From the NCBI GenBank assembly GCA_016839515.1, contig JAEOUE010000031.1, positions 1 through 58,446 on the forward strand: 58,446 nucleotides of DNA. The letters are read 5' to 3'. The notes under the pieces are model-generated. The model had not been told where the DNA came from. It made no database searches and saw nothing but the letters and a program-made list of their open reading frames with translations. How positions within the stretch are numbered: the first letter of the stretch is position 1; each line of letters starts with the position of its first letter. The stretch comes from Candidatus Hodarchaeum mangrovi (GTDB taxonomy: Archaea; Asgardarchaeota; Heimdallarchaeia; Hodarchaeales; Hodarchaeaceae). Of this stretch, positions 1-58,446 are shown one piece after another. The translations under genes were made by a program, and so were the position numbers.

Positions 1-108
1 CAACTTGAAGTTGATGGCCTTATTCTAGTACAATCGATTAAAAAAAATCAAAGAGTGATTAAAAGGATCGATGAGGATCAAAAATTCCTTACTATTGGTG
101 AAGACTAG
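1..108 (+). CDS. partial CDS (3' end), possibly winged-helix protein
   Basis: Frame-1 open reading QLEVDGLILVQSIKKNQRVIKRIDEDQKFLTIGED* running in from the window edge; LExDGLI is wHTH-like. Confidence 0.35.
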   Translation, partial: QLEVDGLILVQSIKKNQRVIKRIDEDQKFLTIGED

Positions 109-1048
109 ATTTCTCTATCCCTAACTCATCAAATAGTTTACAAACTGGACAAGGTATTTTATTTGAAATTTCTCCGCATTTACTGCATTTATCTAGTGGA
201 ATTGTCATTATTTCAGTATTAGGAAGTAAATCAAGGATTTTATCATGTAGATTTACAATATTAATCAACGTTTGGGATCTTTTTCTTTCCATTTCTGAAA
301 GAAATCCTCTAATGTCATTACGCATTGCAGAATAGGCATATGGACAAGGAAATGAATGATATTCTAGTAATTTAGCATGAGCATACAAGACTATTTCAGG
401 TTCAGATATCCTCACGAAAGGTCTTATACGAGGAATAAATTCTCTATGTTTCTGAATTGGGTTACGAGACAATCGAATGAATTTTTTGGAATCGCCTCGT
501 ACAATATTCAGTAGAATTGATTGTGCTTCATCATCTAGATTGTGTGCAGTAGCTATTTTAGATACTTTAATCCCTTTTCCTGCATGATCAATAGCTCTTC
601 GTCGTAATATTCCACACATCGCACATGCTGATAATGAAAAATTCTTTTGTTGACTAATATTTATTATTTGATCTAATGTAACACCGTATAAATCTTTAAA
701 TGATAAAATTATATGATTAATTTGATAATGCTTCGTAATTTTACGTGTTAAGTTCAAACATTTGTCTCTATATCCTTTAATACCTTCATCAATGGTGATA
801 GCTGTTAATTTAGAATCTGGATACTTCTTAAGAAAGCTAGAGAGAATATGAATCAAGACAACACTATCTTTTCCTCCTGAAAACCCAAGACCAATGTGAT
901 CTTCTTTTTCAAGCATGTTGTACTTAGTAATAGATTTTCTAACCCGTTTTTCAATCATTTCAATGAAATGATTTTTACATAATACCATTTGCGAATGGCT
1001 AGTTTTTGTAAAGGGTAAATTACTACAACAATGGCTAGAAGGTAACAT
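92..1048 (-). CDS. ttuA: tRNA 2-thiolation protein (TtuA/NcsA/Ncs6 family)
   Basis: PP-loop SGGKDS, CxxCGxxRR, TAHNLDD, CPY, N- and C-terminal Zn fingers. Confidence 0.9.
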   Translation of the reverse strand: MLPSSHCCSNLPFTKTSHSQMVLCKNHFIEMIEKRVRKSITKYNMLEKEDHIGLGFSGGKDSVVLIHILSSFLKKYPDSKLTAITIDEGIKGYRDKCLNLTRKITKHYQINHIILSFKDLYGVTLDQIINISQQKNFSLSACAMCGILRRRAIDHAGKGIKVSKIATAHNLDDEAQSILLNIVRGDSKKFIRLSRNPIQKHREFIPRIRPFVRISEPEIVLYAHAKLLEYHSFPCPYAYSAMRNDIRGFLSEMERKRSQTLINIVNLHDKILDLLPNTEIMTIPLDKCSKCGEISNKIPCPVCKLFDELGIEKSSLHQ

Positions 1049-1062
1049 TATTCAACATCTAT

Positions 1063-1350
1063 TTATTTTAAAAATTTACTCTTAGCTTTTACAACAAGAT
1101 TTGGACATTTCTGATCAGCAACATTGATCCCATGTAAAATAGCTTGGTCAACAATATTTTGAAGATCTATCTTGTTATAAGGAAATGATTCGACATAAAT
1201 TTCTATCCCCACCTCTATTTCACCTAGATCATTTTGTTCTATATCAATTGAAATAGAATCCTCATTCAAATTATTCTTTAATTCAGCTTCAATATAATTT
1301 TGAATTGCAGTAAAAATCAGATCAATAATTTCATCTAATTCGTCATCCAT
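1063..1350 (-). CDS. small acidic protein, DUF3194-like
   Basis: 95 aa acidic protein directly downstream of prefoldin beta, the usual position of DUF3194. Confidence 0.55.
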   Translation of the reverse strand: MDDELDEIIDLIFTAIQNYIEAELKNNLNEDSISIDIEQNDLGEIEVGIEIYVESFPYNKIDLQNIVDQAILHGINVADQKCPNLVVKAKSKFLK

Positions 1351-1385
1351 TACTTATTCCCCATTAAAATGAGGTAAAGATCGGA

Positions 1386-1745
1386 TTAGTTTGATGTTTT
1401 TGAACTTAATTGACTACTCAAACGAGCTTGAAGGTCTTCAAGTCTTTCTTTACTTTCAGTTTCTTGTTTTGATAACCTTTTTAGATTTAATTCGATTAAT
1501 TCAATACGATCAGTGAGTTCCTTCAAAGTTTCGGAAACTTTTTTAGGAAACATGACCGACCCAACAGATTTCCATACTTGCATTTCTGGATCCAACTTAG
1601 CAAGCTCTTTTTTTGTAAGATTATTTTCTTGTAATGTACGATTAAACTCTGCTTGTTGGATTCTAATGTTCTGAAGGGTTGCTTCAAGTTGCCGTAGCTT
1701 CATTAATTGCTCCTGTTGAGCTGCTGAAAGTTCTTTGAACGCCAT
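1386..1745 (-). CDS. pfdB: prefoldin subunit beta
   Basis: Coiled coil - VWKSVGSVMF hairpin - coiled coil; exosome superoperon context. Confidence 0.92.
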   Translation of the reverse strand: MAFKELSAAQQEQLMKLRQLEATLQNIRIQQAEFNRTLQENNLTKKELAKLDPEMQVWKSVGSVMFPKKVSETLKELTDRIELIELNLKRLSKQETESKERLEDLQARLSSQLSSKTSN

Positions 1746-1785
1746 TTTTCAAAATCCTCTATTTTTATACAAGCTTTTCATATAG

Positions 1786-2046
1786 TTAAGTTTCTTTTGA
1801 GATAGTTGTAAGAGTCCTATTTGAAACAGTTATCCAACGAAATAACGAATTCATTGATGCTTTTGCCGCGATTGGATCTTTAGCTTTAATTCTTACAATC
1901 AATTTGTTTTGATGTAGATCAATTAATACAACTGATCTTTCAAAACGATTTTCTTTAAGCTCAGGAGCTAAAGATTGAAAAACTATTTGAGCATGACTCT
2001 CTAATGAATAATGTAAGGTGAAAATGACTTTGTATGGCTTATCCAT
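1786..2046 (-). CDS. pcc1: KEOPS complex subunit Pcc1
   Basis: SLAPE...RS...I.A.D..A.KASMNS..RWI signature; context. Confidence 0.88.
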   Translation of the reverse strand: MDKPYKVIFTLHYSLESHAQIVFQSLAPELKENRFERSVVLIDLHQNKLIVRIKAKDPIAAKASMNSLFRWITVSNRTLTTISKET

Positions 2047-2052
2047 TGACGA

Positions 2053-2628
2053 TTATTCCTGATTTGTTTTACATATAGTTAATTGAAACAAAATATTATC
2101 CATATCGTTGACTAATAACCTTGCAACACACGAAATCACATTTTCAGAAAGTAATTTAAAATCTAAATACAAAGTTTTTTGTCGATTGTGGTTAAAAGTT
2201 TTATAAAAGTAGGAAAAGTATAATTCATCCAGAACATAATCCACAAATTCATTTGATTCAGCAACCATTCTGATTTTAATTCTTTGAATATTAATTCTTG
2301 TATCAGCCTTATGTCTTTGAAGATTGATGATATTATCCATCGTTATCATAAGAGCTGTTGGTTCGATTTTATCTTTTAGCTTGTAAACTGTTAATCGAAC
2401 CGTATCTTCTTTTTTTTGGCCTTCGATGATATAAATTCGTGGAATGCCATTGTTCCAGCAATAGGAAAAGAGCTGATTTAAATTATTTGAACCACGATTT
2501 TTTCGGATAGAACCAGGTAAAGAGTAGTTGAGAACTTTCGCAGTTCTTCTAAGAAAATGAGGGGGATTTCTTGATGTTGTAATCAAAACCCAATTTTTTA
2601 GGAATAACTCTGAGTCCATTGGTACCAA
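2053..2628 (-). CDS. Brix/Imp4-like ribosome biogenesis protein
   Basis: LITTSRNP...NRG motifs; lies between rpl37ae and pcc1. Confidence 0.8.
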   Translation of the reverse strand: MVPMDSELFLKNWVLITTSRNPPHFLRRTAKVLNYSLPGSIRKNRGSNNLNQLFSYCWNNGIPRIYIIEGQKKEDTVRLTVYKLKDKIEPTALMITMDNIINLQRHKADTRINIQRIKIRMVAESNEFVDYVLDELYFSYFYKTFNHNRQKTLYLDFKLLSENVISCVARLLVNDMDNILFQLTICKTNQE

Positions 2629-2642
2629 TTTGCTTTAAATGG

Positions 2643-2915
2643 TCATACTTCAGGGCCAGAAAGTCTTTTTGCCGTTCTTTGGGCAATTTTACCACCAGGT
2701 GTTTCTGGAGCCCACGAACCACCAGTAAAACGATAACCACAAAAAGAACATTCCCAAATTCCAATTGAGGCTCTTTTAACCTTAACGGATTCACATGATG
2801 GACATTTATGGGCAATGCGTAATGTTTCTTCAACTTTTCGAACTCTTTTTCTTATAGTGGCACCATATCTTGTCCCAAATCGGCCTGTAGAACCAACTTT
2901 TTTAGTTTTTCCCAT
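2643..2915 (-). CDS. rpl37ae: 50S ribosomal protein eL43 (L37Ae)
   Basis: TKKVGSTGRFGTRYG, CPSC...GIWECSFC Zn finger. Confidence 0.97.
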   Translation of the reverse strand: MGKTKKVGSTGRFGTRYGATIRKRVRKVEETLRIAHKCPSCESVKVKRASIGIWECSFCGYRFTGGSWAPETPGGKIAQRTAKRLSGPEV

Positions 2916-2969
2916 TTTATCATCAACTAATCGTTTTAAAGATACCTTGAAATTATTAACTTATAGAAA

Positions 2970-3815
2970 TCATTCAAACATTTCATGAAGTAAATCTTTT
3001 TTGGATGCCTCTTCAATTAACTGATGTATTTTTTTTGCTTGTGGTATTGAATGCTCAATTATTTGGGAAATTTCTTTTTCAGAAAAAACACCAGACTCTC
3101 CTTTCTGCATCGAACAAATCATACCATTGTCTTTAATGGCTAATGAGAATCGGGCTTCTTTACCACGGTCTTCCAGCAAGTTTGGGTCATATAATATATT
3201 CTCATTAATTTTAACATAGGTTAAACTTGAAACTGTCCCGTTTCGTGGTAAATACTCTTTTTCTTCCAATAGAGAAACTTCACCATTTTCATCATCAATT
3301 TCAATCTTATTTATTTTTGTATTAGCTAATGCTGCCATAGCTGCTAAAGATGAGGAATCAAATAGATTCCCTCCATCATCAAGTATGTAAACATCTACAA
3401 ATATAACCCAAACCCATTTTCCAGGAATTATACAGATTTTTGGATCCTTTATTGGTATGACATTGCTCTCACGTATGCCCCGATCGACCACTCTTGCAAG
3501 TTCAATGGCATCGGGACCAGGGGGACCACTTTCTTGTGTTGGAGATGAAATAGGAGACATTTCAGCATTCACTGTTATAACTCCATCATTTGGAGTGTCT
3601 GGAAATGGAGCCCCTATACTTGTTTTAACTCCTGCTAATACAATTGTATCTCCCCATTTAACCATTGCTGAACCTTCAGCCTTTTTTATAACATTTGGAA
3701 TGATTTCTATGGGTCTAGACTCAAAAAATCCACGTCCATCCATTCGATTTCTTTTTGAAAGTAAATCTAAAAGATATTTTCGCTCTAAACTACCAATAAT
3801 TTCTTCTGATCGCAT
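2970..3815 (-). CDS. rrp42: exosome complex component Rrp42
   Basis: RNase PH fold, RMDGR, AEGSA, PFPDTP, DDGGNLFD. Confidence 0.95.
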   Translation of the reverse strand: MRSEEIIGSLERKYLLDLLSKRNRMDGRGFFESRPIEIIPNVIKKAEGSAMVKWGDTIVLAGVKTSIGAPFPDTPNDGVITVNAEMSPISSPTQESGPPGPDAIELARVVDRGIRESNVIPIKDPKICIIPGKWVWVIFVDVYILDDGGNLFDSSSLAAMAALANTKINKIEIDDENGEVSLLEEKEYLPRNGTVSSLTYVKINENILYDPNLLEDRGKEARFSLAIKDNGMICSMQKGESGVFSEKEISQIIEHSIPQAKKIHQLIEEASKKDLLHEMFE

Positions 3816-3825
3816 TTTTTTCTAC

Positions 3826-4593
3826 CTACTCTTCCTCGTCTTCTGAAATCTCTTCAATTACTTCTTCTATTGTAGAGTATTTAGCCAAGAGTGCTTCTCG
3901 TTGAATCACATAAATTTTCTTTATAGCTTCCTTAGCTAATCTTATTCCTTCTTTAACCTCATCAGGATGTAGCTGTCCATCGCATTGAAGCAATGTAATA
4001 TCTTCAGAATTACTTATAATAGCAAAAGGCATATCCCCTTCTCCTTCCTTATCTTCAATGTCAGATAGATCAACAACAATTTTTCCACCAATCTTCCCTA
4101 CTGCACATCCAGTAACCATTCCTCTCATTGGGATCCCAGCATCTGCCAGAGCTAATGAAGCTGCAGTTATTGCTGCGCATCTTGTTCCTCCATCTGCATC
4201 TAATACTGTAACAAAAACATCTATTGTACCATTAGGAAATTTTTCTAGAAAGAGGATGGCATCTAATGATTCTTTAATCAGTTTACTAAGTTCATATTCA
4301 CGACGTTTAGGAGCAGGGCTTTTCCTCTCATCCACTGAAAATGTTGCTAATCGATATTCCACTCGAACTATGGCTTTGTCAGGTTGAGCTAAATGTTTTG
4401 GATGTAATTCTCGCGGACCATAAACAGCACAAAGAATTTTATTATTACCCCATTTTAAATAACTACTTCCATCTGCTCTTTTTAGAACTCCTGTTTTCAT
4501 TGAAATTGGTCTTAATTCATATAAATCCCTACCATCTAACCGTTTACCGTCTTCTCTGAGAAGTGATTTTGTTTCTTGATTCATATTATTCAC
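3826..4593 (-). CDS. rrp41: exosome complex exonuclease Rrp41
   Basis: RLDGR, ADGSSY, VYGPRE, DADGGTR. Confidence 0.96.
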   Translation of the reverse strand: MNNMNQETKSLLREDGKRLDGRDLYELRPISMKTGVLKRADGSSYLKWGNNKILCAVYGPRELHPKHLAQPDKAIVRVEYRLATFSVDERKSPAPKRREYELSKLIKESLDAILFLEKFPNGTIDVFVTVLDADGGTRCAAITAASLALADAGIPMRGMVTGCAVGKIGGKIVVDLSDIEDKEGEGDMPFAIISNSEDITLLQCDGQLHPDEVKEGIRLAKEAIKKIYVIQREALLAKYSTIEEVIEEISEDEEE

Positions 4594-5329
4594 CTTTATT
4601 TTTTATCCTTACTTTCTCTTCTTCTAAAAATTCACGAATCCTATCAGTTAATCCACTTGTATGAGCTTCAAACTCGATCTTTCGGATAGCACGAATAACT
4701 AAATCCTCTATATCAAAATTATCAGCGTTTACAACTATCCGACCATTTTGACCTACTATAATATGAGAATTGGTCATATTTTTTAATAATTGAATCATAC
4801 TACCTTTTTTACCAATAATTCGAGGAATTTTGACAGGATCGACTTCAATTAACCGCCCACTATCTATTTTTCTGAGACCACGTCCATGAAGCGAGAGAAC
4901 TGGATCTCTAGTTCTATCAAAATTAGTAATTTGAGCCTTAATTATGTCTCCAACATTTAAAATCCTTTCCAAGCTATCCCGTGTAGAATCGAAATCTCTA
5001 TCCAGAACATTATTAACTCTAAGATTACCTACATAAGGTCCTCTAATATCAACGGTCCATGAAGTAAAACCAACTCTTGTAATCATTCCTATAACTATAT
5101 CACCTTCTAATGGTACATAACATCCTTCTAAAGGAACTACACCAATAAAATTCTTTCGAATATTTACAAGACCGATCATAAGTGCATAGACTTCATGAAT
5201 ATCTCCCTTTTTTTTCCTATAAACACCCCCACCTGGTTTAATTCCTGATCCTCTTGCCAGTAAATCACCAGGGATTACTAATTGATTTCTGTTAACTAAT
5301 ATTTCCATTTTTTTCACTTCATAATTCAA
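4586..5329 (-). CDS. rrp4: exosome RNA-binding protein Rrp4 (true start probably 5308)
   Basis: VIPGD, S1 domain, KH IPRIIGKKGSMI, VGQNG, AHTSGLTDRI. Confidence 0.95.
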   Translation of the reverse strand: MNYEVKKMEILVNRNQLVIPGDLLARGSGIKPGGGVYRKKKGDIHEVYALMIGLVNIRKNFIGVVPLEGCYVPLEGDIVIGMITRVGFTSWTVDIRGPYVGNLRVNNVLDRDFDSTRDSLERILNVGDIIKAQITNFDRTRDPVLSLHGRGLRKIDSGRLIEVDPVKIPRIIGKKGSMIQLLKNMTNSHIIVGQNGRIVVNADNFDIEDLVIRAIRKIEFEAHTSGLTDRIREFLEEEKVRIKNKGE

Positions 5330-5353
5330 AGAATATTAATATTCAACACTAAA

Positions 5354-6088
5354 TTAAAGACGAATTCGTTCTAAGATTTTTATTTCAGCATGTCCTTTTG
5401 TCATTGATTGGACATGATCAATAAATTCACCTTGTAATCCCGCTGCGATAGAAACAACTGCAATCCAATGGCCATCATTTTGCCATTCATCCTTTTCAAT
5501 ATCAGCAGTTCGTTTCACTTCTCCATAAGCCTTACCTGTAAATTCAGGAGGTATTTTTACCGCCATTTTCACAGTTTCCATACTTATCGGAATAATCCGT
5601 CGTAATTCTTTAATAATATCTTTTAATTGGCTTTCTGCGGATATTGCGGGGTTTATCATTACTTTAGCTTCTTTCATAGCGTTTTCGATCCTCGTTGCTG
5701 GATGTGGTGTCCGAGTTTGAGGATTTATACAGGTTTTAACTAACATGTTTATAATTTGTTTTCTCTTCTTTTCAAAGAATTCTTGCCTCTGTTCTGCGGT
5801 TAAATTAAGCTCTCCCTTTTCTAGGATGATTTTTGCCACATCTAATGTGTCTTTAGTTTCAAAACAAGTAATAAGAAGCTCATCAGGTGCTTTCTCTCCT
5901 TTGTTGGCGTTTTGAAATATCTCATCTGTTTCTAATATTTCATTTATACTAATTGAATCTTCCAAAAGATTCATTTTGTATTTCAGTGCCAATTCAGGAT
6001 TAACGATGATTTCAAATCTATTTCCTTGAACTTTTGCTCTAATAACGGACTTTCCTGTTAAATCAACCCTTCTTGTATCCCGTAACAT
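5354..6088 (-). CDS. ribosome maturation factor SBDS
   Basis: RFEI, INPQTRTPHPATRIENAM; context between psmA and rrp4. Confidence 0.95.
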   Translation of the reverse strand: MLRDTRRVDLTGKSVIRAKVQGNRFEIIVNPELALKYKMNLLEDSISINEILETDEIFQNANKGEKAPDELLITCFETKDTLDVAKIILEKGELNLTAEQRQEFFEKKRKQIINMLVKTCINPQTRTPHPATRIENAMKEAKVMINPAISAESQLKDIIKELRRIIPISMETVKMAVKIPPEFTGKAYGEVKRTADIEKDEWQNDGHWIAVVSIAAGLQGEFIDHVQSMTKGHAEIKILERIRL

Positions 6089-6099
6089 AAAATCGTCTC

Positions 6100-6822
6100 C
6101 TATAAGTTCTTAATATAAGTATCAATTGTTTTTCTATCAAGATATTCGAGAGAACGTTTTTCAGTTGTGATAATTGCAATTTCAATCATATCTCCATCCA
6201 AAGGCTCTTCTGAGACTTGGTTTAAAGCTTTTAAAGCTAATTTATTTCCTTCTTCCATGGTTTTAAACGTCTCGGGATATTCTCCTTCCAAAAATTCAAT
6301 GATAGCAGGTGCCCCCGAACCAATTGCTATTGCACGATAGCCCCAGTAACTACCGCTTGGTTCAGTCATATAAAGTTGAGGCCCTGATACTTCATCACAG
6401 CCTGCTATTAATAATGAGACTCCAAAAGGTCGAACACCTGCATGCTGTGTATAAATTTGTTTTACATTTGATATTTGCCGAGTAAGCGCTTCAACTGTAA
6501 TAGCTTCTTTATATGTAATTCTGTGAATTTGAGCTTGGATACGCGCTTGATTGATTAATATACGCGCATCCGCCGTTAAACCAGCAATTGCTGCAGCTAT
6601 GTGGTCATCAACAGCATAAATCTTTTTTACCATTTCTTTTTCAACTAGAGAAGTATGTAATCGCTTTTGAACAGCCAAGCAACATCCTTCAGCAGTTTTA
6701 ATTCCGATCGCAGTTGTACCACGTTTAACCGCTTCGATTGCATATTCAACTTGAAATAATCTTCCATCTGGACTAAAAATTGTACTCCCTCTATCATAAC
6801 CTAAACCCTTAGGTGCAAACAA
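6100..6822 (-). CDS. psmA: proteasome subunit alpha
   Basis: YDRGSTIFSPDGRLFQVEYA, RPFGVSLL; TTG start with GGTGG RBS. Confidence 0.97.
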   Translation of the reverse strand: MFAPKGLGYDRGSTIFSPDGRLFQVEYAIEAVKRGTTAIGIKTAEGCCLAVQKRLHTSLVEKEMVKKIYAVDDHIAAAIAGLTADARILINQARIQAQIHRITYKEAITVEALTRQISNVKQIYTQHAGVRPFGVSLLIAGCDEVSGPQLYMTEPSGSYWGYRAIAIGSGAPAIIEFLEGEYPETFKTMEEGNKLALKALNQVSEEPLDGDMIEIAIITTEKRSLEYLDRKTIDTYIKNL

Positions 6823-7212
6823 TTTTATACCACCGTATTATTATCTTTATTCTATCAGTACTTTCATTTACTACTCTTTTAAATCGAATTTATAACGATT
6901 TATTGATGAATGCCTTTGTTTTTTAAATAGAAATAAAAGTAGGATATTCTTTTAATGAGATAAAAGATTAAATGAGAAAGAAAAATGAAGTAAAAAAGAG
7001 TTTTATTTTGAGTTTGATAGGAATACATACTATTTAATACTCGATTAAGGAAAAATATATATCTTAATTGACTGCTTAAAACTCTGATATAATTCTTTAT
7101 CAAACTTATAGTTTTTCCCAAAAAATAAAAAACAACAAAATTCTAGCAGTTTGCAAATAGAATTCACCCAGATCACTTTTTTGATCAGTGGATAATAGAA
7201 AAATGGTGCAAA

Positions 7213-7650
7213 ATGATGTCTTATGAACCAAAGAAAGTGGGTAGTCTGAAAGAAGGCCGTTATATGATTGACCCAGATTCAAATGAACCATGTAAGGTAA
7301 TTTCAATCGATAAGAGTAAACCAGGAAAACATGGGGCAGCAAAAGCGCGAATAATGATGGTAGGTTTATTTGATAACCAAAAAAGGCAATTTATTTCACC
7401 TGTTGACAAACGAATTAATGTTCCCATCATTGAAAAAAAAACAGGGCAGGTGACTAATATTGATCCGAGTGGTTTCGTTCAGGTCATGGATAATGAGACT
7501 TATGGTATGTTTGAAGCAGAACCTCCCTCTGAAGATGAATTGAAATCTAAATTAACTGCATTGTTTGAAGAAGGGAAAACAGTAGAAATAGAGTACTGGG
7601 TTGTTATGGATAGAATAAAGATCATCCAGGTACGTGAAATGGACGTTTAG
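7213..7650 (+). CDS. eif5a: translation factor aIF5A
   Basis: Hypusine motif SKPGKHGAAKAR. Confidence 0.96.
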   Translation: MMSYEPKKVGSLKEGRYMIDPDSNEPCKVISIDKSKPGKHGAAKARIMMVGLFDNQKRQFISPVDKRINVPIIEKKTGQVTNIDPSGFVQVMDNETYGMFEAEPPSEDELKSKLTALFEEGKTVEIEYWVVMDRIKIIQVREMDV

Positions 7651-7674
7651 ATCAGCTGATATGTTAGGTGTAAA

Positions 7675-8535
7675 TTGGTGAAAGTATCCAGAATAGGTAT
7701 TTTCAGCCATGTTCTCTTTCAAGAAACAATTGGTATTTTCAATGAAATTTTATCAGCTAAAGGAACATCATCGATCTCTTATTATTTAAATCCCGAATTA
7801 TATGATTTCATTTTAAAATCAACCCCAAAATTACCAGAACAAGTTCATCGCGTTACTCTTGAAGAAATGAAAGTTGACTGTCTCATAACGATTGGCGGGG
7901 ATGGAACTATATTACGTGCAGCTCGGTCTCGTCCTGATATCCCGATATTATCAATCAATAAAGGGAGAAAAGGCTTTATGACCGAAATAGAATCTGATGA
8001 AATTCAGAAAAACCTAAAATCATTTTTTAATAACAAATTTAAATTAGAAAAACATCAGAGAGTGGAAGCTTTTCTAAATGGAGTTAGTATTGGTTCAGCT
8101 ATTAATGAAATTGTTATTACATCTGTAGATCTTTTAAAACCAATTGAATTTAAAGTTTTAATTGATGATATGGTTACCTCTGGTACTTTAGCGGATGGTT
8201 TAATTATCTCAACTGCTCTTGGTTCCACTGGGCATGCACTATCCAGCGGGGGGCCAATAGTAGATCCTGCCTTAGGTATTATCGAACTTTCTTGGATAAA
8301 TCCCATAAATTTAGCAATACGCCCAGTAATTCTTGCACATTTTCGAAGAATAGCAGTACGTTGTGCTACCCGCGTAAATCTAATAAAAATCGTAATTGAT
8401 GGTCAAGTTTCCCAAGATTTCACCACTCCAATAGAATTAGAATTTTTTCTATCTGATAAAACTGTAAGCTTTTATCGATCCCAGAAATTCATGAAAAGAT
8501 GGAGACAGCATATCCATCCAGAAATAAGGGATTAA
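7675..8535 (+). CDS. nadK: NAD kinase
   Basis: GGDGT, NE, DGLIISTALGSTGHALSSGGP. Confidence 0.92.
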   Translation: MVKVSRIGIFSHVLFQETIGIFNEILSAKGTSSISYYLNPELYDFILKSTPKLPEQVHRVTLEEMKVDCLITIGGDGTILRAARSRPDIPILSINKGRKGFMTEIESDEIQKNLKSFFNNKFKLEKHQRVEAFLNGVSIGSAINEIVITSVDLLKPIEFKVLIDDMVTSGTLADGLIISTALGSTGHALSSGGPIVDPALGIIELSWINPINLAIRPVILAHFRRIAVRCATRVNLIKIVIDGQVSQDFTTPIELEFFLSDKTVSFYRSQKFMKRWRQHIHPEIRD

Positions 8536-8536
8536 T

Positions 8537-9058
8537 TTGAATGATTACAAAAAAAAATATGTTCTAGATGCAACAGTATTTATTGGATATGATTTTCAAT
8601 TGCTACAAAAACTAGAAAACTCTCAATTCTATACCACTCCCAGTATTTTAAATGAATTAAAAGACTTTAAATCAAGAATGAACTTTAAAGTTTTACAAGA
8701 AACTAAAAAAATTATAATATCTCATCCAGATTATAAGGATTTGATATTAACACAAAAAAAAATTGAAAAAATTGATCCAAATACCTTATTATCTTCTTCA
8801 GACATTGAAATATTAGCTTTATCATGGAGGATTGGAGCAACTTTAATAACTAATGATTATAGATTACAAAATCTAGCTATTCTTCTAAACACTGCAATTG
8901 ATAATTTATCGGGTAAAAAAATTACAAAAACAGTGAAATGGTACTTAAAATGTAAAAATTGTGGACAAATAGAAAAAAATAATATTGATTCTTGTTCTAA
9001 TTGTAATGGAAAACTGAAAAAAATTAAGTATTATGTAGATGAAATTAAAAGTAAATAA
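8537..9058 (+). CDS. nob1: Nob1-like PIN endonuclease with Zn ribbon
   Basis: VLDAT, LSSSD..ILALS, TNDY..QN, CxxC...CxxC. Confidence 0.88.
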   Translation: MNDYKKKYVLDATVFIGYDFQLLQKLENSQFYTTPSILNELKDFKSRMNFKVLQETKKIIISHPDYKDLILTQKKIEKIDPNTLLSSSDIEILALSWRIGATLITNDYRLQNLAILLNTAIDNLSGKKITKTVKWYLKCKNCGQIEKNNIDSCSNCNGKLKKIKYYVDEIKSK

Positions 9059-9117
9059 CCATAAAAATTCAAACCAAAATAGAATGAAACGAGATTATTT
9101 TTCATGAGGACTGTTTT

Positions 9118-9318
9118 ATGCCTGAGGAATTGAAAACAAAGGAAGAATTTATGGCTACACTTGGTTTAGCCTCCATCTGTTACGTTAAAAGAGTTAAAAA
9201 CTCTGAAACTGTAAAATTAAAACTTCGTACAAAAAAAAGACTCTATACCTTTAAAACTTCTCCTAAAGAGGCAAATGAGATCGTCCAAAGTCTGAATATC
9301 CCAGTAGAAGAGCTATAA
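9118..9318 (+). CDS. rpl38e: ribosomal protein eL38
   Basis: MP..L....EF and VKLKLRTKKRLYT, matching eL38 KFKVRCSRYLYT. Confidence 0.85.
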   Translation: MPEELKTKEEFMATLGLASICYVKRVKNSETVKLKLRTKKRLYTFKTSPKEANEIVQSLNIPVEEL

Positions 9319-9378
9319 CTCGTACTTAAAACTATTGGGGCAATGACTAATGCGAAAGTCGAAAAATTAAGGGACCAT

Positions 9379-9657
9379 TTAGTCCTTGGAAGAATCTGTT
9401 GTGATTGTCTCGAGAAGAGATAAAACATTCCATATAGTTGTTCGTGCGAAAAGAGGACAGTTTGGATCTTGGCTGATTTCATCTAAGATGGAAATAGCAA
9501 GGTTTGCTCTGACTTCAGGGGGGTCATCATCTTGGCTATTCTTACCAATGATTGCCATGTAGGCTTCTTTAGCTGCACGTCTAATATTTTTAGGTACAGA
9601 GTGATCATTCGAGATTTGTTGTAAAAGCATTTTTGAATTTTCTATTTTATCTTCCAT
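9379..9657 (-). CDS. UPF0147 family protein
   Basis: D.SVPKNIRRAA...AISILDEISQDPNCP..ART.IW. Confidence 0.9.
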   Translation of the reverse strand: MEDKIENSKMLLQQISNDHSVPKNIRRAAKEAYMAIIGKNSQDDDPPEVRANLAISILDEISQDPNCPLFARTTIWNVLSLLETITTDSSKD

Positions 9658-10286
9658 TTTACTTCCACCACGCTTTATACTTCTCTGGAAAAGGTTAGAA
9701 CGTCTTTTATATCAGATTATTTGAGATTAAGGATTAAATTCTCGAATCAAGCTCTCTTTTTAGCACTTGAAAGATTTTTGTATAATTTAGATAAATCTTG
9801 CTCTTTGATTAAATTATAGTTTCTGAAAAGTCTATTTTGAAAAGCAGAGAGAATGAAAGAGCGTCTATTTTCTAATAAAATTATTTAATAATCAATAATT
9901 ACAATAGAAAACAGCATACAAAACAAAAATTAGGTTATATTTAAGAAATCCTTTTGTTGGGTTTAATTAAAAAATAAACTAAGTTGAATTAAATAGAATT
10001 TTATCGAAAATGATTTTATTCAGCCTTTTTGTAAGAAAATTTGAGACTCTTATCTAAAATTTAGGTGAAAAGAACAGCTTCCTTTATGATTATTATAAGG
10101 AGAACAAAAATTAATGCCATTCTTCAATTTATTTTCTTTATTAACTAATTATTTAATTAAAAGAAATACCCTAAATATCTTCTCTTATGATTATGGTAAA
10201 GGATTCGGATAGAAAATAGTATAAATACCGATAAGATGGGAGAACTAATTGAAGCTAAAACTCCTTAAAGGGTACAGTTTGGAGCA

Positions 10287-10760
10287 ATGGATCAATTGGA
10301 CATCGAAGATTTAGAAATCGACCTATATGTTATCTATGATCTAATCATTCGTGGAGCTGGACTAATTTGTTCTCATTGTGGAGCTAAGTTTTCTTTAGAA
10401 GACTTATATGAAGAAAAAATTGTACAAGGGGAAGAAGGATATCTGGGTCATGTCGATTGTTTGCTAAAATATGTTATGAAAAGCGAGCCAGTAATTTCAA
10501 CAGGTTTAGCTTTTGGACTAGTTTCGGAATCTCATGTCCGTACAGAACTCCTTGAAAAACCTCTGGAATCTGTAATCCTCGATATTAGTCGTGCCTGCTC
10601 ATTTAAAAAGCTCTCCCCATCAAATCGCACAGGAGAATGTTCTAAATACGTAGCTTCAGAAGCAATGCTTATTCAATCAAGGAATAACTTTAATTATGAG
10701 CTTCTATTAAACTATCTTGATGATATTATTCCTGATCCAATGTACTCTGATTTAAATTGA
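10287..10760 (+). CDS. hypothetical Zn-binding protein
   Basis: CSHC...HVDC motif; first gene of an operon with the eL22-like gene. Confidence 0.55.
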   Translation: MDQLDIEDLEIDLYVIYDLIIRGAGLICSHCGAKFSLEDLYEEKIVQGEEGYLGHVDCLLKYVMKSEPVISTGLAFGLVSESHVRTELLEKPLESVILDISRACSFKKLSPSNRTGECSKYVASEAMLIQSRNNFNYELLLNYLDDIIPDPMYSDLN

Positions 10761-10767
10761 AGGAGAA

Positions 10768-11010
10768 ATGAAAATGAAAATTGATTTATCTGATATCCCA
10801 GATTCTGATTTAATTGATGAAATAATTAAAACAATTAAAGATAAAGAAAATCTAAAACCAAAAAAAGAAGGAAAGACAATTGTTGTCAATAATCTTTCTT
10901 CCCGAAAAATAAAATTTTATGCAAAAAAAGTTCTTGGAAAAGCTGAATTACCTGGATTCTATCGTGTGGTTTCTGAAGGTGATCATTTCAAAGTATATTA
11001 TAGAGAATAA
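10768..11010 (+). CDS. rpl22e: ribosomal protein eL22-like
   Basis: SRKIKFYAKKVLGKAELPGFYRVVS aligns with eukaryotic [26 protein letters not shown]; AGGAG RBS. Confidence 0.75.
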   Translation: MKMKIDLSDIPDSDLIDEIIKTIKDKENLKPKKEGKTIVVNNLSSRKIKFYAKKVLGKAELPGFYRVVSEGDHFKVYYRE

Positions 11011-11043
11011 TTATTTCTTTATTTATTCCTTTTTTAGAGGCTT

Positions 11044-12165
11044 ATGATGAAACTATCTGTTCATAATACATCTTGGGGGAGTAAGTACACAGGATCTTTA
11101 TCGAAAGGTTGTAAACAATGTATCTCTGGGCAAAAATTAGTCGTTCTTGTCTCAACAGAATGTTCTAGTAAATGTTTTTATTGCCCTTTAAGTTTAGAGA
11201 GGAAAGCTTCCCCTTTCGCTTTTGCTAATGAAAGGCCAATCACAGAAATTGATGATCTTATTATAGAAATGACAATAATGGATGCAAAAGGAGCAAGTAT
11301 GACTGGTGGAGATCCTTTAGAATCACATAGTTTTAATCAGACCCTTAATTTTTGTAAACTTCTTCGTTCAAAGTCGAAATCCTTTCATATCCATGTCTAT
11401 ACTAGGGGAAAAGAATTAGATGAATATAAGTTAACTGCTATTGCTCCTTATATTTCAGAAATTCGTTTTCATGTTAAAAACATTGAAAAAGACTTTAGGA
11501 GTATTGAATTGGCATTAAAAGCAAAATTAGATGTTGGGATTGAAGTACCAATAATCCCTACAAAAGGTATTAAATATTATCAAAAGTTGATTAAAAAGTT
11601 TGAAAAGCTTATTGAAGGAAAAAAATACTTCTATTTTATTAATTTCAATGAGTTGGAGGTAAGTGAAACTAATTATCGTAATTTATTGGCACATGGGTTA
11701 AAATGTGATCCCCACAATCAAGCTGCAGTAGCAGAAAGCTTTAAACTAGGGCATGAAATTGTGATATGGGCGAATTCAAATTCGAATGTTCCAGTTCATT
11801 TTTGTGCACTACGCACAAAAGATACAGTACAATTATCAAACCGTTTATATCGAATTGCCCAGTCTGTTCACCTTCCATCAGATGTAATAATTGAAAAAGG
11901 TATAGATAGAGGGTTATTAATCAGAGGGGTAATTGAATCCGAGTCTGATAATTTGAAAGAAATAAAAGAAACACTAATTACTGAATTTGAAGTTCCAGAG
12001 GAATGGGTACATTTAGATTCAAAAAAACATCGAATACTTACAAATGCAGGGGTATTAGAAGATCTCAAAGATGAATTACTAGTTTATTTCCCTAATTTAA
12101 AACTTGGAATAGCTGAAGAATATCCAACCTATGATCAACTTCAAACAACATATATCCCTTTATAA
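11044..12165 (+). CDS. radical SAM protein (archaeal COG2108-like)
   Basis: KGCKQC, CxxxCFYCPLS, ANERP, TGGDP, NELE.SETN. Confidence 0.85.
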   Translation: MMKLSVHNTSWGSKYTGSLSKGCKQCISGQKLVVLVSTECSSKCFYCPLSLERKASPFAFANERPITEIDDLIIEMTIMDAKGASMTGGDPLESHSFNQTLNFCKLLRSKSKSFHIHVYTRGKELDEYKLTAIAPYISEIRFHVKNIEKDFRSIELALKAKLDVGIEVPIIPTKGIKYYQKLIKKFEKLIEGKKYFYFINFNELEVSETNYRNLLAHGLKCDPHNQAAVAESFKLGHEIVIWANSNSNVPVHFCALRTKDTVQLSNRLYRIAQSVHLPSDVIIEKGIDRGLLIRGVIESESDNLKEIKETLITEFEVPEEWVHLDSKKHRILTNAGVLEDLKDELLVYFPNLKLGIAEEYPTYDQLQTTYIPL

Positions 12166-12177
12166 TAAAAAATGTAG

Positions 12178-13308
12178 CTAAGAGACTTCTCGCCATAAAA
12201 TACCCAATTTATCAGCATAGTTTCTAGCATCTTGCAATTCTTCTCCTTTAAGTCTCCGATTAAGATTTTGATAAGCACTATTTCTGTGAATTTTATGCTC
12301 AGGTCTCCACTGACCCATAATATTTACAAAAGCTTGCTCGGTCTTTTGTGAACACCAATCTAAGATTGGAAAAGTATCCTTTGCAACCCTTTCAGGCATA
12401 ACAAGGTGTCGAATTATCATTTCCTTAGTCCCAAAATCATAAGCTTGCTTGATATTACGTGTTGTAATTTCCCAATAGTTTTGGGCTTGAGTCATCTCAT
12501 AAGCAAATTGGTTTTCATAGAACTTAAGATCTGGTAACCAAAAATCCATGATATCAACTATCAAATCCATACCCTCAGGACTGAGATACATGTTTGAGTT
12601 CCATAATTGGATTACATTTTCTTTGAAAAACGTTAATGACTTTAAAATATTATGTATATTCGGGGTAGGTTCACCTCCTACCCAATTAATGTTTTTTGCA
12701 CCGTTCTTCGATAGATCTGCCATGATTTGGGATATAGATTGAGGATCAATGATTCTGCCTTCTTTCAATTTATTAATACTCCCCCATTCTTGAGAAATAG
12801 TCCAATTCTGACAGAAAATACACTTGAAAGTGCAACCTGTAAAGAAAATTGTTCCTGATGGAATCAAAGGGGGTTCTTCACCAATGTGTAAGAAAGCCGA
12901 GGTGATCACGCTTTCTGTAGATAAGCGACAAAACCCTCGCTGATTTTTTGTTCTATCTACACCGCAACTTCTTTCGCAAAAATGACAGTTATTTAATATA
13001 ATACTGGCAATGTATACTTTTAAATCTAAAAATGAAATTTGAGGAGTTGGGATTTCTTTAAATGATAATTTTCCGTCTTGAACCTGGTGATTTAGTTTAT
13101 TAAATGTTTTTCTGGTTTTCTTATGAATATCCCATAATTCTTGAATCGTAAAATTATTGAGTTTTTCTATACTAAGGGGGGTTTTCTTTGCAATCAAGTA
13201 ATGAGCTATTTTTTTTCCATTTTGGACATCAAGATAGTGTTCAAAACGTTTTTTTATTGCTGGATTTTGTAAGATCGAATCATTTCTGAAGCTAACAATT
13301 CTAAACAT
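12178..13308 (-). CDS. radical SAM protein, PflX-like (PFL-activating enzyme family)
   Basis: CHFCERSCGVDR, HIGEE, GCTFKCIFCQN, GGEPTP, IIRHLVMP. Confidence 0.88.
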   Translation of the reverse strand: MFRIVSFRNDSILQNPAIKKRFEHYLDVQNGKKIAHYLIAKKTPLSIEKLNNFTIQELWDIHKKTRKTFNKLNHQVQDGKLSFKEIPTPQISFLDLKVYIASIILNNCHFCERSCGVDRTKNQRGFCRLSTESVITSAFLHIGEEPPLIPSGTIFFTGCTFKCIFCQNWTISQEWGSINKLKEGRIIDPQSISQIMADLSKNGAKNINWVGGEPTPNIHNILKSLTFFKENVIQLWNSNMYLSPEGMDLIVDIMDFWLPDLKFYENQFAYEMTQAQNYWEITTRNIKQAYDFGTKEMIIRHLVMPERVAKDTFPILDWCSQKTEQAFVNIMGQWRPEHKIHRNSAYQNLNRRLKGEELQDARNYADKLGILWREVS

Positions 13309-13597
13309 TATCCTATCCCAAACAATTCTAATTAATCTTAAAATTCATAATTTTATTTTATTTTTTTAATTTTTATTTCAGTTTTTCATCAAAAAGCCTC
13401 AGTTTTTATAATAAAATAATAAACTAAAATATTACCTTGATTATTGTACTTTAAGGTTTAAATACTCGAGCTCTTATAAATCCCATAGAGATCTACTAAA
13501 AAATCGGTTAAAGGGATTAAGAAAAAGACTTCAATCCTTAACTAAAATCCATCATATAGAAAAAAAAAACAGAATTTCAAGATAAAAGGTGTAATAT

Positions 13598-13822
13598 GTG
13601 GCAAGATGTCCTGAATGTAGTGGTGAAGCAAAATGGCAATCACCATTTTATGTATGTACGGTTTGTGGGTTAGCACTACGTCGTAGAGAATATGAACGTA
13701 TGCATCATCGCCAGAAGACAGCCTTATGGGAAGCTCAACTAGACGATCAGCAAGATGAGCATGAAAAAAAGCGAAAAAAACATAAGGAATACGAGGATTG
13801 GTTTCTAGGATCAAAAAAGTAA
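13598..13822 (+). CDS. small Zn-ribbon protein
   Basis: CPEC...CTVCG, charged helix, EYEDWFLGSKK; AGGTG RBS before GTG. Confidence 0.7.
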   Translation: MARCPECSGEAKWQSPFYVCTVCGLALRRREYERMHHRQKTALWEAQLDDQQDEHEKKRKKHKEYEDWFLGSKK

Positions 13823-13900
13823 CAACAACCAAAATGAGACGTAGAACAAAAATTTAATAAAAATAAACCCTATAAGACTATTTTAACTAAATCAATTTGA

Positions 13901-14004
13901 CGGGCCCTACGAGATTTGAACCCGCGACCTCTCTCGAGAAGATATGAATAACCAACTCTTTTGCTCCGGAGGCAAGCGCTCTGTCCATACTGAGCTAAGG
14001 GCCC
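13901..14004 (-). tRNA. tRNA-Arg(CCG) with 29-nt intron at non-canonical 41/42 (13933-13961)
   Basis: Cloverleaf GGGCCCT...AGGGCCC, anticodon arm CTTGC-CTCCGGA-GCA|AG restored by intron removal; relaxed BHB. Confidence 0.9.
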
Positions 14005-14036
14005 TTGTTATATATTTAAATAAGATCATTGAAGAA

Positions 14037-14141
14037 CGGACTCGAGGGGATTTGAACCCCCGAACCCTCTGCTTTCTCAACGAACTTTAGTAAATTTTCA
14101 TATAGGAGGCAGATGCTCTATCCATGCTGAGCTACGAGTCC
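14037..14141 (-). tRNA. tRNA-Arg(CCT) with 29-nt canonical 37/38 intron (14074-14102)
   Basis: GGACTCG acceptor, TCTGC-CTCCTA|A-GCAGA, TTCAAAT loop. Confidence 0.92.
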
Positions 14142-14171
14142 AAATTTCGTAATATATATTATTTAGGAAAA

Positions 14172-14249
14172 TGGCGGATCCGAGGGGATTTGAACCCCCG
14201 GCCTGCGACTTAGAAGGCCGCCGCTCTGTCCATGCTGAGCTACGGATCC
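14172..14249 (-). tRNA. tRNA-Arg(TCT), intronless, CCA encoded
   Basis: GGATCCG acceptor, GCGGC-CTTCTAA-GTCGC, ends GCCA. Confidence 0.95.
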
Positions 14250-14585
14250 TGAATTTATACTAAACTGTGTGAATCCCTGCTTTATTGCAAATTAATCATT
14301 TTCTATTAATGATTTTTAATTTTTGTTTTTTAATAAATTGGGTCATTACCCAGCTTTTTTCTAGGAATCAATATAGAATCTTTTTATTGTGTCTTCTTTC
14401 ATAATCATTAGAAAAATATATAGCTGGATTATGATAGCTATCAAACTTTGAACCAAGAATAGTTGATATTCTATTATTTTTTCTTAAATGCATCAATTTA
14501 AAATATTTAGATCATTGGAGAGAAGAATCAAATATGGAGCTTGATGAGTATCATATTGATGTCAAGCATTGGTAAAAATAACTAT

Positions 14586-16502
14586 TTAACTAGGAAATCC
14601 TGTGGGATTTGAAGATGATGGAATTGACGCTTGTTTATGAGGTTGTTGGTTCAATGCAGCAGCTAGGTCCTTTTGATTCCATCCAATCAAGGCAATTGCA
14701 AATACTTCGTCAATATTTTCTACAGAAGTAATTTTAATTTTATCTTTTATTTTATCATCTAAAACAAGATCAGCTTCGTTAACCTTTGGAATTATGACCT
14801 CAGAAATGCCTTCTAGAGCAGCACCTTCTACTTTTGCCGTTATTCCTCCAACGGGTAAAACCTCACCTCGTACCGATAGAGATCCTGTCATTGCTAAATC
14901 CTGACGAACAGGTAGATTTAATAAGTCACTCATAATCGCAGTAGCTATTGTGATGCTTGCACTGTCTCCTTCAATGCCCCCATATGTTCCTAAAAATTGT
15001 ATGTGAACATCCATTTTTGATATGTTCTGACCTGTGTATTTTTTAATTAATGCAGAAACATTCTGCACGGATTCACGTGCAATAACTCGCAATTGACCTG
15101 TAGCAATAGTTCTTCCACCTACACCTTGAGCTACTGTCACTTGTGCTTCAATTGGGGTAATATGACCTCCTCTAGCACCACCAGCAGGATCAGATGAAAC
15201 TGCAAGTCCATTTACCCTACCAACCTTTCCTCCACTCGTCTTGATAACTTGATACTCTTTTTTATGTTCTACTTGTTTATCAGCTAATTGGTTCTCTAAT
15301 GAACGGGCTAAATCACGTGCTGCATACACATGCCGAGGTTCAACAAAAGGAACACCTTCCTCTCTAGCAATATCTCCTGCAGCACGAATTAATCCACCCA
15401 AATCTCTTAAACGTAGAGATAAACGGTTTTTTCGCTCTGCTCGTTTTTTTGCTTCTAGAATAATAGCTAATACCGCACTTCGTGAGAAATGAGGAATTTT
15501 CCCATCTTTAACAATTTCTTGAGCCACAAAACGAACGAGTCTTCGACGGTTTTCCATAATATCAGGCATTGAGTGATTAACTGCAATTTCATATCCGTAA
15601 CCACGAATTCTTGAACGTAAAGCTGGATGCATCCTCCGAACGGTATCTATATTTCCAGAAGCGACAAGAACAAAATCACAGGGAACGGCTTCAGTTCTCA
15701 CCATAGCACCGCTAGATAGTTCAGATTGTCCTGTTATGGCTAGTTGTCTATCTTGCATTGCTGTAAGTAATTGTTGTTGTGTTTTCTGATTTAGAGTTGC
15801 TACTTCATCAATATAAAGAACTCCTTTATGAGATTTATGAATTAACCCAGCTTCTACACGATCATGAGCAGGAGTTCCCAAGCCTCCAGATTGAAAAGGA
15901 TCGTGTCTAACATCACCTAATAGAGCTCCAGCATGAGCACCAGTAGCATCATTAAATGGTGCGCTAGTACTTTCTGAATTATCAACCAATAATTTTGGTA
16001 CCAAATTTTCTCGTCTACTTCTAAATTGACCAATTACAAAAAATGCCACTAGGGCAACTAAAAATGCAAACAACAACTCTGTTGGAAACAAGAGAATCGC
16101 AATAATTATTATAAGAGCAGGAATTCCCAATAGGAGCATATTTCGTTGTTGGTCAGCTTTTCTTGCTAGTTGTTTATAATGGTCTACAATTTTTCTTCCC
16201 TCAAGAGCGGGAACTGTCATTATTCGAGGATTATGAGAGTCATTTTGATTTGGAAGGCACAATATATCTTCCAATTCCTCACGAGGTAATAATTCTGCCA
16301 GTGCTTGACCTAACATCGATTTTCCTGTCCCAGGATCCCCGATTAGTAAGACATTTCTTCTTTGGATTGCTGCTTTCTTAATAATTTCAACAGGTAGTTC
16401 TTGACCAATAACCTGATCGACTAACCTAGATGGGATGGGAATTTCTTGAGTTGTTTCGAAATCCATATCCACATCAATTGATTGTAGTTTTGTTACAGCC
16501 AT
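14586..16502 (-). CDS. lonB: ATP-dependent protease LonB (membrane-anchored)
   Basis: GDPGTGKS, TM hairpin insertion, HDPFQSGGL, GDSAS catalytic Ser and Lys dyad. Confidence 0.96.
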   Translation of the reverse strand: MAVTKLQSIDVDMDFETTQEIPIPSRLVDQVIGQELPVEIIKKAAIQRRNVLLIGDPGTGKSMLGQALAELLPREELEDILCLPNQNDSHNPRIMTVPALEGRKIVDHYKQLARKADQQRNMLLLGIPALIIIIAILLFPTELLFAFLVALVAFFVIGQFRSRRENLVPKLLVDNSESTSAPFNDATGAHAGALLGDVRHDPFQSGGLGTPAHDRVEAGLIHKSHKGVLYIDEVATLNQKTQQQLLTAMQDRQLAITGQSELSSGAMVRTEAVPCDFVLVASGNIDTVRRMHPALRSRIRGYGYEIAVNHSMPDIMENRRRLVRFVAQEIVKDGKIPHFSRSAVLAIILEAKKRAERKNRLSLRLRDLGGLIRAAGDIAREEGVPFVEPRHVYAARDLARSLENQLADKQVEHKKEYQVIKTSGGKVGRVNGLAVSSDPAGGARGGHITPIEAQVTVAQGVGGRTIATGQLRVIARESVQNVSALIKKYTGQNISKMDVHIQFLGTYGGIEGDSASITIATAIMSDLLNLPVRQDLAMTGSLSVRGEVLPVGGITAKVEGAALEGISEVIIPKVNEADLVLDDKIKDKIKITSVENIDEVFAIALIGWNQKDLAAALNQQPHKQASIPSSSNPTGFPS

Positions 16503-16594
16503 TTATTCATTCCTGCATAATAGAAGATTGAAATTTGTTATTTTTCTTTTAAAAGGTTACTTGAATACTTTTAATCATCCATTAATCTGAATCT

Positions 16595-16692
16595 TATTGC
16601 ATATAATTCTTTAATGATGATATTCCATCAATTAAAATCAAACTCAGATTACCTTTAAATGACTAGCTTTTATGTAACTGAATAATGCAATA
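16595..16692 (+). ncRNA. candidate box C/D guide sRNA
   Basis: C ATGATGA 16614-20, D' CAGA 16645-48, C' ATGACTA 16659-65, 12-nt guide, D CTGA 16678-81; flanking TATTGCAT/ATGCAATA stem. Confidence 0.55.
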
Positions 16693-16809
16693 TTTTAGAT
16701 ATTTACCTTCAAATAAAATTTTAGTTTTTCAAATCATCCCTTTACATTATTTCTTGTTAATGTTTCATTAACAGGAATTATAAATTTTCTCTAAATAACT
16801 GAAAGAAAA

Positions 16810-17946
16810 TTATTTCTTTACAAAAACTAATATTTTTCGAGTTAATGATCTATGTACATACTGGTAGAATATATATACTGAGGCATGCAAGATCTCTGAA
16901 GCTTGCTCTTCAATTTCCAAGTTGGCAGGGATTGCTAACACAACACGTTGATTTGAAGAAAGAATAGGAGATATTTCTTTAAAAAACCTTATTATTAATT
17001 TAGGAAGAGATATCCCTTTAGTAGAAGCTGCTGTTCCATATGGAGGATCTGTAACTACTCCTGAAATACTCCCTTTTGAAATACATATATTTAGAGCATC
17101 TCCATGTATCAATGATGTAATTTTTGAATATTCAAAAAATTTTAGATTCTGAAACGCCCCCCAAACGATTCTTTTATCTATTTCAATACCAATCGACCTA
17201 ATTCCCATCCGTGCAGCTTCCATAACTCCTCCACCAGACCCACAAAATGGGTCAAGCATCAAATCATTTGTTTTTAAAGCAGCAAGATTAATCATAGTTC
17301 TTAGCAAAATGGGATTCATTGAGCTTGGATGAAAAAAAGGACGTGTATGAGCTGTTCTTTTTCTAACTTCCTTACGTAATGAAGATCCTATAAGAACTCC
17401 AAACCAAAATCCATACTCACTAATAATACCTAAAAATTGTTCATCGGGATTTCGCAAGTTTACCTTTTTTTGAGGATATAATGCTTGAATTTTAGCTCCC
17501 AAATTCCTAGATAATTCTAATGTTATTGATTTATCTTTTAGAAATCCTTTAGGTATACCTATTCGCTTAATAATTATCCCAAATGATTTTTCTGGATTTT
17601 GAATATATAAGTTAGATTTGTGAACTTGTCTATACAAATCAGAATACGATTTAATACCATACTTTATGAAATCTAAATTTAAACTTCTTTTAAAACAAAC
17701 ATGAACCTGTGTCAATCGATCTAAAAGATCTTCAACGATTTTTTGAGCATCTATTTGTCTAGTATTGATACTCAAAGTAAGCTCAATAATTCGTTTATCC
17801 GAAAATATATTAATAGCATATTCTTTGAATTGTCCTTTTGCTAAAACATTAAAAACAGTCTGAAATTCGAATTCAGCTAATTCAGGATTTTCACCAGAAA
17901 GTAAAAAATAAAATATTAAGTTAGAAAGATCTAGATCTGATTCCAA
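16810..17946 (-). CDS. trm11: tRNA m2G10 methyltransferase (Trm11/TrmG10, THUMP + MTase)
   Basis: LSGE.PELA..E, VNLRNPD, RPFFHPSSM, DPFCGSG, TDPPYG, VHRSLTR. Confidence 0.92.
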   Translation of the reverse strand: MESDLDLSNLIFYFLLSGENPELAEFEFQTVFNVLAKGQFKEYAINIFSDKRIIELTLSINTRQIDAQKIVEDLLDRLTQVHVCFKRSLNLDFIKYGIKSYSDLYRQVHKSNLYIQNPEKSFGIIIKRIGIPKGFLKDKSITLELSRNLGAKIQALYPQKKVNLRNPDEQFLGIISEYGFWFGVLIGSSLRKEVRKRTAHTRPFFHPSSMNPILLRTMINLAALKTNDLMLDPFCGSGGGVMEAARMGIRSIGIEIDKRIVWGAFQNLKFFEYSKITSLIHGDALNICISKGSISGVVTDPPYGTAASTKGISLPKLIIRFFKEISPILSSNQRVVLAIPANLEIEEQASEILHASVYIFYQYVHRSLTRKILVFVKK

Positions 17947-17992
17947 AATTTAAACTCCTAATTGTAATAAGGATGAGGATCTTGATTAAATC

Positions 17993-19099
17993 TTATGAAT
18001 AATGGTTTAATGACTCATCAAGAATTTTATTTTTTTTCAATACCTCAATTAAATCAGACATATTAATAGATTTTTTATCATTAAGAACTGCAGAATGAAT
18101 TGCATTCTTAATAATTTTCTCTTTGAGATCTCTAGCTGACCAACCATGAGTTTTTTCCACGACAGTTTTCCAGTGAATTTTAATAAAGGGTATTGGTGAT
18201 GTTGAAGCATATTTCTTTAGGATTTGCATTCTTTCATCCATATCTGGGATTTTAAATTCAATAAGTTGCTCAAATCGACTTAAAATGGCTGCATCTAAAA
18301 GTTCAGGCTGATTAGTTGAACCAATTGTGATGATACCTTCATTACGTTCGATACCATCTAATTCACCAAGTAGAGCACTAACGAGCTCAATAACGTCTCC
18401 TCGGATACTTTGATAATTACGCTTTAATCCTATCGTGTCTAACTCATCTATAAAAACAATTGATGGCGATTTTTGCTTAGCATCAATGTAAAGTTTTTGA
18501 ATTTTCCGTGCACCATCACCAACGTACATTCCAAGTAGATCACTTGCCTTAACTAAAAACATTGGAAAATCTGATTCTTGAGCAAGTGCTCTTGCCATCA
18601 TGGTCTTACCATTACCAGGTGGCCCCCAAAATAAAATGTTTCGTGGTGCCCATTCAGAACGCATCAGTTTTTCAGAGGCTAGGAATTTAGCAATGACTTT
18701 ACATTTTTCTTTTGCGGTATCTTGACCTACAATGTCAATAAAATGAGTATTATCAGTCTTTTGGATTATAGGAGGTTCTGGTTCCTGTTCAGATATTAGA
18801 CTTATTTCAGTTTTTTCAGTTATCTGTGATGATTCAGGTTCGACAGTGATTGCACGAAAAGCATAATCTGGAAATAGGAGAGAATCAAATAAAAAACTTC
18901 CTTTTTGAACAACTAACCCAATCCATTGACTTCTTGCATATTGCTGAAATAATGTTGGATCATCAGTTGTCAAAAAAGGAGTAAGTTCTTCACCTGCTCG
19001 TAAAGGATAACCTACTGGCTTAAGAACTAATGTGATAGCCTTTTTCGCTTTTTCAGGAAGAGAATCTTGTTTAGGAAGAATTTTCGGTTGATATTCCAC
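17993..19099 (-). CDS. archaeal AAA+ ATPase (COG1223-like)
   Basis: LKPVGYP N-domain, WAPRNILFWGPPGNGKT, IVFIDELD, SRH. Confidence 0.9.
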   Translation of the reverse strand: MEYQPKILPKQDSLPEKAKKAITLVLKPVGYPLRAGEELTPFLTTDDPTLFQQYARSQWIGLVVQKGSFLFDSLLFPDYAFRAITVEPESSQITEKTEISLISEQEPEPPIIQKTDNTHFIDIVGQDTAKEKCKVIAKFLASEKLMRSEWAPRNILFWGPPGNGKTMMARALAQESDFPMFLVKASDLLGMYVGDGARKIQKLYIDAKQKSPSIVFIDELDTIGLKRNYQSIRGDVIELVSALLGELDGIERNEGIITIGSTNQPELLDAAILSRFEQLIEFKIPDMDERMQILKKYASTSPIPFIKIHWKTVVEKTHGWSARDLKEKIIKNAIHSAVLNDKKSINMSDLIEVLKKNKILDESLNHYS

Positions 19100-19358
19100 T
19101 TACTATGTTCGTCTCCTATTGTTTTATTTCAAATCAATATTGATTACTAGACTTTCATATCCTTTTTCAAATAGTTTAGTTAAATCTTCAACGTCTTATT
19201 GAAATGATAAATTCCTAATAAAATATGTATTTTTGTAAATAATATTATAATAAAGAATGAAATCATAGTTCTATTAAAAAAAGGCATTCTAATTCTTTTA
19301 TCATAATAATAGATAGATTGAGAATATGAAAATAAAGGAGAGGAAATATAAAATGGAG

Positions 19359-19463
19359 TGGGTTCGAGGGGACTTTCAAGAAAATTCTTGTTGAACTTTC
19401 TATTTGAACCCCCGGGCTCGCGCGCCCCAGGCGCGGATCCTAGCCAAACTAGACCACGAACCC
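19359..19463 (-). tRNA. tRNA-Pro(GGG) with 30-nt T-loop intron at 59/60 (19373-19402)
   Basis: CGCGC-CTGGGGC-GCGCG anticodon arm; BHB TTCA-AAT / TGAA-AGT; splicing restores TTCAAAT. Confidence 0.92.
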
Positions 19464-19671
19464 ATGAATTTTTAATTCTTGTTACAGGATAAATTCGTTT
19501 GAAGTACCTATAAATTAATTTATTCGCATTTAATATCCAGTAAAAGACAATTAACTGTGAAAAAATAAATATTATATACTTATCTTATGCTCTACATTAA
19601 ATTATTGTCTAAAGGAAAACTAACTAAAATGTCTTTTGAAGTATCTAAAGTTATTCATCCAATTAATTTGT

Positions 19672-20040
19672 TTAAACGATAATTGAGTCAATTACAGTTT
19701 CAGTACCTGAAAGGATTTCAGTTTTATAACTTTTACACTTTGGACATTGAAAAATAGGAGCTAATTCATTATGATCTTGTGGGAGATTTTCAATTTTGCC
19801 TTCAAAATTACAATTTAAACATTTCAATTCACCTGGAACCCATTCAATTTGCAATTCGGTTTTTTCAGTCATTTTTATACTTTTTTGCACAATTTCAAAA
19901 CAAAATCTAAATTGATCTTCTTGGATTAATGCAAAGGCACCAAATTTTAAGATAATCTTTTTAATCTTAGTAAAATCTTTTTGTTTTGCAACAGAAACAA
20001 TTGTTTCTAACACAGTCTGTGCTAAGGAAAATTCGTGCAT
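19672..20040 (-). CDS. hypA: hydrogenase maturation Ni chaperone HypA
   Basis: MHEFSLA start, two CxxC motifs. Confidence 0.93.
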   Translation of the reverse strand: MHEFSLAQTVLETIVSVAKQKDFTKIKKIILKFGAFALIQEDQFRFCFEIVQKSIKMTEKTELQIEWVPGELKCLNCNFEGKIENLPQDHNELAPIFQCPKCKSYKTEILSGTETVIDSIIV

Positions 20041-20211
20041 TATTTTTCAAAAATAAGTAATTCAAGAAGTTTTAAAGAAAATTGTGGTTTGAATAAAAAA
20101 AATGAGTTCTTTGTTAGTTAATTTAAAATCTAAGCATATTATGAGAATATTACATCTGCCTTTATTTTTTTTGTCGGTTATCCTCATATGAAAAGAAGGA
20201 AGGCATAACTA

Positions 20212-21489
20212 ATGCAATCTATCTATCGTGAGTATAAAGAAGCCCTAAATGGCTCTGGATCCTTTAAAAATCTCGGTAATAACCAACAAGAACCAGTATC
20301 TCGATATAATACCCCTCCACCTCAAGTTGATTCTGAAATCGCCAATATTTTAATGGAAAGATTACCTAGAGTCCAAGTTATAGGAGTGGGAGGTGCTGGT
20401 AATAATGCAGTCTATAGATTGATGAACTCTGGTGTAGAAGCTGAGTGTGTTGCAGTAAATACTGACGCACAACATTTATTATCTACGAGAGCCCATAAAA
20501 AATTGCTGATAGGTAAAGATTCTTCAAGAGGATTCGGCGCAGGGAATAATCCTGATATCGGTGAAACTGCTGCACGAGAATCTTTAGATGATATAAAAAA
20601 TATGCTTCAAGCTAATATGGTTTTTATTACTTGTGGTTTAGGAGGTGGAACAGGAACAGGAGCTGCTCCTGTTATAGCTAAACAAGCGAAAGAGAATGGT
20701 GCATTAACTGTTTCTATATGTACACTACCCTTTGAAATGGAAGGACTCAAAAGATATGAAAATGCTGTTAAAGGCCTTAAAAAATTGAAAGAAACCTCTG
20801 ATACCGTAATAGTAGTTCCTAATGAAAAACTTCTCCAATTATCTGAAGAAATTACAATGATGGCTGCGTTTCGTATTGCTGATGAAGTTTTACTTAGATC
20901 TGTAAAAGCAATCACTGAATTAATTACCAGGCCGCAGCTGATCAACCTTGATTTTGCTGATGTCCGAAAAATTTTAACTAAAGGGGGAATGGCGATGATA
21001 GGTTTAGGAGAATCTGACCATCAAACCACAAAAGTTGATGATGCAGTTTTTGAATCTTTAAGGAACCCCCTATTAGATGACCTTGATATAAGTCGAGCAA
21101 AAAAATGTTTAATTTGTGTTTCTGGCGGAGAAGGATTAGCCTTAAAAGATGCGGAAGAAGCTGTTATGAAAATTGCTACTGAAATCGATGATTCAGCAGA
21201 AATAATTTGGGGTGCTTCAATAGACCCAGAATTAAGCAATAAGATTCGAGTGATCGTCGTTTTAAGTGATGTTCATTCTCCTCTTACAGATTCAGGAGGT
21301 TATTATTATCCAAAAGGAGAATTGGACTCATTACTAGAAGATATTGATTCTCCATTCTCAATAATTTCTTCACAAAAAGGTAAAAAGTCTGAACCAAAAC
21401 GTGGTTTTCCTTCTGCTAGATTTGTAATTGATGATGATTCGCCTGTTGCGCAAGGAAAACCAAAGAAACGATTTTTAGGTCTTTTTTGA
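20212..21489 (+). CDS. ftsZ: cell division protein FtsZ
   Basis: GVGGAGNN, NTDAQHL, GGGTGTG, INLDFADV, IIWGA. Confidence 0.97.
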   Translation: MQSIYREYKEALNGSGSFKNLGNNQQEPVSRYNTPPPQVDSEIANILMERLPRVQVIGVGGAGNNAVYRLMNSGVEAECVAVNTDAQHLLSTRAHKKLLIGKDSSRGFGAGNNPDIGETAARESLDDIKNMLQANMVFITCGLGGGTGTGAAPVIAKQAKENGALTVSICTLPFEMEGLKRYENAVKGLKKLKETSDTVIVVPNEKLLQLSEEITMMAAFRIADEVLLRSVKAITELITRPQLINLDFADVRKILTKGGMAMIGLGESDHQTTKVDDAVFESLRNPLLDDLDISRAKKCLICVSGGEGLALKDAEEAVMKIATEIDDSAEIIWGASIDPELSNKIRVIVVLSDVHSPLTDSGGYYYPKGELDSLLEDIDSPFSIISSQKGKKSEPKRGFPSARFVIDDDSPVAQGKPKKRFLGLF

Positions 21490-21509
21490 ATAATACCTTT
21501 CCTTCTTTA

Positions 21510-22166
21510 TTACTGAACTTTTAGACCTAACCGTTTAGCAAATGACTCCATTCCCTCTCCTGATTTTGTACTGGTGGGATAGATTTCTAAATGAGGATAA
21601 AGGTCATAAGCCTTAGCTATTACATCACTTAAGTCAATATCCATAACTCTAGCTAAATCAATTTTATTAATTACTGCTAATTGACTTAATTTAAAAGTTA
21701 TAGGATGTTTCTGAAAAACATACGGACCCTCTGTTACACTTGTAACGGTTACCTTTAGATCAGCCCCAATATCTGTAGCAGATGGACATATTAAATTTCC
21801 TACATTTTCCACAAATATTACTCCATAATCATTTAGATTTATTCCCTCGAGAGCTTTTTCAATTTGAAAGGCCATTAAATGACAACCTCTACCTGTATTA
21901 ATTTGTAAACATGTCCCACCAAACCGCCCAATTCGTTGTGCATCAATATCTGTTGCTAAATCACCATTGATTACTAGAATATTTTGAAATTTTATGTAAT
22001 TTTGTGTAAAATATTCTAAAATTGAGGTTTTTCCAGATCCAACGCTTCCCATTATATCAATCATAGGGATTTCGAATTTTATTCTTTTTTCCCTAATTCG
22101 ATTAGCGATTTTGTCATTTTCTTCTTGAATTTTTCGATCAAGTTCAATAATCCGAACATTAGCCAT
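21510..22166 (-). CDS. hypB: hydrogenase nickel incorporation GTPase HypB
   Basis: GSGKT, INTGRGCH, ENVGNLICP, SVTEG, NKID. Confidence 0.95.
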   Translation of the reverse strand: MANVRIIELDRKIQEENDKIANRIREKRIKFEIPMIDIMGSVGSGKTSILEYFTQNYIKFQNILVINGDLATDIDAQRIGRFGGTCLQINTGRGCHLMAFQIEKALEGINLNDYGVIFVENVGNLICPSATDIGADLKVTVTSVTEGPYVFQKHPITFKLSQLAVINKIDLARVMDIDLSDVIAKAYDLYPHLEIYPTSTKSGEGMESFAKRLGLKVQ

Positions 22167-22213
22167 ACAAATCAGCTCAAAGTTTCTAAAAATTCGCTAA
22201 ATCAAAATATATC

Positions 22214-22699
22214 TTATTTGATAAAACAATCTATACGATGATTTCTGGAATTTAACACACATTGAAACACACATGATTTTTGAAGAGGGAAAATCTGAAT
22301 TTCATTAAATTCCCAATTTATTCGTATTAAATGCCCAACAAATCCATTTTTTTCAACTTGAGGCTCACCTTGCATAATAACTGGAGTATTATCATCTTTA
22401 CTAACAAAGATGATATTATTTTGTCTTGTTAAACCACGTAAGGCTTCATCTAACTGATTTAATTCTTCTCGGATTTCAAAACCGTTTGGTATCCATTTGA
22501 TCCTAAGCCGAATTCCTTTTACTATTATTTGCTGAAATGAAATCAGTTTCACCCCGGATAAGATGAAACCCACTTTTTCAGGTTCATTTGTTGATTCAAA
22601 TTCCTTGTATCCTGAAACTTGAAATCCTGCGGAAGTTTTCTCCAGTTCTGTGTCTCTTAGACAAGAGATTTTACTTACTTCAATTTTTTTGGGTGACAC
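22214..22699 (-). CDS. hypothetical protein
   Basis: 161-aa ORF, GAGG RBS, upstream of and co-oriented with hypB. Confidence 0.55.
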   Translation of the reverse strand: MSPKKIEVSKISCLRDTELEKTSAGFQVSGYKEFESTNEPEKVGFILSGVKLISFQQIIVKGIRLRIKWIPNGFEIREELNQLDEALRGLTRQNNIIFVSKDDNTPVIMQGEPQVEKNGFVGHLIRINWEFNEIQIFPLQKSCVFQCVLNSRNHRIDCFIK

Positions 22700-22867
22700 C
22701 TAATATTCCTCATCTTTCTTAAGCAACATCTAGAAATCTAACATCAGGAAAGAAAACAGACTGTATGATATTTTAAAGAGTCATTAATTTTCATATGATA
22801 TCAATTTATTCATTAGCCTTTCCTTTTTGAGAATCTTAAAATTCCTGAAATACAAATATAAAAGACT

Positions 22868-22930
22868 TAAATTGTCAGAGAATTAACAATATCAACATCA
22901 TAGCTTGTAGAGTTATCTATCATCAGTTTA
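22868..22930 (-). ncRNA. candidate box C/D guide sRNA
   Basis: C CTGATGA (22926-20), C' ATGATGT/ATGTTGA, D CTGA (22878-75), ~12-13 nt spacers; D' box degenerate. Confidence 0.4.
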
Positions 22931-23353
22931 GAAAACAAGAAAAAGAGTTATTTGTAAAAAATTTTTGGAAAAATTCTCAGAATAGAGAAAAAACATTAAA
23001 AATATAATATTATCAATTTTTGAACTTATTTTACTAGAGTATTTTGAAAAAAACTGAAAAAATATTAGCTATTTATACAAACTACTCTTTCTTATTGATT
23101 TATTTGCAATAATGAACAAGAAAACAAATAAGGATAATCCCCCTAGAAAATAACTATAGATTTTATCTGGTACAAAATACATAAATATTATATCTGATTT
23201 GATTTGTAATTAATCAATCTGCAAAAGTATTCAACTATTCTTTGGTTTGTCTATTAATTAAACTAAATAGTTCAATCACAAGGAAATATTAATTTAAAAA
23301 ACTTTTAAGATAAATAACAGATTTTGTTAAATAAATAATTTTGGAGATAAAAT

Positions 23354-24394
23354 TTGGTTCCTATCCATTTTCTACTTAACACAGAGGGAAAAAAACATTC
23401 AAATGGTACTTTTCATCCTGAATCAGCCCAAAGAATCGAAGTAGTTGAATCGTGGCTCTCAACACAGAGCAATCCAAATATCACCTATGGATATAATAAT
23501 ATAGAAGCTTCAAGAGAGGATATAGAAATTATTCATTCTTCAAATCATTATGATTTAATTAAGAAAACAAAAGGAATAGACCAGTATTTCAGATTTGATG
23601 CTGATACTAGCGCTAATGGTTATACATTTCAAGCAGCTACTCAAGCAGTTGAGATTGGGAAAATAGCTATAACGCAAAGCAATCTTTCAAAGTCTATCTT
23701 TGCTCTTGTAAGACCCCCAGGTCATCATGCAACACAAACAACTCCGATGGGATTCTGTATTTTTAATAATATAGCTATAGCGACTCAATATGCTCTTAAT
23801 AGGTCACTTTATAAAAGAATTGCAATAATAGATTTTGATCAACACTTTGGAAATGGAACCGCATATATTCATGAACATAATCCATCAGTTTTGTATATAA
23901 GTACTCATGCTGATCCAAGAATGGCATATCCAGGAACAGGATTTGTCGAAGAGATAGGAAAAGGAGATGGAAGGGGATTTAGTATCTGCATTCCACTAGG
24001 TTATCGTGCTACGGAATTTGACATAAGTTTAGCTTTTCAGAGACTTTTAACACCTATACTTTTTCAATTTAAACCAGAAATATTAGCTATTTCAGCAGGT
24101 TTTGATGGTTATGAAAGAGATCCCATTGGGATTTTGGGAATAAGCTTAGAGGGATTCGGTTTAATAGGGCAGATTTTACAAAGTATTGCTTTAGACCTAG
24201 AAATTCCTGTTGCTCATTTTCTGGAAGGAGGATATAATATTAAGATGTTCCCTCTTTTAATCTCTACCTATGTACAGTCTTTTTGTAGTAATAATGATAA
24301 TAAAAAGGACAAAATAATCGAACAAGCTCAAGATCAGACAATTCTGACCCTTAAAAAGGCTCAAACTCTATTGAAGGATTTTTGGGAAATATAA
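23354..24394 (+). CDS. histone deacetylase-family (Zn-dependent) deacetylase
   Basis: HPE...R, RPPGHHA, GFCIFNN, DFDQHFGNGT, SAGFD, LEGGY. Confidence 0.93.
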   Translation: MVPIHFLLNTEGKKHSNGTFHPESAQRIEVVESWLSTQSNPNITYGYNNIEASREDIEIIHSSNHYDLIKKTKGIDQYFRFDADTSANGYTFQAATQAVEIGKIAITQSNLSKSIFALVRPPGHHATQTTPMGFCIFNNIAIATQYALNRSLYKRIAIIDFDQHFGNGTAYIHEHNPSVLYISTHADPRMAYPGTGFVEEIGKGDGRGFSICIPLGYRATEFDISLAFQRLLTPILFQFKPEILAISAGFDGYERDPIGILGISLEGFGLIGQILQSIALDLEIPVAHFLEGGYNIKMFPLLISTYVQSFCSNNDNKKDKIIEQAQDQTILTLKKAQTLLKDFWEI

Positions 24395-24404
24395 CTTTTT
24401 ATTG

Positions 24405-25505
24405 TCAATTCCAATCAATGGAATAACGTAAAAGAGCTATGAGACCTCCAAATGTTTTTACTTGTTGACCATTTTCACTATTTGTTGATATGATTATTAT
24501 TCTTCCTCTATTACGATCTATTTTCTTTAAAAGTTCCTGAATTAACTCTGAATTGACTCCCTCATTTCCATGTAATAAAGAATCATTTAATATGAGGGAT
24601 TCAACTGCGCCTGTTTCTGCAATTCTATTGATAGCAGAGAATCCATAACTAATACTTTTACTTCCTTGATTCAAACGAACGAGAAATTCATCGATAATTC
24701 TTCTTTCAGCGAAAATTCTAAAATCAGCAGCTATTTTATCAATAGTCTCCGATTTTAACAATTCAGAAATTCCCACTCTATTTCCTCCACTTAAAGACCC
24801 GGCTACTACGATATTTAATTCTTCTTTTACAAATTTATCTTTTAAAAATAACGCAAAACGTTCTTTAATGAATCCAGGTCCTCCAATAATAATATTTGGA
24901 GTTTCTAAAACTATTTTTCGTCGTAAAATCCCACTTATTGTTTCAAAAAATTGATTTATTTGATTGCTTCGTGTTTTCTCTTTACTCTGCTTTCTGGAAA
25001 TATGAGATTTCTCTTGTGCGACTATTTGTACTGCATAATTATCTAAAATAGCAACACATGCATCTGTAGTGTCAATTGCGATAAGACATATCTTAGGTTT
25101 TTTACTTGCTTCCTCTGCCTCCTTCAAAAGCTGTAAATAGTACTGTGTCCATTCAGATTTTAAAATTGTTATAGTTTGAGAGATTTCAAGATTTAAAGTA
25201 TGATATGATCCAATAGCAACATGTTGTTCTGGTCCTTGAAATATTTTACCTTTTACACGTAAACGATTACTTATCGTGCTATCTTGAAAAGCCCAATCTT
25301 CTGCTTGTATTCCAATGACCATTGTAATGCGTTGACTTTCATCTCCAGATCTTCCTTCGCTACCAGCACGACGTACGCGACGACTAGATTTAGCAATAAC
25401 TTGATCATTAGGAGAAATGATATTAGATAATACATAAAGATCTGTTGGGCTATCAGGTCTCACAACAACCTTATTATTTTTAAGATCGATCTTAACAACA
25501 TGCAC
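24405..25505 (-). CDS. pelA: mRNA surveillance protein pelota (aPelota/Dom34)
   Basis: DLYVL..I...D, RLRVKG, GSYHTL, GPGFIK, GGLIALLRY. Confidence 0.93.
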   Translation of the reverse strand: MHVVKIDLKNNKVVVRPDSPTDLYVLSNIISPNDQVIAKSSRRVRRAGSEGRSGDESQRITMVIGIQAEDWAFQDSTISNRLRVKGKIFQGPEQHVAIGSYHTLNLEISQTITILKSEWTQYYLQLLKEAEEASKKPKICLIAIDTTDACVAILDNYAVQIVAQEKSHISRKQSKEKTRSNQINQFFETISGILRRKIVLETPNIIIGGPGFIKERFALFLKDKFVKEELNIVVAGSLSGGNRVGISELLKSETIDKIAADFRIFAERRIIDEFLVRLNQGSKSISYGFSAINRIAETGAVESLILNDSLLHGNEGVNSELIQELLKKIDRNRGRIIIISTNSENGQQVKTFGGLIALLRYSIDWN

Positions 25506-25531
25506 TGAAGAGTATTTCCTTAATTCATTGA

Positions 25532-25888
25532 TTAAAATAATTTCAAAGAGGATGTGATGATATCTACTTCCTTATTCATATAGGGTCCTATCCCAAGAGC
25601 AGTTGTAGTATTTGGAGGTAATTGTGTACGTCCTGCGTCATCAATTTTAACAACGATAACTCCTGTTTTTTTTAATCGAATTTCCATTTCTAAAAGTTCT
25701 GATTCAGATTCAGCTGCAAGAACCACTTTTTTTTGACCTGTTCGCCACCAAAGGTCAAAATCATTCCGCTTTTCGGCTTTTGATCTTATTGCAGAGGCAA
25801 CTGCGGCATGAGAGGCTTGTACTGCGGCTTTACCTTTTGACATCTTAAGATCTTTACGTAATACAATTATTTGTTTTGGTTCAAGCAA
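25532..25888 (-). CDS. pth2: peptidyl-tRNA hydrolase Pth2 (TTG start; the track's ATG at 25969 lies in an sRNA)
   Basis: DLKMSKGK.AVQ.SHA, GQKKVVL, DAGRTQ, LGIGP, LKLF. Confidence 0.93.
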   Translation of the reverse strand: MLEPKQIIVLRKDLKMSKGKAAVQASHAAVASAIRSKAEKRNDFDLWWRTGQKKVVLAAESESELLEMEIRLKKTGVIVVKIDDAGRTQLPPNTTTALGIGPYMNKEVDIITSSLKLF

Positions 25889-25963
25889 TTTTCGGCCACC
25901 CAAAATGTTAAGTATTCCTAATCTTCCGCCTTGAAGGTCACATTTTAATCTTTTAATAGTTAT

Positions 25964-26054
25964 AACCATCAGTGAGGTACATGAACATCATAATCGAACT
26001 TATTCGGTGTCCTGATTAAGTTCAATTCAGTTTAGGTCAGTATCATCATAGGTT
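25964..26054 (-). ncRNA. box C/D guide sRNA with hairpin insert; both guides match SSU rRNA helix 34
   Basis: C ATGATGA, 12-nt guide, D' CTGA, 10-bp hairpin, C' ATGATGT, 12-nt guide, D CTGA, AACC/GGTT terminal stem. Confidence 0.88.
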
Positions 26055-26214
26055 TAATTAGTTTAGAATGTGACTTCTACTCATTTATTTTACTTACAAA
26101 TTAAGCAGTACTTTCAGAATCTTAATTAAATTTCTTATTATGTTCAAATAGTAGAAAGATAATATATTCTGAATTATAAATTCAGAAAATCTGGAAAAAA
26201 AATTCTTATTTTGC

Positions 26215-26742
26215 TTATATAAGTAAATCTTTACCTTTGGTTATGACAATACGACAGGGTATGGGAAACTTCGCTTTTCCACGTTTTAAAGCTCCTTTCG
26301 CAACAGTCAAATATTCAGGATTTGTACGTACTAGAAGTAATCGATCATTTTCATATACTCTGGCAGCCACACTAGTTACTTTCCCAAAGGATAAACGCAT
26401 ACCATTTTGTATACGATCTGCTCCAGCTCCTGTCATCATTTTATTTTCACGTATTTTATGATGAGGATACACGCAAACTTTGAAATGATAGCTTTCTCGT
26501 CCTAATGATCGTGTTAAATATCGATTTACGTGAATTCGTGCAGCTTCCAACGCGTTATGGGAGATTTGAGCCCTTTCATCAGCAAAAAGAGTTAATTCAA
26601 TCGGAAACTCTTTGCCAGGAGCACCAAATTCGAACGAACGTATTTTAGGCTCAGGACCTCCTTTTATATATTTCTTACGTGTGTAGGCTGGTCTATCGAT
26701 CCTTGTATAACATGAAGCTGGACGTCGTCCCATTTTAATCAT
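26215..26742 (-). CDS. rpl10e: 50S ribosomal protein uL16 (L10e)
   Basis: MGRRPASCY, ALEAARI, RENKMMTGAGADR, GMRLSFGK. Confidence 0.97.
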   Translation of the reverse strand: MIKMGRRPASCYTRIDRPAYTRKKYIKGGPEPKIRSFEFGAPGKEFPIELTLFADERAQISHNALEAARIHVNRYLTRSLGRESYHFKVCVYPHHKIRENKMMTGAGADRIQNGMRLSFGKVTSVAARVYENDRLLLVRTNPEYLTVAKGALKRGKAKFPIPCRIVITKGKDLLI

Positions 26743-26956
26743 CTCAAAATATACATAAACTCGTTACATTCTTATTAGTAAGTATAACAAGATTTTTGAC
26801 AAGAAAATCTCTATATTACGCGTTTTTTAGATTGGCATTTTAAACTTACTTAACTAAAAGCTAAAGTGAAAATATGGAAAGTTTGAGTAATCTCAATTAC
26901 TTTAAAAAATATTGATGTTAAATTTTAGTAGAAATTTTAATAGTGGTGAAAATTAT

Positions 26957-27175
26957 ATGGTAGAAATTCCAAACTCATCGATTCATAGGATTATTCGCAA
27001 ATCTGGTGTGAAAAGAGTATCAAAATCTGCAATAATTGCATTACAAAAGGAATTGGAAGAATATGGTCTAGAAATTTCAAAAATTGCTAGGGATATTTCT
27101 TTATATTCAGGAAAAAAGACTATTGACGAAAAAGACATTAATTTAGCAATTTGGAAGTTTAAATTAAATAAATAA
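26957..27175 (+). CDS. archaeal histone-fold protein (divergent)
   Basis: EIP....RIIRK.G..RVS..A...L...LEE....I...A......GKKTI...DI; GGTGA RBS before ATG 26957. Confidence 0.88.
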   Translation: MVEIPNSSIHRIIRKSGVKRVSKSAIIALQKELEEYGLEISKIARDISLYSGKKTIDEKDINLAIWKFKLNK

Positions 27176-27688
27176 GAATCAAATTTCTCCATGGAAAACC
27201 AGAATTCTGAATTAAATAAAGGAAGCATTAGCTACCTAAAAGAGATAAGAACCTTAATTTTAGTTCATCTACACCATTACTTTAAAATGATGATTTCAAT
27301 CCACCTTTTAATAGGGAATATTCGACAATAAACGGATCTTTACCTAATATTCGGAATAAATTTAGTAAAAAATTAACTACTATTATATTCCATTGCTGAA
27401 AAATAGGAAAAGATAACCAAACTAAAATTACAAATAATAGATTACAATACAAACTATGTGATAGCAAACGAATTAAAATTAGCTAGTTAGAAAAAAGATC
27501 AAGGTTTCTAACAAAACACAAGTGAAACTGCATATTAAAATTACTTTATTACACTCACCTGTTTACTTCAATCAATTTGATTAGTTAAATGGATGTGAAT
27601 GGATAACACATAACATAGAGTTAATTAATACTATTAATACATGGATTATTATGCCGTTTCACCTTGTGGATCAAAAGGTGAATAACAA

Positions 27689-28918
27689 ATGGCAAATGAA
27701 GAAGAAATTGATACTAGTACTGTAAAATACTTAATTCATGAAAAATTCAGTATTAATGGTGTAGCTGAACGCTCTGATATCATTGGAGCGTTATTTGGAC
27801 AGACAGAAGGTTTAATTGGAGAGGGATTAGATCTAAGAGAACTACAAAAAACATCTCGAATCGGACGAATAGCAGTTAAACTCCAATATCAGAAAAAACA
27901 AAGAAAGACAGTAGGAATGATAATTATCCCTTCCTCCTTAGATCGCGTTGAAACAGCTTTGTTAGCTGCAGCATTAGAAACTGTAGATCGTGTTGGACCA
28001 TGTGTTGGTAAAATCGCCCTTCAAAAGATAGAGGATGTACGAGAAAGTAAAAGAAGGCAAATAGTAACACGAGCTTCTCAAATATTGAAAACATGGGATC
28101 ATGAAGTGACGTCTGATTCAGTTTCTGTATTAGATGAAGTTCTTAAAGAGGCTAGGATTAGCATAATCCAAAAATTTGGAAAGGAAGAACTACCAGCTGG
28201 GCCTGGAATCCAAGACAGTGATAGCATTATAATTGTTGAAGGTCGTGCAGATGTTGTAAACTTATTGAGACATGGATTCCGAAATGTCATTGCTGTCGAA
28301 GGTACAAATATTCCACCTGAAGTAGTTGAATTAACTAGAAAAAAAGCTGCTACTGCTTTTTTAGATGGTGATCATGGCGGAGATCTTATTCTGAGAGAAC
28401 TGATTCACTTAGGTGATGTTGATTACGTAGCAAGAGCTCCTATAAACCGAGAAGTAGAAGAATTAACTTCTAAAGAGATTTTGAAATGTCTTAGAACTAA
28501 AATCCCTATTGAACAGGTCATGAAAGAAATGAATATCAGTCCCGAAGATATTGATATTCCAGATGAGACCGAAACCTCTCATAAAGAAATTCCAATTATT
28601 GTTAAATCACCTCCCAAAATTGATTTAAAGAATCAGGTACCAGAACAATTTTCTGAAATTATTGAAAACCTAGAAGAACAACAAGCTATTCTATTAGGGA
28701 CTAATGATAAAATATTAAGGGACCATATAGAAATTAGTGAGCTAAGGGAAACTCTGAATGAAGTAGAAGGGATTGAAACAATAATTTTTGATGGAATTAT
28801 TACTCAAAGACTACTTGATATCGCTGCTGAAAAAGGAATTAAGACTGTAATTGGTGCAAGGGAACATGATGTGACCAAAAAACCACTTAGTGTCAATGTT
28901 TTTCATTTTTCAGAATAA
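27689..28918 (+). CDS. dnaG: archaeal DnaG (TOPRIM, exosome-associated)
   Basis: GALFGQTEGL, LRELQK..RIGRI, IVEGRADV, DGDHGG, FDGIITQRL. Confidence 0.96.
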   Translation: MANEEEIDTSTVKYLIHEKFSINGVAERSDIIGALFGQTEGLIGEGLDLRELQKTSRIGRIAVKLQYQKKQRKTVGMIIIPSSLDRVETALLAAALETVDRVGPCVGKIALQKIEDVRESKRRQIVTRASQILKTWDHEVTSDSVSVLDEVLKEARISIIQKFGKEELPAGPGIQDSDSIIIVEGRADVVNLLRHGFRNVIAVEGTNIPPEVVELTRKKAATAFLDGDHGGDLILRELIHLGDVDYVARAPINREVEELTSKEILKCLRTKIPIEQVMKEMNISPEDIDIPDETETSHKEIPIIVKSPPKIDLKNQVPEQFSEIIENLEEQQAILLGTNDKILRDHIEISELRETLNEVEGIETIIFDGIITQRLLDIAAEKGIKTVIGAREHDVTKKPLSVNVFHFSE

Positions 28919-28954
28919 AAAAATATTCCCTTTTACTTTTTTAGAATTAAAAAT

Positions 28955-29253
28955 GGATCTGTAGCCCTAAACACTAACTCTACGACCACATTTATGGATC
29001 TTGTCCTAATTCAGTCGAGTTCTCTGTGAAGGGCTATATTGATCCGAGTTCCTGTTGTTTAAGAGGGTTGACCCTGCTTTTCATAGAAGGATGAGACACC
29101 CAATCTCATGCGAGAGCCCGTCTCCTAATCTTGTTGGAGAATGCTCAGGATTTACCTACTTTTTTGCTCCTTTATTCATCTGGGACAATTTACCCATCCT
29201 CAGGTCCTCGAGAAGTAGGGGAATCGCCTTCATCGCAAATAAAGTAAGGACTC
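28955..29253. ncRNA. ~300-nt structured non-coding RNA, family unassigned (minus strand favoured)
   Basis: GC-enriched intergenic island with many nested helices (GGATC/GATCC, TAGCCCT/AGGGCTA, GAGTTCCT/AGGACTC, ATGAGA/TCTCAT, TCTCC/GGAGA, CCTACTT/AAGTAGG, TGGG/CCCA); T-run follows the minus-strand 3' end. Confidence 0.75.
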
Positions 29254-29345
29254 TTTCCTACAAAAACTTTTCTGTTTTATGATAGAATTGGATTTTTTGA
29301 GAAACTTTTTATTAAAATGCTTAAATTCTATAGAAGTGGAGAGAA

Positions 29346-29810
29346 ATGAAACATAAATTCAAAATTATAGGTTTAGGAGGCACATTTGATAGATTTCATA
29401 ATGGCCATAAACTTATGCTAGATGTTGCTGCTTACTTTGGTAAAGAAATCCATTTAGGACTTATAGGAAATTCCTATTTAATAATGAGACCAAAACCTTT
29501 GAATAAAATAATTCAAAATTATCAAGCTCGTTGTGACACGATTTCAGATTATTTCAAAAAATACAAGGAGAACATCCTTAGGATTACGGAACTTTCAAGC
29601 CCAGGTATGGATCAAAAATTAGCTTCAGAATCTTCATTAGAGGCTTTAATAGTATCTCAGGAGACTCTGAAAGGAGCGCTACTAATAAACAAGAATAGAA
29701 TAGCTAATAAGAAGTCTTGTCTGAAAATTTTAGTAATTCCTTTTGTTCTTAGAGAGAATGGAAGTAATGAGTCCAGTACAAAACTACGATATGAAGATTC
29801 TAATAAATAA
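29346..29810 (+). CDS. coaD: phosphopantetheine adenylyltransferase (archaeal/eukaryotic type)
   Basis: GGTFDRFHNGHK, LIVSQET, IN..R, SST.LR. Confidence 0.88.
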   Translation: MKHKFKIIGLGGTFDRFHNGHKLMLDVAAYFGKEIHLGLIGNSYLIMRPKPLNKIIQNYQARCDTISDYFKKYKENILRITELSSPGMDQKLASESSLEALIVSQETLKGALLINKNRIANKKSCLKILVIPFVLRENGSNESSTKLRYEDSNK

Positions 29811-29834
29811 AACGGAATAGGATATTGAGGATAT

Positions 29835-29930
29835 GGAAGGATTCCTCCGTACTCAAGATCATCATCACTTAAAGAGTTGGTTAAATCCCAACACCTTATC
29901 GGGAGGGCTAGAGCCGTCATTGGTCCTTCC
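29835..29930 (-). ncRNA. candidate box C/D sRNA with internal hairpin
   Basis: 7-bp terminal stem GGAAGGA/TCCTTCC; C ATGACGG, 12 nt, D' CCGA, GTTGG/CCAAC hairpin, C' GTGATGA, 12 nt, D CGGA. Confidence 0.45.
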
Positions 29931-30077
29931 GATGAAATCATTAAAGGAAGATTGTTATAAGCTTATCGGTTATTGCTTTCAACAAACATTTTTAATGTGT
30001 TACATGACTTAAACAGAAGAAATCATAGAATACAATTCTTTACAACCTACATTAAACCATTGTCAGGAAAAACTAAA

Positions 30078-31280
30078 ATGGATCCTCTAGTATTTTTAAT
30101 AATTGTCATCTTTGCGTGGTTTTCCCTCAGTACTATTTCTAGAATACCGTGGTTTGATTTTAAAAACCCTGATATTGGTTTAGGTTATGCATTTTATAGA
30201 ACTAAAAAATTAAATAATCTTCTTGATAGATTGGCCCAAAAAGGACGCTTCTTTTGGAAATTTCTTTGGGATATTGGAATAATTTCTGGGTTAGGTATAT
30301 TATTGGCAGGATTAATTATTTTTACGATTAATATCCCTTTGTTTTTTATTCCTTCAACTGATGGATCTATTCCTGGAACCCCAACAGCTATCTCGATTGC
30401 TCCCGTCATTCCTGGAATAACTGTTTCTCTAGAAACTCTACCGTACTTTCTAATAGCTGTTATGGTTGGTGCAATAGCCCATGAATTTGCTCATGGTATT
30501 GCGGCAAGAGGAGAAAATATTAAGTTAAAGAGTACAGGGATCTTTGTATTTCTTGTTTTTTTTGGAGCATTTGTTGAACCTGATGATAAGAGTTTCTCGG
30601 AAAAACCTCAAAGATCAAAAATCCGTGTGTGGGCAGCTGGAGCATTAGCAAACATGATAGTTGCTTTGTTATTTTTGATTATCCTCATTCCTCTTCTATT
30701 TCCAGTTTTTATATCTCCATTTTATCAAACAAGTTCTTCAGGGGCACTAGTGGTTGAAACAGTTTCTGATACACCTGCATCAATATCAGGTATAAAAGCT
30801 GGCTTTGCTATAATAGGTATTAATTCCACCTCAGGATATATTCAAATTAATTCTGTAGCAGGATTTCAAAATTTCACAAATAATCTCTTGTCTCCAAATC
30901 AAGAAGTAACTTTTTTCTTTGATAACGAATTGAGATCAATTACCTTAATTTCGACAGAACATCCCAGCAATTCAACAAGAGGATTCATAGGTATTAGAAC
31001 TGCTGATTATTTCAAACCTAGGGTTACTTTCCTTCCCTATCTAGTAAATCTCTTCCCTTATTGGATCTCCACAGCATTTTTGTATATCTTCATGATAAAT
31101 TTGATGTTTGCAATTATTAATTTACTTCCAATACCAATCTTAGATGGGGATAAATTACTTGCAGATTTCCTTGGTCCTAAATTCAATCGATATCAACCTT
31201 GGATTCGTTATTACGCATTAGGTATTTTACTACTGAATATGCTCCTATCTTTCTTTATTACAGGGTGGGGTCAGCTATAA
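30078..31280 (+). CDS. site-2 protease (M50) with PDZ-like insert
   Basis: PVIPG, HEFAH, GAFVEP, AGALAN, NLLPIPILDG; multiple TM segments. Confidence 0.92.
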   Translation: MDPLVFLIIVIFAWFSLSTISRIPWFDFKNPDIGLGYAFYRTKKLNNLLDRLAQKGRFFWKFLWDIGIISGLGILLAGLIIFTINIPLFFIPSTDGSIPGTPTAISIAPVIPGITVSLETLPYFLIAVMVGAIAHEFAHGIAARGENIKLKSTGIFVFLVFFGAFVEPDDKSFSEKPQRSKIRVWAAGALANMIVALLFLIILIPLLFPVFISPFYQTSSSGALVVETVSDTPASISGIKAGFAIIGINSTSGYIQINSVAGFQNFTNNLLSPNQEVTFFFDNELRSITLISTEHPSNSTRGFIGIRTADYFKPRVTFLPYLVNLFPYWISTAFLYIFMINLMFAIINLLPIPILDGDKLLADFLGPKFNRYQPWIRYYALGILLLNMLLSFFITGWGQL

Positions 31281-31501
31281 TAACTATTTTTTTTTATTCT
31301 ATATCCAATTAGACTTTACTCAACCTAATTTTTCAACAAGAAGGATCGGAAAAATAAATCTACAATAACTCAAGGAAATTTGATCTTTAATCCCTTTAAT
31401 CTAAATATCATTTTGAGAATCATGAACCTTTAGGCAATGATTTAAAAATAAAAACTCCTAAAACTAATTAGATTTTATTTGATTACTTCGGTTGGATTCA
31501 T

Positions 31502-32080
31502 GTGATTCTAGAAGATATTCTCAGCTTATTGGTTTCTAGCTATATGTTACTGTTTATCATTGGTGGATTAACTGCTGCCTCTTGGTTAATTGTACGCTTT
31601 GCTGGGATTGAGGATGTAACATCAAATGTAAATAGACTTGCTTTATTGGGATTCCCACTAGGTATTTTTTCGATCATAACAGTAGGGGCGGGTGTATACC
31701 TAAAATCCCTAAATTTGTCCATTCCCCAATCATTTGATATAATTACTATCTTTTTGCTAGCCCTCCTAGGAATTATTCTTATTCTAAGACCAATTAAAGA
31801 TTTTCGATTTGGAGTTCTTCTTTCTCTTGCTATTGGGCTATTAGGAGCAGCTCTTTTGATATTTTTAGGATCCGAATCAGTAAAACTTTTATCAGGAGTT
31901 TTTATCTTAACTTTTTTCTTGATTTATGGGGCAATTCGTTTTTTTGAAGACTTATATCTCTTAATTGCAGATTTATTAGCCTCTCCTCTAGTATCGGTCT
32001 CAATTGGCGTACTATGTATAATTCAAGGTCTTCTAGGTATATTTGGAGTTTCTCTTGGACTTCTAATACCTTTCTTGTAA
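31502..32080 (+). CDS. hypothetical membrane protein
   Basis: About six hydrophobic segments. Confidence 0.7.
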   Translation: MILEDILSLLVSSYMLLFIIGGLTAASWLIVRFAGIEDVTSNVNRLALLGFPLGIFSIITVGAGVYLKSLNLSIPQSFDIITIFLLALLGIILILRPIKDFRFGVLLSLAIGLLGAALLIFLGSESVKLLSGVFILTFFLIYGAIRFFEDLYLLIADLLASPLVSVSIGVLCIIQGLLGIFGVSLGLLIPFL

Positions 32081-32081
32081 A

Positions 32082-32597
32082 TTATTCCATTAAATTCTTT
32101 ATTTCTATTCGAACAGGATTCTTACTTATTAACTCCGCAATTTGACGAATTTGATCTAAAGGAAACCGATGGGCTTCAAGATTTCCTCGTAAAGTGATTT
32201 TTAACTCAACATCTCCTTCAGGAGGAACAAAGATTTGATCTATCTCAACAATATCGAGTGGAGAAAAAAAATCGGTAAATGTTCTTCTTGTATCTGCTTT
32301 TCTTTCGATAATTTCAATTGGGTTTCGAATTTCAGACTCAATAAATTCTTTAATAGCAGGATTATCTAGAATAGCCTTACCATTTTGAGCCAGTAATACA
32401 ATCGAGTTATTTAAATTATGTGATCGATCTAGGATTACTGATTGTAATTGTTTGGGAAATCTTTGTTCAGCTTTCGCAAAGGCTTTCGAAACATCTACAT
32501 CAAGTTGAGTTATTTTATTTTTTCGGAGTTTTTGTTTACATTTTTTACATAATACTCCTGTTTTTGCACAAAAGTTACATATTGGTGTTACAACCAC
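32082..32597 (-). CDS. NusA-like KH protein with N-terminal Zn finger
   Basis: PICNFCAKTGVLCKKC...ITQLDVDVS signature of the archaeal NusA paralog. Confidence 0.8.
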   Translation of the reverse strand: MVVTPICNFCAKTGVLCKKCKQKLRKNKITQLDVDVSKAFAKAEQRFPKQLQSVILDRSHNLNNSIVLLAQNGKAILDNPAIKEFIESEIRNPIEIIERKADTRRTFTDFFSPLDIVEIDQIFVPPEGDVELKITLRGNLEAHRFPLDQIRQIAELISKNPVRIEIKNLME

Positions 32598-32678
32598 GAA
32601 TTATGCCTCTATTCCTATTTTTTCTATTATTTTCCTTCTTCTATATTTAATAAATTTAAAGCAGAAAAATTCTCACTC

Positions 32679-33599
32679 TCATAAAACATTTTTTAATACT
32701 GCAGCCACTGTATGCAATCTGTTTTCCGCTTCATCAAATACTACTGAATGAGAACCATAGATTACATCATCTGAAACTTCTTCTTTGTGTCTAGGTAAGC
32801 AATGCAGAAAGATGAAATTGGGATCAGCATATTTAACAAGATCTAAATCTACCCTAAAACCTTCAAATTTTTTTATTTTTTCCTCTGCTTCTTTCTCTTG
32901 TCCCATTGAAATAAAAGTATCAGTTACTACAACTTTTGTTGAAGTAATAGCCTTGATAGGATTATTAGAAGTAATTATCTGTTTAGGTGATTTCGCAATT
33001 TCCTTTGCATATTTTATTACTTCATCATCTGGTTCATAGCCTTTAGGTGTGGCAATATGAATATTCATGCCCATTTTTGCCGCTGCAAGAGTTAATGAAT
33101 GACATACATTGTTACCATCCCCAATCCAAGCTAAGTTTATTCCCTCTAATTTACCTAAATGCTCCTCAATTGTCATAATATCTGCCAATGCTTGTAAAGG
33201 ATGGAAGCTATTTGAAAGAGCATTAATTACAGGTACCCCTGATTCTTTCGCTAGTGTTTCCACATCTGATTGGTCAAAAACCCGAGCTAAAATACCAGAA
33301 ACAAACCTTCCAAGTACAACAGCAGTATCATACAGTGATTCATTTACTCCAAGCTGAATGTCATCTTTTCCTAGGAATAATGCATGACCACCTAATTCAG
33401 CCATGGCTGTTTCAGTCGAAACCCGAGTACGAGTTGATCGTTTTTGAAAAATCATCCCTAAAGTTTTACCCTTCAAGGGTTGTAATTCAATGTATTTTAA
33501 ACGATTTTTTTTGAAATCTTTTGCTTCATCGAGTAGAAACCGTATTTCAGATGGAGTTAAGTCCTTTAAACTTAATAACGATCTTCCTTTTAAATTCAT
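32679..33599 (-). CDS. argF: ornithine carbamoyltransferase
   Basis: STRTR, HPLQ, SMG, HCLP, AENR; start at ATG 33599 after GGTG RBS. Confidence 0.96.
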   Translation of the reverse strand: MNLKGRSLLSLKDLTPSEIRFLLDEAKDFKKNRLKYIELQPLKGKTLGMIFQKRSTRTRVSTETAMAELGGHALFLGKDDIQLGVNESLYDTAVVLGRFVSGILARVFDQSDVETLAKESGVPVINALSNSFHPLQALADIMTIEEHLGKLEGINLAWIGDGNNVCHSLTLAAAKMGMNIHIATPKGYEPDDEVIKYAKEIAKSPKQIITSNNPIKAITSTKVVVTDTFISMGQEKEAEEKIKKFEGFRVDLDLVKYADPNFIFLHCLPRHKEEVSDDVIYGSHSVVFDEAENRLHTVAAVLKNVL

Positions 33600-33633
33600 T
33601 AAATTCACACCATATAAATAATATTCAGCTTTA

Positions 33634-33930
33634 TTAACCACCATGTATGACTGGAATGAATGAAAGAACATCTTTTTCTTTGAGTTTTGTAGACATTCCA
33701 GCTAGAGCAGAGATTTCTTGTTCATTAACGAATAATAATAGAGATCTCTTTAACTCTAGCGACTCAGAGAAGAAAGAACTAAGCTCTATATAGGAGGGAT
33801 TAGAAAGTAATTTTCGAATAATATCACGGATTGTCATTTCTGGAGAAATTTCAATCTCGATTCTTTCTTTTTTAATATCATACTTTAATGAACCTAAAAA
33901 TTTTAATTGAATTTTCATTAGATCATCCAT
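33634..33930 (-). CDS. ubiquitin-like sulfur carrier/modifier (Urm1/SAMP/MoaD family)
   Basis: Beta-grasp pattern, LLFVN...L...D.LSFIPVIHGG C-terminus. Confidence 0.88.
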   Translation of the reverse strand: MDDLMKIQLKFLGSLKYDIKKERIEIEISPEMTIRDIIRKLLSNPSYIELSSFFSESLELKRSLLLFVNEQEISALAGMSTKLKEKDVLSFIPVIHGG

Positions 33931-33948
33931 TAACTAAATAGAAAAATA

Positions 33949-34050
33949 TGCGCCGATCGGGATTTTCAATCAATTTCAGAAGAAACTCAAGTTTGAACCC
34001 GAGTTACAGGCTTGGGAAGCCCGAGTCCTACCAGACTAGACTATCGGCGC
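33949..34050 (-). tRNA. tRNA-Gly(CCC) with 29-nt T-loop intron at 59/60 (33963-33991)
   Basis: GCGCCGA acceptor, CGGGC-TTCCCAA-GCCTG; BHB TTCA-AAC / TGAA-AAT. Confidence 0.92.
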
Positions 34051-34159
34051 GTACTCATTATGTGTTGGTACCTTATCAACATGAATTTATATGAGCTCCG
34101 TTATTTTTATCTAATCTTATAGCCACTTAAATCGAAAATTTCAAGTTATCACCTCTTTT

Positions 34160-34903
34160 TTATCGAAACAGATCTTCTTCACGATTTCGAATTAAATCTA
34201 ATGCTGATCCCTCATCTTTAGAAAAAGAAGCTCCACGGACAATAATCACAGGTGTTCCTTCATTTGCTTGTCCCATTACAATGCCTGCAGCTGCTGCGAT
34301 TTCATCAGCCCGAGCAATGATCGTTGATTTCAATTCATAACCAAATAAATCAAATTTTCCTCTCATATCTAATAAAGGATGCATTCCAGCAACTCCAATG
34401 GCAACATTCACTGTTCCTACTCTTAAAGGACGTCCAAATGTATCGGATATTATAACAGCAACTTCCTTGTTAAATTTTTCTTTTAAATACTCTTTAATTT
34501 TTCTTGCTGATTTATCAGGATCCTTAGGAAGAGATATAACCGTTTCTCCAGGAGTATTGGATTTATCTATTCCACTATTTGCACAAATGAATCCATGTTT
34601 TGTTGCTGTAATTAAAACTTTATTATTCATACGGACTATTTCATTACTCTCCTTTAATATGACTTCAATTTTTCTAGGGTCTTTATCCTGAATTTCTCCG
34701 ATTCTTATTGCAAAAGGACTTGGTTCAATTTCATTTAAATCATAAACTTGGTTTTCAGCTTTTGAAACAATCGTATGAGCTATAACTAGAACGTCACCAT
34801 TCTCAATAGTGATTTTTTGTAATTCCTCTCCAAGGATTTGTTCAATTTTATCCCCAGGATAAATTAATGGAAAATTTTCTAATGGAAAAATAGTTATGGT
34901 CAT
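34160..34903 (-). CDS. cofE: coenzyme F420-0:L-glutamate ligase
   Basis: VSKAE, ANSGIDKSN, DPDKSA, DTFGRPLRVG, ADEIAAAA, EDLFR. Confidence 0.93.
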   Translation of the reverse strand: MTITIFPLENFPLIYPGDKIEQILGEELQKITIENGDVLVIAHTIVSKAENQVYDLNEIEPSPFAIRIGEIQDKDPRKIEVILKESNEIVRMNNKVLITATKHGFICANSGIDKSNTPGETVISLPKDPDKSARKIKEYLKEKFNKEVAVIISDTFGRPLRVGTVNVAIGVAGMHPLLDMRGKFDLFGYELKSTIIARADEIAAAAGIVMGQANEGTPVIIVRGASFSKDEGSALDLIRNREEDLFR

Positions 34904-34938
34904 TTTTAGATATACCCTTCGTTTAAGTGTCAGAAAAT

Positions 34939-35004
34939 TAGCCTCAGACCGCTCATCGTTCAACATATTCTATTCTGAACTATAAAAATTCTCATCATGG
35001 GCTA
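34939..35004 (-). ncRNA. box C/D guide sRNA; D guide matches SSU rRNA 1398-1409 region
   Basis: TAGCC/GGCTA terminal stem, C ATGATGA, D' CAGA, C' ATGTTGA, 12-nt guide ACGATGAGCGGT, D CTGA. Confidence 0.85.
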
Positions 35005-35038
35005 TTTTGATAATGATACTGAATATTCTAATTAATTC

Positions 35039-35803
35039 CTATATCCCAAATTCTGATGGACGTGTTTTAACTTCTTGAGCTAAGTCTTGTAATAGTTTCA
35101 TAACTTTTTCAGTCTGAGAAGTGTTTCCTACCTTTTGGTATTTGTCATGTGCTTGTTTAAGTAAATCTATTGCCTCTTTCATATTCTCACGAGCACTTAT
35201 TAATGACTTAGCTCTTCTGTAAAGTGCATGAGCTTCATACCTAGTTGGATCTTCACGTCCCATTCGAAATTCTTCAACAGCTTTCTCTAAATAATATGCT
35301 TTGTCGAAATCGGATTCCATAGCAGCAGCTCTCTGTACAAAAGATCGAGCTCTAGCTCGAGCAGCTTCCATTTCCATACCTGTGGTTTGATATAATGCTC
35401 CCGCTGATTCAAATAATCTTGCAGATTCTATGAACTCACTATTTTGAGCCTTTGACTTGGCTAACTCTACTTGTGTTTGTGCTTGAATAGTTCGAGCCTG
35501 TCTGGCCTCTTCCATGAATCCTTCGGTTGAAAAAGTAACATTTGCCTTACCAAAACATCGAATAGCTTCAAGAAAATTAGATTCAAGCATGTAAATATAT
35601 CCTTGTGAACATAATCCATATGCTTCGGATCGTTTAGCAAGTTTTTTTTGATCTCCTCCTAAAAACAACTTTGATGAGTTAACAAATGATCCTTCGGCAT
35701 CTGAATAACGTTGTGATTCATAAAATACCATGCCACGGTCAAATTCTTCTTGAGCTTTTTTGATTTTATTGGACTTGAATATTGGCATGAAATAAACCTC
35801 CAA
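35039..35803 (-). CDS. TPR/SNAP-like helical repeat protein
   Basis: Repeats of Y/F.EA...F..A...Y/F...G (e.g. FIESARLFESAGALYQTTG). Confidence 0.7.
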   Translation of the reverse strand: MEVYFMPIFKSNKIKKAQEEFDRGMVFYESQRYSDAEGSFVNSSKLFLGGDQKKLAKRSEAYGLCSQGYIYMLESNFLEAIRCFGKANVTFSTEGFMEEARQARTIQAQTQVELAKSKAQNSEFIESARLFESAGALYQTTGMEMEAARARARSFVQRAAAMESDFDKAYYLEKAVEEFRMGREDPTRYEAHALYRRAKSLISARENMKEAIDLLKQAHDKYQKVGNTSQTEKVMKLLQDLAQEVKTRPSEFGI

Positions 35804-36199
35804 TTGAGATGTTTCTTACTATAACCCAATTGAATGCATATATTGTACTGTTATATATACAAGTTTTTTTTAAAATTATTAAAACCTTCTTATAAATTAA
35901 CTAGTCCAAAAAGCTTGTTAAAATTTTCTTTCTTTATCAATATAAAGAGATTTCAAGCCTGATTTTTAGGAACATCATTAATACATTTCTTTTATAATAA
36001 TTTTAATAATATTAGGCTGATTAATTGACTATTTAAAATTATTTCATTAGTACAAAGAGAATAAGAAAAGATAAATAAAGCCTCCCTTGTATGAATCCTC
36101 CTAGACTAGAATACTTTGGTATTTCATCTTGATACTATCCAGTTCGAATGAAATAGATTTATTATTCATAAAGAGTTTATGCTTCTAGGTGGAACAATC

Positions 36200-39100
36200 G
36201 TGAAGAATATTCAAAGGATTATTTCGTTAAATTTCTTTGTTATCCTAATTATATCAACTATCGCTATTAGTGCAGTCGATTACAGCTCATTAGCCACAAA
36301 AAAAGATTATAAAGGATTGTCCACGATACATACATTACGTAATAAGCATTTTTCGCAGTATTCTATAGCACAATTTACTAATAAAGAAGATTTTACTAGA
36401 ATTTCGTTAACTAAAAGCCTATCACAGATTCTTAATGGCAGTGCTCCTTATAATTTCTTTCCCGGGGACATCATTCGCTTTACAAATCGATTTACAATTC
36501 CTGGTCAAATTACGACTAATTATGCGTTATTAAATCATACAGTCTCTATTTTTTTAATAAAACAAGGGACTTTAAATCCCACTAATCCAACTTACTTCAT
36601 CAAAAATTCTACGACTAATGGAACTCAAGTTGGAAAATTTAAACTTACAGAAAACCCTGCAGAAGGATTTATTGATACTACGATAACTATCCCCGATTTA
36701 ACCACTCTTGAAGTAACTTATGGGATTCTACCTGGAGATAACGTAACTATTTACCAATATCTTGCTCCTTCACTAGGTTCGGGTGCTGAAGGCGTCCCAC
36801 CTTATGCTTACACGGATAATTTCACTCTAAGTGCGTTTCCAATCCTTTCCATTGGTACAGGTTTCGTGAATCCAGCTAGTGGTGACAATCAATTTCGACA
36901 GGGAGAAAATGCTAGTTTCATTTTAACAGCCTTATCAGGATCGGATCCAATTGACAATACTTCAATCAGTGCTACGATTCATTATAATAGCTCTGAGGTT
37001 CAAATAGCTAATACAACAGGATTGGGAATTATTTGTTATCTTCGAGATGTCACTACTGGTCTTCCAAGGACTTCAACCGATTCAAATGGACAATTACGAA
37101 TTATTGTTGTAACAACTTACCCAACCACGACTGAAGATAATTTTTTCATTAATATAACAGGTGATTTTATTGGTACAAGTGTCTATTCACCCGAAATTCC
37201 TGAATCAAGATATGCAAATAATAAAGCTCAATTCACAATAAGCAATGAGATGGATACAGCATCGATTACAATCACATTAGTAACTCCATCTGATTATATA
37301 CGTCCACCTAATGTAAATTTCACCATCGTTACAGCAAGAATTGCTATTATATACGCGTATACTGGAGCAACTTATTATATCCCAAATATTCCTGTACGAG
37401 CAACACTTGATACATATCCCACAGGAGTGAGTTTGTCAATTGCATCAGGATATACCAATAATGGTTCTGGATGGGCTTTAACAGATAGTTCTGGATATGT
37501 TGAATTTAATATCACTTCAGGATTTCCCATTCCTTATCAGTTAAAGACTCCAACAATTACTGTAGAAGCAGATTTGGCCAACCCATCTGCTCCTGGAGGT
37601 TCATACCCCTCAGGTCCTCCGAATGCTCCACATCGCTTTATTAGGGGGTCAGGGGACAAAATCCTAATCAGTGATAATCAAATGATTAGTATAGATCCTG
37701 AATTCTTAATTGGGCAGATTGGACTTTATTCCTATAATGCAAGCATTATACATCCTGGTGAAAGTGCAGTTTTAGAATTTGAGATTAATTCAAGTCAAGC
37801 TCCCTTAATTAACTTTGTTAAAGTGCCAGTAAAATTTGGACTTAATCAGGCAATTGCAGGTGTTTCTCTTTCAATTAGTGGATATACTCCTTATGGGAAT
37901 GGTTATTATCTTACTGATGCAAATGGGCGAATCAAAATAACAGTATCCTCTACTTACCTTATAACTCCAGAAATAATTCAAAATGTGATATTAGATATTA
38001 CTATAGACTTTGAAAACGATTCTAATGTTCGATGGATGGGAACATTTCATAGTGGAACAGCAACCTTTGCAGAGTATGATAAATCTTGGTCTACAAGTCA
38101 ATATTCTAGCTTAATTATAAACCCTCAATTTATTCTAAGCAATATCATCTTATCAACAACAAATGAGACAGGTGACACTAGAATTCGGCCAGGAGACGGC
38201 TTAGAAGTTACTTTCAAAGTTCAGGAACAGGGAACAGGCATAGCACTAGGTAGAGTTCCCGTTAATGTGTCCTTAATGAGTACGTATGCAGGGGTATCGC
38301 TGAGTATTGGTTCTACTCATGGGGGTTCTGCTGGGCCAAATTACTATTATTCTACTTTAACGGGATTAGTTTCTATTATCTTGAGCACTACATATGGAAT
38401 CACACCTAAAAATCTTCTAATCCAATTAAATGCAACTGCAGACTTTGCAAATGATTTATTAGATGTTTGGCATATTGGTCAAATTCCCTCCTCTGGAAAT
38501 TTTCGCTCAAACTTCTCTTATTCATATTTAATCCAAAATATTAACGTTGATCCTCAGTACTTCACAGGTATTATTTATATTCCATCTGATAACCAGCCTG
38601 TTACCCCTGTTCAGCAGACCGAAAATTTTATTATAGAATATGAGTTAAAGCTTAGGTACCAGTCATTAGATAATTTTCCATCAATTGATGATATTGTAAT
38701 TTCGATATTAGTAAATAATTCAAATCCTTCTGTCTATAATATGGCCGTAATCCCTTCAACAAGTCAAGATTCTTCAGCAAGTAGCGTAACGTTTCAATTA
38801 CAGACCAATGCAACTGGAGAAACACCAGAAGGAAAATATAATATAACAGCACGTGCTGATTTTGGAGGAGGAAGCTCGCTAGTATACAATATTACACATT
38901 CGACTGTTCCATCTGGAAAACTTGCTGGCTATTGGGTTAATGGATCTCAGACAGATGCCTATTCTTATATTAATTATATTTTTGAAGTAAAAAATCAAGA
39001 TAGGATTGTTCTTCAGGTAACTGGTGTTTCGGATCCTATCCATACAGATGAAGGTTATAATCCAATTACTACAAAATATGAGGTTTATCGAACAACAACG

Positions 39101-41233
39101 ACAATCATGATATTTGGTAGTTACAAAGATAATACACTTGATCCAGTGCAAGGGAGGGATATTATCCTTGCTTATGATTATCTAGGTTTAAGCTCTCCTG
39201 TCACATTAGCTACTGTAACAACAAATACTTCAGGGGAATTTTCTCAGCCTATTTCTCTTCCAACCACAACTCCCTTGCGTGATATTATTATTTTTGGAAG
39301 AGATTCAACTAATCCGATTCCTCAAGAAGTCAGGATTAATATAACGAATATTAGGGTTGTTACTACAATTTCTCTTGCCGATTACTCTTTAAGTAGCTAT
39401 ACAGGCACCGCAATATATGTAGGAGAAACAGTTACAGCCTCTGGAACCCTTCTAGATGACCAAGGAGTGCTTATCACCTCTGTCGAATTAGCAAGCCGAC
39501 TTCGTGTAATTGGGTGGGATGGGTCTGCAGAAGTAGGAATTGCAGTAGTTGATTCTCCAGTTTCGGGTACTTACTCTATCAATTATCAAATTCCTAGCGC
39601 TTATAGTGGTTCTACCCTTAATATTCGATTAAATATTACATCCCATGCTAATCTAATCCACTTCCGCCCTACATACACACAAATCCTCCTTGATGTTTAT
39701 AATGATATTCAGCTCAATAATTGGCGTATCTATCTTCCAGCAAATGGAGGTACCCTATCATTAACCAATGGAAGTACGTTTGTCATCCCAGATGTAGCTA
39801 ACAAATCTATTGAAATCCGAGGAGAGCTGCAGGACCAAGCTAGTCGTCCTTTGGATTCTAAAGATATTAGAGATTATTGGAATGCTACAACTCAACTAAG
39901 AACATTGGGTGCTCTAGCTACCTTTAACCTTCCATATGGTTTTCCAGGATACACTAATGTTACAATAATCTGGCAATTGTATCACATTACGGATGAAGGA
40001 ACAACTTTATCTAAGAAATTTTATATTACTCTTAAATGGGAGGTTTATGACGAAACTGCACCTATTATCACAGTTGTCAGTCCAGCAGGTCTTAACTCCT
40101 CTGCACTTCCAAATAACCCGTCTACATTAATTGTTGTCGACATCACTGATCCTTTTAATAACATTGTTTCAGTAGGATTAAACCCTTCTACAGTTTATAT
40201 CTTCATTGATGGCTTTTCTACCTCAATGACTCAAACTGGCTCTAATGAATTTAGTTTTACTTGGGATACCTCCTCTGCAACTGATAAAATTTATACCATG
40301 TTTATTATAGCATATGATTTTGCCAATAATAAACAAAATATTACATTACTTGTAGTCATTGATATATTAGCACCTATTGGAACACTCGATGTTACTCAGA
40401 ATACAAATAATTACGTAAATATCACCTCGGGAGGTGATGTTATAATTTCTGGGACGCTTACTGAAGCTGTGTCGTCTACTGGTAGATCTAGTGGTCTAGA
40501 TGAATCAACAATATACCTTCAGATTATCAACAACACTGGTTTTACTATTGTAAATAGACTTGTTACTTTAACTGGAGGAACAGTTGAAGAACGATGGACG
40601 ATCATTTTAAACGCTGATGATCTTGAAAATATGGCACGAAATCCAGCTTTTATTTCTACATCTGAAAATTGGAAAATTCGTTTAGTGTTTAATGACCTTG
40701 CAGGAAATTCAGACTTTAAAGAGCTAGATGTAAAATTAGACAAAGATAATCCAACTATCACAATAGTAGAAGGCGAAGGCACACCTTCAATTGTAACTGA
40801 ACCATTTAGCTTTAATATTTCCCTTATAGATGATCAGAGTGGGATTAATTCTTCCACTATCTTTATACAAATTTATAATAACAACGATCAACTTATTGAT
40901 ACTATAATAAGCCCTAATATAGTAATTGAGCAAAAAACAACAAGTATATATCAGGTATCATATAATCCTGAACTATTACCCTCAGGAGTTTATTATATTC
41001 AAGCTCATGTATTTGATAATACAGGAAATACCAACTCTGTCAATGATGAAGTGTTTTTCATACCCCCTCGGCCCTCAACAACTACACCAACTACAACAAG
41101 TCCTCCAAATGGAGGCCCTTCTTTGGGTGGTGTGAATTTATTTACATTTATTATATTTGATATTCTAGCTCTTGCAGGGGGAGTTATTCTTGCCATAGTA
41201 TATGAAAAATATCGAAAACCAAAGATAACCTAA
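36200..41233 (+). CDS. giant cell-surface protein with Ig-like repeats and C-terminal TM anchor
   Basis: N-terminal signal/TM, repeated VPV...GVSLSI...TD.NG units, many N-x-S/T sites, PT-rich linker, TM plus KYRKPK tail. Confidence 0.85.
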   Translation: MKNIQRIISLNFFVILIISTIAISAVDYSSLATKKDYKGLSTIHTLRNKHFSQYSIAQFTNKEDFTRISLTKSLSQILNGSAPYNFFPGDIIRFTNRFTIPGQITTNYALLNHTVSIFLIKQGTLNPTNPTYFIKNSTTNGTQVGKFKLTENPAEGFIDTTITIPDLTTLEVTYGILPGDNVTIYQYLAPSLGSGAEGVPPYAYTDNFTLSAFPILSIGTGFVNPASGDNQFRQGENASFILTALSGSDPIDNTSISATIHYNSSEVQIANTTGLGIICYLRDVTTGLPRTSTDSNGQLRIIVVTTYPTTTEDNFFINITGDFIGTSVYSPEIPESRYANNKAQFTISNEMDTASITITLVTPSDYIRPPNVNFTIVTARIAIIYAYTGATYYIPNIPVRATLDTYPTGVSLSIASGYTNNGSGWALTDSSGYVEFNITSGFPIPYQLKTPTITVEADLANPSAPGGSYPSGPPNAPHRFIRGSGDKILISDNQMISIDPEFLIGQIGLYSYNASIIHPGESAVLEFEINSSQAPLINFVKVPVKFGLNQAIAGVSLSISGYTPYGNGYYLTDANGRIKITVSSTYLITPEIIQNVILDITIDFENDSNVRWMGTFHSGTATFAEYDKSWSTSQYSSLIINPQFILSNIILSTTNETGDTRIRPGDGLEVTFKVQEQGTGIALGRVPVNVSLMSTYAGVSLSIGSTHGGSAGPNYYYSTLTGLVSIILSTTYGITPKNLLIQLNATADFANDLLDVWHIGQIPSSGNFRSNFSYSYLIQNINVDPQYFTGIIYIPSDNQPVTPVQQTENFIIEYELKLRYQSLDNFPSIDDIVISILVNNSNPSVYNMAVIPSTSQDSSASSVTFQLQTNATGETPEGKYNITARADFGGGSSLVYNITHSTVPSGKLAGYWVNGSQTDAYSYINYIFEVKNQDRIVLQVTGVSDPIHTDEGYNPITTKYEVYRTTTTIMIFGSYKDNTLDPVQGRDIILAYDYLGLSSPVTLATVTTNTSGEFSQPISLPTTTPLRDIIIFGRDSTNPIPQEVRINITNIRVVTTISLADYSLSSYTGTAIYVGETVTASGTLLDDQGVLITSVELASRLRVIGWDGSAEVGIAVVDSPVSGTYSINYQIPSAYSGSTLNIRLNITSHANLIHFRPTYTQILLDVYNDIQLNNWRIYLPANGGTLSLTNGSTFVIPDVANKSIEIRGELQDQASRPLDSKDIRDYWNATTQLRTLGALATFNLPYGFPGYTNVTIIWQLYHITDEGTTLSKKFYITLKWEVYDETAPIITVVSPAGLNSSALPNNPSTLIVVDITDPFNNIVSVGLNPSTVYIFIDGFSTSMTQTGSNEFSFTWDTSSATDKIYTMFIIAYDFANNKQNITLLVVIDILAPIGTLDVTQNTNNYVNITSGGDVIISGTLTEAVSSTGRSSGLDESTIYLQIINNTGFTIVNRLVTLTGGTVEERWTIILNADDLENMARNPAFISTSENWKIRLVFNDLAGNSDFKELDVKLDKDNPTITIVEGEGTPSIVTEPFSFNISLIDDQSGINSSTIFIQIYNNNDQLIDTIISPNIVIEQKTTSIYQVSYNPELLPSGVYYIQAHVFDNTGNTNSVNDEVFFIPPRPSTTTPTTTSPPNGGPSLGGVNLFTFIIFDILALAGGVILAIVYEKYRKPKIT

Positions 41234-41323
41234 AAAATAATTAAATTAAAGAAAAGAAAAATAATAAGAATGATGGTATTAACATAAGCTATTTAGTAAC
41301 AGAAGAATTCAAATCAGGAAATA

Positions 41324-41833
41324 GTGATAAGAATGAGAACCTTAAATTATTTTGCGCAAGCTCAACCAAGTATCCCAATAGAAATTGCAATTCTCTTCAT
41401 TGGAGTTTTAGCCATAATTGGATTTTTAATTGTTTATTTCAGAAAACAGATATTAGAACGTCTAGGTGTAGGTGCTGTCAAGAAAACCATTATGGAACAG
41501 GAAATTGAACAGCGACTTGTCCAAATTCGACAACTTGCACGTCAACAAATGTTCCGTGAAGCTTCTATCCTAATGTGGCAAACTATGACCCTAGCTTCAG
41601 AAGGATTTTTAGGAGTGTCTCGGCAACCAAACGAATCAGCTCGTCAACTTGGTGTCAAACTTATGAATCGAGGAGATATAGATCCTAGTGCTATTAATGC
41701 GATTGTAATTGCATTTGAGAAAGCAAGATATGGTCAAACGCCTTTAACAACTCAAGAATTTAAGGATGGATTATCAGGATTACATCAATTTCTTCAAACA
41801 GCTACCTCTGTTGGGGAAATACCTATGGAATAA
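41324..41833 (+). CDS. DUF4129-like membrane-anchored protein
   Basis: N-terminal TM; G..R.PNES.R and FEKARYG motifs. Confidence 0.75.
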   Translation: MIRMRTLNYFAQAQPSIPIEIAILFIGVLAIIGFLIVYFRKQILERLGVGAVKKTIMEQEIEQRLVQIRQLARQQMFREASILMWQTMTLASEGFLGVSRQPNESARQLGVKLMNRGDIDPSAINAIVIAFEKARYGQTPLTTQEFKDGLSGLHQFLQTATSVGEIPME

Positions 41834-41879
41834 AATTGATAACAATAAAAAACGTAACTCATATAATGTGGGTCAAATT

Positions 41880-43592
41880 ATGGTAGAAATTAACCGAAGT
41901 AGTGCTGTTTTGATCGTCCTAGCAATTATAATTAGTTATCCTTTTATTTCAGCTTCATTATTAGGCTTTATTTTTAATCGCAGTTCTACGGACTTTTCGA
42001 TTTATAATACTGGTTGGAATGGGGTAAGTGAGTTCAAACAGAAATTTATTGATCATCCAAATCAGGGAAAAATCTCTACCATTGTGGGAAGCAGTAATAT
42101 TCTCAACAGACTAAATGCAACAGAGAAGAATAATTCACTTATTATATTAGGACCAGCTATTCATTATGACTTTTCAGAAGCACTAGCTATCCTTATGTTT
42201 GCTATTAATGGAGGACGTGTTTTAATAGCTGACGATTTTGGGACAGCAAACGATATTTTAAGCGTTTTGAACATTTTCTTAGGATTGATGTCCCAAATAA
42301 ATTTAGGGGATCTTGGACTTGATGGTATGAATCTTTTCGGAATGGATAGTGGTACAGGAAATATGCAGGGAACTTTAAATACTACAGGCTCTAATGTATC
42401 GTTCAATTTTCCGATTGCCGGAATCGCAATAAACGGAAGTCTTTTAGCTGATCAAGGTAGCTATTACGAAACCCCACTCACCCCTATATTTCATTCACCA
42501 GAAACCACTGCACAAGAAGGTACGTCTTATCAAATGCCAGCCCCTTGGGTCTCAGATTTTACGAAAGGATTTTCGGGAAATGGAGTCATTGGTAATTTTG
42601 CTTCAATAATCACAATGAAAGTACGATATCCAAATCGGACAGATCCTGGTTATCCTGAAAATCCACCTTACATAACTAAATGGGTTCCTATGAGCGAATT
42701 CCCTGCAGAAGTATCCGAATCTTATAATTTAGAAGAATATAACATTGAATTACCTGATATATCTTTCAGTATGCAAATTGCAGTGTTATATAGTAGTACT
42801 GAGGCGTGGATGGAATCAGATATTAATGCAGCAAAATCAAATGTCAACAATATTGAGCCTGATTTGAATGAATGGGGAAATCCAAATATAGGATTTCCTG
42901 TTTTTGTTTATTTTCCTTTTCCATTAGGAGGACAGATCATAATATGTTCTGACCCCTCTATCTTTATAAATCGTTATTTAGATGAAAATACTTATACAGA
43001 GGCTGCAACGTATGATAACGGACAATTTGCAGATAATCTTATCGATCTACTTATGGAGGGACGAGAAAGTCAAACAATAATCTTCGATGAGGGACATCTA
43101 GCAAATCATCCACTCTCTCCTATCTTACCTCTGAGTCTTTATCTTAAATTTCTTGATATGATTACAATGTTTCCTTTATTTGCTTGGGCTCTCCCTATAA
43201 TCGCTATTATCTTGTCTAGAAAGTTCATGCCCAAGAGAACGCAAGCAAAACCATTACTCCTCACTCGTGTTGAAAGATATTATGGAAGAAGTTTCTTCGC
43301 AGTGAAGATGCGATGGTTCCTAGAGTATAAACAATATTCTAGGGGATTAGAATTAATATATCGAAGATTAAAGCGTAATATAGCTCGTAGATATAATCCA
43401 GATGTTGAACTCACTCCGGATGTTATCTCAACCTATTTACTGAGTGAGTTTCCTGATCGTTTTAATCAAAAGAAACTTCTTGATGGACTTGTTTCTATTG
43501 AAAATATAATTGAAACAAGAGCCCCGCTTTTAGAAGAAGAATTTCTCAATCATTATTTATTCCTAAAATCCATTGGAATAGAAATTAGCTAA
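41880..43592 (+). CDS. DUF4350-like membrane protein
   Basis: FSIYNTGWNG.S, GGRVLIADDFG.AN, SDPSIFIN, IFDEGH; N- and C-terminal TMs. Confidence 0.8.
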   Translation: MVEINRSSAVLIVLAIIISYPFISASLLGFIFNRSSTDFSIYNTGWNGVSEFKQKFIDHPNQGKISTIVGSSNILNRLNATEKNNSLIILGPAIHYDFSEALAILMFAINGGRVLIADDFGTANDILSVLNIFLGLMSQINLGDLGLDGMNLFGMDSGTGNMQGTLNTTGSNVSFNFPIAGIAINGSLLADQGSYYETPLTPIFHSPETTAQEGTSYQMPAPWVSDFTKGFSGNGVIGNFASIITMKVRYPNRTDPGYPENPPYITKWVPMSEFPAEVSESYNLEEYNIELPDISFSMQIAVLYSSTEAWMESDINAAKSNVNNIEPDLNEWGNPNIGFPVFVYFPFPLGGQIIICSDPSIFINRYLDENTYTEAATYDNGQFADNLIDLLMEGRESQTIIFDEGHLANHPLSPILPLSLYLKFLDMITMFPLFAWALPIIAIILSRKFMPKRTQAKPLLLTRVERYYGRSFFAVKMRWFLEYKQYSRGLELIYRRLKRNIARRYNPDVELTPDVISTYLLSEFPDRFNQKKLLDGLVSIENIIETRAPLLEEEFLNHYLFLKSIGIEIS

Positions 43593-43619
43593 AATAAATT
43601 AAAGATCAATTTAGTTGAA

Positions 43620-44681
43620 GTGGAAAAAATGAGCAAACTTGACACTAAAGAAAAAGACTTCACCGGAGACGATCTCTCATATGAAATGCTTGAAGTAAAT
43701 GATGTTGCCAGAGCATATCAACAGATTATGGGAGAAATCCGTAAAGTCTATATAGGAAGAACCGAGATTTTTGAAATGTTATGGATTGCAATGTTAACTG
43801 GGAAACATGTCTATCTAGAAGGTGTTCCAGGGATTGGAAAGACATACATGGCAAATTCCTTCTCAAAATGTCTCGGAACAGCTTTTAGCCGTATTCAGTT
43901 CACTCCTGATATGCTTCCTTCAGACATTGTGGGAACTAATATTTTTAATCCGAAAACAGGGACTTTTCGTCTAAAAAAAGGCCCTATTTTTGGAAATGTT
44001 ATCCTTGCTGACGAAGTTAACCGTGCCCCTCCAAAAACTCAATCTGCAATGCTTGAAGCGATGGCAGAAGGGCAGGTTTCAATCGAAGGTGAAACCCATA
44101 AACTTGAAAAACCTTTTGTAGTATTAGCCACAGCAAATCCTGTTGAACAGGAAGGTACCTATCCTCTTCCTGAAGCACAACTTGATCGATTCATGATTAA
44201 AGTTATAATTCACCATTCTTCTCCTGAAGATGAATTGAGAATTATTAAATTTAAAAATGAACCTGTACCTGCAACTATCAAACAAGTTGTTTCACCTCAA
44301 ACTATTGTTGCTATGATGGAAGTTGTAAAGCGTGTTTATGTATGTCCAGAGATACTAGAAATGATACGTGATATTACTGTTGCCACGCGAACGGATCCCA
44401 GGTTGGTTTTGGGCTGTTCACCTCGTGGTAGCGAGAGTTTACTGTTGGCTGGAAAGTCAAGAGCTGCGATCCATGGACGTGATTATGTTATTCCTGATGA
44501 TATTTTGTTGATGATTCCTCACATTGTTCATCATCGTGTTATTCTCAAACCCGAAGCAGAGCTTGAGGGTATCACACAGATCCGTATCTCTGAGGATATT
44601 CGTGATAATATCGTAATTCCCGTTGACCCAACCGAAGAAGAAATGGTTTATGAAGAATATGTTGAAGAGGTAGAAGAATAG
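43620..44681 (+). CDS. moxR: MoxR-family AAA+ ATPase
   Basis: [52 protein letters not shown]. Confidence 0.96.
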
Positions 44682-44724
44682 TCTAATTATAATATTCACC
44701 TCCCTCTATGTATAAAAAAAATAG

Positions 44725-46194
44725 GTGAAAACATCGATGCTTTCCTCTCGTGGTGCTTTTATAGCAATAGGCGGAATTCTTTTACTTTCCGTTGGTTTAA
44801 GTGCTAAAGGTATTGGCACAGTTACTACAATGATCCCGATTTTATTTGCAGGAGAAGGTTTTACACCAAATCCCTCTGAAAACACTACATCAGGATTAGA
44901 ATGGTTAGAAGCCTTTGAAATCTTGAATGAATCTCCAATTGTTGATTATGGTATGTTTCTAGGTACACTTCTCGTTCTAGCAAGTGTTATTGGTTTACCC
45001 TTCTTCAGAGCTTCGTCCAATGCATCTCTAATCAGAGTTACAAGAAAAGTGGATAGAGAGAAGGCATTTGCTGGGGAATATATCCATGTTACAGTACGTA
45101 TAGAAAATACTGGTATGAGGAGATTAGACTTTCTAGAAATTTATGACGCAATCCCAGATATGTTTGAAATTGTTCTTGGTGAAAATTTCATTATTACTCA
45201 ACTTTCTGGTAAAGAAACTAAAGAATTCTCTTATATTATCCAAGTTAGCACAAGAGGAGTTTATCGTATTGGACCGACAAAGGTCATAATCCATGATCGA
45301 CTTGGATTTTATTTTGAAGAAAATGTTCGCCATTTTTACACTGAAATTCTTTGTTATCCATCATATGAAGATATTCGTCGAATGGAAGCCCTGAGTAAGC
45401 GTCGACAACAGGGAAAAATGTTTGGGGCCCATAAAACCAGATTGAAAGGAATGGGAGATGATTTTCATGCTCTAGCACGTTATTATCCAGGTGCACCCTT
45501 CAAATCACTAGATTGGAAAGCTTTCAGTCGAACTGGAGAACTTATGGTTCGAGAGTTTGAAGCAGAAAAAAATATTCGTATGGTTGTTTTTTTGGATCAT
45601 AGCGGTAGCATGGGAGCAGGAATACCATATAACACTAAACTTGATTTTGCTATACGTTCTACTATGCTTGTCATGAAGATGGCAGAGGAAAGACAGGATC
45701 TTTTTGGTCTTATTACTTATTCAGATCGACCTACATCGTTTATCAAGCCTGGTGGGGGAAAAGCAATGTTTTTTCAGCTCTTAGAAATTCTTGCACTTGT
45801 TGAACCACAGGGGAGATCAGATCCCCTAGCAGCAGTAGATTTTGTTATGCAACGTGTTCCTAGAGCTTCGTTTTATGTATTTTTGACTGATTTGGAGTCT
45901 TCTGATTCAGAAATATTCACAGAAGCTGCAAAACGAGCAAGATCAATGAAAAATCATATTACAGTTATTTCGCCTTTTGGCCCATTATTTGAAACCAAAC
46001 TAACAGATCTAACTGCTACTGAACGAGCTATTGCAGAAGCGATTTTTGAAGAATATCTTGGATATAGGAAACAAGTAGAAGATCGTCTTCGTGGTATAGG
46101 TGTTGAAATCATTAATGTTGGTCCCGATGATATCTTACCGAATGTCATTAAAACATATACAGAAGGAAAAAAGATAGGAAAAGGAATGGTGTGA
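44725..46194 (+). CDS. DUF58 (vWA-like) membrane protein, MoxR partner
   Basis: RGVY.IGP, G.GDDF..L..Y.PG, DWKA.SR, MVREFE.E, D.SGSM MIDAS. Confidence 0.92.
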   Translation: MKTSMLSSRGAFIAIGGILLLSVGLSAKGIGTVTTMIPILFAGEGFTPNPSENTTSGLEWLEAFEILNESPIVDYGMFLGTLLVLASVIGLPFFRASSNASLIRVTRKVDREKAFAGEYIHVTVRIENTGMRRLDFLEIYDAIPDMFEIVLGENFIITQLSGKETKEFSYIIQVSTRGVYRIGPTKVIIHDRLGFYFEENVRHFYTEILCYPSYEDIRRMEALSKRRQQGKMFGAHKTRLKGMGDDFHALARYYPGAPFKSLDWKAFSRTGELMVREFEAEKNIRMVVFLDHSGSMGAGIPYNTKLDFAIRSTMLVMKMAEERQDLFGLITYSDRPTSFIKPGGGKAMFFQLLEILALVEPQGRSDPLAAVDFVMQRVPRASFYVFLTDLESSDSEIFTEAAKRARSMKNHITVISPFGPLFETKLTDLTATERAIAEAIFEEYLGYRKQVEDRLRGIGVEIINVGPDDILPNVIKTYTEGKKIGKGMV

Positions 46195-46197
46195 AAA

Positions 46198-47553
46198 ATG
46201 CCCGCAGGACAACGTACAGCTCATTTTTTCAGAATTTTATATTTTAGCTTATTCATATTTGTATGCCTATTAATCTTTTTTCCAGGATTGACCATCGATC
46301 CTTCCATTATAGATATTTCCCAAGTTTTTAAAATTTTGGATTATATAATGATTATTGTACAGCTTCTTGTTTCATTGCTAGGAACGTTGGTCATTCAAAT
46401 TACTTATGCACTTCTGTCTGTAAAATCTCGTTTACCTTTCATAGGAGACTCGGCTTTTGGTGCAATCGATGGTTCTGATATCCAAACGCAAATCACTGCT
46501 CTTTTAAATCCTCAAAATAATTTATTTCCCCATTCTAGTATAGCTAATATTGGAGAAGAAGTAATTACTGATTTGTTCAACTTTTTTGGAGCAACAATTA
46601 TTCTCATCTTAATACCTATAGCCATTTTATCTGGCATTGGTTTTCTTCGAGAAGGTGATACTAAACTAGCTATTTACTCTTTCTTGGGTTTCCAATTAAT
46701 TATAATTATAGCTATTTTTACCGAAAATATTCTTATATCAACAGTAATTAACTCAAATAGTTTACTAGATTTACTTTTCAGCCCTTTGTTTACAATTGGT
46801 TTTCTTCTTTATTTACTACTTGAGGTTGCTTTTCAAACATCCTATACATTAAACATCATCGAACCAATGACCGAAAGAGAAAAGCGTATTCAAGGACATT
46901 TAAAACGGATTCGTACATTTGTACCACGAACAGAAGAACAGGAGAAAGGAAAAGAACAGACTGTTCAAAGCATCCAATCAAAGAAATTTGGTCTTCTCGC
47001 TTCTAGCTACCTTCGGGAAATGGTAGAGAACCGAATATTTCGGAAAGGGGAAAAAGAACAAGATAGTAAATCCACAATGCGACTTCAATCTTATTTAGCA
47101 AATCTTCACCAGTCCGATCCTGAGGTTGAATTAAAATTAGCTGCAAAAACGGCCCAACCAGATATTTCAGCATTAATGAAACATTTTATTCCAGCAATGA
47201 TTTTTAGAGTCGTAGCAGTAATTCTGCTATCTTACATTATAATGGCACCCGAAGGATTATTAAATATCTTTGTTAAAGCAGCCTTTCCTGCTTTATTAGA
47301 CAGTTTAGAATTATCTCAACCAGAATTCCGAACAATAGCAATAATAAATGTTGCTCTATTATTCATCCTAATTGGTGCTATTCTGCATTATCTATCAAGT
47401 GGAAGGACTGCAAAAATTATTGAAAGAGTTGTTCAACAAATAGATACCATTGTTGAATTTGATAGAGGCCCTAAAACATCTACTTCAGCAGAATCCATTG
47501 AAGAAGAAAAAGAGGGTATAGCTGAACCAGTGAAAGAAGAAGAAATCAGTTAA
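46198..47553 (+). CDS. hypothetical polytopic membrane protein
   Basis: About seven TMs, central cytoplasmic helical loop, acidic tail; operonic. Confidence 0.75.
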   Translation: MPAGQRTAHFFRILYFSLFIFVCLLIFFPGLTIDPSIIDISQVFKILDYIMIIVQLLVSLLGTLVIQITYALLSVKSRLPFIGDSAFGAIDGSDIQTQITALLNPQNNLFPHSSIANIGEEVITDLFNFFGATIILILIPIAILSGIGFLREGDTKLAIYSFLGFQLIIIIAIFTENILISTVINSNSLLDLLFSPLFTIGFLLYLLLEVAFQTSYTLNIIEPMTEREKRIQGHLKRIRTFVPRTEEQEKGKEQTVQSIQSKKFGLLASSYLREMVENRIFRKGEKEQDSKSTMRLQSYLANLHQSDPEVELKLAAKTAQPDISALMKHFIPAMIFRVVAVILLSYIIMAPEGLLNIFVKAAFPALLDSLELSQPEFRTIAIINVALLFILIGAILHYLSSGRTAKIIERVVQQIDTIVEFDRGPKTSTSAESIEEEKEGIAEPVKEEEIS

Positions 47554-47571
47554 TTTTTTAGAGGAATTTCA

Positions 47572-48105
47572 ATGCCAAAGCTCGATCCTGATAGTATAAA
47601 AGCAAGAAAGACTTTAACGAAAAAAATTGCTGGGTATGGAGATTATGAGAAACAGAATGAACGAAATAAGACAGAAGGAGCCCTTAGAAATTACCTCGAG
47701 ACAAGGCTTTCTAATTCCTCTGACGATATAAAAAAGATCCAAGAAGCAGCATTAATGAGTCAAATGATTACTACGTGGTCAGATCTTGATAGGCTAGTGT
47801 CAAGTTTTTCTGATTTACGATTATTACTAGACAATACTGATTATGGAATAAGTACTTTCTTCGATTCAAACGTAATTAAAGAATTTGATTTGAGTTACCT
47901 TTATACTCTGGAAAATACTATTGTTGATATTATAGACAGACTTAAAGGTAAAATAAGTAAATTTAATGATTCAATCGAAAGCGGGATGCTTTCTGATAGT
48001 AGTAGAATCACTAATGAAATCCTAGATGATCTATCTGCAATTCGAGACGCTTGGGAAGAACGTAGGAGATTAATTTTTGATTTCCAAAAACTAGGATTAG
48101 TTTAA
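47572..48105 (+). CDS. hypothetical helical protein
   Basis: KIAGYGDY...ER......LR motif recalled from an uncharacterised family; GAGG RBS. Confidence 0.65.
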   Translation: MPKLDPDSIKARKTLTKKIAGYGDYEKQNERNKTEGALRNYLETRLSNSSDDIKKIQEAALMSQMITTWSDLDRLVSSFSDLRLLLDNTDYGISTFFDSNVIKEFDLSYLYTLENTIVDIIDRLKGKISKFNDSIESGMLSDSSRITNEILDDLSAIRDAWEERRRLIFDFQKLGLV

Positions 48106-48314
48106 TTCAATCTTCCGAACCTTTCATTCTGCTTTAAACTAGAAATACCCATTCAAGTCAATTCAAATTATCTTCTTGGTAAATTGAATAAGAAGATATG
48201 CTAATACTAAATTGTAACCACTTTTTAATCAAAAATATCCTTAAATATTTATACTTCTCCAAATTCTTGGGTCTCAGGTCTTAAAACCTCTAAAAATGAC
48301 CTTCCAAGTTTGTA

Positions 48315-49607
48315 TTGAATGGTGATTTTAGTTTGAATGAAGAAAAGGAAATAAATCGTTACATTACGATAAAAATTCCAGCAATTTTGATTCCAGCAGT
48401 TTTAATTCAACTTTGTCTCGGATCGATTTATGCTTGGTCAAAATTTCAGACTGCTTTGAACAGTGCTAGTGGCGTATATGTTTGGGAAAAGTTATTAACT
48501 CAATTACCCTTTACATTCGGATTAGCATTCTTTGCAATTGCTATGATTTTTGCAGGGAGATGGCAAGATCGGGTAGGTCCTAAAAAAGTAGCTACTATTG
48601 GAGGAATTCTCCTTGGAGTAGGATATTTGCTTGCAGGATTTGTTGATATAATTGCTCAAGGAGACCAACTCCTTGGATTCATCTGGCTTGCAATTTCATA
48701 TGGCGTAATCAGTGGTGTGGGAATAGGTTTCGCATATGTGTGTCCAATAGCTACCCTAGTAAAATGGTTCCCTGATTACAAAGGACTTATAACAGGTGTT
48801 GCAGTAGCAGGATTTGGCCTAGGAGCATTTTTCTTGCTTTATATTGAGGAATTTTTAATTTTATCAATCGGGAACGGAAAAATCGGTATTGCTTTTTGGA
48901 TACTCGGATTAATATTCATTCTAACTGTTGTACCTTCTGCTCAATATCTTAAAAATCCTCCCAAAGGTTGGACTCCTCCAGGGTTTACTTCTCAATCAAC
49001 AAAAATGACAATCAAAGGTAAAAAAGATTATGAACCATTGGAAATGATAAAAACACCGCAATTTTGGCTTCTCTGGGGCATGTTTATACTTGCTGCGAGC
49101 GCGGGACTTATGACTATCGGAAATGTTACTACTTTTATAGGAAATACATTATCTGATCAAGGAATTCTTGAATATAGTGTTCTTGCAGTCACAGCAGGAT
49201 CGTTATTAGCTATTTTCAATTCAGCAGGTCGAATAGTTTGGGGAGCTGTTTCTGATCGACTTGGACGAATAATAACAATGATTTTAATGTTTGGAACCCT
49301 TGGTGTGGCAATGTTTTTCTTTGGTATTCAAACTGAATATTTATTCCTGCTCATTGGGGCCTGTATTATTGGTTTTTGCTTCGGTGGGAACTTCGCACTT
49401 TTCCCATCAGCTACAGATGATTATTTTGGTACTAAAAATCTTGGAAGAAATTATGGGATAATATTTACAGCTTATGGGATCGCAGGGGCTTTAGGACCTT
49501 TTATTGCTGGTATTTTACCTTATAAGGATGCGTTTCCTTTACTGGGATTATTGGCATTTCTTGCAGTTGCATTAGCTGTCGTAGCTGAATACTTAGCCAG
49601 AAAATAA
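48315..49607 (+). CDS. MFS transporter, oxalate/formate antiporter (OFA) family
   Basis: LGSIYAWS, GRWQDRVGP, KWFPD.KGL.TG, FNSAGRIVWG.VSDRLGR, G.NYG. Confidence 0.9.
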   Translation: MNGDFSLNEEKEINRYITIKIPAILIPAVLIQLCLGSIYAWSKFQTALNSASGVYVWEKLLTQLPFTFGLAFFAIAMIFAGRWQDRVGPKKVATIGGILLGVGYLLAGFVDIIAQGDQLLGFIWLAISYGVISGVGIGFAYVCPIATLVKWFPDYKGLITGVAVAGFGLGAFFLLYIEEFLILSIGNGKIGIAFWILGLIFILTVVPSAQYLKNPPKGWTPPGFTSQSTKMTIKGKKDYEPLEMIKTPQFWLLWGMFILAASAGLMTIGNVTTFIGNTLSDQGILEYSVLAVTAGSLLAIFNSAGRIVWGAVSDRLGRIITMILMFGTLGVAMFFFGIQTEYLFLLIGACIIGFCFGGNFALFPSATDDYFGTKNLGRNYGIIFTAYGIAGALGPFIAGILPYKDAFPLLGLLAFLAVALAVVAEYLARK

Positions 49608-49627
49608 TTTTTAGGTTAGAAAATTTT

Positions 49628-49662
49628 AGCGTCAGAAGTTTTGACGCTTTCCCTTATTTTTT
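49628..49662 (+). terminator. hairpin plus T-tract terminator after the OFA transporter
   Basis: AGCGTCA/TGACGCT stem followed by a pyrimidine/T run. Confidence 0.5.
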
Positions 49663-49927
49663 TATTAATTATCACCTTTTTTTCTTGAATCAATCATGGC
49701 TTCAAGTAGTATTTATAAAAAACTCAGTTAAAAAACAGTGAATTTAGTCTGTCAGAAATATTGAAATTAAGATGATCCTATAGCTAATTACATATTAATT
49801 ACTAATTGAGAAATAAACTTCTTATAAATTTCTTAAAATGCTTTGAATCAGATTGCAGGGAAGTAAAATCCCCTGTAAATAAATTTATTAATTTGAATTT
49901 TCACGAAATGTAATGATAAACTAACGA

Positions 49928-51976
49928 ATGGGCGATATTATGTCAGAAGAAACAAAAACAGAGAAAGAAAAAGCAAAGAAATATTATCCCTTACCAGAAT
50001 TAGCAAAGAAAGCACGGATCCCAAATATGGAAGCTTATCAAAAGAAATGGAAAGAATCTGTTGAAGATATTGAAAAATTCTGGGCTGAAGAAGCAAAAAA
50101 GGTAGAATGGTTTTCCCCATACAAACGAGTTTGGACACCTCCTGTAAAAGGTGAATCAGACTTTGTAGGAAAATGGTTTGAAGGTGGTAAACTCAATGTC
50201 ACCTATAACTGCCTTGATAGATGGGTAGAAAAAGGATACGGAGATGAACTTGCTCTAATATGGATGGGTGAAGATGATAGTGTTAGAAAATTTACTTATA
50301 AATCCCTACTAAGTGAAGTGAATAAGGCAGCTAATGCTTTGAAAGAGCTTGGAGTAAAAAAAGGAGACCGAGTTTGCATTTGGTTACCTATGATTGATGT
50401 CCTAGCTACTGTTATGCTAGCATGTGCACGAATTGGTGCTATACATTCTATTGTATTTGGTGGATTTAGTGCGGAATCCGTCAAGGATAGAATTGATGAC
50501 TCTGAATGTAAAGTTTTGGTTGTTTCGGATGAAGTAAGACGAGCAGGTAAAAATCGTCCCATGAAAGACAATTTAAAAGGAATAATTGAAACTTGTGACT
50601 CAATTGAAACAGTGGCTGTAATTAAACTTACTGGAGGGGAAGTTTATCACTATGAAAAGGATGTAGATTTTCTTGCCCTTGCAGAAAATCAATCTGATGT
50701 ATGTAAACCGGAACCCATGGATTCAGAGGATCCTTTATTTATTCTTTACACAAGCGGAACCACTGGAAAACCTAAAGGGGTAGTTCATACTCAAGCAGGT
50801 TATCTTGTATATGGTATCTCTACTAATTATTATGTTTGGGATTACTCGTGTCTTCTTGATCTTAAAGGAGAAACACCTGCAACAAGGGATGTATGGTATT
50901 GCACCGCTGATATTGGTTGGATTACAGGTCACACTGAAATCATCTATGGACCTTTAGCTTTAGGAGCAATTTCAATCTTTTATGAAGGTGTTCCAACTTG
51001 GCCTCATGGAGGACGTTTCTGGGAAATTTGTGAAAAATTTGGTGTCACTCATTTTTATACAGCTCCTACAGCAATACGAGCATTACAAAAACTTGGGAAT
51101 GAAAATGTAACAAAATGGGATCTTTCAAAATTGAAAATGCTAGGTACCGTTGGGGAAGTTTGTAATTGGCCTGAATGGAAATGGTATTGGGACATCGTAG
51201 GCAAAGGAACAAGTGGAGAAAAGCCAGTCGGAAGACCCATTGTTGATAGTTATTGGCAAACTGAAACAGGATCCTATATGATGGTAAACCTAGGCGCTAT
51301 AACTCCTATGAAACCAGGATCATGTACATTCCCGTTCTTTGGCATTAATCCAATTTTATTAGATGAAGAAGGAAATAAAGTAACCAAGCCAAACACCCAA
51401 GCTTATTTCTGTTATGATAAAAGCTGGCCTGGGTTGATGCGAACCGTTTGGAATGACCATGATCGATTCGTCCGTACTTACTTAGTTCAATTCGAAGGCT
51501 ATTATGTCACTGGTGATTATGCTCTTATTGACAAAGAAGGATATTATTTCATTCTTGGTCGCTCTGATGATGTGATCAAAGTTTCTGGTCATCGATTAGG
51601 ATCTGCAGAGGTCGAAGCAGCCATTAATTCCCATCCAAAAGTAGCTGAAAGTGCTGTAATCCCCTATCCTCATCCCGTAAAAGGTTCAACAATTTTTGCA
51701 TATATTACTCTTATGAACGATGACGAAGCTAGTGAAGAAATGAAAAAAGATATTCAAAATCATGTTCGTAGTGTAGCTGGGCCAGCTGTTTATCCAGAGG
51801 TTATTATGTTCTCAAATGCTGTACCTAAAACTCGTTCTGGGAAAATAATGCGACGAGTACTTAAAGCTGTCGCAGAACAGAAGGAGATCGGCAATGTTAT
51901 GACATTAGCAAACCCTGAAGTTGTTGAAGAGCTAATAGCACGACGTAAGATGATGGGTGAAATTAAATTCCAATAA
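49928..51976 (+). CDS. acs: AMP-forming acetyl-CoA synthetase
   Basis: YTSGTTGKPKG, TADIGWITGH, D.YWQTETG, GRSDD, PKTRSGKIMRR. Confidence 0.96.
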   Translation: MGDIMSEETKTEKEKAKKYYPLPELAKKARIPNMEAYQKKWKESVEDIEKFWAEEAKKVEWFSPYKRVWTPPVKGESDFVGKWFEGGKLNVTYNCLDRWVEKGYGDELALIWMGEDDSVRKFTYKSLLSEVNKAANALKELGVKKGDRVCIWLPMIDVLATVMLACARIGAIHSIVFGGFSAESVKDRIDDSECKVLVVSDEVRRAGKNRPMKDNLKGIIETCDSIETVAVIKLTGGEVYHYEKDVDFLALAENQSDVCKPEPMDSEDPLFILYTSGTTGKPKGVVHTQAGYLVYGISTNYYVWDYSCLLDLKGETPATRDVWYCTADIGWITGHTEIIYGPLALGAISIFYEGVPTWPHGGRFWEICEKFGVTHFYTAPTAIRALQKLGNENVTKWDLSKLKMLGTVGEVCNWPEWKWYWDIVGKGTSGEKPVGRPIVDSYWQTETGSYMMVNLGAITPMKPGSCTFPFFGINPILLDEEGNKVTKPNTQAYFCYDKSWPGLMRTVWNDHDRFVRTYLVQFEGYYVTGDYALIDKEGYYFILGRSDDVIKVSGHRLGSAEVEAAINSHPKVAESAVIPYPHPVKGSTIFAYITLMNDDEASEEMKKDIQNHVRSVAGPAVYPEVIMFSNAVPKTRSGKIMRRVLKAVAEQKEIGNVMTLANPEVVEELIARRKMMGEIKFQ

Positions 51977-52114
51977 TTTCCCCTTTTTTTCCATCTATAA
52001 TCTTAATTTTAAGGATTTAGTAATTACACGGTCAAAGAATACGTAATGTATTATTTAAACAAATTTCATCAAACTAATCCTTTATGGCAATCACCAAAAA
52101 GAATTTCCTCGAAT

Positions 52115-52435
52115 TTATCTACTTCTATTCCTTGATATTGATTCTGGGAAAAAGGTGGATATTTTTAACATAAATTCATCAAATGATATGTTTTTAAACC
52201 GTATTACTTTATTCGGTCTTTTTGAACCACTTTCTAACGTAATATCAGTCTTAAATTGTCTTCGAAGGAGTTTTATAATTTCCTTGTTAGCTTTACCTTT
52301 AATTGGAGCTGCTTTAATCTTTATTATCATAAAATCCTGATTAATCTCGATTTCATTTGAAAAATGATGAGTTTTAACTTGAATATTGACCAATAAATCA
52401 TTACCGTCTTTCTTTATCCAAGGAAGGTTTTGCAT
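52115..52435 (-). CDS. DUF167/UPF0235 (YggU) protein
   Basis: IKAAPIKGKANKEII, SG....NK; overlaps upstream gene. Confidence 0.85.
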   Translation of the reverse strand: MQNLPWIKKDGNDLLVNIQVKTHHFSNEIEINQDFMIIKIKAAPIKGKANKEIIKLLRRQFKTDITLESGSKRPNKVIRFKNISFDEFMLKISTFFPESISRNRSR

Positions 52436-54381
52436 TTTGCTCCATTCTTTGAAATTTCAGTAATGGATGAAAATGAAACACGATTTAATGAGAATCGTGA
52501 TTCGATAAGATCAATTGCATTTTTTAGAGATAAATCTTCCTCCATCCAAATAAAATTCAAAAAATACCGTGCAAGATTATTTGGCCATAAACTTTCTTCT
52601 GGAGGGATTGCCAATGCCATTGAAACTCGTCTTTGAAATCGTTCAACATATTGATCAGAAGATTTACGTCCTATTTCCTTTATAAGTTCCACTGAATCTT
52701 TAGCGGTCCATAGGATAAAAAATTCAGCATTATTAACAAAAAATCCGTAAATAATACCTTTATATTTATCATCAATGAAAATAGGTTTGCCAATAAGATA
52801 GCGAAAGGTTTCTGCTATTGAATGGAAATAAACCCCAATCTTTGCTTCAATTTTCCTCTTAAACTTGAAAGCAGCTGAAGGTAGGACAGTATAATAAGAA
52901 CTTACAATTTCATGTGGAGAAATTAAAAATCTTTCTTTGTTATTAATCTTCCATAATGTTTCAGGGCTAAAGACTTCACTTTCACCTATATTAAACTCTT
53001 TAGTAACGTAAATACGGTATTCGGATAGATTTCTCTTTCCCAAGCCTATTAGGAAGATTTCTAGAAGCTTTGAAGGAGGAATTTCGCGTTGGATTATTAA
53101 TGCTTGACCATAAGGGGAAGAAGAAATCACACCTTTAATTATTCCGAAAATTGATCCAGCCATACCAGTTACTAATGAACCAATATCAATTTTACTTACA
53201 TTAATTTTCCCTGGAGCAGGAATCCATGCTGATACTTCCAATTGTATTAAATCCTCAGACTTTACTGCTACATTTTTAGTATTCATTCCCTTAATTGTCC
53301 CATAACTAATGAACATTACTTTAATTAATTCAGGTTTTTCAGGTGGAACTTGGATATTAAGTAGATTTATCCACTTATTAAAAATTGATGGTTGTAAACC
53401 GAATGAGACGGGCACTTCAACTTTTTGAGCTATTAATTCACTAATTTGATGGATAGTCGATGTAGTAATATCTATTCCTGCATTTTTCAATACAGTTTCA
53501 TATTTTTCTTTTAGTTTAGTGGCATCTAGTGGTTTTTCTTTAACAATAGGCAGATAAATAGCATTATTTACTACAATAGGAGGTCTTACTAGTCCAACTG
53601 GTTCCTTTTCTATATAGATAACTTCACCAGTATAGTCCCAAGGTTCATATTCCAGTTTTGAATCGATGGTTTTTCTTGGTTCATCTACAATATCTGTTGA
53701 AATTTCTTTAGTTTTTGAAGAAAAAAGGGGATCTTTTTCTTTTATTGGTTTAATAGGTGGAATAAGCTCATGAAGATCTAATTTCAAATGGTATGATTCT
53801 TTTATTGGAGATATAAGGCTATTCAAGATTTCAATTTCGACTTCATCAATTTCTTCAGGTTTCATTATATCCTTGGTAAGAATAATATTTTCAGAACATC
53901 TCCGCCAAACTTCTTGAAACTCAATTACAAATTCTGTAACCCGTGCATGGGTTGATTCATTTAGAATTATTGTTAAGAATTCGTCCATGTCTAAAAAATA
54001 ACTATGATCTAATATTTTCAAGCTTGTATATTTATGCTTTAACCGATTTTGAACCAGGTTCTCTATTTTCAATAATTGATTCTTTTCATTGACATATTTT
54101 TGCATTAATTCTTTTGTTGTCTCTTTCGATAGGTCTCCTGTATCCCAAGCGTTGGCAGTCTCCTCTATCTGTGATTCCAACTTATTTAATAATTCTTTTA
54201 TTTCATTTATATTTCGATCCAGTTTAATTAACTCAAACATTTCGAGAAAAGGATTTATTGGGAAGTTAGGACTTGATGGTATTAATCTTAAATCTTTGAT
54301 CGAGGTATCAAACGCTGTTTTCGAGATCAAATCATTTTCAAAGAGATTATATAATATATTTTCAAGCTCATTAATATTCAC
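52414..54381 (-). CDS. hypothetical protein: CdvA/SHOCT-like coiled coil plus three PRC-barrel-like repeats
   Basis: L..L.....IS...F and GDLS motifs; three repeats starting (L/Y)(I/T)G..V/I....G.I/V. Confidence 0.6.
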   Translation of the reverse strand: MNINELENILYNLFENDLISKTAFDTSIKDLRLIPSSPNFPINPFLEMFELIKLDRNINEIKELLNKLESQIEETANAWDTGDLSKETTKELMQKYVNEKNQLLKIENLVQNRLKHKYTSLKILDHSYFLDMDEFLTIILNESTHARVTEFVIEFQEVWRRCSENIILTKDIMKPEEIDEVEIEILNSLISPIKESYHLKLDLHELIPPIKPIKEKDPLFSSKTKEISTDIVDEPRKTIDSKLEYEPWDYTGEVIYIEKEPVGLVRPPIVVNNAIYLPIVKEKPLDATKLKEKYETVLKNAGIDITTSTIHQISELIAQKVEVPVSFGLQPSIFNKWINLLNIQVPPEKPELIKVMFISYGTIKGMNTKNVAVKSEDLIQLEVSAWIPAPGKINVSKIDIGSLVTGMAGSIFGIIKGVISSSPYGQALIIQREIPPSKLLEIFLIGLGKRNLSEYRIYVTKEFNIGESEVFSPETLWKINNKERFLISPHEIVSSYYTVLPSAAFKFKRKIEAKIGVYFHSIAETFRYLIGKPIFIDDKYKGIIYGFFVNNAEFFILWTAKDSVELIKEIGRKSSDQYVERFQRRVSMALAIPPEESLWPNNLARYFLNFIWMEEDLSLKNAIDLIESRFSLNRVSFSSITEISKNGAKCKTFLG

Positions 54382-54546
54382 AGTTAGTTATTCCCCAGAT
54401 AATTATATGCTATTTCTAGAAACTAATAAAATTAATACAAATTCTAAGTATTAATTAGTTATTGAACTTAATTAATAAAATTAAATTCACTAGGATTTCT
54501 CATCATTTAGAAAAATCAAGAAAATCGGATTTCAAAGGTTTAAATC

Positions 54547-55560
54547 CTAATTTATATCTTCATTACTCTTTTTCCCAACTAGACTCTCGGGAATCTCAAA
54601 ATCAAATGGAGGTTGTGTTGATACAATTACTTCTCCTTCTTCTGTTATTATAAACGTATTTTCGTGTTGAGCTACGTAACTTCCTTTTTCGTCAGCTAAT
54701 GGAGGGTAAGCTACTGCACCTCCTCCAGTTAGTAACTGTCGAAGGGTAAATCGAACCCTAGATTGATTAAATTCATCGTAAGAGGTTAACCATCTTTCCG
54801 CGAATGGAAGGATTTTATACTTTGAATAGATTGTTGAATAAATTTTCCTGGAAATAGGATTTCTAATAGCAATTCTTTTAGGTAAGAGCATATAGATATA
54901 TTTTGTTCCTGATACTTCATGGATGCTTCCTGATCCAGTAGTAGCAAAAGTTTCTAAAGCGAAAGCTTCACCTTCTTTCAGAGTAGATTCAACAGGATCA
55001 TATGGAATACTCACACTTGGTAATCGTTTTTCACCATGTAGTTCATATCTTCCAAGCTGATGTCCAGTTAATTCCTTGATGGGACGAAAACCATAACTTG
55101 TTATGGTTTCTTCAATTCTTTTTCCAAGGACAGAGGGTAATGTTCCTACCTGTACTATTTCCATCCCTGCCTTATAACCCTCTTCTGCTGCTTTCTGAAG
55201 TTCACTCAGCTCTGGTGATAGAACTAGCGTAATTGCTGTATCTGCAATAAACCCATTTACGTGAACACCAATATCAAACTTCACTACACCTTCTCTTGGA
55301 ATCACGCTTTCATCTCCGAATGGGCTTGAAAAATGTGCTGCTAAATTATTTATTGAAACATTAGTCGGAAAACCATATCCATCAGCTCCCTTTTCCATGA
55401 TTAGTTTTTCAGCAGCTTCACAAATATTAATCACTGGTACTCCAGGTTTTATCATGTCTTTTACTGTATGTAAAACTTCATACGCGATTTTTCCAGCTTT
55501 TCTGTAATAATAAACTTTTTCTTCTACCGTAATTCCTTCTTCAGAGCTCCATTCTGTCAT
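54547..55560 (-). CDS. map: methionine aminopeptidase type II
   Basis: GFPTNVSIN..AAH, D.GVHVNG.IADTA, LTGH, ETFATTG.G, AQHENT. Confidence 0.95.
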   Translation of the reverse strand: MTEWSSEEGITVEEKVYYYRKAGKIAYEVLHTVKDMIKPGVPVINICEAAEKLIMEKGADGYGFPTNVSINNLAAHFSSPFGDESVIPREGVVKFDIGVHVNGFIADTAITLVLSPELSELQKAAEEGYKAGMEIVQVGTLPSVLGKRIEETITSYGFRPIKELTGHQLGRYELHGEKRLPSVSIPYDPVESTLKEGEAFALETFATTGSGSIHEVSGTKYIYMLLPKRIAIRNPISRKIYSTIYSKYKILPFAERWLTSYDEFNQSRVRFTLRQLLTGGGAVAYPPLADEKGSYVAQHENTFIITEEGEVIVSTQPPFDFEIPESLVGKKSNEDIN

Positions 55561-55728
55561 AGAATTCACCTTTTGACTAAAATACGTTGCTCTAGTAATT
55601 ATATGAAAATGTTTTTTATCCCAAAATGAAATGAACCCTTTAAACACTCAAATTTTGAAAATAGTTCTTTAAATAAATACATAATTCTCAACTCCCTGTT
55701 CGAAATTAAATTTATCGGAGCTTTTATA

Positions 55729-56943
55729 ATGATAAATATCAACTTAGAACAAAAAATTGAAGGATTATTAGCACAAAAATATCCTTTAACTACCGAAGAT
55801 ACTGTTAAGGTGGTTTCTGAGTGTGACCAGCTGGGAGAAATACTTGTGGAAAAAACTGTTCCAAATCAGAATTTTTTTACTCGAATTTTACAGCATATTC
55901 GAAACTTCAATAATGCTGAATTCATGTTTCTAAGTGGTAGGTATGATAAAGCTCAAACCTCCTATCTTAAGCTCAAATCTTCTATCTCTGAAACACAATC
56001 AGAGTTTCCTGACCTTTACTCACGATGGTTAAATCATATAAATCGTCTTATTTCAAGGTTAGATGCAAGAGTACAAGAGACACGAGCAGCATCCGCCTTT
56101 AATGAAAATGATATTGTACAAGCTGATGTTTTATACGTTGAAACAGTGAACCGTTACTCTCAAGAATTAAAAGTGGAACAAGAAAATTCAGATTATGATC
56201 ATTATTTTGACACACTTGGAAACATATTCAGGACTACAGGTAAACTCCTATATCTTCGTGGAGTTAATACCAAAAATAAAAAAGAACTATATCAAGCTAT
56301 TAGAAATTTTAAGAAAGCAATTTTCCTTGGTCAACCATATCTTGGAGATCTTATAGGAGAAATATCTAATTTTATTACTCAACTTACTATTTCCCATATT
56401 GAAGACCAAGCTGAAACTTTATTTGTACTGGGTGTACATAATTCTGAATCAGAAAGATTTGTAGAGGCTAAAAACAATTATCATAAATCTGCTCAGTATT
56501 ACCGGTCTTTGAGGAGAATTCATTCAAATTTTGAATTTGAACTACAAGAACAAATTCAATTATCCTCTTATTATGAAGCAGCGGGAAAAAATCTAATGAT
56601 TCATGATAATAATGAACAAGCAGCACTACAATTTTCAAATGCTGCTCAAATTCTACAGCAGGTTGTTCAAAAATTACCTGTTGAAGAATTAAAAGAGAAT
56701 TTTGAACCCCAAATTATTTATTTTGAAGCAATGCAACTTTATTGTCAAGCAGTCAAGGAATATGATGATATGATTCCAGAAGCGATGGATCATTTTACTG
56801 AAGCAAAAAAGAAACTTGAAATTGCACGGGAAAGAGCAACAGAACTTCAAAATACACCTCTCATAAACAATTGTAGTGATGCTTTAAATAAGATTAATTC
56901 TTATCAGGATATTGCTAAAATGATGTTCGAAATGGAAGATTAA
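55729..56943 (+). CDS. TPR-like helical repeat protein
   Basis: All-helical pattern, repeats such as F.EAK..Y.KSA..Y and A..QF..AA. Confidence 0.6.
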   Translation: MININLEQKIEGLLAQKYPLTTEDTVKVVSECDQLGEILVEKTVPNQNFFTRILQHIRNFNNAEFMFLSGRYDKAQTSYLKLKSSISETQSEFPDLYSRWLNHINRLISRLDARVQETRAASAFNENDIVQADVLYVETVNRYSQELKVEQENSDYDHYFDTLGNIFRTTGKLLYLRGVNTKNKKELYQAIRNFKKAIFLGQPYLGDLIGEISNFITQLTISHIEDQAETLFVLGVHNSESERFVEAKNNYHKSAQYYRSLRRIHSNFEFELQEQIQLSSYYEAAGKNLMIHDNNEQAALQFSNAAQILQQVVQKLPVEELKENFEPQIIYFEAMQLYCQAVKEYDDMIPEAMDHFTEAKKKLEIARERATELQNTPLINNCSDALNKINSYQDIAKMMFEMED

Positions 56944-57263
56944 TCCAAATCAGAAGCAAGTTGATCAAGTATGAGATAAGCTTGGAGGACTGGAATAGAT
57001 AATTCACTTGCTAATTCTTCAGCATAAATATCAGGATTATTTGGTAAAATTTTTTGCCTAGTCCATGCAAGATTAGCAGCAAATCCAGGTATCTCCACCA
57101 TCAAAGGCTTTAATAATTCTATAATTTGAGCTTTACTCAGGTCTGTTAATGATTTTGCCTTCTTTCTTCGATCTATAAGAATAGGTTTAGTCTTGTTTGA
57201 TTTTAGCTTAGATTCAGCCTCTGAGGATTTTTTACCCGAAAAAAAACGATTGAGATCAGACAT
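56940..57263 (-). CDS. hypothetical protein with C-terminal HTH-like segment
   Basis: NPDI.AEELASELSIP; GGTG RBS. Confidence 0.6.
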   Translation of the reverse strand: MSDLNRFFSGKKSSEAESKLKSNKTKPILIDRRKKAKSLTDLSKAQIIELLKPLMVEIPGFAANLAWTRQKILPNNPDIYAEELASELSIPVLQAYLILDQLASDLD

Positions 57264-57359
57264 TGATTACACACCATTTAATATTTATAATCTCCTAATA
57301 TTTAAAAAATCTGCTGATTCAGTGGATATCAAGGTTGTTTACTTGAAAAATAAGATAAA

Positions 57360-57704
57360 ATGCGGGGTATTAAAAAATTGACTGAAAATTCAAATGTGTC
57401 TGATCAAAAAAAGTCAGCTGGTGGAGTACGTCGGCTTGTACTTGATGTATTGAAATTACATGATCCTTCGATCGTTTCTTTTGCAATTGCATTGGAACAG
57501 ATAGTAGGCGTAGCTGCTGTTAACTGTACCTTAGTGGAAGTAGATGCAAAGACAGAAAATCTTAAAGTGGTTCTTGAGGGAAGAAATATGGATTATCACT
57601 TAATTTCCAAGACAATTAAAGATCTACATGGATCGATTCATTCAATTGATCAGGTTATTACTGGAAGCAGATTCGTGGAAGCAATTGAAACACCTCAGGA
57701 TTAG
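57360..57704 (+). CDS. DUF211 family protein
   Basis: VRRLVLDVLK.H.P...GSIHSIDQV. Confidence 0.88.
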   Translation: MRGIKKLTENSNVSDQKKSAGGVRRLVLDVLKLHDPSIVSFAIALEQIVGVAAVNCTLVEVDAKTENLKVVLEGRNMDYHLISKTIKDLHGSIHSIDQVITGSRFVEAIETPQD

Positions 57705-57735
57705 CTCCAGATCTGAATCTTAGGGTGTTATAGTA

Positions 57736-58407
57736 ATGACTCAATTAACTGACAAGAAATTCTTACAAATTGCATTTGATATTCCCAATTTCGAGGCTGT
57801 GGAACAGTTATTAAAAAGGATACAATATCACGATAGATTAATTTTAGAGTTGGGAACTCCTCTGATTAAAAATGAAGGATTAACACATCTATTACCTCTT
57901 TTTAGAAAATATTTTCCAATAAATTATGTTGTAGCTGATTTGAAAACGCTAGATGTAGGTAGATTAGAAGTGGAACTCGCATCAATCGCTGGTGCAAATG
58001 GATGTGTGGTTTCAGGATTAGCTCCTAAAGAGACTATTTTAGAATTTGGGAAGGCATGTGAAGAGTTTGGTCTCGATATGTGGATAGATTCCTTAGGTAC
58101 CTCACAAACTTCTTTTCTACGCTTAGTTGATAGTATTAAATCGTTTTTAAAAGTCGTTATAATACACAGAGGGATAGATGAAGAATTGGGAAAGGAAAAA
58201 CGTCAAAACAATGTCAACTGGAATGATATCTTACGGATCAAGAGAATTAATCAAGCTAAAATCGCAGTTGCTGGAGGCATAAATCAGGAGACAGCTCTTA
58301 AAGCAATTCAACAAGGAGCAGATATTGTTATCGTTGGTCGATATGTCTATTCATCAGAAACTCCTCAAAAAGAGATTAATAATCTTCTAGAAATTATTAC
58401 ATTGTAA
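57736..58407 (+). CDS. 3-hexulose-6-phosphate synthase / OMPDC-fold protein
   Basis: LQIAFD, ELGTPLIK, ADLKTLD.G..E, HRGIDE, AVAGGI, IVIVGR. Confidence 0.85.
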   Translation: MTQLTDKKFLQIAFDIPNFEAVEQLLKRIQYHDRLILELGTPLIKNEGLTHLLPLFRKYFPINYVVADLKTLDVGRLEVELASIAGANGCVVSGLAPKETILEFGKACEEFGLDMWIDSLGTSQTSFLRLVDSIKSFLKVVIIHRGIDEELGKEKRQNNVNWNDILRIKRINQAKIAVAGGINQETALKAIQQGADIVIVGRYVYSSETPQKEINNLLEIITL

Positions 58408-58446
58408 GAAGAATCATTTAGTGAACAATTAAATCCTTATTATCTA

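Follow-up and report, generated by a model that had tools for sequence, protein, structure and literature searches.

The locus and its genes

On the minus strand of the window, i.e., the whole stretch of 58,446 nucleotides that was analyzed, an element of 91 nt lies between a gene for the ribosomal protein uL16/L10e and one for the peptidyl-tRNA hydrolase PTH2. The overall best explanation of 25964..26054, judged from its sequence, is that it is very probably the gene of a box C/D sRNA from a Heimdallarchaeia/Hodarchaeales-type Asgard archaeon. The flanking genes and the predicted parts of the element, in their order along the minus strand, are the following:

26215..26742, minus strand: uL16/L10e ribosomal protein gene, the upstream neighbor (Pfam PF00252, E 1.2e-29)
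25964..26054, minus strand: whole predicted box C/D sRNA, 91 nt (match of the covariance model R1, 25961-26057)
26054-26051 with 25967-25964, minus strand: 4-bp terminal stem, AACC with GGTT, read from the sequence
26043..26049, minus strand: C box ATGATGA (RTGATGA in 19/21 homologues, GTGACGA in 2)
26031..26042, minus strand: D' guide TACTGACCTAAA, 12 nt; position 5 upstream of D' is C26035
26027..26030, minus strand: D' box CTGA, invariant in 21/21 homologues
25992..26026, minus strand: D'-C' spacer, 35 nt, read from the sequence
25993..26026, minus strand: internal stem-loop from the MFE fold, with the stem 26026-26017 pairing with 26002-25993 and the loop at 26016-26003
26006..26012, minus strand: conserved loop heptamer GGACACC, a candidate accessory antisense element
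25985..25991, minus strand: C' box ATGATGT (TGATGT invariant in 21/21 homologues)
25973..25984, minus strand: D guide TCATGTACCTCA, 12 nt; position 5 upstream of D is C25977
25969..25972, minus strand: D box CTGA (CTGA in 19/21 homologues, CCGA in 2)
25532..25882, minus strand: PTH2 peptidyl-tRNA hydrolase gene, downstream, conserved part only (Pfam PF01981, E 3.9e-36, residues 32-145)

A single T separates AACC from the C box and another separates the D box from GGTT in the minus-strand sequence, and the C' box has T instead of A at its last position. The element thereby displays the terminal C and D boxes with their stem, the internal D' and C' boxes and the 12-nt spacing on both sides by which archaeal box C/D sRNAs are recognized. 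The short K-loop and the total length of ~50-70 nt that also belong to this class are not seen, the spacer being 35 nt and the whole 91 nt; the available portion of PMC7994747 likewise describes archaeal sRNAs as 50-70 nt long. The original prediction had spoken of textbook C/D'/C'/D boxes with two 12-nt guides, which holds for the boxes and the guides, whereas the 35-nt spacer is atypical. That prediction left the strand unnamed and passed over the structured D'-C' spacer.

The order uL16, sRNA, PTH2, Pelota recurs in 21/21 loci of the genus, with the Pelota-like gene also on the same strand here. The long open reading frame called for PTH2 has its ATG at 25969 and would overlap the D box. 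This start is doubtful because the conserved part of PTH2 begins beyond the sRNA in the other 20 loci of the genus (~40-115 nt, and in most of them ~85-100 nt, separate the model match from the start of the tblastn match); thus, the ATG at 25969 is probably not the true start and the overlap with the D box probably not real. A scan of the locus for bacterial-type promoters and terminators yielded nothing useful, and no terminator-like site was found after the sRNA. AT-rich, TATA-like stretches occur 45-60 nt upstream in several homologues. As for the partner proteins, the same assembly encodes PF01269 (E 3.1e-77), PF01798 (E 1.2e-66) and PF01248 (E 1.4e-26) domains: genes for fibrillarin, Nop5 and L7Ae are all present, those for Nop5 and fibrillarin on one contig and ~180 nt apart.

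Conservation within the genus

The element was recovered by blastn in 17/18 congeners, and a covariance model built from these blastn homologues found it in 21/22 genomes of the genus and in 0/61 other genomes of the class. Among the 21 homologues, the spacer stem, the flanking sequences and the outermost positions of the guides vary, while the boxes are largely, and the guide cores fully, fixed: both the D' core ACTGACCTA and the D core CATGTACCTC are invariant in 21/21. The same two homologues that carry the C box GTGACGA also carry the D box CCGA; this paired T-to-C change affects the two residues that are opposed as U-U in the K-turn. When the entire 4-Mb genome was scanned with a strict four-box pattern, 2 sites matched, as against none in the reversed control. 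The second of these sRNA candidates has a spacer of 3 nt; hence, the spacer hairpin described below is specific to the sRNA at 25964..26054.

Predicted pairing of the two guides with helix 34 of 16S rRNA

Searches of the genome's own assembly (348 contigs, 91% complete) returned no match to 16S or 23S rRNA, and pairing was scored on full-length 16S genes from three congeners (G002, G016 and G007). On all three, the D guide TCATGTACCTCA is paired with GGAGGTGCATGG at 11 of 12 positions (nine Watson-Crick and two G-T pairs), and the D' guide TACTGACCTAAA forms 10 Watson-Crick pairs with TAGGTCAGTA. The D' duplex comprises only these 10 bp, with two mismatches adjoining the D' box, and one internal G-T pair of the D duplex is kept in 21/21 homologues. 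In both duplexes, a C faces a G in Watson-Crick pairing at the fifth position upstream of the box, i.e., at D+5 and D'+5. On these congener 16S genes, both guides accordingly show what is taken to define a guide for rRNA or tRNA, namely a complementarity of at least about 9 bp in which the fifth nucleotide before D or D' forms a Watson-Crick pair. An alignment with E. coli K-12 rrsH, which is ungapped here, places the D+5 nucleotide at E. coli 1051 and the D'+5 nucleotide at 1197.

The Rfam archaeal SSU consensus structure locates the two target Gs in helix 34, one on each strand; in G002 16S numbering, it pairs G986 with C1152 and G1142 with C995. The footprints of the guides span 13/15 pairs of the helix, with both partners lying under guides in three of them. 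Binding of both guides would therefore exclude helix 34. The earlier reading of a D guide with two G-U pairs directed at 1051, of a 10-nt D' pairing directed at 1197, and of the two targets as the two strands of helix 34 is thus reproduced on the congener genes and the consensus structure.

The strength of these matches was gauged by shuffling. The observed 16S score was reached by 2/1000 shuffles of the invariant 9-nt D' core and by 14/1000 of the invariant 10-nt D core, as against 88/1000 (D') and 81/1000 (D) shuffles of the full 12-mers. A perfect Watson-Crick target that might explain the conserved G-T pair, GAGGTACATG, was sought separately and rejected: the genome contains it 4 times where 7.6 occurrences would be expected, one of the four being the antisense strand of the sRNA gene itself, and it was absent from 23S rRNA.

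The hairpin in the D'-C' spacer

The D'-C' spacer folds into a stem of 8-10 bp closed by a loop of 14-15 nt. In the alignment of the 21 homologues, 98.1% of the stem cells are paired and 7/8 pairs have changed on both sides. None of 500 shuffles reached the observed values, and sliding the partner strand left at most 45.7% paired. The stem begins directly after D', and three nucleotides stand between its other strand and the GA of C'. By this arrangement, the C'/D' layout is predicted to be that of a true K-turn rather than of the archaeal K-loop, the form that the available text of PMC6009581 describes as general for archaeal C'/D' motifs.

The loop is itself conserved. GGACAC is invariant in 21/21 homologues and the seventh base is retained in 20/21, the one variant loop being GGACACA in G031. 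With the two preceding bases, the heptamer of the window reads CAGGACACC (26014-26006). It is complementary to the 16S stretch GGTGTCC(TG) at E. coli 1081-1089, with a 7-nt core at 1081-1087 and 9 nt in the window. This complement lies between the targets of the two guides, 22 nt downstream of the D-guide site; in the Rfam SSU structure, it runs from the 3' strand of h36 across a linker of two bases into the 5' strand of h37. It is the sole site in the three 16S loci with their 1.5-kb flanks, barring one inside an insertion, and none was found in the rRNA leader or spacer within those flanks. The heptamer also matches three times in 23S rRNA; among shuffled heptamers, 75/1000 match 16S and 279/1000 match 16S plus 23S. 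Loop and target are both unvarying wherever a 16S gene was assembled, so that they never vary together; searches for the 16S gene of G031, G032, G075, G284 and four g23 genomes found none assembled.

As the loop adjoins no D box, it would have no methylation-directing role. That it is a third, non-methylating antisense element docking on h36/h37 of 16S rRNA is given about one chance in three; alternatively, the loop may bind a protein or have some other structural role. The closest parallel is with the "extra base-pairing" C/D snoRNAs of yeast, e.g., snR70, in which, according to the accessible part of PMC3116282, methylation is aided by conserved elements of the D'-C' region that pair close to the modified site; the likeness would lie in a conserved non-guide element near a methylation site. 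In contrast to the yeast elements, the predicted Asgard element is part of a hairpin loop, and its complementarity extends over only 7-9 nt, at a distance of 22 nt from the guide duplex. The portions of the archaeal sRNA literature that were covered (PMC4644070, PMC7994747 and PMC6009581, each in part) describe no such accessory element.

Related double guides in other archaea

When 400 genomes from the phylum were searched for the D' guide core in register behind a C box, the pattern was recovered in this genome, 18/21 other genomes of the genus and 4/4 genomes of the Asgard genus g23, with none in the reversed control. The g23 sRNA is compact, with a spacer of 4-5 nt, the same D' register (1197) and a D guide, TATGCACCTCTG, on the 5' strand of h34, the register of which differs by one nucleotide and points to E. 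coli 1050. A corresponding scan with the D-guide pattern gave 18 matches outside genera g1 and g23, with 2 genomes matched in the control. Two of the 18, in G064 and G284, were taken by eye as C/D sRNAs; the other 16 were rejected, also by eye, as being without a second box pair or within apparent coding sequence. In G064, which belongs to another genus of Heimdallarchaeia, the D' guide pairs with the genome's own 16S at the 1051 site and the D guide with the distal 3' strand of h34; the sRNA of G284 has the 1050 register.

Beyond the Asgard archaea, the C box with the D' guide was found in 5/301 sampled Thermoproteota genomes and in none of the control, and in 0/201 genomes sampled from the phylum to which a Methanobacteriaceae MAG belongs. 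Two of the five Thermoproteota matches (G574 and G603) also have a D guide for 1051 and hence address both sites of the pair; spacers of 11 and 14 nt are found in them, the longer one forming a small hairpin. The original prediction had raised the question of whether sRNAs of TACK archaea or Euryarchaeota target this pair, and for Thermoproteota the answer is that they do (2/301). The D' core ACTGACC at 1197 is thus common to the genus under study, g23, G574 and G603, as is a second guide on the 5' strand of h34, which is also present in G064. On the other hand, the compact relatives have spacers of 4, 11 or 14 nt, are without the conserved loop, stand in other gene neighborhoods and carry C where the studied genus has a G-T wobble, while G064 has its guides swapped and a different 3'-strand site.

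Several of these differences are matched on the side of the rRNA. In the genus, 16S GGTAGG goes with a guide ending in ...CCTAAA, whereas in Thermoproteota GGCAGG goes with ...CCTGCT or ...CCTGTA. Similarly, G064 combines the 16S stretch GCTGGTGCATGG with the guide ACATGCACCAGT, the genus under study GGAGGTGCATGG with ...ACCTCA. This lineage-to-lineage co-change of guide and target, read from sequences, is the best available support for real pairing.

A partial likeness extends to the Rfam family sR6 (RF01829), whose consensus carries a D guide, AAUGCACCUCAA, with complementarity to the same 5'-strand sequence of h34. As controls, Methanocaldococcus jannaschii, Sulfolobus acidocaldarius and Methanosarcina acetivorans were all matched by this family. 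The sR6 register, however, is one nucleotide off (1050), its other guide is unrelated to the 3' strand of h34, and a search of this genome with sR6 gave no match. By these sequence matches, the site pair is not Asgard-specific, and helix-34 guides, this pair included, are older, or more recurrent, than the Asgard archaea. The exact nucleotide predicted to be methylated drifts by one between lineages, a pattern described for archaeal methylation hotspots in the part of PMC4644070 consulted.

The same source provides the nearest analogs for the arrangement of the targets. In Nanoarchaeum equitans, sR17 (h28) and sR15 (h30) likewise direct their D and D' guides to distant strands that later pair, and a chaperone role in which such strands are brought together and released after methylation was proposed earlier for opposite-strand double guides (PMC4644070, in part). 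The N. equitans targets are h28 and h30 as against h34 here, the terms "helix 34" and "h34" being absent from the main text of that paper as far as it was available; moreover, the Asgard sRNA has a structured spacer of 35 nt instead of a K-loop. A full-text literature search for Asgard C/D sRNAs found no paper describing them.

Equivalence to eukaryotic modification sites

In eukaryotes, two methylated guanosines of helix 34 come into question, namely yeast Gm1271 (snR40; human Gm1328, SNORD32A/U32A) and Gm1428 (snR56; human Gm1490, SNORD25/U25), both placed in this helix in the accessible part of PMC2794176 and both conserved in Arabidopsis, human and yeast (PMC3511168; PMC8817022). For the second, the Rfam snR56 consensus guide ACACAGACCUGUaCUGA has the same register as the D' guide. 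Its D'+5 position thus coincides with the first G of AGGUC, the nucleotide addressed here. Further, cmscan aligns the GACCUG..CUGA of snR56 with the same letters of a compact Asgard relative, and the consensus guides of Dictyostelium DdR1 and plant snoR25 agree with the 1197 register. For the first, PMC5464676 describes a primer as the complement of yeast 18S nucleotides 1315-1336. The archaeal stretch that corresponds to it lies 50 nt after the target G, a spacing equal to that in yeast on the assumption of no yeast indel. Of the two registers allowed by the span of the primer, only the chosen one gives a G at yeast 1271. The nine-nucleotide distance to ac4C1280 also fits this equivalence. 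Hence, the sequence comparison supports the D' and D sites as the nucleotides of yeast Gm1428 and Gm1271, respectively. The original prediction had asserted both equivalences: that of 1197 with Gm1428 is borne out by the snR56 consensus, that of 1051 with Gm1271 by way of primer coordinates and spacing only.

The RNAs themselves are less readily connected than the sites. Comparison of the window with the Rfam families of SNORD25/snR56 (clan CL00049) and SNORD32-33/snR40 (CL00054) gave no match at E values up to 10, and the compact g23 relative scores 19 bits against snR56, the cut-off of which is 54. At gathering cut-offs, Rfam finds three tRNAs only in the window; at permissive thresholds, the sRNA gives weak generic C/D matches, the D half alone matching only sR55, and that weakly. 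Eukaryotes employ two separate snoRNAs for the two sites, as against one double guide here, and the likeness to snR56 and snR40 is confined to the boxes and to the guide dictated by the rRNA. Because of this confinement, common descent and convergence are inseparable, a problem already stated in PMC3511168. An earlier suggestion that one Asgard sRNA could be ancestral to both eukaryotic guides thus loses its Asgard-specific form, the same site pair being present in Thermoproteota and no significant Rfam score to the eukaryotic families being obtained. A different eukaryotic model is offered by snR4, which pairs with 18S 1264-1271 and 1286-1290 and thereby binds h34 without methylating it (PMC5464676). 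An snR4-like acetylation guide was considered for the present sRNA and rejected, the 16S here having CCA at the place corresponding to the eukaryotic motif CCG.

Alternative explanations

The possibility that short motifs came together by chance in AT-rich intergenic DNA draws on the brevity of the box motifs and on the full 12-mers, whose match to 16S is equalled by about 8% of shuffles. It is refuted in practice by the conservation: presence in 21/22 genomes, invariant guides and a covarying stem, to which is added the rarity of the four-box pattern in the 4-Mb genome and its absence from the reversed control, so that its probability is practically negligible. The constant position of the element directly upstream of PTH2 on the same strand raises another possibility, that of a cis-acting leader of the PTH2-Pelota genes, e.g., an L7Ae-bound K-turn controlling translation, with the rRNA match being secondary. 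No terminator-like site follows the element, and binding of L7Ae to K-turns in mRNAs has been proposed (PMC5539422, in the part available). Such regulation, however, would not require two rRNA-matched guides in the D+5 register, and uL16, PTH2 and Pelota were not found within ~1.5 kb in 5 g23 loci and at the G064 locus; a leader of this kind is considered most improbable.

Two further alternatives accept a C/D RNA and differ in what it does. A genuine C/D RNP might act mainly or only as a chaperone of assembly or processing, rather than as a methylase at one or both sites, along the lines of U14 domain A, snR190 or the snR4 type, with the hairpin loop as its key element. Guides and loop together would hold h34, h36 and h37 open, the conserved loop is without an adjacent D box, and snR4 offers a eukaryotic precedent for an h34 binder that does not methylate (PMC5464676). 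Against this, the Watson-Crick C-G pair falls exactly at D+5 and the boxes keep the exact 12-nt spacing, as in active guides, compact relatives devoid of the hairpin retain the same registers, and the snR4-like form of the idea is faced with CCA in the 16S instead of the acetylation motif CCG; this course is regarded as quite unlikely. It is also conceivable, if very unlikely, that just one guide methylates and the other is an anchor or is decaying. The two D' mismatches beside the box and the two G-T pairs of the D duplex would suit such a state, one active site could be affected by the atypical internal K-turn, and half-active double guides have been accepted in published surveys (PMC4644070, in part). 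Yet both cores are invariant in 21/21 homologues despite drifting flanks, and both guides are kept in other lineages. The preferred reading accordingly remains that of a box C/D sRNA with two guides for helix 34.

Proposed mechanism and significance

Under this preferred reading of a double-guide sRNA, the transcript would fold such that the C and D boxes, closed by the terminal stem, form a K-turn, as expected from the biochemistry of archaeal C/D RNPs. L7Ae would bind both K-motifs, with Nop5 and fibrillarin assembling thereafter, and by the D+5 rule fibrillarin would 2'-O-methylate the Gs at E. coli 1051 on the 5' strand and 1197 on the 3' strand. Since 13/15 pairs of h34 are blocked while both guides are bound, the RNP would act on nascent 16S rRNA, meeting it before the head domain and h34 have folded. 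It would then keep the two strands of h34, which are ~156 nt apart, next to one another until they are released and so serve as a transient clamp for folding, and the loop GGACACC might dock on h36/h37 as a third antisense element in the manner of the yeast extra base-pairing. The concept of a folding clamp or chaperone as such is not new, having been published for other helices (PMC4644070, in part).

A more far-reaching scenario, which must be considered unlikely as a whole, can be built on this mechanism. An old archaeal h34 double guide, shared with Thermoproteota, would have become a three-site, eukaryote-style RNP in Hodarchaeales-type Asgard archaea, with an internal K-turn helix replacing the K-loop, a loop docking on h36/h37 and three segments of the 16S head held together; the archaeal h34 double guide would, in turn, be the direct forerunner of the LECA guides U25/snR56 and U32/snR40, which were later separated onto two RNAs.

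Eukaryotic methylation guides with an archaeal counterpart at the equivalent nucleotide are very rare: a survey has counted one to three of them, with homology unproven (PMC3511168). To these, the predicted targets would add two sites of LECA age, both in helix 34 of the decoding site. The occurrence of one sRNA for both sites in Asgard archaea and Thermoproteota offers a testable case for relating the single guides of eukaryotes to the double guides of archaea. Very few C/D sRNAs seem to be encoded in this genome, and the retention of the one at 25964..26054 suggests a real need at helix 34. Among archaeal sRNAs, it is unusual to find an additional covarying hairpin whose loop is conserved; if the loop pairs with rRNA, it would constitute a prokaryotic precedent for the accessory guides of snoRNAs, and if the three-site reading is true, extra base-pairing and long structured internal regions would predate the eukaryotes.

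Conservation of the sRNA locus and its D duplex

The box C/D sRNA lies within a row of translation-related genes whose arrangement is conserved at all 21 of the loci found in the genus:

24405-26742, minus strand: uL16, sRNA, PTH2 and a Pelota-like eRF1-fold protein

Within the sRNA itself, the D guide (25973-25984, minus strand) carries in the middle of its predicted duplex a T that stands opposite G988 of the 16S rRNA (in the numbering of the congener G002), and this T is retained in every one of the 21 homologues from the genus, whereas the guides of other lineages have a C at the same position. A search for an alternative target of the D guide, in which an A would face this T, found none. 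The boxes vary in two of the homologues, L055 and L056 (from the congeners G016 and G001), where a D box CCGA occurs together with a C box GTGACGA; this amounts to a double T-to-C change at K-turn positions that face each other.

In several congeners, sequences that flank the sRNA at a distance of 20-70 nt on its upstream side and of 10-30 nt on its downstream side are mutually reverse-complementary (e.g., CCTTCA... with ...TGAAGG, or AATCGG with CCGATT; loci examined: L040, L044, L046-L048, L037, L041 and L043), and judging from this complementarity they may form an extended precursor or processing stem.

Insertions in rRNA genes and probable introns in tRNA genes

Two of the 16S genes give matches well beyond the usual ~1475 nt, namely 2225 nt in the congener G007 (L006) and 1792 nt in G064, of another Heimdallarchaeia genus (L206). 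The excess length points to large insertions, which would be introns or expansion segments; in G007, one such insertion is located in the gene's 5' half. The window also holds tRNA genes, recognized by their matches to tRNA models:

13901-14249, minus strand: three consecutive tRNA genes

Since two of the three matches are 104-105 nt long against the 71 positions of the model, these two genes probably contain introns.

C/D machinery and a second sRNA candidate in the genome

Elsewhere in the same assembly lie the following:

Contig C195, 18154-19667, same strand as each other: fibrillarin and Nop5 genes
Contig C138, offset ~37451 (reverse-complement coordinates), minus strand: second strict four-box C/D sRNA candidate, from the four-box pattern

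The fibrillarin and Nop5 genes are separated by ~180 nt, and the open frame of Nop5 spans 426 aa. The C138 candidate has a canonical D'-C' spacer of 3 nt and weak complementarity to rRNA. As it is the sole other strict four-box candidate genome-wide, canonical C/D sRNAs seem to be very few in this genome.

Follow-up and report, generated by a model that had tools for sequence, protein, structure and literature searches.

A structured RNA gene of Asgard archaea that is very probably a three-motif box H/ACA guide RNA

We conclude that an element on the minus strand between dnaG and coaD of Candidatus Hodarchaeum mangrovi is very probably the gene for a box H/ACA guide sRNA with three motifs, the Asgard counterpart of Pab40, Pf7, and Afu4 (Rfam HgcG) and of Haloferax sR-h45. 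The window, that is, the whole stretch of DNA analyzed, is contig JAEOUE010000031.1 (58,446 nucleotides), and all positions given below refer to it. The intergenic element is a real, discrete, and expressed gene for a structured noncoding RNA of about 285 nt (28955..29240, minus strand), with an approximate 5′ end and borders drawn from homologs in the genus.

A discrete, expressed RNA gene

The gene is flanked by genes for a Toprim/DnaG-like protein and a cytidylyltransferase-like protein. Its GC content is 41 to 48%, compared with 25 to 28% in the adjacent spacers and 29 to 42% in the flanking genes, which bears out an earlier first-pass annotation of the window that had pointed to a GC-enriched block between dnaG and coaD. 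In an alignment of 21 genus sequences, conservation begins and ends sharply at ∼28955 and ∼29240. A covariance model built on the genus alignment, R1, matched the window on the minus strand at 28951-29243. On the plus strand, a 75-amino-acid open reading frame (29055-29282) was set aside as a candidate small protein, the conservation pattern being that of a paired RNA.

By BLAST, all other genomes of the genus (21/21) carry the element, with 68 to 82% identity, and it was found in 0 of 39 additional genomes from the order or class to which the genus belongs. The neighborhood of DnaG, RNA, PPAT, and M50 protease is kept within the genus. R1 matched 36 of 83 genomes of the class, with 13 matches among the 31 genomes of family f3; the families of the class other than f3 and that of the window yielded nothing beyond a weak partial match. 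In a sample drawn evenly from the phylum, 64 of 151 genomes carried a match (for example, 21/25 in family f14, 5/5 in f20, and 3/4 in f8), with E-values down to 1e-21 and lengths of 249 to 343 nt. Among the R1 matches listed for the class and the phylum, all were full length on the model (242 to 343 nt) except for a weak partial one in genome G078 of family f5. Synteny with dnaG is lost outside the genus, and in f3 the orientation of the RNA relative to dnaG is inverted; based on these observations and on the placement of the RNA on the opposite strand, a leader or 3′ untranslated region of dnaG or coaD was ruled out. In the Rfam scan of the window, nothing reached gathering score and the matches obtained at an E-value of ≤10 were all at chance level, and 10 R1 loci of other families likewise had no Rfam match at gathering score.

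The first-pass annotation had described the block as heavily base-paired, which fails by single-sequence folding and holds by comparison. Folding z-scores were unremarkable (−1.35 for the minus strand and −2.39 for the plus strand). Across 57 curated pairs, 95.1% of 1134 cells were paired and 9 pairs showed compensatory changes, with a covariation score that was reached by 0 of 500 shuffles. When the partners were slid against each other, pairing fell to 27 to 51%.

The minus strand, claimed for the RNA from the start, is supported by the non-Watson-Crick cells within the helices, which comprise 93 G-U cells if read on the minus strand versus 15 on the plus strand. Restricting the count to helices that are predicted on both strands (T1 to T3, C2, and C4) gave a split of 20 versus 1. 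Four metatranscriptome runs from three studies each contained one contig of 180 to 221 nt from the RNA, all lying inside 28966-29228 (the contigs carry no strand), and the same four runs contained no contig over the 255 nt of dnaG or over the coaD part examined. Three of the four RNA contigs end at 29225-29228, just inside the 5′ strand of the terminal K-turn described below (contig ends being inexact). A purine-rich and then T-rich block recurs in the genus alignment, located ∼22 nt before the conserved part of the RNA begins; in the window, this BRE/TATA-like block lies at 29259..29272 (minus strand) and would serve as the promoter. A T-rich tract directly 3′ of the RNA (28945..28954, minus strand) is a likely terminator, with a T5 tract after the last helix of the RNA and T4 to T8 tracts after the f3 homologs.

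Three hairpins and a terminal K-turn

The RNA is organized as three hairpins, each with a lower stem, an internal loop corresponding to the pocket, and an upper stem with a K-turn or K-loop, followed by an ANA or ACA box. The minimum free energy fold of a GC-rich homolog shows the same three-hairpin layout, and distant homologs make this layout plain. Motifs 2 and 3 are closed by extra helices that lie outside their ACA boxes. Such helices, which place the two ACA boxes in internal loops, are absent from the H/ACA descriptions that we compared.

The lower stem of motif 1, P1 (helix S), pairs 29213..29219 with 29155..29161 on the minus strand and comprises eight pairs, three of which have compensatory changes. 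The complementary strings CCTACTT and AAGTAGG, present on the minus strand at 29219-29213 and 29161-29155, had been taken for self-paired spacers between K-turns; their pairing stands and is here reassigned to this stem. Above it, the pocket is formed by a 5′ guide strand, CUCGAGG (29206..29212, minus strand), and a 3′ guide strand, GCAAAA (29162..29167, minus strand), and these are predicted to pair with CCUCGA and UUGC of 23S rRNA, respectively. Of the homologs examined, 45/46 retain UCGAGG on the 5′ side and 45/46 retain GCA[A/U] on the 3′ side. The ANA box of the motif (AAA, 29151..29153, minus strand) follows 14 nt after the first base of the 3′ guide, and ACA occurs at this spacing in 10 of 12 loci of other families.

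The upper stem and K-turn of motif 1 span 29169..29205 on the minus strand, with the nonbulged strand at 29197-29205 and the bulged strand at 29169-29180. This is the second of two K-turns proposed in the first-pass annotation, and its strings CCCA-GAT-GA (29184-29176) and GA-TGGG (29198-29193) are present as quoted. Its G-A pairs are kept in 20 to 21 of the 21 genus sequences and so uphold the K-turn, but the CCCA/TGGG stem does not share this conservation: it belongs to an inserted C-stem hairpin (29181-29196, minus strand) that has this form in the window genome only. In motif 1, 19 of the 21 genus sequences lack a C-stem and form a K-loop, and genome G016 carries a GC-rich insert of another kind. 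At the 3b.3n position, 8 of the 21 genus sequences have G.A, 10 have U.U, and 3 have G.U.

The first of the two proposed K-turns, made up of TGC-GAT-GA-AGG (29237-29227) and CCT-GA-GCA (29149-29142), is also present and conserved, and we reassign it as a terminal clamp, Kt-1, added to the H/ACA plan. Through this K-turn, the 5′ end of the RNA pairs with the segment just 3′ of the motif 1 ANA box. The bulged strand (29227..29237, minus strand), which resembles box C, consists of the C-stem, a 3-nt bulge, G-A, and the NC stem; the nonbulged strand (29142..29149, minus strand) resembles box D. The Kt-1 signature was found in 20/21 genus sequences, with the G in 21/21, the A in 20/21, and a variable 3-nt bulge. 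It also occurs in 12 of 12 loci of other families (11 parsed and 1 read by eye), where compensatory changes in the C-stem include AGC/GCU, AGU/AUU, GAC/GUU, and AAU/GUU. Kt-1 is absent from family f3. The signatures of these two K-turns are genuine, with G-A pairs near invariant in the genus (20 to 21 of 21) when conservation among homologs was checked, and the RNA is therefore plausibly bound by L7Ae.

Motif 2, the central hairpin (29050..29140, minus strand), has an outer UCC/GGA helix and helices C1 to C4. Its lower stem pairs 29122-29128 with 29059-29065 on the minus strand, and its K-turn, with G-A at 29102-29109 and A-U-G-A at 29078-29088 (minus strand), carries an apical hairpin at 29089-29101 (minus strand). 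Within the genus, this K-turn retains G-A on one strand in 20 to 21 of 21 sequences and AUGA on the other in 21/21; in the window genome, the 3-bp helix beside it is broken. If helix C3a forms, the internal loop is just 3/4 nt. The ACA box (29053-29055, minus strand) is found in 21/21 genus sequences, 14 nt after helix C3a. The 12-mer GCAGGGTCAACC (29066..29077, minus strand), which had drawn attention as a possible antisense to 16S rRNA, forms the 3′ strand of helix C3a and part of the pocket, and its segment pairs with GGCUCU at 29112-29117 (helix 7, 99.2% of cells paired).

Motif 3, the 3′ hairpin (28955..29045, minus strand), comprises helices T1 to T4. A closing helix (29041-29045 with 28955-28959, minus strand) surrounds the lower stem (29030-29034 with 28964-28968, minus strand), which leads to a 5′ pocket strand containing AGAGAAC (29018-29028, minus strand) and a 3′ pocket strand containing GUUAGUG (28969-28982, minus strand). 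AGAGAAC and GUUA are kept both in the genus and in other families. The ACA box (28960-28962, minus strand) is present in 21/21 genus sequences and lies at +15 from GUUA in 20/21. The motif 3 K-turn is canonical in 3 of the 21 genus sequences and degenerate in the remaining 18, including that of the window genome, which have no second G-A; at loci of other families, the 3′-strand G-A was found in 12/12 and the 5′-strand UGA in 10/12.

Guide RNA relatives and predicted rRNA targets

In a permissive scan, the GC-rich homolog L090 of family f8, which R1 scores at 91 bits, matched Rfam HgcG (RF00064) over model positions 1 to 276 (E-value of 2.7e-9, 38.2 bits). The alignment covers the pocket, K-loop, and ACA of hairpin 1 as well as the pocket, K-turn, and ACA of hairpin 3. 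The HgcG matches in f8, of 38.2 and 40.7 bits, fall below the Rfam gathering score of 77 bits. When five other whole genomes carrying the RNA were searched with HgcG, genome G114 gave a single match (E-value of 4.2e-10), at the R1 locus, and four gave no match. HgcG matched neither the window sequence, even at an E-value of ≤10, nor the genome from which the window derives. At the level of sequence, the link between the window RNA and HgcG is transitive, running through the f8 homologs.

The archaeal RNAs Pab40, Afu4, Pf7, and Pho40 have been described as containing three H/ACA motifs each (Muller et al. 2008, PMC2377435). According to that account, motif 1 of Pab40 guides Ψ2588 of 23S rRNA, motif 3 guides Ψ2016 in stem-loop 69, and motif 2 is ambiguous in structure and weak in activity; the Ψ2588 and Ψ2016 sites are given there as highly conserved in eukaryotic rRNA (PMC2377435). 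As far as these descriptions go, the Asgard RNA resembles Pab40, Pf7, and Afu4 in its length (about 235 to 290 nt), three tandem hairpins, K-turn or K-loop, and ANA boxes. It also resembles Pab40 in its predicted targets, which are the peptidyl-transferase region of 23S rRNA for motif 1 and, most likely, stem-loop 69 for motif 3, and it shares with the class, as described, an irregular middle motif with a large or ambiguous loop (PMC2377435, PMC4652768). Unlike Pab40, the RNAs of Asgard archaea carry an additional, box C/D-like K-turn that embraces motif 1, and their motifs 2 and 3 are enclosed by closing helices. They also differ in the 5′ guide of motif 3. The 3′ flank of helix 69 is CUCUC in Asgard archaea.

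A second relative is Haloferax sR-h45, in which, as described, the 5′ stem-loop is directed at a domain V uridine and the 3′ stem-loop at helix 69, with a linker of 56 nt between them (PMC7075261). In this description, two helix 69 uridines are held as an unpaired UNUN in the 3′ stem-loop, and the 3′ side of the pocket obeys an n+15 rule (PMC7075261). Going by what is described for sR-h45, the Asgard RNA is similar in that its 5′ hairpin is predicted to target a domain V uridine, a structured linker comes next, and its 3′ hairpin most likely targets helix 69, in a pocket that would have an unpaired UNUN and short duplexes; n+15 ACA spacing is found as well (PMC7075261). It differs in that the target of the sR-h45 5′ stem-loop is described as lying between helices 90 and 93, which is not the site predicted here (PMC7075261). 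A literature search gave nothing relevant on an Asgard U3 or K-turn RNA nor, among the papers listed, on Asgard H/ACA RNAs.

The 23S rRNA of the window genome is unassembled at the target sites (the genome holds a bacterial-type 23S fragment on contig C310 only), and the targets were therefore read from two relatives in the genus, G005 and G007. We searched five 23S sequences (complete for four families, with one sequence each, and partial for G005) for bipartite sites of the form X, then U-N, then Y, using the pocket strands UCGAGG and GCA[A/U]. The site GGCUUGC[U-N]CCUCGAUGU ranked first in 5/5 sequences with 10 to 12 bp; the next-best site had 6 to 7 bp in three of them, and there was no other site in two. 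G007 carries the same 23S sequence at this target, and the window's own strands (CUCGAGG and GCAAAA) pair over 6 + 4 bases with the site as read from the relatives. The predicted target of motif 1 is thus the U of GGCUUGC-U-N-CCUCGAU, which lies within the peptidyl-transferase region, where helix 89 has its 3′ end. We take this U to be the Ψ2588 site of Pab40, an assumption made from numbering offsets and not from a sequence comparison.

The target of motif 3 is most likely the loop of helix 69, in an atypical “UNUN” mode. By eye, GUUA and GAGAG match the UAAC and CUCUC that flank UAUA(A) in the helix 69 region GAGUAACUAUAACUCUCUU. This fit is atypical, with 4 + 5 bp and 5 unpaired bases; the G of GUUA and the ACA are 15 nt apart. 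A canonical target scan for motif 3, in which trims and gaps were varied, returned no consistent site of at least 9 bp, and a search of four rRNAs for complements of the conserved loops gave sporadic matches only.

The window genome encodes Cbf5 (434 bits), Nop10 (41.7 bits), and two genes of the L7Ae family. We infer both protein binding and pseudouridine formation by the RNA. L7Ae would bind the K-turns, and Cbf5-Nop10(-Gar1) would bind the ACA together with the lower stem. Both strands of the pocket would base-pair to 23S rRNA so as to flank an unpaired U-N, the U of which Cbf5 would isomerize.

Competing readings and significance

The first-pass annotation had proposed a U3-like chaperone of pre-rRNA, in which two K-turns bind L7Ae while the 12-mer pairs with the 5′ end of 16S rRNA and chaperones its folding. 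There is indeed a likeness of form to eukaryotic U3, namely, two K-turn motifs with a helix connecting them (the boxes running C-like, D′-like, C′-like, and D-like) in an RNA of ∼300 nt. Both strings cited as antisense lie on the minus strand, GCAGGGTCAACC at 29077-29066 and GGATCAA at 29045-29039, and 29066-29077 is complementary to the textbook 16S 5′ sequence, for which ∼0.005 chance matches are expected per 300 nt (a scaled figure). When wobble was tolerated, the window contained 4 antisense 12-mers to the textbook site versus 0.9 expected. The 12-nt complementarity is confined to that textbook sequence, however, and breaks down against the organism's own rRNA. Its 16S 5′ end (genome G000, contig C44) is CCGUUUGAUCCUGACGG, read in context as ...CCGUUUGAUCCUGACGGAG, and leaves the 12-mer 9 contiguous pairs, one of them G-U; the G012 and G007 types leave 7. 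Across the genus, 10/10 genomes holding the site read CCGTT[T/C]GATCCTGACGGA, and in f3, where the 16S 5′ end is different again and the RNA variants also differ, 5 to 7 pairs remain. The anti-16S segment itself varies across the phylum (GUUAACC, GCAAACC, and GCCAGUACC), unmatched by changes in 16S, so that neither conservation of the 12-mer among homologs nor covariation with its supposed target was found. Rather, the segment is the 3′ strand of a helix within a hairpin, and GGATCAA, which had been offered as a second antisense, belongs to the closing helix of the 3′ hairpin, a covarying helix in which it forms the 5′ strand. More generally, antisense to rRNA was rejected as a function: the longest complementarity to 16S, leader, and 23S was within the range of shuffles in five of six comparisons, and the exception, at a different place in one f3 genome, was reached by 3 of 60 shuffles. 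Against 600 nt of the window genome's own leader and 5′ part of 16S, the longest run was 11 nt, which 48 of 60 shuffles reached. Unlike eukaryotic U3, the RNA has no conserved complementarity to the SSU 5′ end and, in the runs compared, none to the leader that stands out from shuffles, its domain order is opposite, and its K-turns belong to H/ACA-type hairpins followed by ACA boxes. With no match to Rfam U3 either, the U3-like reading is already largely refuted, and we regard it as exceedingly improbable.

Other known RNA classes were also considered. Neither SRP RNA nor RNase P RNA, named in advance as matches that would speak against U3, was matched by Rfam at the locus. SRP RNA had come into question as Archaea_SRP was not found in the window genome, and it was set aside, Archaea_SRP being located elsewhere in 15 of the 21 genus genomes that bear the element. 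RNase P or MRP RNA was likewise rejected: the RNase P RNA lies on contig C39, and a GGAAAGAGUCC-like string at 29245-29260 is not conserved. A plain box C/D sRNA would account for the K-turn and K-loop, but the spacers are 25 to 26 nt long and pair with each other instead of forming free guides of ∼12 nt. The same spacers bear on a composite RNP, loosely comparable with the eukaryotic composite scaRNAs, in which an H/ACA guide uses Kt-1 to recruit Nop5 and fibrillarin as well, possibly for a second activity or for stabilizing the RNA end. Such a role would fit the retention of Kt-1 (20/21 sequences within the genus, 12/12 loci of other families), the compensatory changes in its C-stem, and the resemblance of its strands to boxes C and D; in Pyrococcus, moreover, the H/ACA RNA Pab21 is described as sharing a transcript with a C/D motif (PMC2377435, PMC4652768). 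We nevertheless judge the composite RNP improbable. Being 25 to 26 nt and mutually paired, the spacers leave no free 12-nt guide beside the D box, Kt-1 is missing from f3, the sole Rfam C/D match is at chance level (snoR30, E-value of 4.7), and the ends of three of the four metatranscriptome contigs at 29225-29228 are a weak hint that the mature RNA may be without Kt-1. Some features could instead indicate an H/ACA-like scaffold that no longer guides (for example, an RNP for rRNA folding or assembly) or an L7Ae-bound RNA of some other function: motif 2 is almost without a pocket, 18/21 genus members have a degenerate K-turn in motif 3, extra helices enclose the ACA boxes, and motif 3 has no clean target. 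Yet the motif 1 pocket strands are near invariant in 45/46 homologs and match a single 23S site, with the U-N in canonical geometry and the ANA box spaced at 14 nt, as a working guide predicts, and this argues against the scaffold reading, to which we give a very small probability.

Under the preferred reading of a three-motif H/ACA guide, the first consequence is that a tempting false lead is removed, the element not being an archaeal U3. A function is assigned to an RNA gene that Rfam misses here and, at gathering score, in 10 homologous loci scanned in other families, and the covariance model R1 gives annotators a means of finding it. The assignment predicts that Asgard archaea keep RNA-guided pseudouridylation at two LSU rRNA sites that are, according to the account of Muller et al., highly conserved in eukaryotes. 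As regards the architecture of H/ACA RNPs, the conserved C/D-like clamp is a small, testable oddity among the archaea most closely related to eukaryotes. More speculatively, and with a probability that we put low, in most Asgard lineages an ancient helix 89/helix 69 guide may have gained a C/D-type K-turn clamp on motif 1 and its ACA, along with extra helices around the ACA boxes of motifs 2 and 3; were Nop5 and fibrillarin recruited to it, the result would be a fused C/D-H/ACA RNP. If true, such an RNP would be an architectural forerunner of the composite C/D-H/ACA RNAs of eukaryotes.

Ribosomal and SRP RNAs

At its 5′ end, the 16S rRNA of the genus differs from the common archaeal sequence and reads CCGTT[T/C]GATCCTGACGGA in all genomes that contain the site (10/10). 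Two rRNA matches were also long: the 16S match in genome G007, a member of the genus, spans 2225 nt and exceeds the 1478-position model by ∼750 nt, and the 23S match in genome G119 is 4804 nt long. The divergent 16S 5′ end and these long matches are represented by extracted loci L076 (positions 364-381; contig C44 of G000, the genome that contains the window), L074, and L104. A bacterial-type 23S peptidyl-transferase segment was found at position ∼417 of a 3092-nt contig of G000 (C310), which is probably an assembly contaminant; the archaeon's own 23S rRNA at the peptidyl-transferase region is absent from the G000 assembly. Archaea_SRP RNA is present in 15 of 21 genomes of the genus and was not found across the whole G000 genome, which is 91% complete.

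tRNA and RNA modification genes

Three consecutive tRNA genes are encoded on the minus strand at 13901-14249 of the window. Two of the three carry long insertions of ∼30 nt, in or after the anticodon arm, that are probable introns. In other families, RNA modification and tRNA genes repeatedly adjoin the gene for the candidate H/ACA-type guide RNA. A C5 cytosine methyltransferase gene lies immediately downstream on the same strand in two genera of family f3, a TRM5/TYW2 methyltransferase is the neighbor in f8 and f25, and PheRS and Trp/TyrRS genes occur nearby. Neighboring genes were located at L059 1960-2946, L060 1901-2881, L090 1823-2680, and L092 92-1015.

Variants and possible 5′ end of the guide RNA candidate

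Within the genus, G008 has a second, partial copy of 118 nt (L038 614-731; G008:C251:1334-1451), which scores 97.9 bits against R1, the covariance model built from the genus alignment, and lies ∼900 nt from the full gene. The G010 gene (L022/L055) has an additional, hairpin-capable stretch of ∼37 nt between motifs 2 and 3. Three of four metatranscriptome contigs, all from different runs, stop within 4 nt of one another at 29225-29228 of the window. These stops fall just within the 5′ strand of the RNA's terminal K-turn (29237-29227 with 29149-29142), and the mature 5′ end of the RNA may lie at these positions.

Follow-up and report, generated by a model that had tools for sequence, protein, structure and literature searches.

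Eukaryotic snoRNAs descend from archaeal box C/D guide RNAs, and the closest relatives of eukaryotes are the Asgard archaea. In the sR families of Pyrococcus, Sulfolobus, Pyrobaculum and Methanocaldococcus, these sRNAs are ~50-70 nt long, carry ~12-nt guides and RUGAUGA/CUGA boxes, and have a short terminal stem, an internal D'/C' pair and an intergenic or gene-adjoining location (consensus according to PMC4644070). PMC4644070 counts 262 double guides among 489 archaeal sRNAs, their targets lying no more than 100 nt apart. To judge from titles and abstracts, among which no catalogue of Asgard box C/D sRNAs was found, the guide RNAs of Asgard archaea have hardly been described. The locus described here is very probably a further box C/D guide RNA and resembles the archaeal sR families in its total length, guide lengths, C and D boxes, terminal stem and location, with a candidate internal D'/C' pair. 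It differs from them in matching no curated family, in having a D' spacer of 14 nt, in the mismatches of its CAGA and AUGUUGA boxes, and in belonging to a mesophile-like Asgard host with 33% GC.

The eukaryotic RNAs most relevant to this locus are those that address the decoding centre of the small subunit, where snR70 and SNORD43 are the guides for yeast Cm1639 and human Cm1703. Cm at the position equivalent to E. coli 16S C1402 is listed for P. abyssi (Cm1376), yeast (Cm1639), human (Cm1703) and E. coli in Table 4 of PMC7005279, and in Arabidopsis the equivalent 18S Cm1645 is guided by AtU43 according to PMC11542601. A preliminary description of the present DNA had invoked methylation of C1402 by RsmI in bacteria and by a snoRNA in eukaryotes; the modification itself is borne out for both groups by the cited tables, and of the snoRNA guides they state only AtU43. 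If its D guide is aligned with 16S 1398-1407, our sRNA would address the same cytidine as U43/SNORD43, snR70 and AtU43. However, it does so with 5 consecutive pairs and a conserved A·C mismatch, and it shows no family-level similarity to them (16.6 bits against the Rfam snoU43 model, with a gathering score of 45). RsmI, the stand-alone bacterial C1402 2'-O-methyltransferase, would share the product only if the C1402 reading were true; it is a protein that recognizes the 30S subunit with no RNA guide and is unrelated to the sRNA element.

The window, that is, the whole stretch of 58,446 nucleotides analysed, has a GC content of 29-38% and encodes an archaeal exosome operon, SBDS, proteasome alpha, aIF5A, LonB and FtsZ. 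From the sequence, a compact box C/D sRNA had been claimed that has a terminal stem of 5 bp and a defined D guide; we found exactly this element on the minus strand, where it occupies 66 nt from 35004 to 34939. Its parts, from 5' to 3', are as follows.

35000..35004, minus strand: 5' half of the terminal stem, UAGCC, forming 5 bp with GGCUA at 34943-34939; the stem is in the MFE fold
34999, minus strand: unpaired C between the 5' stem and the C box, read from the sequence
34992..34998, minus strand: C box, AUGAUGA (consensus RUGAUGA), from sequence and motif scan
34978..34991, minus strand: D' guide, GAAUUUUUAUAGUU, 14 nt; N+5 is U34982 and would call for an A as target nucleotide
34974..34977, minus strand: D' box, CAGA, with 1 mismatch to CUGA, from sequence and motif scan
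34967..34973, minus strand: D'-C' loop, AUAGAAU, 7 nt, read from the sequence
34960..34966, minus strand: C' box, AUGUUGA, with 1 mismatch; its AUG is the false cofE start codon
34948..34959, minus strand: D guide, ACGAUGAGCGGU, 12 nt; its N+5 nucleotide is G34952, which gives C as the target nucleotide
34944..34947, minus strand: D box, CUGA, from sequence and motif scan; kept in relatives
34939..34943, minus strand: 3' half of the terminal stem, GGCUA; an A and then UUUU (34937-34934) come next

The canonical C and D boxes lie near the 5' and 3' ends, as expected of an archaeal C/D sRNA, and the two guide lengths, the total length and the terminal stem likewise agree with those of the archaeal class. 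The unpaired C34999 would provide the 3-nt bulge expected for a K-turn, a geometry that follows from established knowledge of this motif, while the mismatch in the C' box probably costs one of the two sheared G·A pairs. If the RNA behaves like all members of the class studied so far, L7Ae, Nop5 and fibrillarin would assemble on its C/D and C'/D' motifs, and each guide would present to the methyltransferase the target nucleotide that pairs five positions upstream of the D or D' box. None of these three proteins is encoded within the window. A CGAUGA sequence was considered as an alternative C' box and rejected, as the D guide would shrink to 5 nt. T-runs such as the one that follows the 3' stem are able to act as archaeal terminators. 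A second CUGA lies 10 nt downstream of the D box, after the UUUU (34930-34937, minus strand), and may be a terminator or processing signal or nothing.

A strict motif scan over both strands of the whole window, which asked for canonical C and D boxes, 3 or more bp of terminal stem and correctly spaced internal boxes with no more than 1-2 mismatches, returned 35004-34939 as its sole candidate, and a relaxed scan again returned this element alone. In 50 mononucleotide shuffles of the window, the mean number of candidates was 0.04 and the maximum 1. At gathering thresholds, Rfam recognized three tRNAs in the window and no C/D family. A permissive Rfam search gave 19 weak matches, all below the gathering score; 18 were to C/D-box families, 16 lay on the minus strand, and 12 of these began and ended almost where the element does. 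The best of them was snoR38, with 24.9 bits against a gathering score of 45 (E 0.054). Rfam scans of the 3' half of the sRNA gave noise only. Could the element be a chance resemblance, an A/U-rich intergenic stretch that happens to hold the motifs and makes no functional RNA? The lack of an Rfam family at threshold would fit such an explanation, and so would the fold energy, which is ordinary (z -1.56). However, unremarkable stability is expected, because the guides of a guide RNA must remain single-stranded, and a chance origin is hard to square both with the 0.04 candidates expected from a shuffled window and with the nucleotide-level conservation, described below, in five independent relatives and two reading frames. 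We consider a chance resemblance most improbable.

The sRNA lies within a 135-nt gap between two minus-strand genes, the second of which has been called with an N-terminal extension that runs into the RNA.

35039..35803, minus strand: gene of no known family, 254 aa; its stop lies 34 nt before the sRNA
34904..34966, minus strand: spurious 21-codon N-terminal extension of the cofE ORF, spanning the C' box, D guide, D box and 3' stem
34160..34903, minus strand: cofE, F420-0:gamma-glutamyl ligase (Pfam PF01996, E 1.4e-78)

The 254-aa upstream protein matched no Pfam family at E ≤ 0.001. The called cofE ORF (34160-34966, 268 aa) opens at the AUG of the C' box at 34966, whereas most of 120 listed cofE homologues are 246-248 aa long, and those that were fetched begin at a methionine in the context MxI(T/S)IFPL. 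The 247-aa orthologues begin at an MTITIFPL-type methionine, which corresponds here to 34903, 35 nt downstream of the sRNA end; the earlier suspicion that the ORF had been wrongly extended over the RNA was thus well founded. Among the matches listed, the proteins from named organisms that come closest are those of Hodarchaeales, Hodarchaeota or Heimdallarchaeota MAGs, at 70-74% for cofE and 74-80% for ribosomal protein L10e. A scan of genome contigs with cofE gave 14 loci with 43-48% identity, mostly Methanobacteriaceae; none of the 14 was from Hodarchaeales, and none held rRNA by motif search. Three of these loci (L007, L012 and L014) are on contigs labelled as Gammaproteobacteria, Steroidobacteraceae or Pseudomonadota MAGs, and their cofE genes are 43-45% identical, like the Methanobacteriaceae matches, which could reflect mis-binning or gene transfer.

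The same gene-calling error opened a view of the sRNA in related genomes. We fetched the 11 listed cofE homologues that have at least 64% identity and more than 250 aa, and in six of them the false N-terminus translates the 3' half of the sRNA, while the extensions of the other five are too short to reach it. Five of the six open with M-x-x-DERSE, namely P0003, which is 99% identical to the window, and P0018, P0034, P0061 and P0082, whose cofE is 64-68% identical. The sixth, P0064 (69%), opens with MSGLRL, which corresponds to AUGAGCGGUCUGAGGCUA of the window read in the neighbouring frame; translation from the AUG inside the D guide gives MSGLRLIF-stop in the window itself. The linker that joins the DERSE or MSGLRL motif to the start of cofE varies from relative to relative, both in length and in sequence. 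As two reading frames are involved and the linker is variable, it is the nucleotides that are conserved and not a peptide. The conserved string read from these mis-called ORFs, GAYGARCGNUCUGARG, runs from the 3' ten nucleotides of the D guide through the D box into the beginning of the 3' stem, so that this part of the RNA is conserved in five independent relatives. CUGA is forced in them by the S-E or L-R codons, and the two 5'-most positions of the D guide are variable. By back-translation, the MK.. with which the relatives' false N-termini begin may reflect AUGAAGA at the place of the C' box. The sRNA also keeps its position ~35-45 nt before cofE. Only relatives with an AUG inside the sRNA are detectable in this way, and the conservation thus seen is that of the 3' half of the RNA. 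A protein search with residues 1-40 of the over-long ORF returned 2 proteins only. Taken with the motif scan, these observations make it very likely that this Hodarchaeales-like Asgard archaeon carries a true box C/D sRNA gene here, one that has been conserved independently. With its fixed cofE synteny, the sRNA offers a probe for small-RNA-seq and a seed for a covariance model, and its recognition corrects a recurrent gene-calling error: no fewer than six database entries have cofE N-termini that extend over it.

The target of the D guide is a separate question. The preliminary description had paired this guide with the small-subunit consensus at 1398-1408 through one G-U pair and one C-A mismatch at 1403, had predicted U1403 and G1408 in the host, and had predicted that the sRNA directs Cm1402. 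For this comparison, E. coli rRNA served as a stand-in for the universal core, and the host 16S was assumed to be alike at 1398-1407. On E. coli 16S 1398-1409 (ACCGCCCGUCAC), the general pattern was recovered, with N+5 on C1402 as in the U43/snR70 class and with two further mismatches at the end distal to the conserved ten nucleotides; the exception is 1408, where E. coli has A and not G. The conserved ten D-guide nucleotides form, across 1398-1407 of the E. coli sequence, five Watson-Crick pairs, an A·C mismatch, one Watson-Crick pair, one G·U pair and two Watson-Crick pairs, which means that complementarity is interrupted. The duplex reaches -13.1 kcal/mol versus -20.9 kcal/mol for a perfect complement. 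Among shuffled guides, 51% of 500 matched the score somewhere on E. coli rRNA (13.6% under a stricter pattern) and 80% of 40 reached the same duplex energy. With the conserved ten nucleotides, the site at 16S 1398 ties on E. coli rRNA with one at 23S 2418. The published working rule for archaeal guides demands nine or more uninterrupted Watson-Crick pairs, N+5 among them (PMC4644070), and E. coli rRNA offers no site of that kind.

If the D guide nevertheless directed 16S Cm1402, it would either tolerate the A·C at 1403 and the G·U at 1405 or pair perfectly with a host that has U1403, and the sRNA would be an Asgard functional counterpart of eukaryotic U43/snR70. Such an assignment can draw on the exact placement of N+5 on C1402, on five Watson-Crick pairs from guide position 1 to the target nucleotide, on a total of eight Watson-Crick pairs and one G·U in ten, and on the stricter pattern, for which this is the sole E. 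coli rRNA site. The invariance of the guide would also follow from an invariant target; at the two places where complementarity is imperfect, the changes are transitions towards A/U, and the genome has 33% GC; and Cm occurs at this position in the organisms cited above, guided by a snoRNA in Arabidopsis. However, the pairing is at the level of chance, the run of five pairs next to a mismatch beside the target nucleotide falls short of nine, and the A that faces C1403 is present in 6 of 6 informative sequences (as the second base of the Glu codon, or as the A after AUG in P0064), which is odd if G paired better. That this A is conserved at such divergence suggests a target with U at the position, and to our knowledge C1403 is near-universal in 16S. 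Furthermore, helix 44 predictions are sparse in the seven-species archaeal survey, with none named at 1402 in the parts of PMC4644070 consulted, and H. volcanii carries no modification at the 1402 equivalent according to the consulted parts of PMC2584109. PMC3256160 does not mention positions 1402-1409. The assignment also falls short of the Rfam snoU43 gathering score, and it leaves the D' guide with another molecule or with nothing. We thus see the D-guide assignment to C1402 as an attractive guess to which the pairing gives no support, and we rate this reading as unlikely. It is similarly doubtful that the lineage closest to eukaryotes already RNA-guides decoding-centre Cm1402 while keeping an A·C and a G·U beside the target; in that case, the two imperfect pairs might make it easier for the sRNP to let go of a strand destined for the top of helix 44. 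If true, the reading would trace the U43/snR70 function of eukaryotes back to an Asgard ancestor, and the decoding-centre claim would be of interest, but the present evidence is insufficient for it. We consider it probable that the element is a real sRNA whose principal target is not C1402.

For the D' guide, an 8-nt match to the loop of H69 in the large subunit had been noted, and this match (AACUAUAA) was reproduced at E. coli 23S 1912-1919 and in Lokiarchaeum LSU; Heimdall B18G1 LSU reads AACUAUGA at this loop. H69 is a methylation hotspot in hyperthermophiles according to PMC4644070. The duplex is the best E. coli rRNA match of the D' guide and consists of 8 contiguous pairs, all A/U but one, with -5.4 kcal/mol, which is below any published threshold. 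As further targets for the D guide, 23S 2506-2515, 16S 263 and 16S 174 were discarded with at least two mismatches each. The 23S 2418-2427 site was rejected as well, since the Lokiarchaeum and Heimdall B18G1 sequences are quite different there; CGCUCAUC occurs at the 2418 site in only one LSU of the PMC7594248 alignment supplement, before the archaeal entries. Within the window, ACCGCTCAT gave 8 matches with at most one mismatch versus 5.35 expected, and the only exact one was the sRNA gene itself; therefore, no complementary target site lies inside the window.

We then compared the guide complements by eye with the LSU alignment supplement of PMC7594248, which includes Asgard sequences. While ACCGCUCAUC is absent from this alignment, CCGCUCAU occurs in it once, in Nitrosopumilus maritimus, as CACCGCUCAUUCAAACU (CACCGCUCAUUCAAACUCCGAAC). 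With the LSU of N. maritimus, the D guide would form an uninterrupted run of nine Watson-Crick pairs and, in addition, one G·U, in line with the nine-pair rule. Similarly, a 9-nt piece of the D' complement, AACUAUAAA, is found once in the same alignment, in a eukaryotic LSU, as CUCAAACUAUAAAU (CUCAAACUAUAAAUGGG). Both matches fall in the same alignment columns, in the order and with the spacing of a double guide. The locus comprises the 3' strand of a variable helix followed by a conserved UCAAACU and is homologous to E. coli 23S ~896-921. The ends of both guides fall on conserved flanks (ACC..., U, AACU): the D target ends at a conserved U, 2 nt follow, and the D' target begins at a conserved AACU. 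The variable helix co-varies between Cenarchaeum and Nitrosopumilus, and Heimdall RS678 LSU has a related strand, GCCACUCCAUCU.

On the basis of these string matches, our leading specific proposal, which we put forward tentatively, is that the sRNA may be a double guide for this one locus in LSU domain II. The stretch ACCGCUCAUY would be the partner of the D guide, with methylation at C, its fifth nucleotide; next to it, AACUAUAAAAAUUC would be the partner of the D' guide, with methylation 12 nt farther downstream, at the A that follows AACU. The sRNA would then resemble the double-guide C/D sRNAs that serve two nearby rRNA nucleotides, including their antiparallel, colinear order of targets, whereas its predicted methylated nucleotides would be only 12 nt apart. 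Several observations speak against the proposal. In Lokiarchaeum GC14_75, Heimdall B18G1 and RS678, the D target has at least three mismatches and the D' target matches just AACU or AACUA. The lead is post hoc and consists of single 8- and 9-mer string matches in two different organisms, neither of which is the host, and the probability of chance co-localization is by our estimate perhaps 5% and not 0.5%, because the D' complement begins with the conserved AACU. The locus is also not among the 23S methylation hotspots named in the parts of PMC4644070 consulted. More generally, a genuine sRNA with a target other than C1402, which is our best explanation, has to accommodate a D' spacer of 14 nt versus the usual 12, the degeneracy of both internal boxes and the lack of an Rfam family at threshold.

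tRNA is a further candidate partner of the D guide; guides directed at tRNA are known from H. volcanii (tRNA-Met Cm34 and the tRNA-Trp intron) and, according to PMC6009581, one third of Pyrobaculum sRNAs target tRNAs. As in H. volcanii, the guide is complementary to a CAU-containing anticodon loop; its N+5, however, would fall on C32 and not on C34. The candidate target would be C32 of an elongator tRNA(CAU), Met or Ile2; its C32-U36 (CUCAU) would be bound by AUGAG of the guide, and the 5' strand of its anticodon stem by CGGU. The G-rich anticodon stem of initiator tRNA excludes that tRNA as a target of the D guide. In its conserved core, the guide carries AUGAG, which complements CUCAU exactly and sets N+5 against the first C. 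Cm32 is reported in the P. abyssi initiator tRNA, and sRNA-guided Nm is described in the anticodon loops of H. volcanii tRNA-Met and tRNA-Trp (PMC2584109). However, position 37 must be a purine, which would leave the conserved G at guide position 10 unpaired, and the target is hypothetical, as the window holds only tRNA-Arg(UCU), -Arg(CCU) and -Arg(CCG) and a Gly-like element. We regard targeting of tRNA(CAU) as very unlikely.

The tRNA-Arg genes form a cluster at 13901-14249 (minus strand) with anticodons UCU, CCU and CCG, and two of them are 104-105 nt long with introns of ~30 nt after the anticodon; Rfam finds 3 of 3, while ARAGORN finds only the intron-less one. The tRNA-Gly(CCC)-like element at 33979-34045 (minus strand), called by ARAGORN, lies between a Urm1/ThiS-like gene and the 3' end of cofE. 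It scores 26.5 bits with the Rfam tRNA model (gathering score 29) over model positions 8-63, has a poor T arm, and could be a degenerate or unusual tRNA.

Finally, a real C/D-type RNA might have no rRNA or tRNA target at all and act as an orphan guide, as a chaperone of rRNA folding, or as a K-turn in the cofE leader, where the putative binding of L7Ae to the 5' leader would affect cofE expression. Guides with no complementary rRNA or tRNA sequence amount to 28% in Pyrobaculum (292 of 1052 guides; PMC6009581) and to one third of the sRNAs in seven archaea (163 of 489; PMC4644070). The kept position of the sRNA, ~35-45 nt before cofE in relatives, would suit an orphan or a leader element, and L7Ae-dependent translational regulation has been proposed (PMC5539422). 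However, a complete four-box architecture exceeds the needs of a leader K-turn, and ten guide nucleotides are kept across 64-69% cofE identity, which suggests a conserved pairing partner. An RNA of this kind without an rRNA or tRNA target seems improbable to us. The sRNA also offers a case on which to try the rules of guide-target pairing in a lineage that is mesophilic and A/U-rich. A search of full-text literature with the guide, its complement and the guide plus D box returned, among the matches listed, only a 10-mer DNA string in apparently unrelated primers.

Two further features of the window were noted. The 1684-aa ORF at 36179-41233 (plus strand) has, judging from its translation, an N-terminal hydrophobic stretch, Thr/Ser/Asn-rich repeats and a C-terminal hydrophobic anchor, and it is likely a giant surface protein. 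Farther along, at 43620-47553 (plus strand), a MoxR-type AAA ATPase (AAA_3), a DUF58/VWA protein and a 451-aa protein are encoded in a row, preceded by DUF4129 and DUF4350 proteins, an arrangement that resembles a cluster of the MoxR-VWA type.
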